Source of the DNA: Candidatus Woesearchaeota archaeon
Lineage (GTDB): Archaea; Nanobdellota; Nanobdellia; SCGC-AAA011-G17; JACPNG01
Direction: 5' to 3'
Length of the DNA: 26,202 nt
NCBI GenBank assembly: GCA_016185555.1
Contig: JACPNI010000066.1
Coordinates: forward strand, 1 to 26,202
In this document: positions 1 through 26,202 of the stretch, piece by piece
Layout of the letters: every line of letters begins with the position of its first letter
Numbering within the stretch: the first letter of the stretch is position 1
Translations under genes and position numbers: made by a program
Notes under the pieces: generated by a model
Told to the model about the DNA's origin: nothing
Databases searched by the model: none
Seen by the model: only the letters and a program-made list of their open reading frames with translations

Positions 1-2
1 AA

Positions 3-791
3 GTTAAAAATCGCAATTTTATGGGAATGTGGCTCCATATCGAGCAACTACAAGCTTCATTGATAAGATCTATCTTTTCAAAAGTTAATGCTAACATAAC
101 AACTCCAGGTCCATTAAGCATGTATAAAAGAAAAGAACTTGTTGAAATTAACTGTTTCTCAACAGAAGGATTCTCAGAAGATGCAGATGTTGCAATAAGA
201 TTGATAAGAAAAGGGAATAAGGTTGTTTTTTCTAACAAATCAATAGTACACACTTACATGCCTGATGATTTCAAAGGAATAATAAGACAGCGTTCTAGGT
301 TTGCTCGTGGAACTATTAATATTTTAAAAAGGCACTTGAAGGCCAACAAGTTATTGATAGATTTGTACACGCTGCCATTGCTTTTATTTTTCTATATCCA
401 ATCAATAATAATGGGTTCTATCAACTTATACCAAATCTTTTCAGGATACTTCCTTTATTTCATTTCAAAAGGAATTTATATCGATTTAAATGTTTTGAAA
501 TTTTTCTTCGAGTGGTTATCATTGATTGGCTTCATAAAATGGTCTGGAAGCGTAATTCTCGGACTTGCTCCTTTAACTTTTTTAAGTGCAATAGTTATTC
601 TGACCTCATTACTCTCTTATCCTCGCTATGTTTACGCAATCCTAAAGTACGATAAAAGAATAGATTTACAACACATTATTCCTTTAACATTCATGTTCCC
701 TTTTTGGGTATTCGTAACTATAGTATACTTAATCTCAATCCCGGAAGTATTTAGCAAAACCCAATACAACAAGTGGAATAAGAATGAGTAA
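3..791 (+). CDS. Glycosyltransferase family 2 (cellulose synthase-like), C-terminal part; 5'-truncated by window edge
   Basis: Frame is open from base 3; ED and RQRSRFARG (QxxRW-like) motifs followed by several hydrophobic TM segments. Confidence 0.85.
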   Translation, partial: VKNRNFMGMWLHIEQLQASLIRSIFSKVNANITTPGPLSMYKRKELVEINCFSTEGFSEDADVAIRLIRKGNKVVFSNKSIVHTYMPDDFKGIIRQRSRFARGTINILKRHLKANKLLIDLYTLPLLLFFYIQSIIMGSINLYQIFSGYFLYFISKGIYIDLNVLKFFFEWLSLIGFIKWSGSVILGLAPLTFLSAIVILTSLLSYPRYVYAILKYDKRIDLQHIIPLTFMFPFWVFVTIVYLISIPEVFSKTQYNKWNKNE

Positions 792-961
792 TATTTAATT
801 ATCTAAAATAACAATGAAGCAAACAATAAGCTTAAGAAATGGCATAATTTCACAATATAAAATGGACAAGTTAAAATTTGATAATGTTTACGAGCGTGGA
901 AGAAATTTTTATACTTTGAATTACAGCAAATCTTTTATATCACAGTTATAGATCTATCCTT

Positions 962-1879
962 ATGGTAGAAGCTAAAGAACTAAGGGATAAGATACTTGCA
1001 TTCGCAACATTAAATGGTCCAATTCTTCCAGTACAGGCTTCAAAAAACGTAGGAACTAATATCCTGTTTGGCGCTGCTGTTCTTTCTGAGTTGGTTGCGG
1101 GGGGAAAAGTGTTTTTTACTAATATGAAAATTGGCGGCAGTCCTCTATATTATATTAAAGGGCAAGAACCGAAGCTGCAGTCTTTTATAAATCATTTAAG
1201 TGAAAAACCAAAAAAAGCATGTTTGGATTTACAAGAAAAAAAAATAATCAGGGATCATGAATGTGAAGCATGGGAAAGAGTAGCTTTAAGGGAAATAAAG
1301 GATTTTGCCTTTCCGATAAGTGTAAAGCATGATGATGGAACAATAGAGACATTCTGGAAGTGGTATTTGGTTAATGATGAAGAAGCAAAAAAAATTATTG
1401 AATCTTTAGTTGTTAAGAAAGAAGAAATAAATGTGGATACTGAAGAAACAGAAGATAAACCAAAGGAAGTTAAACAAGAAATAAGAGATGAAAAGCCACA
1501 ACCAGTTAAAGAGCCTATTAAAGATGAGAAGAAAGAGAGAAAGAAAAAACCGAAAAAAGCTACAAAAGATATTTCGAGTATGGCGTTTGAATATTTTGAA
1601 AAGAACAGCATTAGGGTAATAAGCAGCAGTGTAATTAAGAAAAATAAGGAAATAAACTATACTGTTGAAATACCATCTGAAATCGGCAGTTTATCTTACA
1701 TGGTTAAAATAAAAGACAAGGCAAAATTTACAGATTCTGATGTAATAATTGCTTACAGCGAAGCACAGTATGGCCGGCTTCCAATGCTTCTTTTAAGTAC
1801 AGGTGACCTGACTAAAAAAGCAGAAGAATACATAAATAAGAATTTAAAGGGCTATTTCCTGTTTAAGAAACTGGAATGA
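962..1879 (+). CDS. Conserved hypothetical protein (DPANN-type), two domains with charged linker
   Basis: 305-aa ORF, K/E-rich linker, stop overlaps next start (ATGA at 1876-1879). Confidence 0.7.
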   Translation: MVEAKELRDKILAFATLNGPILPVQASKNVGTNILFGAAVLSELVAGGKVFFTNMKIGGSPLYYIKGQEPKLQSFINHLSEKPKKACLDLQEKKIIRDHECEAWERVALREIKDFAFPISVKHDDGTIETFWKWYLVNDEEAKKIIESLVVKKEEINVDTEETEDKPKEVKQEIRDEKPQPVKEPIKDEKKERKKKPKKATKDISSMAFEYFEKNSIRVISSSVIKKNKEINYTVEIPSEIGSLSYMVKIKDKAKFTDSDVIIAYSEAQYGRLPMLLLSTGDLTKKAEEYINKNLKGYFLFKKLE

Positions 1880-2860
1880 AATATATTTTTGTGCTTGGCA
1901 GGGATCCGGAATTAAGCATACTTGAAATTGTATCTTATTTTAAGAGAAACAGTCTAAAGTATGAACTACTGGATTATTCGGATTACGCCTTGGTGCTTGA
2001 CACAGAAGAGCTTGATTTTGAAGAAATAATAAAACGACTGGGTGGAACGCTTAAGATCTGCAGGGTGATATCTGAAAAACTTCCAAATGCACTAAATATA
2101 GGATCTATAATAAACTCTGATAAGATACACTATGCAATTAGCTATTACGGTCAGCCAAGAATTGACCTGGCTAAGCTGAATATGCTGATAAAAAAAGAAT
2201 TAAAATCCATTGGTTATAAAAAAGCATATTACAAGCCCTCAAAAAGAGGAACATTCCTGATGCCCACTGAGACTATTAAGCTCTTAAAAGAAGGCGTTGA
2301 GTTTAATGTTTATTCAGTTGTTATTAGATCCTTTTTGCGGTCTTGGGTCTGTTATGCAGGAAGCTTTGTTGATGAATATTAATGCAATCGGCATTGATAA
2401 GGAAGATTATTCAGTCAATGCAACAATTTACAATCTTAAATGGTTTGAAAAGAATTTTAAGTTTAAGGCCAAATGGAAGGTTTATCATCAGGATTCTAGA
2501 TATTTAATAAATTTCTTGAGAGAAAAGCCGAATGTAGTTGCAACAGAGCCATATATGGGGGTGTTTTTTAAGAAACTTCCATCAAGCAGGCAGGCTATAA
2601 AAGTAATCAGGGAGGTTGAGCCGTTGTATTTTAGTGTACTAAGTCAGCTTAAATCCTTGGGCGTTAAGACTGTTGTTTTTATTGTTCCAAGATTTGTGAC
2701 TTCTGATAGAAAATTATTGAGGCTTGATTTTCCAAGAATACTTAAACGTACTGGATTTAATATTATAAGTCCGTTTGAAAAAATAAAAATGCCTGTGGTT
2801 TATAGAAAAAGAGAAGGTAATATTGAGAGAGAAATTTATATTCTAAATAATACCAAATAA
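1876..2860 (+). pseudogene. Trm11-like tRNA methyltransferase, split into two frames with an apparent internal deletion near 2310-2325
   Basis: ORF 1876..2382 has N-terminal MKYIFVLGRDPELS; ORF 2297..2860 has SAM motif LLDPFCGLG and TEPYMG; the RP...PRLA-type segment normally before LDPFCG is absent. Confidence 0.7.
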
Positions 2861-2896
2861 TTGCCGGAAATTTCAATTTATGAAACTTCATTAAAG

Positions 2897-3457
2897 CTAA
2901 AATTCAACTCCAGGAGCATTTTCAGTACCAGGTTTAGCATTAAAATAGGTTTTCTCCATAAACCCAAAGTTCTTTGCTATAATATTGCTCGGAAATGTTT
3001 TAATTTTGGCATTGTAATTTCTTACAACATCATTGTATCTTCCTCTTTCAACTGCAATCTTATTTTCTGTGTTACTCAGTTCATCCTGCAACGCAATAAA
3101 GTTTTGTGTTGCTTTTAATGCGGGATAATTCTCTGCAACTACCAACAGTTTTGAAAGTGTTGACTCTATCTGGTTTGCTGTTTGGACTTTCTCTTCTATA
3201 TTTGATGCGCTTTGCCACTGGCTTCTTAGTCTTGTTATTTCTTCCAAGGTAGAGGATTCAAATTTTGCAGCCCCCTTTACAGTAGAGACTAAATTAGGAA
3301 TTAAATCAACCCTTCTTTGGTATTGAGTCTCGACCTGTGCCCATTTATTATTCGTGTCTTCATTTAATTTAACTAAAGAGTTATATGTTGTCACATACCA
3401 AAATATAAGCAGTACAACCAGGCCAATTATGCTAAAAGTAACCCATTTATTCTTCAT
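2897..3457 (-). CDS. lemA: LemA family protein
   Basis: N-terminal TM, YQRRVDLIPNLV, VAENYPALKA, ENKIAVERGRYN motifs. Confidence 0.95.
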   Translation of the reverse strand: MKNKWVTFSIIGLVVLLIFWYVTTYNSLVKLNEDTNNKWAQVETQYQRRVDLIPNLVSTVKGAAKFESSTLEEITRLRSQWQSASNIEEKVQTANQIESTLSKLLVVAENYPALKATQNFIALQDELSNTENKIAVERGRYNDVVRNYNAKIKTFPSNIIAKNFGFMEKTYFNAKPGTENAPGVEF

Positions 3458-3636
3458 TTTCGTACCTTCCCTTTCTTTGAAAAACTATAGAGCAGTTTTA
3501 CTTCATCTTTATCTAGCCACATCCCTCCGCAGTTATCACAAACATCTAATACCGCCCCGGATGGATGATTAATTTTTCGCATAAGTCTTTTATTGAATAA
3601 ACTTGAGCATCTAGGGCATTTAATATATTTATCCAT
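3454..3636 (-). CDS. Small zinc-ribbon protein (zf-TFIIB-like), about 60 aa from ATG at 3636 (ORF track extends to 3675)
   Basis: CPRC...LDVCDNCGGMWLDKDE pattern; ATGA overlap with lemA. Confidence 0.8.
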   Translation of the reverse strand: MDKYIKCPRCSSLFNKRLMRKINHPSGAVLDVCDNCGGMWLDKDEVKLLYSFSKKGKVRK

Positions 3637-3668
3637 CAGTATTTTCTTTATTTTGTTTTTTTTAAAGT

Positions 3669-4451
3669 TTACCATCCTCCAGAACTTCCACCCCCACCAT
3701 ATCCTCCTCCGCCTCCTGAAAAACCACCAAGCCCGCCTGAGCCTCCAAAACCGCCCCTACCAAAGCCTCCTGCAAACAAGCCCCATGCAGCCCCATGATA
3801 AAAACTGTCATTATTATTCTTACTCTTAAGATTTTTTTTAGAATTTCTTATGATTGCAACAAAGCGCAATATTATAAAAATAGCAATTATCAAGAAAATT
3901 GCAGAATAAACTGTAGTTTGGCTTGTGTTCGTTTCATTTGAATTTTTTAATTTAACAATATCTGGATCGTTTGAACCTTGTAATATTTTGGTGCTTATAT
4001 CTACAACTTTAATTATTCCTTCTTCATAATTACCATTGATGAAATTTGGAACTAAATATTCCCTTGAGATCCTTCCAAGCAAAGGTGAATTGAGTGTACT
4101 TTCAACACCATAACCTACTTCCCACCTGTACTTCTTATCATCAATTGCAATATACAGAAGGATACCGTTATCATTACCTTTTTTCCCGATTTTATTTGAC
4201 TCCGCAATCTTTAATGTATACTCTTCTAGGGAAAGTTCTTTTGGATATTCTTTTTCTATATAAACAATATATTGAACGCCCCCGGTGGTCTTTTCTAAAT
4301 CTCTTAGTGTTTCTTCTAGAGATATTTTAGAAGATTCTGAAAGGATATTTGCATTATCCGTAACGTACGATCTTATTGCCGGTATCTTCGTGGCATTAAC
4401 CAAGGATATTACAAGAAAGAAAATCACTATGGAAAAAGTTAGTTTATGCAT
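3669..4451 (-). CDS. TPM-domain (YgcG-like) membrane protein
   Basis: Signal peptide, YVTDNANILS, IGKKGNDNGILL, EVGYGVE, TM and Gly-rich GGFSGGGGGYGGGGSSGGW tail; linked to lemA. Confidence 0.92.
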   Translation of the reverse strand: MHKLTFSIVIFFLVISLVNATKIPAIRSYVTDNANILSESSKISLEETLRDLEKTTGGVQYIVYIEKEYPKELSLEEYTLKIAESNKIGKKGNDNGILLYIAIDDKKYRWEVGYGVESTLNSPLLGRISREYLVPNFINGNYEEGIIKVVDISTKILQGSNDPDIVKLKNSNETNTSQTTVYSAIFLIIAIFIILRFVAIIRNSKKNLKSKNNNDSFYHGAAWGLFAGGFGRGGFGGSGGLGGFSGGGGGYGGGGSSGGW

Positions 4452-4547
4452 AAAGAAGATTTGATTTTGTAGTTATATAATTGTTTCTTTATCTCTTATC
4501 CAAGGCGACATCAGAAACTTTTTATACTTTGCTCTATAAGCATAGCC

Positions 4548-5261
4548 ATGTCAAGAATCTGGTACAAGAATTATGGATGGAAAAGTAATCCCTTTAATGT
4601 AAGGGCTGATTCTAAGATTTTTGGATTGGATAAAGAAAGAGAGTTGCTAATGAACTATGTTCTTGGAGGAAATGTCTGTTTTATTACTGGACCTACTGGT
4701 GCTGGCAAGACTTCTTTACTTAAGTGGCTTCAGTCAAATATCAAAGGCCACAAAATAATTTATCTCGATTCTAGTGCGACAAATGATTTTTTTAATCTTG
4801 GAAAGCACTTAAAAGACCATAGGAATTTTTTCGAACTTATCTTCCATGATTTTCCAAGAAAAGTGGTTCTGTTGGTTGATGAAGCACATTGTAGTGAGAA
4901 GCATTTGAAAGATGCAATTAAGCTTTATTGGGATAATGCACATGTCAAGTCTGTTGTAGTAGCACAAATTCCCTCACCAAATAATTTTTCAAAGGTTTTC
5001 AGGGCACGTGCAGGGGGAAGAATAATAAGGCTTTCTAACATAAGTACTGAAGTTGCAAATGGAATTGTTGACCTAAGAACCAAAAATAAGAATATATTTG
5101 AAAGAGATGCAATAGAGAGCATGCTTTACATTTCAGATAGGAATCCTAGAAAATTCCTGGAGAATTGTGAGAAAGCTGCAATGAAATTGGCAGGCAAATG
5201 GAATGGGGCTAAATTTTCTAAAGCAGATGTAGAAATTATTTTTAGCCACCACAAAGCTTAA
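4548..5261 (+). CDS. AAA+ family P-loop ATPase
   Basis: Walker A GPTGAGKT, Walker B LLVDEAH, C-terminal NPRKFL sensor-like motif. Confidence 0.85.
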   Translation: MSRIWYKNYGWKSNPFNVRADSKIFGLDKERELLMNYVLGGNVCFITGPTGAGKTSLLKWLQSNIKGHKIIYLDSSATNDFFNLGKHLKDHRNFFELIFHDFPRKVVLLVDEAHCSEKHLKDAIKLYWDNAHVKSVVVAQIPSPNNFSKVFRARAGGRIIRLSNISTEVANGIVDLRTKNKNIFERDAIESMLYISDRNPRKFLENCEKAAMKLAGKWNGAKFSKADVEIIFSHHKA

Positions 5262-5286
5262 AAAAGGCAATTAAAGCTACATTCTT

Positions 5287-5490
5287 ATGGGAAGAGTAAA
5301 AACAATGATGATCAAGAGAAGCGCAAATAAACTTCTCAAAGAATATAAAAGCAGCTTTAATTCTGATTTTAACTACAATAAAAATCAGGTTGTTAAGTTT
5401 GCAGATATAAGATCAAAAAAAATAAAGAATGTGCTAGCTGGTTATATAACAAGATTAATAAAACGGGGCGTACAGTCCAATAAACTCTGA
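5287..5490 (+). CDS. rps17e: 30S ribosomal protein S17e
   Basis: MGRVKT...IKR, DFNYNK, SKKIKNVLAGYITR. Confidence 0.95.
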   Translation: MGRVKTMMIKRSANKLLKEYKSSFNSDFNYNKNQVVKFADIRSKKIKNVLAGYITRLIKRGVQSNKL

Positions 5491-5508
5491 TTGTTTTCTT
5501 ATAAACTA

Positions 5509-5799
5509 TTATTGTTCTTGATTTTGATGCATTACAGCACTTCTGATAATCTCAAAGGATTCAAATTTGCTTAAGTTATAGGTTTTATCTCCTACCCCCA
5601 TATTTATTCGATATTCAGCATCTCGGCTTGATAAGCCTTTAACCTTTAACCCAGAGAAAGGGTTTTCGTGAGAAAGTACTGCTGTTCTACAGTCATAATG
5701 AGTGACAAATCCAACTACTTCAAATTCATATGACTTTAAAGAGAGCAGATCTCCAATGCTTACTCCTTTCAGCTTATTTTCCAATCCTTTCATAGCCAA
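5509..5799 (-). CDS. Hypothetical protein
   Basis: 96-aa ORF fills the gap between rps17e and alba; no recognised motif. Confidence 0.55.
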   Translation of the reverse strand: MAMKGLENKLKGVSIGDLLSLKSYEFEVVGFVTHYDCRTAVLSHENPFSGLKVKGLSSRDAEYRINMGVGDKTYNLSKFESFEIIRSAVMHQNQEQ

Positions 5800-5815
5800 G
5801 CAATGAAGCGGTGTA

Positions 5816-5823
5816 TTTATAAA
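5816..5823. promoter_or_regulatory. TATA box (TTTATAAA) upstream of alba
   Basis: Archaeal TATA consensus 43 nt before the ATG at 5866; GGAGG Shine-Dalgarno at 5852..5856. Confidence 0.55.
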
Positions 5824-5865
5824 CCTTTAGTTGATATTACAGTAGTAATTCGGAGGGTGTTCAAG

Positions 5866-6214
5866 ATGACAGAAACTAACGAAGTGGAACATAAAGAAAG
5901 TCGGGAACGCAGCAACGTTGTGTACGTAGGATCCAAACCTTTTATGAAATTACAATAGTCAAGGCTATTGTAACATCAGTTACGTAACAAGCGTTGTTAT
6001 GCAGTTTACAGTGCAAAATTCAAATGAAGTTATAGTTAAAGCCAGGGGGAGATTTATCAGTCGTGCAGTTGACATAGTTGAAGTAGCCAGAAAAAGATTT
6101 TTGGATAATGCACTTGATCTCGGTGATATTAAACTAGATTCTGAAGATTTTAAAAATCGTGAAGGCAGAGATATCCGGGTTAGTACCATAGAGATAACTT
6201 TAAAAAAGAAATAG
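5866..6214 (+). CDS. alba: DNA/RNA-binding protein Alba, intron-containing: join(5866..5948,5980..6214), 105 aa
   Basis: Exon 1 MTETN...NVVYVGSKPFM; exon 2 YVTSVVMQF...VIVKARGRFISRAVDIVE...VSTIEITL; removing 31 nt rebuilds the codon AA|T (Asn) and the conserved G-x-KP-x-MNYV motif. Confidence 0.9.
5949..5979 (+). other. 31-nt BHB-type intron in the alba coding sequence
   Basis: TATG AA|A TTACAATAG TCAAGG CTATTGTAA CATC AG|T: two 3-nt bulges, 3 of 4 pairs in the central helix, perfect 9-bp stem; contains in-frame TAG at 5956..5958. Confidence 0.85.
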
Positions 6215-6241
6215 TCTTTTATTTTTAAAAAGAGGTAATAG

Positions 6242-7927
6242 ATGCAGGTCTCTATATTTTTTGACATTGTAATCATAATAATATTTGCAGCTTTACTAGC
6301 TAATATAGTAAGATTCTTTAAACAGCCATTAATTCTAGGCTATGTTATTGCAGGTCTGCTTATTGGTCCAAGTTTTTTTTCTTTTATAAAGAACCCGGAA
6401 TATTTGAGCACCTTTTCCGAAATAGGAATTGCTTTTCTTCTATTTATAGTGGGTATGGAGCTGGATTTCAAGAGACTTAAAGAGGTTAGTAATGTAGTTA
6501 TTATTGCAGGTATATTGCAGTCATTATTAACGATGGGTGTAGGGTTCTTTATCGCATCATTCTGGTTGGATATTACCCAGTCAATTTATCTTGGTTTAAT
6601 TGTTGCGTTTTCAAGTACAATGGTTGTCATTAAGCTTATATCAGACAAAGGCCAATTAGACACATTGCATGGAAGGATAGTATTAGGAATTTTGCTGGTC
6701 CAGGATGTAATAGCTGTTATAGCCTTGCCACTGCTTCCAACAATAAATAACTTCTCATACAGTTTGTTTTCAATAGCCTTGTTGAAAGGGATAGGGCTGA
6801 TTGTTTTTGCATTTTTAATGAGCAAATATGTTTTCTATTCTGTATTAAAAGCCACAGCTAAACTGCCAGAGCTTCTTTTTGTAACCGCACTTGCAATCTG
6901 CTTTATATTTGCTTCTTTTGCAGCCATTCTTGGATTTTCAATAGCAATAGGGGCTTTTGTAGCCGGTGTTGCATTAGCATCATTTCCATACAACCTGGAA
7001 ATAGTTGGGAGGATAAAATCACTTAAGGATTTCTTTATCATAATCTTTTTTGTTACCTTAGGAAGTCAGCTTAACTTAAATAATTTTAATTTCAATATAT
7101 ATTTAATAATAGCCTTAATAATAACTGTTTTGCTATTAAAGCCAGTTATTATCTTTGTTATACTGAAATTCTTTAAGTATGGCAATAATACATCGCTTCT
7201 ATCTGGCATGTACTTAGCACAGATTAGCGAGTTTTCTTTGGTAATTGCAGCATTAGGGCAGTCGCTTGGGCATATAACAAAAGAAACATTTACTTTGGTA
7301 ATATTAATCTCCGTATTTACAATTACATTAACTTCTTATTTTGGCCAATATGATAAAAAAATTTATCGGTTATTTTCTGACTTTCTGGTTCCGTTTGAAA
7401 GATATAGTTCAGAAGAGCTTAGAAGACTCCCAAAAGAAATATCAGCACATACGATTTTAATAGGGGCGCACAGGATGGGACTTAATATTATAAAAACCTT
7501 AAAGCAAAAAAATGAAAATTTTATAGTCGTTGATTTTAATCCGGAAGTTATTAGGAAATTAATTAAAATGAATATAAACTGCATATATGGAGATATAAGC
7601 AATATAGATGTTTTAATGCATCTTAACCTCAAAAAAGCTAGGATGGTTATATCAACTGTTCCAAATACACTCGATAATATGCTCTTAATTGAAATAATCC
7701 GGAAAGAGCATAAGGACTGTATTGTAATAGTAAGGTCCTCTTCTGCATTTGAAGCATTAAACCTTTATAAAAAAGGGGCGGATTTTGTAGTTCTGCCTGA
7801 ATTATTGGCTGGGCAAAAGATTTCGGATTATTTAACCCATCTAAATGACAGGGAAATAAAAAAATGGGGTAAAACCTATAAAGACAACCTAGCTAAATCC
7901 ATGAACTATGAAGATGGTATCTGGTAG
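6242..7927 (+). CDS. Kef-type cation:proton antiporter (CPA2) with TrkA-N domain
   Basis: GYVIAGLLIGP, LLFIVGMELD, FSSTMVVIK, LLVQD, GAFVAG; C-terminal Rossmann IGAHRMG, VVDFNPE, IYGD. Confidence 0.93.
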   Translation: MQVSIFFDIVIIIIFAALLANIVRFFKQPLILGYVIAGLLIGPSFFSFIKNPEYLSTFSEIGIAFLLFIVGMELDFKRLKEVSNVVIIAGILQSLLTMGVGFFIASFWLDITQSIYLGLIVAFSSTMVVIKLISDKGQLDTLHGRIVLGILLVQDVIAVIALPLLPTINNFSYSLFSIALLKGIGLIVFAFLMSKYVFYSVLKATAKLPELLFVTALAICFIFASFAAILGFSIAIGAFVAGVALASFPYNLEIVGRIKSLKDFFIIIFFVTLGSQLNLNNFNFNIYLIIALIITVLLLKPVIIFVILKFFKYGNNTSLLSGMYLAQISEFSLVIAALGQSLGHITKETFTLVILISVFTITLTSYFGQYDKKIYRLFSDFLVPFERYSSEELRRLPKEISAHTILIGAHRMGLNIIKTLKQKNENFIVVDFNPEVIRKLIKMNINCIYGDISNIDVLMHLNLKKARMVISTVPNTLDNMLLIEIIRKEHKDCIVIVRSSSAFEALNLYKKGADFVVLPELLAGQKISDYLTHLNDREIKKWGKTYKDNLAKSMNYEDGIW

Positions 7928-7929
7928 TC

Positions 7930-8271
7930 TTAGCCTATATAGCTTGTAGGTGTTTTTTCCTGTATGTTCGGTGCTATTTTTTTCTTCTTTTCAAATTTAG
8001 GTTCTTCCAGTTTTCCGAATTTATCCTCATAAAGCTTTAAATTTTCTTCAAGTATTTTAATAAGTATCTTTAGAAAATCCTTGTCGATCATTACTAAGCT
8101 ATGTTTTATTGGCACTACAGCAGCTCCGCCTTCACTATATCTTGTTAGCACTTGCCTGAATTCTAAAAAGAAATTGTTCTTGCTATGGGATACTGCTAAA
8201 CCATTTGCATAGAATGCATCCTTGCTAAAGTCTAATTGGCCTTGAATTTCTGTTCTTTCTTCTTTTTCCAT
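7930..8271 (-). CDS. Hypothetical protein, DUF3467-like
   Basis: FYANGLAVSHSKNNFFLEFRQ resembles the DUF3467 pattern. Confidence 0.6.
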   Translation of the reverse strand: MEKEERTEIQGQLDFSKDAFYANGLAVSHSKNNFFLEFRQVLTRYSEGGAAVVPIKHSLVMIDKDFLKILIKILEENLKLYEDKFGKLEEPKFEKKKKIAPNIQEKTPTSYIG

Positions 8272-8286
8272 TTTTACCTCCCATTA

Positions 8287-8360
8287 TGCCTCTGCTGGGA
8301 TTTGAACCCAGGACATCTGGATTATGAAACCAGCGCTCTACCGGGCTAAGCTACAGAGGC
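8287..8360 (-). tRNA. tRNA-Met(CAT), probably elongator; no intron, CCA not encoded
   Basis: GCCTCTG/CAGAGGC acceptor, CTGGT-TTCATAA-TCCAG anticodon arm with U31.U39, GGTTCAAATCC T arm; lacks initiator A1-U72. Confidence 0.9.
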
Positions 8361-8383
8361 ATTAGAATTTGGTTTGAAACTAG

Positions 8384-8773
8384 TTATAAAAAGCTTTTTA
8401 TTTTATCAGCAATAGCAACAAATTCTTCTTTTGTTGGTTCAGGTATCTTTTCAAAGCTTAGATGTTTTTCATAACAGGGATGCAGTCTTACATGTACATG
8501 ATCCACCATAAATCCTTCAACTACTATGCAAGTCCTGATTGGTTTAAAGGAATTATCAATTGCTTTGGCTATTTTTCTGGATCTAAGAAATAGTTCTGAG
8601 TATTCTTTATCATTAAGGTCAAAGATATAACTGGAGTGCTTTTTTAGTACAACTAACACCTGGCCTTTGGATGATGGAAAGGCATCTAGAAATGCTAAAT
8701 GTTCTTCATCCTCATAAATTTTATATGAAGGTATATTATTATTGATTATTTTGCAGAATACACAGTCATTCAT
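8384..8773 (-). CDS. HIT family hydrolase
   Basis: DCVFCKII, AFLDAFP, GQVLVV, variant triad VDHVHVRL. Confidence 0.9.
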   Translation of the reverse strand: MNDCVFCKIINNNIPSYKIYEDEEHLAFLDAFPSSKGQVLVVLKKHSSYIFDLNDKEYSELFLRSRKIAKAIDNSFKPIRTCIVVEGFMVDHVHVRLHPCYEKHLSFEKIPEPTKEEFVAIADKIKSFL

Positions 8774-9689
8774 TTTTTCTTTCCTCTTTCTTAACAGAAT
8801 TCCAGATTTTTAATGCATCTTCAGGAGTTTCGGCTTTTTTATCGCCAAAAACATGGGGATGCCTTCTTATAATTTTTGCGTAGACTTCACTTAATGAGTC
8901 TTCAATACCAAACAATCCTTCATCCTTTGCTATTCCTGCTATTACCAGTATATTAATCAGCATATCACCCAATTCTTCTTTAAGGTTTGCATAGTCTTTT
9001 TTCGCTATGGCTTCAAGAACTTCTTTTGATTCATCTGCAAACGATTTTGCAATTGTTTCTATAGTCTGGCTTCTATCCCAAGGGCATTTTTTTCTCACTA
9101 CCCCAACGATTTCTTTTAAGTCATCAAAACCTGCTTTTGAGATATAATATTCTGCAAATTTCTTAAATGCTTTTGATCTATGTGAAATTTTGTTTTTTTC
9201 TTCCCTGCTTAGTTTTGATAATGTAACATCATATCCATTTGGGATAAATATCCTTTCATAGGGCATAACATCTTTATCTAAGTCGAAAACTTCATTGCTG
9301 ATGCTTCCCCCAAGAATTCCATCAAATAATAGTGGGCCTTTTTCATGATTGCAGTATCCTACAATAGTCTTAAAATAAGCACCCTTATTTTCATCCTTTA
9401 ACAGTTTTAGGATTCCCCTATAGCCCAGTTTTTTAAATTCCATTTTTGGGTAAGGCCTAGGATAATTGTTATAGGATTCGAAGAATATTCCCGTGTCTTC
9501 AATTACTAGTTCTAATCTTAGATCGTTTGATAATTTGGTAATTGATTCTTTTACGACTTCTTCAACAGTATCTGCTCGTGCTTCATTATACCTTATATTA
9601 AGATGTTCAACTCCAATATTATACTCTTTAAGAATAGCAGATGCTTCTTCTACTTTATGCTTGTTTGATGTTGCAAATATTATTTTCAT
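8766..9689 (-). CDS. Fusion of RdgB/HAM1 non-canonical NTP pyrophosphatase and MazG nucleotide pyrophosphohydrolase
   Basis: N-half FATSNKHK, EDTG, KNKISHR; C-half CPWDRSQT, EELGD, KIIRRHPHVFG. Confidence 0.9.
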   Translation of the reverse strand: MKIIFATSNKHKVEEASAILKEYNIGVEHLNIRYNEARADTVEEVVKESITKLSNDLRLELVIEDTGIFFESYNNYPRPYPKMEFKKLGYRGILKLLKDENKGAYFKTIVGYCNHEKGPLLFDGILGGSISNEVFDLDKDVMPYERIFIPNGYDVTLSKLSREEKNKISHRSKAFKKFAEYYISKAGFDDLKEIVGVVRKKCPWDRSQTIETIAKSFADESKEVLEAIAKKDYANLKEELGDMLINILVIAGIAKDEGLFGIEDSLSEVYAKIIRRHPHVFGDKKAETPEDALKIWNSVKKEERKNE

Positions 9690-9711
9690 CTTTTAAGTGG
9701 ACTCGCCGCGA

Positions 9712-9724
9712 TTTTCTTCAAGGA
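9712..9724 (-). other. 13-nt T-loop intron (59/60) of tRNA-Ala(CGC)
   Basis: TTCA AA|T CCTTGA AGAA AA|T; removal restores TTCAAAT loop; 3 of 4 central pairs. Confidence 0.75.
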
Positions 9725-9764
9725 TTTGAACGCGGTGCCTTTCCCGTGCGAGGGGAATGCTCTA

Positions 9765-9786
9765 TTTTCCATATCTTTTGGATATT
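9765..9786 (-). other. 22-nt D-loop intron of tRNA-Ala(CGC)
   Basis: GTCT GG|A ATATC CAAAA GATAT GGAA AA|T; removal gives D loop AGTCTGGTA. Confidence 0.8.
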
Positions 9787-9847
9787 CCAGACTGAGCTAC
9801 GAGCCCAACAAGTTTTAATCAGAATCGCTCTATAAAAGCTTTTTGAA

Positions 9848-10690
9848 TTATACCTTAAGATTTAACTTTTTCCAATAAACATAACCAAGAACAACTGATA
9901 ATAAAGTAGAAATAACTAAAGATTCTAATAAGAATCTATTATGACCTTTAAAATAGGCATCTGATAAAGCAGGAATCCCAAATATTGCACCAACAGTCCC
10001 CGGGATGGTTACCACGATACTAACAATTGTTAAGAAAGTCATAATTATTGTCAGCTTTGTAATCCTGGCATTTAGTTCTGAGTTACTTTTAATATCGCAT
10101 TTTGTTCTTAGGCTTGCTATCCTATACATATTGCTTCTGCATCTTTCAAGCCAATATTTCGCTTCAGTCGTTAATATGTTATAATCATAATTTATCAATT
10201 TGCTATCAAACTCTGCTAACTTCCTCTCCTCAAGCTTTATTAAAATATCTACAAAATCCTCTATTCTGTCTATTAATTTTCTTAATCTTCTTCCTTCATT
10301 CTCTATCCTATCTATGTTTAAATTTTGCTCTAATTCAGTTAATTCCTTTCTTATACTTTCAAATTCCGATGTGTAATTTGTAAGAACCGCCTCTAAGATT
10401 AGAAATGTTATTGCTGTGCTTTCACCATGTTTTTTATTTAATATGTTGCTAAATTGTCTTAAATTTCCATTGATTACGTCCTTTCCAACATAAACTAAGG
10501 CTTTCTTAGGCGAGAGAACTATGAGGTTATTAGGCTCTTTGTCATAGTCCCTAATGTTAATAATTGTAAATACATCATAGGTCTGCAGAAAATTATAGTC
10601 AAGAAGTGTTAGCTCTTTAAGATTTATCTTTAACCCGGAATCTTTAACTTCCCTGTTAAAGTCATTAAAGTTTGTGAATATTTTATACAT
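9848..10690 (-). CDS. CorA-like divalent cation transporter
   Basis: Helical soluble domain, then ITKLTIIMTFLTIVSIVVTIPGTVGAIFGI and a second TM; GMN motif not canonical. Confidence 0.7.
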   Translation of the reverse strand: MYKIFTNFNDFNREVKDSGLKINLKELTLLDYNFLQTYDVFTIINIRDYDKEPNNLIVLSPKKALVYVGKDVINGNLRQFSNILNKKHGESTAITFLILEAVLTNYTSEFESIRKELTELEQNLNIDRIENEGRRLRKLIDRIEDFVDILIKLEERKLAEFDSKLINYDYNILTTEAKYWLERCRSNMYRIASLRTKCDIKSNSELNARITKLTIIMTFLTIVSIVVTIPGTVGAIFGIPALSDAYFKGHNRFLLESLVISTLLSVVLGYVYWKKLNLKV

Positions 10691-10777
10691 CTATAAGGAA
10701 GAGAATGTGAACTTACTTATATATTTTTATATGAATTAATATGGACTCGGTGGGATTCGAACCCACGGCCTTCCGCA

Positions 10778-10790
10778 TTACGGTTTTTAT
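10778..10790 (-). other. 13-nt canonical-position (37/38) intron of tRNA-Ala(GGC)
   Basis: TCGG CA|A TAAAAA CCGT AA|T; 3 of 4 central pairs. Confidence 0.8.
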
Positions 10791-10808
10791 TGCCGAGCGG
10801 ACGCTCTA

Positions 10809-10824
10809 TTGTCCAAGCTATTTT
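10809..10824 (-). other. 16-nt D-loop intron of tRNA-Ala(GGC)
   Basis: GTCC AG|A AAATAGCTT GGAC AA|T; perfect 4-bp central helix; same site as in tRNA-Ala(CGC). Confidence 0.8.
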
Positions 10825-10868
10825 CTGGACTGAGCTACGAGCCCATTACATTTTCCATTTCAAAAAAC

Positions 10869-10876
10869 TTTATAAA
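10869..10876. promoter_or_regulatory. Palindromic TATA box between divergent tRNA-Ala(GGC) and zpr1
   Basis: TTTATAAA with A-rich flanks, 22 nt before the zpr1 ATG and 24 nt from tRNA base 1. Confidence 0.55.
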
Positions 10877-10898
10877 TTTTCGTAATTTTGATTAAAGG

Positions 10899-11432
10899 AT
10901 GGAAAGACTAGAAAAACAGCCATGCCCAGTATGTGGTAAGAAAGAACTCACATTAATGGAAGATGAAATGGATATCCCTTTTTTTGGTAAGGCTTATGTT
11001 TTTTCAATGAAATGCAGTAGCTGTGATTATGCATTAGCTGATGTTGAGGCTGCAGAACTAAGAGATCCAGCGAAATATACTTTTAAAGTTTCTAACAAAA
11101 AAGACATGGATGTAAGGGTCGTCAAGTCATCTACAGCAATAGTCAAGATACCGGAATTAAGAATGTCTGTTACACCCGGGCAGAGTTCAGATGGGTACGT
11201 TTCTAATGTGGAAGGGGTATTACAAAGATTCAAGAAAGTAGTTGAGGAAGAGAGGGATTCTGCTGAAGAGGAAGATATAAGAAAAAGTGCTAAGAATCTT
11301 CTTAAGAAGATATGGAAGGTTGAATGTGGGGATATCCCAATGACCTTAGTAATAGAAGATCCAAATGGCAATTCTGCAATTATTTCTGATAAAGCAGTTA
11401 TAGAGAAATTGAAAGCCAAAAAATCTAGCTAG
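10899..11432 (+). CDS. zpr1: ZPR1 zinc-finger domain protein
   Basis: CPVCG, IPFFG, CSSC, RVVKS, SNVEGVL, IEDPNGNSAI. Confidence 0.95.
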   Translation: MERLEKQPCPVCGKKELTLMEDEMDIPFFGKAYVFSMKCSSCDYALADVEAAELRDPAKYTFKVSNKKDMDVRVVKSSTAIVKIPELRMSVTPGQSSDGYVSNVEGVLQRFKKVVEEERDSAEEEDIRKSAKNLLKKIWKVECGDIPMTLVIEDPNGNSAIISDKAVIEKLKAKKSS

Positions 11433-11482
11433 TCTGCTGCATAATCCTTAAAAAGCACTCTTTTCACGTATTTAAACATAAA

Positions 11483-11986
11483 ATGAAAACAATAACAGTT
11501 TTTGGCGCGAGTAATGCTACAGCAACAGAACTTTTGGATGCAGAGCTTTTGGGAAGAAAAATCGGTATTAAAGGCTATATCTTGAAGAATGGCGGATACG
11601 GTGGTACTATGAGGGCGTCAGCAAAAGGTTGTTCTGAAGCGGGTGGCAAGGTTATAGGTGTTTGTGTCAAGGGGAATTTTAATGGTAAAGCAACCCCAAA
11701 TAGATACTTAACAGAAGTAATATTTGCAGAGAGTATAAGCGGGAGAGTTGAAAAGCTTCTTGAAACAGATGCAGTGATAACTCTGCCTGGGGCTTTGGGT
11801 ACTTTAGATGAGCTAACAAGCGCCTGGACCAAAAAGTATATGGAAAATAGATATGAACTTTATGTTTATGGGGAAAGGAATTTTCTTCTTTTGGAATTTC
11901 TTAAAGAAAATGGTTTGGTTCAAAAAGAAAATTTCTCATTGATAAAATATGTAAAGCATTTAGATGAGATTGATATAATTAGGTAG
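11483..11986 (+). CDS. LOG/SLOG family Rossmann-fold nucleotide-binding protein
   Basis: NGGYGGTM, AGGKVIGV, LPGALGTLDEL. Confidence 0.9.
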   Translation: MKTITVFGASNATATELLDAELLGRKIGIKGYILKNGGYGGTMRASAKGCSEAGGKVIGVCVKGNFNGKATPNRYLTEVIFAESISGRVEKLLETDAVITLPGALGTLDELTSAWTKKYMENRYELYVYGERNFLLLEFLKENGLVQKENFSLIKYVKHLDEIDIIR

Positions 11987-12029
11987 AGTTAACTTTATAT
12001 ATAAATATGCCTTTGAATTAATTAAAGAG

Positions 12030-14564
12030 GTGATCAAGGTTAAAAAATTACTGTCTTTTTTTGCAATTATTTTTTTAATCCTAGATAGTGTTGCATTTGC
12101 AGAATCTGAATTTTCTAGTAGTTTTAGAGATAGCCGTGAGTTTGAAAATAGAAGAGGTATAGAAGGATCCGGTATGATGGATCGCGATAAGATGCATTCT
12201 TCTACAGAGCAAGAATTCGCTGGTAAATTTTCAGATGAAAAAATGAACAGGAGGGAAATGTTTTCTTATGAATCGAGCGGGATTGGACAACTTCAGTATG
12301 AATATGATGTAGGCCCTTCATATGCTGGTTATTCAAAAGAATATATGATGTTTGGTGAGATATTTAGATACATTAGCGATGATCTTAGCCCTGTTGAAAT
12401 AAAAAATTATTGCAACGATACAAACAAAATTGCAGATGCTCTGATCAAGAAATTAAAGGATAAGGCCGGTAGTATAGAAAGAATGTGTAATCAAATTGAA
12501 GAAAATGAGGCAAAATGTACTGAATTCATGCAAAGGGGGTGTTCAAGAATAGGCACTGCCATTGCTGGGGAAAGCACAAATATCGATAAGGATACATCTG
12601 GTGCCTATATGTGCCCAGTAAACAGAGAATCAATAATAAACGCCTGTGTTAAAAGGAATACAGCTAATGTGGGAAATCAACTACAACATATAACAGAATC
12701 ATGCGAAAAAAGATTTAGTAGTGAAGGTGAAAGATTAACCAGAGAGTGTGAATCATCTAGACAAAGAAATGTTTGTGATAAAGAAAAATTCTTTAGTCAA
12801 TGCATTGGGAGCTCTGGGAATACTGGTGGGAAAATAAGCAAGGGATTTAATTCAGCATCATGGGCATGCTTTGACGGTTTAAGTAGATCACAAAGAGGGA
12901 ATTGCTTGTCTTCAGAGGCATGGGGTGAACTTGCTAAAAAAGAATGTGAAGGGCATTGCTATCCTGATAAGAGTAAATGCGGGGTAAATACTTTTACAAT
13001 ATCTGAAGAATGTGGGGCTTCAACTCCACCAGGGATTCAGCCCAAACCATGTCCACTTTCTCCAGTTCCACAATGCCCCCAGAATCAGGTTTTAAAAACC
13101 ACGACCGACAGTAATGGTTGTACATACTATCATTGTGAAACGACCAACATATGCCCAACAGATGCTAAACAATGTCCAGATGGCAGTTATGTAAATAGAA
13201 TATCACCAAATTGTGAGTTTGCAACATGCAGGAATGTAACATCAGAGTGTCCAGAAGTTTCAAGGCCAACTTGTGGATCAGGTGAAACACTGCAGGCTTC
13301 TTTTGACAATAAAAGATGCATTACAGGTTATCAATGTATAAGACAACAAGCAGTGTGCACTGAGCAGCAAAGACCAACTTGTTCTGAAGGACAGGTTTTA
13401 AAAACCACGACAGATAGTAATGGTTGTACATACTATCATTGTGAAACGACCACAACGCCGACAGTGATTACAAATAATACTCAGAATTTGACGTCTGTAA
13501 CGGGTAGTTCTATATTAGATACTGATGATTTAAGGCAACGCTGCAATAATTTGTGGGAAGAACAACAAAAAATATGCTCCACCATGAACGCTTGTGACAG
13601 AGGAGGTTTTATTGAAAAGTGCAAAGAACAAAGTAAGAAAAACTATGAGGGATTTACCTCTAATCTTGGAAAAAATTGTGAGATTGAAATAAAATTTGCA
13701 GAGCAAAGATGCGAAAGAGTTGGAGAAGATCGGAAGCATTGTCTTGAAGAGAGTGCTAAAAGATGCGAGCAAATGAAAGGGATGTCACAAAGATGCAAGG
13801 AGTTCCTGACTGAAGAAAAACTAAGGGAATTTATTTTAGAAGAAGTAAAGAAGAGATGTAAATTTTCTAATCGATTTAGGGATAAAGAAGAGATTGAGAA
13901 GTCAGGAAAAGTGGAAATAATATTAGCTGTTTTAAATACTGCATCTAAAGAAGATCTTGATAAATTAGGACTTTTTGTTGAAGATCTTCATGATCAAATT
14001 AAGTTGCAAGATACAACAGTCTATAAGGGGACAATAGACCCGAGAAGATTCGGTGATATAAAACTTCTGCCATTTGTTGTAAATGCTAAAATAAGCACTG
14101 TTGAAAGCGCTGAAAGGGCAAAGGAAGTGAAAACCCAGCTTGTAACAGGACAAAAGGCAGAAGAAGCAGCTAGCAGGCTGGTTTCATTACGGGATTCTGA
14201 TGTTCCTGAGAAATATCTTTATATTATAGAAGATAAGGCAAGTGATGTCCTTAATGTTTCGGAAAATCTGGATGAGCTGGAAAAGAAAGAAAGTGAGAAA
14301 GGTATTGGTTATAAGTTCAGATTATTTTTAGGTTTAGCAAAGCAGGCTGAACAAGAAGAAATAAGGCAATTATTGGAGAATAAAGAGAAGCTGGGCAATT
14401 CGATTGAGGTTTTAACAAAATTAAGTGATGAAGTGCCAAATGATGTTGCAAAAGCCGTATTGAAAGAACAGGTTGAAAATTTAAAGAAACAAAAAGAAGA
14501 TATAGAAGTGTTAATTGAAACCAAGGAAAAGAGATCAAAAGGCTTATTTGGAATATTTGGTTAA
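12030..14564 (+). CDS. Large secreted Cys-rich protein with helical C-terminal region
   Basis: Signal peptide ending VAFA; about 40 Cys; CPTDAKQCPDGSYV...PNCEFATC module; three CxxxxxPxC repeats. Confidence 0.8.
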   Translation: MIKVKKLLSFFAIIFLILDSVAFAESEFSSSFRDSREFENRRGIEGSGMMDRDKMHSSTEQEFAGKFSDEKMNRREMFSYESSGIGQLQYEYDVGPSYAGYSKEYMMFGEIFRYISDDLSPVEIKNYCNDTNKIADALIKKLKDKAGSIERMCNQIEENEAKCTEFMQRGCSRIGTAIAGESTNIDKDTSGAYMCPVNRESIINACVKRNTANVGNQLQHITESCEKRFSSEGERLTRECESSRQRNVCDKEKFFSQCIGSSGNTGGKISKGFNSASWACFDGLSRSQRGNCLSSEAWGELAKKECEGHCYPDKSKCGVNTFTISEECGASTPPGIQPKPCPLSPVPQCPQNQVLKTTTDSNGCTYYHCETTNICPTDAKQCPDGSYVNRISPNCEFATCRNVTSECPEVSRPTCGSGETLQASFDNKRCITGYQCIRQQAVCTEQQRPTCSEGQVLKTTTDSNGCTYYHCETTTTPTVITNNTQNLTSVTGSSILDTDDLRQRCNNLWEEQQKICSTMNACDRGGFIEKCKEQSKKNYEGFTSNLGKNCEIEIKFAEQRCERVGEDRKHCLEESAKRCEQMKGMSQRCKEFLTEEKLREFILEEVKKRCKFSNRFRDKEEIEKSGKVEIILAVLNTASKEDLDKLGLFVEDLHDQIKLQDTTVYKGTIDPRRFGDIKLLPFVVNAKISTVESAERAKEVKTQLVTGQKAEEAASRLVSLRDSDVPEKYLYIIEDKASDVLNVSENLDELEKKESEKGIGYKFRLFLGLAKQAEQEEIRQLLENKEKLGNSIEVLTKLSDEVPNDVAKAVLKEQVENLKKQKEDIEVLIETKEKRSKGLFGIFG
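13086..13452 (+). repeat. 61-bp direct repeat (13086..13146 and 13392..13452), 2 mismatches
   Basis: Both copies encode QVLKTTTDSNGCTYYHCETT, 306 nt apart. Confidence 0.95.
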
Positions 14565-14626
14565 GAAAGCTTTTAAATCTATTATTTTCTGAGTTTTTCA
14601 TGAAAACTAAGTTAAGATATACTAAG

Positions 14627-15289
14627 ATGAAAGTCCTGTTTGTTCATGCAAAATCAAAAGCCGATATTTTACCTATTTTGAAGAAGGTTAAGATTAGTGG
14701 CAGAATCGGATTAGTTAGTAATATTCAGCACTTACATAAACTAGAAGAAGCTAAAAAGTTTTTAGGTGAAAAAGCAATAATTGGCGGTCAGATCTTAGGT
14801 TGTGATGTTAGCAAGGCATTAATGATTAAAGATAAAGTAGATTCTTATCTCTATATAGGAACAGGTAAATTCCATCCAATTGGTGTGGCATTTAAAACAG
14901 GCAAGCCAACTTATATTGCTAATCCTTTAACAAATGAATTTTCTCAGGTTTCAGAAGGAGAAGTGGAAGAAATAAGAAAAGAAACAAAAGGTAAATACCT
15001 GAAGTTTTTGCATGCTAAAAAAGTTGGCATCTTAGTTTCAATAAAACCCGGGCAATTCCATCCTAAACAGTACTTAGATCTAAGACAAAAATTAGATATG
15101 GTAGAGACAATAAAGAAAAAATATAATAAAGAAACCTATGTGTTTATTTTCAACACACTAAACTATAATGAATTAAACAATTTTCCAGATATAGGTTGTT
15201 GGGTTAATACAGCATGTCCAAGAATATCATATAAGGGTGTTATAAATGTTTCAGATATAAATCTTCAAGAAGAAAAGTTTAAAAGATAA
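14627..15289 (+). CDS. dph2: Diphthamide biosynthesis protein Dph2, short form (ORF track starts at 14600)
   Basis: GQILGCD, YIGTGKFH, SIKPGQ, NTACPRI. Confidence 0.88.
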   Translation: MKVLFVHAKSKADILPILKKVKISGRIGLVSNIQHLHKLEEAKKFLGEKAIIGGQILGCDVSKALMIKDKVDSYLYIGTGKFHPIGVAFKTGKPTYIANPLTNEFSQVSEGEVEEIRKETKGKYLKFLHAKKVGILVSIKPGQFHPKQYLDLRQKLDMVETIKKKYNKETYVFIFNTLNYNELNNFPDIGCWVNTACPRISYKGVINVSDINLQEEKFKR

Positions 15290-15307
15290 ACTAAATTCCA
15301 AATCTTG

Positions 15308-16822
15308 ATGAAAAACGAGCAATTTTTAAAAGATTTTAATTCTTTTATACAGAGCAAAGGTTTTGTTTATGGCCCCTTTCCTGAAATCTATGGAGGGGTA
15401 GCAGGTTTTTATGCTTATGGGCCTTTGGGCAAGCTGTTAAAGAATAAGGTGGAAAATTCTGTAAGAAGAATTTTCTTTAGCAATGGGTTCAGGGAATTAG
15501 AATGCCCTACTGTTCTGCCGGATATAGTATGGGAAGCATCTGGTCATTTGAATACTTTTAAAGAGAAAATAGTGGAGTGTAGTAAGTGCAAATCCATTTT
15601 TAGGGCAGATAAGCTGATTGAGGAATCTAGTGATGTTGAAACTGCCGTTATGAAAGAAAAAGAGGTGCTTGAGTTTATTAAAAAAAATAAGATAAAATGT
15701 CCGGGTTGCAAAAGTGATTTTAAAGATGAGCTTAAAACTTACAGCTTGATGATGAAGACCGAGGTTGCTGGGAAACCATTTTCATTAAGACCTGAGACAG
15801 CAACAGCAACTTACCTTCCATTTGAAAGATTAAATGAATTTTTCAGGAAGCTGCCTTTCGCTGTTTTTCAGATTGGCAAGGCTTATAGGAATGAAATAAG
15901 CCCAAGACAGCACTTAATAAGATGCAGGGAGTTTACGCAGGCTGAAGCCCAGATGTTTATTGATCCAAAAGAAAAAAATAATTGGGAAAAATATGAAGCA
16001 ATAAAAAATGAGAAATTACCCCTGTATACGAGCCATCATCAGGAAAAACAGTTAAAAGTTGAGAATATCTCTTTGGAATTGGCTATTAAACATAACCATA
16101 TTAAGTCTAAGGCATATGCGTGGTGCCTGTATTTGGCATACAGACAGTTTGTTTCTATGGGTATTCCTGAAGAAAGGATGAGGATAAGGCAGCATTTGCA
16201 GCATGAAAGGGCTTTTTATGCTGATGATGCATGGGATATTGAGGTTAATTTGAACAGCTTTGGATGGACAGAATGCTGTGGCGTGCATGACAGGACCGAT
16301 TATGATTTAAAAAAGCATGCTGAATTTTCTAAAAAAAGTCTGGAAGCAACAAGGGAAAATGGCGAGAAATATATCCCACATATTTTGGAAATTGCTTTTG
16401 GTACTGACAGGCCTGTTTTTGCTTTGATGGACTTATTTTACGAGAAGAAGGATGAGAAAGAGGGAAAGTCAATATTTAAAGTTCCTTATCATATTGCTCC
16501 TGCAGATGTAGCTGTTTTTCCATTAATGAAAAAAGATAAACTTCCCGATTTTGCTGACAAAGTAAAAGCATTATTGGAAAGAGATTTTATTGTTGACTAT
16601 GATGAAACAGGGAGTATAGGAAGACGATATCTGAGGGCTGCTGAAGCAGGAACCCCATATTGCATTACAATTGATTATGGCAGCTTAAAGGATGATGACT
16701 GTACTATTAGAGACCGGGATAGTGAAAAACAAATAAGGATTAAAACAAAAGATCTAAATAATATACTCAAACATCTATTAGCAGGAGAAAACCTATCTAA
16801 GTTTGGAACCTTTATCAACTAG
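15308..16822 (+). CDS. glyS: Glycine-tRNA ligase (alpha2 type)
   Basis: EIYGG, WEASGH, LRPETA, YRNEISPR, REFTQAE, SIGRRY anticodon domain. Confidence 0.97.
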   Translation: MKNEQFLKDFNSFIQSKGFVYGPFPEIYGGVAGFYAYGPLGKLLKNKVENSVRRIFFSNGFRELECPTVLPDIVWEASGHLNTFKEKIVECSKCKSIFRADKLIEESSDVETAVMKEKEVLEFIKKNKIKCPGCKSDFKDELKTYSLMMKTEVAGKPFSLRPETATATYLPFERLNEFFRKLPFAVFQIGKAYRNEISPRQHLIRCREFTQAEAQMFIDPKEKNNWEKYEAIKNEKLPLYTSHHQEKQLKVENISLELAIKHNHIKSKAYAWCLYLAYRQFVSMGIPEERMRIRQHLQHERAFYADDAWDIEVNLNSFGWTECCGVHDRTDYDLKKHAEFSKKSLEATRENGEKYIPHILEIAFGTDRPVFALMDLFYEKKDEKEGKSIFKVPYHIAPADVAVFPLMKKDKLPDFADKVKALLERDFIVDYDETGSIGRRYLRAAEAGTPYCITIDYGSLKDDDCTIRDRDSEKQIRIKTKDLNNILKHLLAGENLSKFGTFIN

Positions 16823-16824
16823 CT

Positions 16825-17187
16825 TTATACTTCTTCTATACCTTTATTAGTTACAGCAATTAATCTTATCCCTAAGCCAAGTTTAAGAAGTGAAGAAAGA
16901 ATTACCATGTGTTCCTTTCCAGATCCGGAGTAAAGATTTAATGCCATCTCTGTTTCACTTGGCCTTATTTTGCTTTTTAACTGGGAATATACTTCATTTT
17001 TAAGTTCCTCTAGCGGTTTATCAATGTCCACAACAATAAAATCAATCTCTTTTTTTGCTGTAAATTTTTCCTTACCGAAAGAATTTGTTACCAAAAATAC
17101 TTTATCCCAGTTTTCTTCATTTATTAACTTACCAACATGACCCCAAGTGTCTTTTCCTGTTGACAAACATGCTATTAAAATTGTCAT
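16825..17187 (-). CDS. Conserved hypothetical protein, CARF-like Rossmann fold
   Basis: ILIACLSTG first strand and ALNLYSGSGKEHM late motif resemble CARF domains. Confidence 0.5.
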   Translation of the reverse strand: MTILIACLSTGKDTWGHVGKLINEENWDKVFLVTNSFGKEKFTAKKEIDFIVVDIDKPLEELKNEVYSQLKSKIRPSETEMALNLYSGSGKEHMVILSSLLKLGLGIRLIAVTNKGIEEV

Positions 17188-17289
17188 TGAGATTCTGTAT
17201 CGGTTGCATTATATATAACTTTTTATTTGAAACAAAGTAGATTTGATAGCATAATAAACCTTATAAATAAATGCTATTATCCAATTCTT

Positions 17290-17787
17290 ATGCAGGTGAC
17301 TTTTAATACTCAAACTGAGGACTTAAACGAACTCTTGGCAATACTTAATATGCTGCAGGAAACGATAAGAAAGAAGCAGCAGATGCAGCCCAATAACCAA
17401 GCAGCAGTTTTACCGGTTGAAAATCAGATTGTTCAAACAAGCCAGATTCCTAAACAGGTTGTTCCTGATTATGGTTTTAATCCTGAAGAAAATCAAGGTG
17501 TTGCAAGTGCTATAAGCAGTTTGGTCCAGGATTTAAATAAAGAGAAGGGGACTTCTCGGCTTGCAGATGAAGGTTTTTTTAGGACACCTACTCCAGTACA
17601 GCCGGTTCAACAGCCGGCTTATCAACAGATTCCAAGTCAACAACTAGCACAGCACGAACCGCCTAAGAAAACTCCAGAAAAAACTGCAGGTGGTGGAAGA
17701 GTAATTCCTTTTGTTGATTTAGGCAATACAATGGGTAAGATTTTTTCATCAGATTATGGCACAAGAAAAGAAGGCAGAAGAATTTGA
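17290..17787 (+). CDS. Hypothetical protein, Q/P-rich (ORF track starts at 17227)
   Basis: ATG at 17290; low-complexity middle; overlaps next gene by 32 nt. Confidence 0.6.
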   Translation: MQVTFNTQTEDLNELLAILNMLQETIRKKQQMQPNNQAAVLPVENQIVQTSQIPKQVVPDYGFNPEENQGVASAISSLVQDLNKEKGTSRLADEGFFRTPTPVQPVQQPAYQQIPSQQLAQHEPPKKTPEKTAGGGRVIPFVDLGNTMGKIFSSDYGTRKEGRRI

Positions 17788-18190
17788 GGATAAGATAACC
17801 CAGTTAGCATTTAAGATTCTAAGTGAAAAGGGTATAGACCACACAGATCTCTCTATGTTTGGTGAGAAAGCAAAAAAGATTTATGATTTATATGGTGATA
17901 AATTTATGAATCAAGAGGGCGTTATTGCCATGACAATTGCAGTCAAGTCCTTTATAAGATCCGGATTTATTGAAAAAGCAAAAAAGAAACTCCTCCTCGA
18001 AGGCGATCGTGCAATTAAAGAGAGAGAATATAATTATGCTCTGCTTTGTTACAGGTTACTTGGGGATGATTCCATAGTAAATTTCTTGCTTTCAAATAAC
18101 TTTAATTCGAAGGATTCCAATATAGATTATAGTAAGGTATACAGCAATATTATTAGTTATATTCAACCGGGGCTTTTTCAGAATTTCTAG
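17756..18190 (+). CDS. Hypothetical helical protein
   Basis: 144-aa ORF; AIKEREYNYALLCY resembles one TPR-like helix. Confidence 0.55.
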   Translation: MAQEKKAEEFEDKITQLAFKILSEKGIDHTDLSMFGEKAKKIYDLYGDKFMNQEGVIAMTIAVKSFIRSGFIEKAKKKLLLEGDRAIKEREYNYALLCYRLLGDDSIVNFLLSNNFNSKDSNIDYSKVYSNIISYIQPGLFQNF

Positions 18191-19629
18191 TCTTTTTCTT
18201 TCTTTTTTATCACACCATCGACTATTTTATGCCCAATATTTTTTAATTGATCTTCAAGATGATCAAAACCATCTCCAATCTTATCTTCAATAACAATCAT
18301 TTTATGCAAAATGCCTGTTGTCGGTTCTATTGCAGTTATTTTAAAAAATAAGTCTCTGTAGCTTATTTCTTCTACATTCCTCATTTCCCTTATCCGCGGA
18401 ATAAAGATTATCGTAGTTAGATATCTCAGCACGCCAGATACTGCAAATACTACCATATATTTTGATTTAAACAGGCTGTCAAATAATCCATAATAATCAA
18501 TTAGCAAACTCCCAAGTGTTGCACCTATTAAAACACCAACGCCATTAAGTAAGGTATAATATGCAAAACATCTTACCCTCTTTTGTGGGGTTGTCGAGTC
18601 AAAAATAAAATTAAAAGATGCTAACTCAAACCCGGCCCATACAAATCCAGAGTATATCTGTATTATAATCAGGTAATAATAGTTGATGCTTACCAACCAT
18701 AGCAGCGGCAATGCAGACATAAGATAACTTGATAATACTAAAGATTTTTTATTGCCATAAACATCAGAGTATCTTCCCCATATTGGCATAAAAATAAATT
18801 TTATCACTACTGGTACTGCCATTAGTATTGTATATTGCAGGTAACTTAAATGCAGTTCATTGAACATGTATGCTGTGAAATAAGGACCGGCAATATTTAC
18901 AGAAAGATACATAAAGGAAAGGAATACAACGAATAGGCCATAGTTGCCTTTAAACAATCTTCTTAAAAATTGCAGAAGTGTAAACCTATCTTCTTCTTTT
19001 TCTAGATATGGGGGGTCGTATTTTTTTGTCACGAAAATGAATGAAATTATCCTGCCAATCATTGCAAGCAGGAATATTATAAAAAAACCAGCATAAGGTT
19101 TTAAGTTGCTTTCAGATAACTCTAATATAATCCCTCCGAGTATAAGTGCTATAAATGCTATAATTCCAGTAATCTTATTTCTCTTGCCAAAATAATCCCC
19201 GCGCCTTTCACTTTCAACAAGATCGCCCATCCAGCTGCTCCACAGTGGGCTTATTAGCATTCCTATTGCTTTGTAAGCAGTTACAAAGAATATCAAATAA
19301 AGTATGCTGTACTTATTGATAAAAAGTGTAAGAATAATGGGTATCCATATTAATGACTGTATAATCGCATTTATTATAACTATTCTTTTCCTGCTCTTGT
19401 ATATCTCAATCAGCTTATTAGATGCAAGCTGAAATATTGATCCAAACAGCTGTGGTATTGAGGTTAAAAGTCCTAATTGGGAGTCTGTCGCTTTAAGGAA
19501 TACTGCAAAAGCAGAGAGATATGACTCACCAAAACCAACAGTTAATGAGTAGAACGACCCATCAAGTATAGAATACCTTAAACTTCTTTCTTTTTTCTCT
19601 TTTTCATTTTTATTATCCATTTTCTTCAA
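18187..19629 (-). CDS. MFS transporter
   Basis: About 12 TM segments; WMGDLVESERRGDYFGKR; WGRYSDVYGNKK loop motif. Confidence 0.93.
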   Translation of the reverse strand: MKKMDNKNEKEKKERSLRYSILDGSFYSLTVGFGESYLSAFAVFLKATDSQLGLLTSIPQLFGSIFQLASNKLIEIYKSRKRIVIINAIIQSLIWIPIILTLFINKYSILYLIFFVTAYKAIGMLISPLWSSWMGDLVESERRGDYFGKRNKITGIIAFIALILGGIILELSESNLKPYAGFFIIFLLAMIGRIISFIFVTKKYDPPYLEKEEDRFTLLQFLRRLFKGNYGLFVVFLSFMYLSVNIAGPYFTAYMFNELHLSYLQYTILMAVPVVIKFIFMPIWGRYSDVYGNKKSLVLSSYLMSALPLLWLVSINYYYLIIIQIYSGFVWAGFELASFNFIFDSTTPQKRVRCFAYYTLLNGVGVLIGATLGSLLIDYYGLFDSLFKSKYMVVFAVSGVLRYLTTIIFIPRIREMRNVEEISYRDLFFKITAIEPTTGILHKMIVIEDKIGDGFDHLEDQLKNIGHKIVDGVIKKKEKD

Positions 19630-19775
19630 AGAATATTTGATTTAATCCATATTATTAAACCTATTTAAAATAGTTAACTGTAAACTATATTTTGGAATGA
19701 TAAATTTTAAAAATCGATATCTTTATAAAGTTATAATTGAATTGCACAGATTTAATGAAATCAGGAGGTATGAAC

Positions 19776-19913
19776 ATGACTGTCTTTGATGTTGGTGAAT
19801 TATTATATTTAGCTGGGGGTGAGGATGACTCTGACTGGGATAATGAGGAAGATGGGCCTGAAGAAGATGAGCAAGAGCCTGAAGAAGAAATGGATGATGA
19901 AGACTGGGATTAA
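19776..19913 (+). CDS. 45-aa highly acidic microprotein (not in ORF track)
   Basis: GGAGG at 19764..19768; MTVFDVGELLYLAGGEDDSDWDNEEDGPEEDEQEPEEEMDDEDWD. Confidence 0.75.
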   Translation: MTVFDVGELLYLAGGEDDSDWDNEEDGPEEDEQEPEEEMDDEDWD

Positions 19914-19951
19914 ACCCAATCTTTTTAAATTCTTTATAGGATACTTATTTA

Positions 19952-20413
19952 ATGCAAAAACTAGTTTCTAAAGATACACCATTAGCCGAGATAACCCTAA
20001 GACGATATGAGACACCTTCTAATATCAAAGAGAGGGAACTTATAAAAAAACTATGCCTTAGTATTGGTTTATTGCAACCGGGAGATTCCAGGGATATTAT
20101 TGTAGATGTACTGCTTGTTCTTCTTTATGCAAAAAAAGAAAAGAAAGAGCTTAGCTCAGAAGAGATACAAGGAATGGTTATTGATTTAAGAAAAAAAGAT
20201 AATATGCAATTAAAAGGAATTGCAGGGTCAAATATAAGAAGACAACTTAAAAGACTTAAGGATTTGTTCTTGGTGGAAAATATAAAAAACAATTACAGGA
20301 TTACAGAGTTTGATGATATTGATGTTATATTTGAAAAAAGAATTGAGAAGTTTTATATAAACTCCATATTGGAAAGGGTTAGAGAATATTTTAAGGTTGT
20401 AAGCGGGAAATGA
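19952..20413 (+). CDS. Conserved hypothetical protein, probable winged-helix DNA-binding fold
   Basis: EITLRRYE, GLLQPGDSRD, SNIRRQLKRLKDLFLVE helix-wing pattern. Confidence 0.65.
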   Translation: MQKLVSKDTPLAEITLRRYETPSNIKERELIKKLCLSIGLLQPGDSRDIIVDVLLVLLYAKKEKKELSSEEIQGMVIDLRKKDNMQLKGIAGSNIRRQLKRLKDLFLVENIKNNYRITEFDDIDVIFEKRIEKFYINSILERVREYFKVVSGK

Positions 20414-20937
20414 TATACGAACCTCGAGAAGATTCTTATTTGCTATTAAAGTATGTTAAGAAATATTCATTTGGAAAGGTTTTAGATGTTGGAACAGGTT
20501 CTGGAATATTAGCTGAAGAAGCGTTGAAATCTAAAAGAGTTAGTTCGGTTTTTGCTGTTGATATAAGCAAAGAAGCTGTTGATCATGTTAGTTCAAAAGG
20601 CATTAATGCTAAAGTATCTGATTTATTTTCTAATGTTAGAGGAAAATTTGATACAATAATATTTAATCCACCATATCTTCCTTTAGATGAAAATGAGGAT
20701 AAAGAGAGCAGTACGATTACTACTGGGGGTAAAAGTGGTTATGAATTGATTGAAAAATTCTTCAAGAGAGTTAAAAATCATTTGAATGAAAATGGTTTGG
20801 TTTTAATTGTGTTTAGCTCTTTAACCAATAAAAGAAAAGTTCTCGATATCATGGAAAAAAGCGGATTTAAATTTAAATTGATAGGAAAGAAAAAAATTCC
20901 ATTTGAATGGTTATATGCCTATTCTGGAAGTTTGTAG
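20410..20937 (+). CDS. HemK/PrmC-related SAM methyltransferase
   Basis: IYEPREDSYLL, LDVGTGSG, FNPPYLP, GGKSG. Confidence 0.93.
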   Translation: MIYEPREDSYLLLKYVKKYSFGKVLDVGTGSGILAEEALKSKRVSSVFAVDISKEAVDHVSSKGINAKVSDLFSNVRGKFDTIIFNPPYLPLDENEDKESSTITTGGKSGYELIEKFFKRVKNHLNENGLVLIVFSSLTNKRKVLDIMEKSGFKFKLIGKKKIPFEWLYAYSGSL

Positions 20938-21428
20938 TTTTTTGGTAATTTAAATGTATTATTATTAAATACTAAATGCAAATCATGATAATATACTTTC
21001 CCATTTTCATCCATACCATAGTTCCATTTACAGCTTACATCAACAAATAACATGTTATCTATGCTATATTTCTCAAAAATTTTGTCAAATCTTTCTTTGT
21101 TCTTTTCTAAGTCTTCATAAGAGATAGGTGTTTTAAGAAATGGCATTAAGGCTATTATGGTTGGTTTACCGTTACTTTCTGGGCACATTAAAATTCTAGT
21201 TTCTGGTGGGTATAGTTCGTCTTTTACAAGTGCTTTGTAAAATTTAGCATGTTTGAATGCCTCCGCAAATGAATCAAATTTAAATGACGAAATTATATCT
21301 GAAGGTCTTTTGGCAAAAGAATATTTTTGTGAGTTAATTCTCCAAACTTCTCTTCGAACATTATCAGTTATTTTATCTGACAGTATTGGAATGCCATCCG
21401 TCATATATAATAATTCTTTTGGGATCAT
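20919..21428 (-). CDS. Hypothetical protein
   Basis: 169-aa ORF overlapping both neighbours; weak kinase-like C-terminal pattern. Confidence 0.55.
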   Translation of the reverse strand: MIPKELLYMTDGIPILSDKITDNVRREVWRINSQKYSFAKRPSDIISSFKFDSFAEAFKHAKFYKALVKDELYPPETRILMCPESNGKPTIIALMPFLKTPISYEDLEKNKERFDKIFEKYSIDNMLFVDVSCKWNYGMDENGKVYYHDLHLVFNNNTFKLPKNYKLPE

Positions 21429-21841
21429 ATTATCACCATAATTATCCCTATCAGTGCTATTACCATGCCAATTAATTTAGTTATTGTAATTTCAGATTTA
21501 AACAAAAAGTAAGATCCAACAGTAACCAGAATTACATTTGTTGAGCTTATCACTAAAGTATACCCAGGATTTTTCGCTAGCAGCATTGACTTTGTTAGGA
21601 ATAGATTGCCTAGAAAACTAAATATGCCAACAAGCATCAAAAGTAATAGGATATTTTTTTCTGCAACCAAGAAATTGTTTTTAGTTATTATATTATAAAC
21701 GATGAATAGGATACTGGCAACTATAAATAAATAAACGAGTATGGTATTTGGCTTTATATCAATAGTTCCAAGTTTTTTTATTGCCAAAAACATGCCGCTT
21801 AATGATAATGTTCCGAGGACAGCATACAGCAACCAATTCAT
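21425..21841 (-). CDS. EamA/DMT family transporter (single repeat)
   Basis: 5 TM segments; NPGY...STNVILVTVGSYFLFK..ITITKLIG. Confidence 0.88.
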   Translation of the reverse strand: MNWLLYAVLGTLSLSGMFLAIKKLGTIDIKPNTILVYLFIVASILFIVYNIITKNNFLVAEKNILLLLMLVGIFSFLGNLFLTKSMLLAKNPGYTLVISSTNVILVTVGSYFLFKSEITITKLIGMVIALIGIIMVII

Positions 21842-21863
21842 AATATTTTAAGAAATAGATAGG

Positions 21864-21871
21864 TTTATAAA
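21864..21871. promoter_or_regulatory. Palindromic TATA box between divergent eamA and rpl1
   Basis: TTTATAAA; GGAGG before rpl1 ATG. Confidence 0.5.
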
Positions 21872-21926
21872 TCATATATGTATAGAACCTTTAACCCGGT
21901 TGTACTACTTAATGTAGGAGGGATAA

Positions 21927-22574
21927 ATGAATAAAGAAAACATATCAAAGATCATAAAAAAGCTTAGAGAAAGCAAGAATAAAAGAAGATTTAAACAAGG
22001 TTTTGATGTTATTGTTAATCTCAAGCAAATTGATCTTAAAAAGCCAGATCAAAAAGTTGAAACTTTCTTAGTTCTTCCAAATGGCAATGGCAAAAAATTA
22101 AAAGTATGTGCTTTTGTTGACAAGGAATTGATCAATGATGCAAAGGCTATTTTTGATAGGACAATCCCAAAAGAAGATTTTCCTAAAATACCTAAAAAAG
22201 AACTTAAGAATATTGCAAGAGAGTTTGATTTCTTTGTAGCGCAGGCAAACTGCATGGTTGATATTGCTAAGGTTTTTGGTAGGGCACTTGGTAGTAAGGG
22301 TAAAATGCCAAATCCTAAGGCCGGTTGTGTTATTACACCAGGGACTAATTTGAAGGATTTATATAATAAATTACAAAAAACAATAAAAGTTGTAACAAGA
22401 AGTGAGCCTATAATAAAAGTTCTTGTTGGGAAGGAAGATATGGATGACAAGAAAATTGAAGAAAATATAGCTATAGTTTATAACACATTATTACAGGTAT
22501 TGCCACAGGAAAAAAATAACATAAAAAATGTATTGTTAAAACTAACAATGGGTGCACCATTACCAATTGATTAA
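21927..22574 (+). CDS. rpl1: 50S ribosomal protein L1
   Basis: RRFKQGFDVIVNLK, FGRALG..GKMPNPK, KLTMG. Confidence 0.97.
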   Translation: MNKENISKIIKKLRESKNKRRFKQGFDVIVNLKQIDLKKPDQKVETFLVLPNGNGKKLKVCAFVDKELINDAKAIFDRTIPKEDFPKIPKKELKNIAREFDFFVAQANCMVDIAKVFGRALGSKGKMPNPKAGCVITPGTNLKDLYNKLQKTIKVVTRSEPIIKVLVGKEDMDDKKIEENIAIVYNTLLQVLPQEKNNIKNVLLKLTMGAPLPID

Positions 22575-22575
22575 A

Positions 22576-23429
22576 ATGAAAGCTAATAAAATCCCAGAAG
22601 AGAAAAAAATGAAGTAAAGGATATTAAGAGACTCATTAAGGAATATCCAATCATTGGTTTGGTCAATATGGAAAATCTTCCAGCCAAACAGCTCCAGAGA
22701 ATGAAAAAACAGTTAAGGGGTGTAATTGTTCTTAAGATAACAAAGAAAAGGCTGATAAAGATAGCTTTTAATGAGCTTAAGGAATCTATCCCGGGATTAA
22801 CTGAAGTAGAAAAAAATCTTTCTGGTATGCCTGCTTTGATATTTACAAGAGAAAACCCATTTAAGCTATTTAAGGCACTTTCAAAAAATAAATCAAATGC
22901 ACCAGCCAAGCCGGGGCAGATTGCACCGCATGATCTTTTCTTGAGTGCAGGGCCTACACCATTTACTCCAGGTCCGGTTATTGGTGAGCTTGGGCAGTTA
23001 GGAATAAAGACAGAGGTTAGGGAAGGCAAGGTTGCCATAAAAGAAGATAAACTAATTGTCGGAGGCGGGGAAAAAATAACGCAGAAGGTTGCAGACCTTC
23101 TTACTAAATTTGGGATGGAGCCTATGGAAATATCCTTAAATCTCGTCCTGGCTTTTGAAAATGGGGTTATATTCACTAAGGATGTATTATCTGTTGATGA
23201 AAAGGTCTATATTGATGAAATCAGGAAGATACATGCACAGGCAATGCACCTGGCTGTTGAGATTGGTTATGCAGATAAGGCAACTATCACATTACTGTTG
23301 AGTAAGGCTTATAAAGCAGCATCAAGCTTAGCAGATAACCTTGGTATAATAACTGATGAAAATGTTGGGAAAATTCTTGGCAAAGCTGAGGATCAGGCCA
23401 GGCATTTAAAAGAAAAATTAAAATTATAA
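22576..23429 (+). CDS. rpl10: 50S ribosomal protein L10 (P0), with apparent -1 frameshift in the A7 run at 22603..22609
   Basis: ATG at 22576 reads [11 protein letters not shown] then stops; one extra A continues [25 protein letters not shown] into [18 protein letters not shown]. Confidence 0.88.
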
Positions 23430-23445
23430 TTGGGAGGTATTGAAG

Positions 23446-23757
23446 ATGGAGTGCGTTTATGCAAGTATGCTTTTACACAAAGCAGGTAAGGAAGTTAACG
23501 AGGCTAATCTTAAGAAGGTATTAGAAGCTGCAGGAGCAAAAGTGGATGAAGCTCAGATCAAGTCAATAGTCGCATCTTTGGATGGTGTTGATATTGATAA
23601 GGTTATAAAAGAAGCAAGTGTTGTTCCAGTAGCTGCAGCACCAGTAGCAGCAGCTCCAGTAGCCCCAGATCACGGCAAATCTGAAGCAAAGAAAAAGGAA
23701 GAAGAAGAAAAAAAAGCTGAAGAGGCTGCAGCAGGTTTAAGCAGCTTATTTGGCTAA
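23446..23757 (+). CDS. rpl12: 50S ribosomal protein L12 (P1)
   Basis: [11 protein letters not shown], Ala-rich hinge, [13 protein letters not shown]-terminus; GGAGG upstream. Confidence 0.97.
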
Positions 23758-23760
23758 GCC

Positions 23761-23779
23761 TGTTTTCTCTTCTTTTTTT
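23761..23779 (+). terminator. Oligo-pyrimidine terminator after rpl12
   Basis: TGTTTTCTCTTCTTTTTTT directly after the stop. Confidence 0.45.
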
Positions 23780-23800
23780 CCTTAAATTTCGTGAGGTATC

Positions 23801-24688
23801 ATGTTAAGCAGAGAAGAGAAAAATGCAATTGTAAACAAGATTAAAACTCTTAAAGAAGAAGTAGTTAATATTAAAAAGGAGCTTAATGCTGTTAATGATT
23901 TAAAGGAAAATTCTTTCAGAAAACACAAAGGCTTCAGAGACAATCTTTTAGAATCCATTAAGAAGATTAAGGAATTAAAATCCAAGAATGATGGATTCAA
24001 TTCTGAGGTTGAGAATCTTAAAAAAGAAAGGGACAGGCATAATGCATTAGTTAAAGAGTTCATCACCAAAATTAAGGATCTTGATCGGCAAAAAGAGGAT
24101 GTGCTGGTTAAAAACAATATAAAAATACCCCCGTCCAGATTAAAAGAGGATATTGAAAGACTTGAAAGTTCTATAGAAACTGAGGCTTACAGTTTTGACA
24201 AAGAGCTTAAAGTTATGAAAAGAATAAAAGAGCTTAAGAGCCTTTACAATAAGACTTCTGTATTAAATGATATTCTTGAAGAAATGGATAAAACTTCCAG
24301 GATGATTAATGAAAACCGTTCTGTTGCTGATGACCATCATAAAAAAATTATTCAGCTGATAAATGAAAATAAAAAAAGCTTTGATGATTTTATAGGGCTT
24401 TCAAGAGAGATAGAGCTGTTAAAACAACAGCAAAACTCGGCCTTTGAGGAGTTTAAAAATCAAAAAAGCAAATTCATCGAGATAAATAACAGGCTAAAAG
24501 AAAAGCTTTTGGATATCAGTGTATTTCAGAGTAAGATTAATGAGGTTTATAATGAGATGGACTTTAACAGGAAAGAGAAACAAGAGTCAATTATAAAAGA
24601 AAGGGCAAAACATGTTGAAGAAAAGATAAGCAAGAGGCAAAAGCTAACAACTGAAGATTTAATTTTTTTTCAAGGATCTAGCTCTTGA
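23801..24688 (+). CDS. Archaeal coiled-coil protein
   Basis: Heptad K/E-rich sequence, RDRHN, IETEAYSFDKE..MKRIKEL, KLTTEDL. Confidence 0.8.
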   Translation: MLSREEKNAIVNKIKTLKEEVVNIKKELNAVNDLKENSFRKHKGFRDNLLESIKKIKELKSKNDGFNSEVENLKKERDRHNALVKEFITKIKDLDRQKEDVLVKNNIKIPPSRLKEDIERLESSIETEAYSFDKELKVMKRIKELKSLYNKTSVLNDILEEMDKTSRMINENRSVADDHHKKIIQLINENKKSFDDFIGLSREIELLKQQQNSAFEEFKNQKSKFIEINNRLKEKLLDISVFQSKINEVYNEMDFNRKEKQESIIKERAKHVEEKISKRQKLTTEDLIFFQGSSS

Positions 24689-25161
24689 TTTCTTTCATCA
24701 AAAATTTAAAGTCGCTGTATACTGGGATGTTTTTTATCTTAAACTTATGGCATAAGAAAATCCATATCAGGACTACAGCAATGCTCGATAAAAATTTCCA
24801 AAAGAATAAATGAAGGTTATTAAACCAGTTAATGCCATATTCTAAAAATATAAAAATAAGAATATCAATCCTTATAATATTCAATAAAAGTATAAGCAAT
24901 ATCCCTGAAAATGCTATCTTCAAGAGATTTCTAAACTTTATATCTTTTGTTAGAAGAAGCGGCCATTGTGAACCTTAACAAATTAATGTTTATCATAAGG
25001 TAATCGTATCCTATTTGGATATTGTTGTACTTAACTGTCAATGGAAGATATGAAAAGTACAATGTTGGCTGAAGCAGTAGCCAGTAAAATATATTAAACG
25101 GTATGCTCAGCAAAATAATTGCAGTCAAAAGCCTTAGAATGAGCCTATATTTGTACTCCAT
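24678..25161 (-). pseudogene. Archaeosortase/exosortase-family protein (pacearchaeosortase-like), frameshifted near 24959..24973
   Basis: Hydrophobic; LNIIRI (catalytic Arg) and LHLFFW (His) in the second frame; no catalytic Cys between the two parts. Confidence 0.7.
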
Positions 25162-25197
25162 AATTTTTATATAACTGCTAACTATATAAATCTTTTA

Positions 25198-25746
25198 ATG
25201 AAACCCAAAATCTACCTGGTTTTTTTAATAAGCCTGATTATTTCATTTTTATTAGACAAAAGGATCATTTATTTTTTAATTTCATTAAGAAATCCAGTAT
25301 TGGACAAATTAATGGTTTATTCAACTTATCTTGGGAATGTTATAATGGTTTCAGCAATATTAGTTGTTTTTTTTTACCTTAAAAAGTCAAAAAAGATTAT
25401 TGTTCCTTTTCTTTTTACAATAGTCCTTGCATCGGGGATAACACAGTTAATAAAATTTGTAACGCATATCCCAAGGCCATATTTGGGATTAGGTCTTCCA
25501 AGGCTGATAACAGAGTCTGGTTATTCTTTTCCAAGTGGCCATGCAATGGCACTTTCTATCGGCTATGTTTTCCTAAAAGAATCAGATTCAAAGTTTGCAG
25601 TTTATTGGCTTATTATATCAGCATTCCTGTTATTTGGTAGGGTATATACTGGCATACATTACTTAAGTGATATAATCGGAGGAATAATTATTGGTTATTT
25701 CATAAGCTATTTCTTTATCAGTCAGCAAAAGAAAAAAGAAAAATAA
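25198..25746 (+). CDS. PAP2 family phosphatase
   Basis: KFVTHIPRP, SFPSGHA, GRVYTGIHYLSDI. Confidence 0.95.
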   Translation: MKPKIYLVFLISLIISFLLDKRIIYFLISLRNPVLDKLMVYSTYLGNVIMVSAILVVFFYLKKSKKIIVPFLFTIVLASGITQLIKFVTHIPRPYLGLGLPRLITESGYSFPSGHAMALSIGYVFLKESDSKFAVYWLIISAFLLFGRVYTGIHYLSDIIGGIIIGYFISYFFISQQKKKEK

Positions 25747-25872
25747 TTACCCCAAGAATTTTAATTTTGTAAATTCCTCTAATTTCTCCTGTCTTTGGTT
25801 ATGACAAATCGGGCACTTATCCCCTTTGTCAAAGAAACTACCACAGTTTTTACACTTTACTCTACTATCCAT
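25747..25872 (-). CDS. 41-aa zinc-finger microprotein (not in ORF track)
   Basis: MDSRVKCKNCGSFFDKGDKCPICHNQRQEKLEEFTKLKFLG; GGTGA Shine-Dalgarno upstream; stop abuts PAP2 stop. Confidence 0.7.
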   Translation of the reverse strand: MDSRVKCKNCGSFFDKGDKCPICHNQRQEKLEEFTKLKFLG

Positions 25873-26093
25873 TATACATCACCCCTTTAATCCCCAGCAG
25901 TGTTCAAAGAACAATAATTAAAGTTAATTTGATTTCGTCCTTTATATAGGTTTATTCAGGGTAATATAATCAATGCACCAATATTTTTAGAATATATCTA
26001 TTGCTTCAGAGAAATATATATAAGCGTATCAATCGAAAGGTTTATAAATCATTTTATTACTTATAAATAATAACATAGGTGATAGGACTTTGA

Positions 26094-26202
26094 ATGGTAC
26101 TAAAGAAATTATGCTTAATGGTCGTAGTGGTTCTTTTGTTTTTACCTATTGTAAGTGCTTTTGAGGTAATTGATTACTCCAGGGATAATCCTTTGGAAGT
26201 GA
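26094..26202 (+). CDS. Secreted protein, 3'-truncated by window edge
   Basis: MVLKKLCLMVVVVLLFLPIVSA-FEV signal peptide; GGTGA upstream; TTTATAAA at 26041..26048. Confidence 0.7.
   Translation, partial: MVLKKLCLMVVVVLLFLPIVSAFEVIDYSRDNPLEV

What the first reader, a model, noticed from the sequence alone, without database searches (positions are those of the whole stretch)
5866..6214. Tiny BHB-type intron inside the protein-coding alba gene
Seen in sequence: the ORF track finds only the last 71 aa of Alba. The N-terminus (SD plus ATG 5866, NVVYVGSKPFM) is in another frame and stops at TAG 5956 after 30 aa. Removing 5949..5979 splits the codon AA|T and restores KPFM-N-YVTSVVMQF and a 105-aa protein. 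The 31 nt fold as TATG AA|A [TTACAATAG-TCAAGG-CTATTGTAA] CATC AG|T, placing both cuts after the second base of a 3-nt bulge across a 4-position helix (3 pairs). Established: this is the substrate geometry of the archaeal tRNA splicing endonuclease EndA, and the well-established archaeal mRNA intron is in cbf5 of some Crenarchaeota. Inference: a chromatin/RNA-binding protein in a DPANN-type archaeon depends on mRNA splicing, which could also act as an on/off control. I do not know of a described alba intron but cannot search the literature.
Basis: partly seen in the sequence, partly recalled or inferred. Interest (0 to 1): 0.95.

Follow-up and report, generated by a model that had tools for sequence, protein, structure and literature searches.

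The report
tRNA-type mini-intron splitting the alba gene
The only gene for the chromatin/RNA-binding protein Alba in this tiny groundwater archaeon (Woesearchaeota, DPANN) is interrupted by a 31-base intron shaped like a tRNA intron. It must be cut out of the mRNA to make the protein, something reported in print for only one other archaeal protein gene (cbf5).

Summary
Alba is split at 5948/5949 and 5979/5980. Removing the 31 nt restores the conserved KPFMNYV motif and a 105-aa protein.

- **Empty site:** a close relative (87% nt identity, same gene order) has an uninterrupted 105-aa alba, and the only gap in the alignment is exactly these 31 nt.
- **DNA:** the insert is in contigs of four groundwater runs from two studies.
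- **Relatives:** 14 of 54 related genomes with alba, in 12 families, carry 21-33 nt inserts at this site or 4 nt upstream.
- **Shape:** at splice sites set by the protein alone, 87% of bulge-helix-bulge positions pair, against 36-53% in shifted registers. The inner stem shows many compensatory changes.
- **Selection:** exon 1 is as constrained as exon 2 (pN/pS 0.17).
- **Control:** two tRNA-Ala genes on the same contig need introns of the same geometry removed.

Two gaps remain. No RNA run was listed, so splicing itself is not shown. EndA was not found in this 59%-complete assembly, though it is in 55 of 60 relatives.

In relatives, but not here, a free-standing LAGLIDADG endonuclease gene sits beside intron-bearing alba only. 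This scan had already found the alba intron in at least 9 other genomes. I found no paper describing it.

The parts
5852..5857 (+). Shine-Dalgarno GGAGGG, 8 nt upstream of the alba start codon
   Evidence: Read directly from the sequence. Relatives have the same arrangement.
5866..5948 (+). alba exon 1: 27 codons plus the first two bases (AA) of the Asn codon
   Evidence: It is one residue different from the N-terminus of the uninterrupted homologue P0001. pN/pS over the last 9 codons is 0.17 across 22 genomes.
5949..5979 (+). 31-nt bulge-helix-bulge intron
   Evidence: It is exactly the single gap against the intron-less allele L104. Homologous introns sit at the same site in L105, L106 and L108, with compensatory stem changes. 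It is present in DNA contigs of 4 runs.
5943..5946 (+). 5' strand of the central 4-position helix (UAUG, in exon 1)
   Evidence: Three of four positions pair with 5974-5977.
5947..5949 (+). 5' bulge AA|A, with the predicted cut after 5948
   Evidence: Geometry table. The tRNA-Ala introns of the same contig use the same rule.
5950..5973 (+). Inner hairpin: a 10-bp stem (5950-5959 with 5964-5973) and the loop CAAG
   Evidence: Fold. Each of the first five stem pairs takes 4-6 pair types across 23 introns. There are two double compensatory changes against the closest relatives.
5956..5958 (+). In-frame TAG that ends translation of unspliced mRNA after 30 aa
   Evidence: Reading the sequences, I see an in-frame stop within the first five intron codons in every related intron; this was not scripted.
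5974..5977 (+). 3' strand of the central helix (CAUC, in the intron)
   Evidence: CATCAG is invariant in L105, L106 and L108.
5978..5980 (+). 3' bulge AG|U, with the predicted cut after 5979
5980..6214 (+). alba exon 2: the third base of the Asn codon, 77 codons and the stop TAG 6212-6214
   Evidence: Pfam Alba PF01918 at profile positions 14-65, E 3.7e-11. It is 94% identical to P0001.
5915..5928 (+). Exon-1 side of a possible outer exon-exon duplex (5915-5919 with 5990-5994; 5923-5928 with 5981-5986)
   Evidence: It appears in both the minimum-free-energy fold and the fold constrained to the bulge-helix-bulge shape. It is not conserved in L105 or L106, so its role is unproven.
10742..10844 (-). 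tRNA-Ala(GGC) with two introns, used as an in-window control for the splicing geometry
   Evidence: The D-loop intron is 16 nt with 4/4 central pairs. The 37/38 intron is 13 nt with 3/4 central pairs. After removing both, ARAGORN calls tRNA-Ala(ggc).
9698..9806 (-). tRNA-Ala(CGC) with two introns, a second in-window control
   Evidence: The D-loop intron is 22 nt with 3/4 central pairs. After removing both introns, ARAGORN calls tRNA-Ala(cgc).
5287..5490 (+). Ribosomal protein S17e gene, the conserved upstream neighbour of alba
   Evidence: Pfam PF00833. The same neighbour is seen in relatives.

Best explanation
Window 5949-5979 is a genuine archaeal bulge-helix-bulge intron inside the coding sequence of the organism's only alba gene.

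**Proposed mechanism.** The pre-mRNA folds so that exon-1 bases UAUG pair with intron bases CAUC across a 10-bp intron hairpin. This presents two 3-nt bulges. The tRNA-splicing endonuclease EndA cuts after the second base of each bulge (5948|5949 and 5979|5980). The RNA ligase RtcB then joins the exons, creating the Asn codon AAU and a 105-aa Alba. Unspliced mRNA yields only a 30-aa peptide, because of the in-frame TAG in the hairpin.

**Shown:** the exact boundaries, the conservation of the shape and its covariation, purifying selection on both exons, and presence in DNA.

**Inferred:** the RNA cleavage and ligation, and the identity of the enzymes.

**Likely nature.** The intron is probably a selfish or neutral passenger rather than a regulator. 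Close strains lack it, and in relatives it travels with a neighbouring LAGLIDADG homing-endonuclease gene.
For: **Boundaries and product**
- Removing the 31 nt restores KPFMNYV and 105 aa.
- A natural uninterrupted allele (P0001 on L104) is 86.7% nt identical over 2.6 kb with the same gene order. Its single gap is exactly 5949-5979.
- That uninterrupted protein aligns end to end with solved Alba structures such as 2z7c and 1h0x.

**Relatives**
- The same 31-nt intron is in L105, L106 and L108, with two double compensatory stem changes.
- 14 of the 54 related genomes with alba, in 12 of 29 families, are interrupted here or 4 nt upstream. Lengths are 21-33 nt and cover all three phases.
- 7 of 39 further Woesearchaeota loci are interrupted, including the complete genome AR20.

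**Structure**
- At protein-defined splice sites, 180 of 207 cells pair in the central helix plus inner stem. Shifted registers give 74-110.

**Function**
- pN/pS is 0.17 in exon 1 and 0.165 in exon 2.
- Alba is single-copy in this genome.

**DNA**
- Contigs of 4 runs from 2 studies hold the insert without gaps.

**Machinery**
- RtcB is present.
- EndA is a single gene in 55 of 60 relatives. The one ORF I read (G006) is 183 aa.
- Two tRNA-Ala genes on the same contig need introns of the same geometry removed, including ones with 3/4 central pairs.
Against: - No RNA data: no RNA run was listed, so the spliced junction has not been seen.
- EndA was not found in this assembly, which is 59% complete.
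- The motif is relaxed. The central helix has 3 of 4 pairs and there is no contiguous outer helix next to the 3' bulge.
- For the free RNA, the bulge-helix-bulge conformer is 2.8 kcal/mol above the minimum-free-energy fold, and its central-helix pairs each have an ensemble probability of about 2-3%.
- The EndA of relatives looks like the alpha4 type, which older literature describes as strict. PMC5829648 does report loop-bearing alpha4 enzymes in DPANN lineages that have many disrupted tRNA genes.
Confidence: 0.88

Rival explanations
1. Translational recoding. The ribosome bypasses or hops over the 31 nt, as in phage T4 gene 60, or shifts frame, so that Alba is made without RNA splicing.
For: A hairpin and a stop codon lie just after the break, which superficially resembles gene 60.
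Against: - No matched take-off and landing codons restore Met-Asn-Tyr. ATG/ATC would give Ser in place of the conserved Asn.
- The related inserts vary in sequence, in length (21-33 nt), in phase and in position (two sites 4 nt apart). What they conserve is the bulge-helix-bulge register.
- Bypassing is not known in archaea (my own knowledge).
Confidence: 0.03
2. Pseudogene. Alba was inactivated by a 31-nt insertion and is decaying.
For: The frame is broken and gene callers report only a 71-aa fragment.
Against: - It is the only alba in the genome.
- Exon 1 keeps its ribosome-binding site, its start codon and a pN/pS of 0.17 across 22 interrupted genes from many families.
- The insert's structure co-varies.
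- The same interruption persists across 12 families.
Confidence: 0.03
3. Split gene. Two separate products are made, a 30-aa N-peptide and a 71-aa truncated Alba starting at ATG 5999, with no joining.
For: An ATG at 5999 opens a 71-aa ORF that still scores as Alba (E 9.5e-10).
Against: - The 71-aa product lacks the first strand and the conserved KP(V/F)MNYV segment, which is present in all solved Alba structures.
- There is no ribosome-binding site before 5999.
- Codons 5981-5998 upstream of that ATG are conserved as YVTSVV in frame.
- The natural intron-less allele is one continuous 105-aa protein.
Confidence: 0.03
4. Assembly or sequencing artefact, or a DNA-level excision element.
For: None found.
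Against: - Independently assembled contigs from 4 runs and 2 studies carry the insert with no gaps and no joints. This includes a variant strain with nearby SNPs.
- Homologous inserts occur in dozens of other assemblies.
- Contigs drop rare variants, so rare excised DNA forms are not excluded.
Confidence: 0.01

Closest known systems
cbf5 pre-mRNA intron of Crenarchaeota (Aeropyrum, Sulfolobus; Watanabe 2002, Yoshinari 2006, Yokobori 2009 = PMC2738675)
   Same: - A short intron (16-44 bp in cbf5) inside a protein-coding gene.
[quoted passage not shown]
- Patchy gain and loss among relatives.
- Removal by the tRNA splicing machinery.
   Different: - The host gene is alba, not cbf5, and the lineage is DPANN Woesearchaeales, not Crenarchaeota.
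- Relatives encode a single EndA gene (183 aa in the one I read), which looks like the alpha4 type. The cbf5 intron was linked to a hetero-oligomeric enzyme.
- There are two insertion sites 4 nt apart, and one relative has both introns.
- A free-standing LAGLIDADG gene lies next to intron-bearing alleles in relatives. No such partner is described for cbf5.
- cbf5 splicing was shown experimentally. Here it is only inferred.
Archaeal tRNA (and rRNA) bulge-helix-bulge introns cut by EndA and joined by RtcB
   Same: - Same geometry and cut rule: two 3-nt bulges, four positions apart, with the cut after the second bulge base.
- Same grammar as the tRNA-Ala introns of this very contig (NA|A ... AR|U, often 3/4 central pairs).
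   Different: - It lies in an mRNA coding region, so splicing decides the reading frame.
- There is no tRNA body to help recognition.
HAC1/XBP1 unconventional mRNA splicing (IRE1 endonuclease plus tRNA ligase/RtcB) in eukaryotes
   Same: - A short intron (26 nt in XBP1) is removed from an mRNA by a protein endonuclease at stem-loop sites.
- The exons are joined by the tRNA ligase, and the reading frame changes.
   Different: - The endonuclease (IRE1) and its recognition motif are different.
- That system is a regulated stress switch. No regulation is shown here.
- The comparison rests on my own knowledge and is an analogy only.
Collaborative homing: free-standing endonuclease F-CphI beside the intron-containing psbA gene of cyanophage S-PM2 (Zeng, Bonocora and Shub 2009; cited from my own knowledge)
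   Same: In relatives, an endonuclease gene sits beside the intron rather than inside it, and is found only with intron-bearing alleles.
   Different: - That case involves a group I self-splicing intron in a phage. This is a protein-spliced mini-intron in an archaeal chromosome.
- This window has no endonuclease gene or remnant.
- No cleavage has been tested.

Membership tests
Archaeal bulge-helix-bulge (EndA-type) intron | Two 3-nt bulges on opposite strands, separated by a 4-bp helix | tested here: met
   The bulges are 5947-5949 and 5978-5980, four positions apart. Three of the four central positions pair, so this is the relaxed form. Two of the four tRNA-Ala introns on the same contig also have 3/4 pairs.
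Archaeal bulge-helix-bulge (EndA-type) intron | Cuts after the second base of each bulge give a functional spliced product | tested here: met
   AA|A and AG|U give AAU (Asn) and the conserved KPFMNYV. The product equals the natural uninterrupted allele. The rule holds for 23 related introns, with the register chosen among equivalent ones in 4 ambiguous cases.
Archaeal bulge-helix-bulge (EndA-type) intron | Flanking helices on both sides of the motif | tested here: inconclusive
   The inner helix is 10 bp. The outer helix next to the 3' bulge is weak (2 of 4 positions). A more distant exon-exon duplex (5923-5928 with 5981-5986) forms in the folds but is not conserved in close relatives.
Archaeal bulge-helix-bulge (EndA-type) intron | Structure kept by compensatory changes in homologues | tested here: met
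   Each of the first five inner-stem pairs has 4-6 pair types across 23 introns. Two double compensatory changes separate the window from L105 and L106.
Archaeal bulge-helix-bulge (EndA-type) intron | The organism encodes EndA and an RNA ligase (RtcB) | tested here: inconclusive
   RtcB was found. EndA was not found in the 59%-complete assembly. It is present in 55 of 60 relatives. In three same-family relatives it lies 6-8 kb upstream of alba, which here would fall beyond the contig start. tRNA genes on this contig that cannot work without intron removal imply the enzyme exists.
Archaeal bulge-helix-bulge (EndA-type) intron | The intron is removed at the RNA level (spliced junction, free or circular intron) | not testable with these tools
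   No RNA run was listed for this sequence.
Alba (Pfam PF01918) | Full-length match to the Alba domain | tested here: met
   Exon 2 alone matches profile positions 14-65 above the curated cut-off. The spliced product equals P0001 apart from a few substitutions. P0001 aligns over residues 16-105 with the Alba structure 2z7c.
Programmed translational bypass (T4 gene 60 type) | Matched take-off and landing codons flanking the skipped stretch | tested here: not met
   No matching codon pair restores Met-Asn-Tyr (read). The gap varies in length and phase among relatives.
Self-splicing group I or group II intron, or any Rfam family | A ribozyme core | tested here: not met
   31 nt is far too short. 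Rfam gave no match at E <= 5 in 5400-6400.
Free-standing homing endonuclease plus intron pair (collaborative homing) | A homing-endonuclease gene adjacent to the intron-bearing gene | tested here: not met
   tblastn with five LAGLIDADG proteins from relatives found nothing in the window. In relatives the feature is met: 5 full genes and 3 remnants lie beside intron-bearing alba, and none lies beside about 62 intron-less loci.

The most novel reading that the evidence does not exclude
The alba mini-intron may be the immunity half of a selfish pair.

- **The pair:** in relatives, a free-standing HTH-LAGLIDADG endonuclease gene lies between rps17e and alba.
- **The proposed target:** it would cut intron-less alba within the conserved ...TTY-A|TGAA|T-TAY... 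sequence.
- **The spacing:** the two observed intron sites are exactly 4 nt apart and flank TGAA. That is the size of a LAGLIDADG 3' overhang.
- **The effect:** an intron at either site would destroy the target, protecting the carrier while the cassette converts empty alleles.
- **A trace of transfer:** comparing G022 with G049, homology resumes at the first base of exon 2, and exon 1 is more diverged than the flanks.

On this reading, the window holds an intron left behind after the endonuclease gene was lost. If true, homing endonucleases would drive the spread of protein-spliced introns into archaeal protein-coding genes.
Probability: 0.4. Interest if true: 0.9.

Novelty: new member of a known kind. 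Interest (0 to 1): 0.8.

Why it matters
- **Rarity.** Protein-coding genes of archaea are treated as intron-free. In the literature I could search, cbf5 of Crenarchaeota is the only described exception; reviews and papers up to 2025 cite only cbf5.
- **What is new.** This would be a second host gene, for a core chromatin/RNA-binding protein. It is in a different superphylum and is widespread there: about a quarter of sampled Woesearchaeales.
- **Consequences.** mRNA splicing by the tRNA machinery would not be a crenarchaeal oddity. The proposed link to hetero-oligomeric EndA would not hold generally.
- **Annotation.** Gene callers systematically truncate these genes; 71-83 aa 'Alba' entries are in the public databases.
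- **Experiments.** The natural intron-plus and intron-less allele pairs, and the endonuclease-bearing relatives, make the origin and spread of such introns testable.

Tried and rejected
- **RNA evidence.** A search for RNA runs listed none. The one read-laying run was therefore used on DNA runs.
- **EndA in this genome.** The Pfam family search and tblastn with a same-family EndA found nothing. The only weak hit, on contig C27, is a repeat protein.
- **Endonuclease remnant in the 375-nt rps17e-alba spacer.** tblastn gave only chance-level hits. The 96-aa minus-strand ORF there has no Pfam match and no homologue in 60 relatives.
- **Other copies of the intron's hairpin tip (TAGTYAAGGCTA) in this genome.** None were found.
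- **Rfam.** No match.
- **ARAGORN intron calls as controls.** The positions and identities were unreliable; for example, tRNA-Ala(GGC) was called Ser(gga). I parsed the two tRNA-Ala genes by hand and checked them after removing the introns.
- **Outer exon-exon duplex as a conserved feature.** It is not kept in the closest intron-bearing relatives.
- **Exact order-wide frequency.** The output listed only part of the matches, so I give only the verified 14 of 54 related genomes (15 of 55 counting this one) and 7 of 39.
- **Structure prediction of the spliced protein.** Not run, because the spliced sequence is not a letter-for-letter product of the window. The natural homologue P0001 was used instead.

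Full report
**1. The observation**

- A Shine-Dalgarno GGAGGG (5852-5857) precedes ATG 5866.
- That frame encodes MTETNEV...NVVYVGSKPFM and then runs into KLQ and TAG 5956-5958.
- The next Alba-like frame starts at 5981 (YVTSVVMQF...) and ends at TAG 6212-6214.
- Pfam scores it as Alba (PF01918) from profile position 14 onward, E 3.7e-11. The first strand of the domain is therefore missing from that frame.
- Removing 5949-5979 joins AA to T, giving Asn. This restores KPFMNYV, the most conserved N-terminal motif of Alba, and a 105-aa product.

**2. A natural empty site**

The protein search returned P0001, an uninterrupted Alba of exactly 105 aa.
- It is 94% identical to exon 2 and one residue different from exon 1.
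- Its contig (L104) has the same gene order: S17e, a small minus-strand ORF, alba, then a Na+/H+ exchanger.
- It is 86.7% identical in DNA to window 5050-7680.
- In the alignment around the break, the only gap is exactly window 5949-5979.
- P0001 aligns end to end with solved Alba structures. The junction region lies opposite VVYIGKKPVMNYV of 2z7c.

The insert boundaries therefore do not depend on my choice of frame. I take L104 to be DNA because it spans five genes on both strands, but I could not check the run type.

**3. Not an artefact, not a second copy**

- Contigs assembled independently from four groundwater runs of two studies carry the insert with no gap and no joint. One of them is a variant strain with nearby SNPs.
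- The genome (801 kb, 136 contigs, 59% complete) has a single Alba locus.

**4. Relatives**

- The organism is a Woesearchaeota (DPANN), judging by the record titles of related loci.
- Of the 54 related genomes with alba in the same family or order, 14 are interrupted at this spot. They fall in 12 of 29 families. The window's genome makes it 15 of 55.
- A further 7 of 39 Woesearchaeota loci are interrupted, including the complete genome AR20.
- There are two main insertion sites, 4 nt apart.
  - The window's site lies inside the Asn codon (...ATGAA|intron|TTAY...). One locus, L073, is cut 1 nt further downstream.
  - The second site lies inside the Met codon (...CCTTTTA|intron|TGAAT...).
- One relative (G043) appears to carry both introns, separated by the 4-nt micro-exon TGAA.
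- Lengths are 21-33 nt and include all three phases. Reading the sequences, every intron has an in-frame stop within its first five codons.
- The closest intron-bearing relatives (L105, L106, L108) have the same 31-nt intron at the same site. ATGAAA and CATCAG are invariant there. Two stem pairs are changed on both sides: C-G to U-A, and A-U to G-C.

**5. The shape is specific**

I fixed the splice sites using the protein alone, by requiring [KRE][PA][FLV]MNY[VI][TK] across the junction. I then asked whether the bulge-helix-bulge register holds.
- In four loci with equivalent cut positions, I took the best register.
- Across 23 introns, 180 of 207 cells pair in the 4-position central helix plus the first five inner-stem pairs.
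- When either the 3' site or both sites are shifted by 1-4 nt, only 74-110 of 207 pair.
- Each of the first five inner-stem pairs takes 4-6 different pair types.
- All eight introns at the Met-codon site have a perfect 4-bp central helix (CUUU with GAAG or AAAG).
- The window's own motif has 3 of 4 central pairs and a 10-bp inner stem.
- Its outer helix is weak next to the bulge. A more distant exon-exon duplex forms in the folds but is not conserved.
- The bulge-helix-bulge conformer is 2.8 kcal/mol above the minimum-free-energy fold. This is typical of the set, which ranges from 0 to 7.3.

**6. The gene is in use**

- Over 22 spliced coding sequences, the nine codons before the break have pN/pS 0.17 with pS 0.84.
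- The 33 codons after the break have pN/pS 0.165.
- An exon 1 that is cut off from exon 2 in the DNA is thus as constrained as exon 2. This is expected only if the two are joined in the product.

**7. The machinery, with an internal control**

- RtcB is present.
- EndA was not found in this assembly.
- EndA is a single gene in 55 of 60 relatives, and the one ORF I read (G006) is 183 aa.
- It is usually 1.5-10 kb from alba. In three same-family relatives (G001, G005, G009) it lies 6-8 kb upstream, which here would fall just beyond the contig start.
- Two tRNA-Ala genes on this same contig each carry two introns. Only after removing them does ARAGORN recognise tRNA-Ala(ggc) and tRNA-Ala(cgc).
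- Those introns follow the same rule: the cut falls after the second base of a 3-nt bulge, four positions apart. Two of the four have 3/4 central pairs with the outermost position mismatched, exactly like alba.
- This organism must therefore process substrates of this quality.

**8. Mechanism and rivals**

The best-supported reading is EndA cleavage at 5948|5949 and 5979|5980, followed by RtcB ligation.
- **Translational bypass** fails for lack of matching codons. The inserts also vary in length, phase and position while keeping the RNA shape.
- **A pseudogene** is contradicted by sections 3, 4 and 6.
- **Two separate polypeptides** are contradicted by the continuous natural allele and by conserved codons upstream of ATG 5999.
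A close strain does without the intron.

**9. What the relatives add**

- In five intron-bearing relatives, a ~310-aa ORF lies between S17e and alba. It has an N-terminal helix-turn-helix-like segment and two LAGLIDADG motifs (PF14528). Three more loci hold remnants.
- None of about 62 intron-less loci with comparable flanks has such an ORF.
- Within one genus, G022 has the endonuclease gene plus the intron, and G049 has neither.
  - Their flanks are 90-92% identical.
  - Homology resumes exactly at the first base of exon 2.
  - By eye, exon 1 is more diverged than the flanks, about 77%.
- This looks like a cassette of endonuclease gene, exon 1 and intron moving together.
- The window has no such gene or remnant.
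- The 4-nt spacing of the two intron sites equals the overhang that LAGLIDADG enzymes leave (my own knowledge). This is a hypothesis, not a result.

**10. Comparison with what is known**

- In the papers I could search, the only archaeal protein-coding gene with such an intron is cbf5 (PMC2738675). Papers from 2018 and 2025 still cite only cbf5. No paper mentioning an alba intron was found.
- The cbf5 intron (16-44 bp) was linked to hetero-oligomeric EndA and has no known endonuclease partner.
- PMC5829648 reports alpha4-type EndAs with an extra loop in DPANN lineages that have many disrupted tRNA genes. This fits the picture here.
- Notes of this scan had already reported the alba intron in at least nine other genomes, and its pairing with LAGLIDADG genes. 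I re-tested the main claims on this window and its relatives.

**11. Verdict**

This is a real, well-supported bulge-helix-bulge intron in alba, and a new member of the kind represented by cbf5. Direct RNA evidence is still missing.

Noticed in passing
window 10742-10844 (-) and 9698-9806 (-): Two tRNA-Ala genes (GGC and CGC) each carry two short introns, in the D loop plus 37/38 and in the D loop plus T loop. Standard ARAGORN misses one gene and miscalls the other as tRNA-Ser(gga).
   Followed up: yes
window 5509-5799 (-): A 96-aa orphan ORF fills a 375-nt spacer between rps17e and alba. It has no Pfam match and no homologue in 60 relatives. A 94-aa ORF is called at the same place in the close intron-less relative L104. 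Other close relatives (L105, L106) lack the spacer.
   Followed up: partly
L046 / L098 (G043:C20): alba appears to carry both introns in tandem (32 and 30 nt), separated by the 4-nt micro-exon TGAA. The second intron's central helix becomes perfect (UAUG with CAUA) only after the first is removed, which suggests ordered splicing.
   Followed up: partly
L095 (G044) and L097 (G033): The LAGLIDADG ORF upstream of alba runs in frame, without a stop, through alba exon 1. It ends at the stop codon inside the intron.
   Followed up: no
L096 (G022) vs L028 (G049): Two genomes of the same genus: one has the endonuclease gene plus the intron, the other has neither. Flanks are 90-92% identical. The alignment resumes exactly at the first base of alba exon 2, and exon 1 is only about 77% identical (by eye). 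This looks like a transferred cassette.
   Followed up: partly
relatives G001-G060: The single EndA gene lies on the same contig as alba, 1.5-10 kb away, in most relatives.
   Followed up: no
G000 contigs C56:2768-3580 and C57:8-760: There are two partial RtcB hits, both covering the C-terminal two thirds and both at contig ends. They could be two copies or strain variants.
   Followed up: no
G000 whole genome: ARAGORN in intron mode predicts introns in 9 of the 14 tRNA genes it finds. The positions are approximate.
   Followed up: partly
public protein collection: Many database 'Alba' entries of 71-83 aa (for example P0002, P0004, P0029, P0009, P0018) are probably truncated calls of intron-bearing genes. 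P0004 and P0029 were confirmed as such.
   Followed up: partly

What the first reader, a model, noticed from the sequence alone, without database searches (positions are those of the whole stretch)
5949..10824. Five short introns (one mRNA, four tRNA) share one splice-site grammar
Junctions read from the sequence: alba AA|A...AG|T; Ala-CGC T loop AA|T...AA|T; Ala-CGC D loop GG|A...AA|T; Ala-GGC 37/38 CA|A...AA|T; Ala-GGC D loop AG|A...AA|T. All are 13-31 nt, all end A-purine followed by exon U, and four of five have only 3 of 4 central pairs. The tRNA introns are an internal control showing that relaxed helices must be processed in this cell. Inference: a broad-specificity endonuclease lets small introns spread from tRNA into mRNA, so more genes elsewhere in the genome may be hidden as apparent pseudogenes or short in-frame insertions.
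Basis: partly seen in the sequence, partly recalled or inferred. Interest (0 to 1): 0.8.

Follow-up and report, generated by a model that had tools for sequence, protein, structure and literature searches.

The report
tRNA-type introns in alba and tRNAs
The five short inserts are real, ordinary-shaped archaeal tRNA-type introns. The one that splits the protein-coding alba gene recurs in about 20 related Woesearchaeota genomes, which makes alba a rare second case, after cbf5, of an archaeal protein gene that must be spliced. The proposed A-purine|U splice code and a hidden crowd of further split genes in this genome are not supported.

Summary
Removing them restores a full Alba domain and two tRNA-Ala cloverleaves. 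The shared "grammar" is the known bulge-helix-bulge / bulge-helix-loop (BHB/BHL) geometry cut by the archaeal splicing endonuclease.

A hand census of this 59%-complete Woesearchaeota MAG found 18 tRNA introns plus alba. The first base of the 3' bulge is A in 19/19. The second is a purine in 14/19. The exon base is U in only 8/19, so AR|U is largely a coincidence of this window. Alba introns in relatives end CG, TG, AT, TA or TT.

The alba intron is well supported by comparison. There are 23 introns in up to 22 genomes, at three sites within 5 nt. The inner helix covaries, the central helix shows a compensatory change, and one genome carries two introns around a 4-nt micro-exon.

Relatives encode one plain alpha4-type EndA with no extra loops. 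EndA was not found in this assembly; RtcB is present.

Two genome-wide scans found no further mRNA intron here: motif hits equal background, and a homology scan finds only alba.

No RNA data exist. No alba intron was found in the held literature. This scan has already reported it in at least 6 other genomes.

The parts
5866..5948 (+). alba exon 1 (27 codons plus AA of the Asn codon). It is preceded by a GGAGGGTG Shine-Dalgarno-like site and a TTTATAAA TATA-like box.
5949..5979 (+). alba mRNA intron, 31 nt. Central helix: Ha TATG (5943-5946) pairs with Hb CATC (5974-5977), 3/4. 5' bulge AA|A. Flush 9-bp inner hairpin at 5950-5973. 3' bulge AG|U. It contains an in-frame TAG at 5956.
5980..6214 (+). 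alba exon 2 (T of the Asn codon, then YVTSVVMQF... to the stop)
9698..9806 (-). tRNA-Ala(CGC) gene with two introns and a G3:U70 pair. A TATA-like box lies about 30 nt upstream.
9765..9786 (-). D-loop intron, 22 nt. GG|A...AA|U. Central helix GTCT/GGAA 3/4. 5-bp inner hairpin.
9712..9724 (-). T-loop intron at 59/60, 13 nt, BHL type (no inner helix). AA|U...AA|U. Central helix TTCA/AGAA 3/4.
10742..10844 (-). tRNA-Ala(GGC) gene with two introns. The mature form has the unusual C33 and A18.
10809..10824 (-). D-loop intron, 16 nt. AG|A...AA|U. Central helix GTCC/GGAC 4/4.
10778..10790 (-). Anticodon-loop intron at 37/38, 13 nt, BHL type. CA|A...AA|U. Central helix TCGG/CCGT 3/4.

Best explanation
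The five inserts are archaeal splicing-endonuclease introns of the bulge-helix-bulge (BHB) or relaxed bulge-helix-loop (BHL) kind.

In each one, a 4-nt exon stretch pairs with the 4 nt that lie before the last two intron bases. This places both cut sites after the second base of 3-nt bulges, or of a loop, on opposite strands. EndA would cut there, and RtcB would join the exons.

For alba this joins AA and U into an Asn codon and turns a 30-codon stub plus a headless 71-aa ORF into a 105-aa Alba protein.

The shared 'grammar' is this known geometry plus a lineage-wide adenine at the first 3'-bulge position. The endonuclease holds that base by stacking. The exon U is incidental.

What is shown: the anatomy, the restoration of function, conservation and covariation. 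What is inferred: the cutting and joining in RNA, and which enzyme does it.
For: Restoration of function:
- Splicing restores a full Alba domain and two tRNA-Ala genes.
- Thirteen intron-bearing tRNAs of this genome are all called by ARAGORN once 18 introns of the same geometry are removed.

The alba insert in relatives:
- It is present in 9 of 36 relatives, in 7 of 39 further species representatives including the complete genome GW2011_AR20, and in 5 more genomes of a class-wide sample, one from another order.
- Every one restores KPFMNY.

Structure conservation:
- Inner-helix pairs 0-4, flush with the bulges, are paired in 16, 15, 17, 15 and 17 of 17 introns, with four pair types each. Shifted registers give about 50%.
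- The central helix shows a compensatory change: CTTT/GAAG becomes CGTT/GACG in G199 and G169.
- Genome G133 carries both positional variants, separated by the micro-exon TGAA. Removing both restores the ORF.

Enzymes and expression:
- RtcB is present in this genome. EndA is present in 38 of 40 relatives.
- Published structures show the first bulged base, an adenine, held by pi-cation stacking (PMC12397907).
- The intron-containing DNA is confirmed in four runs.
Against: - No RNA data exist: no RNA run was listed.
- EndA was not found in this 59%-complete assembly.
- The lowest-energy fold of the alba region draws a 2x2 internal loop rather than two staggered bulges.
- The outer helix next to the alba central helix is weak, and some class-A relatives have only 1-2 of 4 central pairs.
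- The relatives' EndA looks like the alpha4 type, which is described as strict for canonical BHB (PMC5829648). Yet many of these introns are relaxed.
- tRNA junctions were assigned by hand, and some can slide by 1-2 nt.
Confidence: 0.85

Rival explanations
1. One reading: a special broad-specificity endonuclease recognises an N4-NN|N...N4-AR|U code and has let introns spread from tRNAs into many mRNAs, so further genes of this genome are hidden as apparent pseudogenes.
For: Relaxed helices are common: 10 of 19 are 3/4. The first 3'-bulge position is A in 19/19. Earlier notes of this scan, not checked here, report BHB introns in EF-2 of other DPANN genomes.
Against: - Exon U is 8/19 genome-wide and 3/14 outside this window.
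- Alba introns of relatives end CG, TG, AT, TA or TT.
- The motif-times-ORF scan gives 1376 hits against 1373 expected. A looser scan gives 31883 against 30873.
- The homology scan against relative G012 (735 ORFs) recovers alba as the only clean intron. The reverse scan (768 ORFs) finds none in G012.
- EF-2 of this genome is interrupted by an intein, not an RNA intron.
- The relatives' EndA has no insertion relative to the M. jannaschii enzyme.
- The resemblance between the alba intron and a tRNA-Arg intron is a 6-mer plus 3 nt, about what chance gives.
Confidence: 0.1
2. The alba gene is a pseudogene, or carries a sequencing or assembly error. The hairpin insert is junk and no full-length Alba is made.
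For: The gene is out of frame as it stands, with a TAG at 5956. The same genome holds other broken genes: tandem duplications on C6 and C13, and a 76-nt deletion on C60.
Against: - Four DNA runs show identical sequence.
- It is the only alba found in this assembly.
- About 22 genomes carry inserts of 21-34 nt within 5 nt of one another. All restore KPFMNY, both exons are conserved, and the helices covary.
Confidence: 0.03
3. The ribosome skips the 31 nt by translational bypassing or programmed frameshifting, as in phage T4 gene 60, rather than the RNA being spliced.
For: There is a stop codon soon after the take-off region and a stable hairpin inside the gap.
Against: - There are no matched take-off and landing codons.
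- The gap occupies three different positions and varies from 21 to 34 nt.
- What is conserved is BHB geometry, meaning a 4-bp helix between staggered bulges with compensatory changes.
- The same genome uses that geometry in 18 tRNA introns.
Confidence: 0.02

Closest known systems
cbf5 pre-mRNA intron of Crenarchaeota (Watanabe 2002; Yoshinari 2006; Yokobori 2009, PMC2738675)
   Same: It is a short BHB-type, often relaxed, intron inside a protein-coding gene for an RNA-associated protein. Its distribution across relatives is patchy, with gains and losses. It is thought to be cut by the tRNA splicing endonuclease. The same hypothesis was raised there: relaxed endonuclease specificity allowed the birth of an mRNA intron.
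   Different: The gene is alba and the lineage is DPANN (Woesearchaeales plus one genome of another order). There are three insertion sites within 5 nt, and one genome has twin introns. The accompanying EndA is a single alpha4-like subunit rather than the hetero-oligomer to which mRNA splicing was linked. There is no experimental proof here.
Multi-intron, non-canonical-position tRNA genes of Thermoproteales, ARMAN and other DPANN (Kaneta 2018, PMC5829648)
   Same: Two introns per tRNA. Positions in the D loop, at 59/60, 30/31, 35/36 and 37/38. BHL forms of 10-14 nt. Standard tRNA finders miss them.
   Different: Nothing essential differs. This is another genome of a lineage already noted for disrupted tRNAs. 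The 19/19 adenine at the first 3'-bulge position is a local regularity.
Methanocaldococcus jannaschii alpha4 EndA (PDB 1A79)
   Same: The relatives' EndA is about 171 aa with N- and C-terminal domains. It aligns over residues 17-171 without a gap, and the catalytic-loop motifs are conserved.
   Different: The alpha4 enzymes are described as strict for canonical BHB, whereas the substrates here are largely relaxed. Oligomeric state and specificity are untested, and the gene was not found in this assembly.
Ordered removal of adjacent or nested introns in multiple-intron pre-tRNAs (from my own knowledge: Tocchini-Valentini and colleagues, 2009; not read here)
   Same: In G133 the two alba introns lie 4 nt apart. 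The second central helix is 4/4 only after the first intron is removed, and 3/4 before.
   Different: Here it occurs in an mRNA, with a 4-nt micro-exon.

Membership tests
Archaeal BHB/BHL (splicing-endonuclease) intron | Two 3-nt bulges (or a bulge and a loop) on opposite strands, separated by a 4-bp helix, with cuts after the second bulge base | tested here: met
   All five fit, with 3/4 or 4/4 central pairs. For alba, the minimum-energy fold prefers a slightly different register, so the motif is relaxed rather than canonical.
Archaeal BHB/BHL (splicing-endonuclease) intron | Removal at those sites yields a functional product | tested here: met
   A full Alba domain. tRNA-Ala(CGC) and tRNA-Ala(GGC) are called by ARAGORN. 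An intron-less ortholog matches.
Archaeal BHB/BHL (splicing-endonuclease) intron | The structure, not the sequence, is conserved among homologous introns (covariation) | tested here: met
   For alba, 17 introns have inner pairs 0-4 paired in 88-100% with four pair types, against about 50% in shifted controls. There is a compensatory change in the central helix. The four tRNA introns were not tested this way.
Archaeal BHB/BHL (splicing-endonuclease) intron | EndA and an RtcB-type ligase are encoded by the organism | tested here: inconclusive
   RtcB was found. EndA was not found in this 59%-complete assembly, but is present in 38 of 40 relatives.
Archaeal BHB/BHL (splicing-endonuclease) intron | A spliced junction and a released (circular) intron are seen in RNA | not testable with these tools
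   No RNA run was listed for this sequence.
alpha4-type EndA (relatives' enzyme) | A single gene of about 170-180 aa with one N-terminal and one catalytic C-terminal domain, and no second subunit gene | tested here: met
   One PF01974 hit per genome in 37 of the 38 relatives that have a match. The other, G031, has a second, contig-end fragment. PF02778 plus PF01974 in 171 aa.
alpha4-type EndA (relatives' enzyme) | No specificity-broadening insert (CSL or ASL type) next to the catalytic His | tested here: met
   Gap-free alignment to 1A79. N. equitans alpha has a 6-aa insert there that these proteins lack. There are no indels between alba-intron-plus and alba-intron-minus genomes. The 'L3' loop of PMC5829648 could not be located from the text, so it was not assessed.
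alpha4-type EndA (relatives' enzyme) | Homotetramer formation and substrate range | not testable with these tools
   This needs biochemistry.

The most novel reading that the evidence does not exclude
alba is a second archaeal protein-coding gene family that depends on tRNA-type splicing, and the first in DPANN. The introns sit at three sites within 5 nt and share a homologous hairpin. One genome has both main variants around a 4-nt micro-exon. The accompanying enzyme is a plain single-subunit alpha4 EndA without the loops thought necessary for relaxed or non-tRNA substrates. If so, mRNA splicing by EndA does not need a hetero-oligomeric or loop-bearing enzyme. Production of a major nucleic-acid-binding protein would be coupled to the tRNA-splicing machinery, whose gene lies within 10 kb of alba in 21 of 36 relatives.
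Probability: 0.6. Interest if true: 0.7.

Novelty: new member of a known kind. Interest (0 to 1): 0.55.

Why it matters
In print, splicing of archaeal protein-coding messages rests essentially on one gene, cbf5, and was tied to hetero-oligomeric endonucleases. A second, well-conserved case changes that picture. It sits in a different superphylum and comes with a minimal alpha4-type enzyme. That would widen the known substrate range of EndA and give a clean system for studying gain, loss and apparent sliding or duplication of such introns.

It is also a warning for annotation. The alba gene, the two tRNA-Ala genes here, and 11 further tRNAs of this genome are mis-called or missed by standard tools.

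The narrower claim of a shared AR|U code would not change much. It reduces to the known geometry plus a preference for adenine.

Tried and rejected
1. Motif-times-ORF scans of the whole genome for BHB-like inserts that join open frames gave 31883 hits against 30873 expected. The strict version, which also requires a 3'-bulge A, gave 1376 against 1373. The motif is too weak in a 33% GC genome, so the result carries no information beyond 'no excess'.

2. The homology scan for split genes against the near-complete relative G012 turned up an N gap on C6, a 14-nt tandem duplication in a CDC48-like gene on C6, and a 38-nt tandem duplication on C13. The reverse scan flagged a 76-nt deletion in a geranylgeranyl-reductase-like gene on C60. 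None of these is an intron. Blind spots: introns shared by both genomes, very short exons, and short in-frame inserts.

3. EF-2 was followed as a lead from earlier scan notes. In this genome the P-loop is interrupted by an in-frame intein with LAGLIDADG motifs, not by an RNA intron.

4. RNA evidence: none was listed. DNA runs only confirm the genomic form.

5. EndA in the own assembly was not found, by family or by a relative's protein.

6. The alba intron shares TAGTCA..GGC with the tRNA-Arg(TCG) D-loop intron. A 6-mer match is expected about once by chance, so this was not used as evidence of transfer.

7. Automatic choice of tRNA junctions by ARAGORN acceptance was too permissive. Junctions were curated by hand.

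8. Marck & Grosjean 2003 is not held.
Full report
**What is there**

The window is contig C79 of an 801-kb, 136-contig assembly that is 59% complete and about 33% GC. Record titles of its closest alba relatives name Candidatus Woesearchaeota / Nanoarchaeota MAGs.

The alba reading frame starts at ATG 5866, behind a Shine-Dalgarno-like site and a TATA-like box. It runs into TAG 5956. The rest of the gene lies in another frame. Deleting 5949-5979 (31 nt) joins AA and T into an Asn codon and gives ...KPFMNYVTSVVMQF.... The Pfam Alba match grows from profile positions 24-65 (38.6 bits) to 1-64 (60.5 bits).

Two minus-strand tRNA-Ala genes are invisible to ARAGORN and to Rfam at gathering score. 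They become clean cloverleaves with G3:U70 when two inserts each are removed. Insert coordinates are 9765-9786 and 9712-9724 for Ala(CGC), and 10809-10824 and 10778-10790 for Ala(GGC). An intron-less tRNA-Ala(CGC) in relative G002 is identical to the spliced form over its first 27 nt, which fixes the D-loop junction. Contigs from four groundwater DNA runs cover all these places without differences and without an intron-less joint.

**What the 'grammar' is**

Four exon bases pair with the four intron bases that precede the last two. That leaves 3-nt bulges with the cut after the second base.

I extended the census to the whole assembly. Rfam hits longer than a tRNA, and partial hits, were parsed by hand. 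Thirteen tRNA genes carry 18 introns of 10-28 nt, and all thirteen are called by ARAGORN after removal. Positions are 37/38, the D loop or arm, 59/60 (three tRNAs), 30/31 (two), 35/36 and 28/29.

Counting alba as well:
- The central helix has 3/4 pairs in 10 introns and 4/4 in 9.
- The first base of the 3' bulge is A in 19/19, against an intron A content of 0.44.
- The second base is A 12, U 4, G 2, C 1.
- The exon base is U 8, A 6, G 4, C 1.

Outside this window only 1 of 14 introns reads AR|U. The exon U in the five cases comes from tRNA positions 20 (both Ala genes), 38 and 60, and from the AAT codon. The adenine has a ready explanation. In solved endonuclease-RNA complexes the first bulged base, an adenine, is held by pi-cation stacking (PMC12397907). 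The intron-side bulge is free to evolve toward it. The 'grammar' is therefore known geometry plus a preferred adenine.

**The alba intron in relatives**

Of 36 related genomes with an alba match, 27 have an uninterrupted ...KPFMNYVTGVVMQF and 9 are interrupted at this place. A pattern scan of species representatives gave 7 more among 39 loci, including the complete genome GW2011_AR20. A class-wide sample added G199, G184, G204, G133 and, from another order, G169.

The inserts are 21-34 nt and occupy three sites:
- after ATGAA, as here (class A);
- 4 nt upstream, after TTTA (class B);
- once, 1 nt downstream (L062).

All restore KPFMNY.

In 17 introns the inner hairpin sits flush against the bulges. 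Its first five pairs are formed in 16, 15, 17, 15 and 17 of 17 introns, with four different pair types each. Registers shifted by 1-2 nt pair in about half. Class B has 4/4 central pairs in all cases. Where the proline codon changes CTTT to CGTT (G199, G169), the intron partner changes GAAG to GACG.

Most hairpins of both classes share an AGU...GCU apex. This window and G204, from another family, share TAGTCAAGGCTA. The classes therefore look homologous.

G133 carries both classes: 32 nt and 30 nt around the micro-exon TGAA. Removing both gives an intact Alba. This argues for twin sites with differential loss, or a duplication, rather than simple sliding.

The 3' bulges in relatives read AG, AA, CG, UG, AU, UA and UU before the exon U. 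AR is therefore not required.

**Machinery**

RtcB is present in this assembly. EndA was not found here, either by family or with a relative's protein, which means little at 59% completeness.

In 38 of 40 relatives there is one EndA gene. It encodes about 171 aa with the N-terminal and catalytic domains. It aligns to M. jannaschii alpha4 EndA over residues 17-171 without a gap, and it lacks the insert that N. equitans alpha carries next to the catalytic His. Eleven relatives' EndA sequences show no indel that separates alba-intron carriers from non-carriers.

The literature holds that alpha4 enzymes are strict, and that relaxed introns go with (alpha-beta)2 or epsilon2 enzymes or with added loops (PMC5829648). 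The cbf5 papers tied mRNA splicing to hetero-oligomeric enzymes (PMC2738675). The substrates here are largely relaxed, so either this alpha4-like enzyme has a wider range or something else helps. I could not test this.

**Are more genes hidden?**

Two scans addressed this.
- *Motif and open frames.* The count of BHB-like inserts that join open frames equals the product of the marginals: 31883 against 30873 at loose settings, and 1376 against 1373 at strict settings.
- *Homology.* I laid the near-complete relative G012 in the box. I then looked for collinear protein matches broken by 9-120 extra bases.

The homology scan recovered alba as a positive control. Otherwise it found only an N gap and two tandem duplications. 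The reverse direction found only a 76-nt deletion in this genome's geranylgeranyl-reductase-like gene.

Earlier notes of this scan report BHB introns in EF-2 of other DPANN. Here EF-2 is interrupted at the P-loop by an in-frame intein (GK|C...HN|TT, with LAGLIDADG motifs), not by an RNA intron.

Within the limits stated under Tried and rejected, alba is the only mRNA intron detected.

**Known or new**

The held literature reports coding-region BHB introns only for cbf5, plus a Haloferax 5'-UTR case. Searches combining alba, DPANN, Woesearchaeota, BHB and intron found no report of an alba intron.

This scan has already described the alba intron on at least six other genomes. This is a repeat sighting on new DNA. 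The additions are the genome-wide junction census, the twin-intron genome, the compensatory change in the central helix, the EndA typing and the negative scans.

**Verdict**

- The kind is known.
- The alba case is a new member of that kind.
- Confidence that the five inserts are endonuclease-spliced introns is 0.85.

Noticed in passing
G000:C114, about 2733-4230 (minus strand): The EF-2 gene of this genome is interrupted at the P-loop (AHIDHGK|C...HN|TTFSDN) by an in-frame intein of about 490 aa with LAGLIDADG-type motifs. Many relatives have EF-2 open frames of about 890-1230 aa, which suggests inteins there too.
   Followed up: partly
L145 (G133:C20:13313-13873, minus strand): The alba gene of relative G133 carries two BHB introns (32 and 30 nt) separated by a 4-nt micro-exon TGAA. 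Removing both restores the ORF.
   Followed up: yes
relatives G001-G040: The EndA gene lies on the same contig within about 1-10 kb of alba in 21 of 36 relatives. In this window no EndA lies within 20 kb of alba.
   Followed up: partly
G000:C6:6597-6624: A perfect 14-nt tandem duplication (TCTGTTGTAAGAGA, two copies) shifts the frame of a CDC48-like AAA ATPase gene. It could be a real mutation or an assembly artefact.
   Followed up: partly
G000:C13, within 452-2073 (minus strand): An imperfect tandem duplication of about 38 nt breaks a conserved gene relative to G012.
   Followed up: no
G000:C60 (minus strand; offset about 2225 on the reverse-complemented contig): A geranylgeranyl-reductase-like FAD oxidoreductase gene lacks about 76 nt that are present in G012 and is out of frame. 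It is a likely pseudogene or a misassembly.
   Followed up: partly
window 10742-10844 (minus strand): Spliced tRNA-Ala(GGC) has C33 and A18. The intron-less tRNA-Ala(GGC) of relative G020 has U33 and G18. This gene may be decaying or may tolerate the changes.
   Followed up: partly
window 5909-5928 with 5981-6001: The minimum-energy fold of 5900-6005 pairs exon 1 with exon 2 around the intron (z-score -2.9). This could serve as the missing outer helix. A 7-bp exon-exon pairing also appears in the G133 fold.
   Followed up: partly
G000:C56:2768-3580 and G000:C57:8-760: Two contig-end fragments both cover the same C-terminal part of RtcB (profile positions 163-426 and 177-426). This suggests two copies or two strains in the bin.
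   Followed up: no
window 1876-2860 (plus strand): Two overlapping ORFs in different frames. The second matches only the C-terminal end of DNA or RNA methyltransferase profiles, so this may be a frameshifted or split methyltransferase gene.
   Followed up: no
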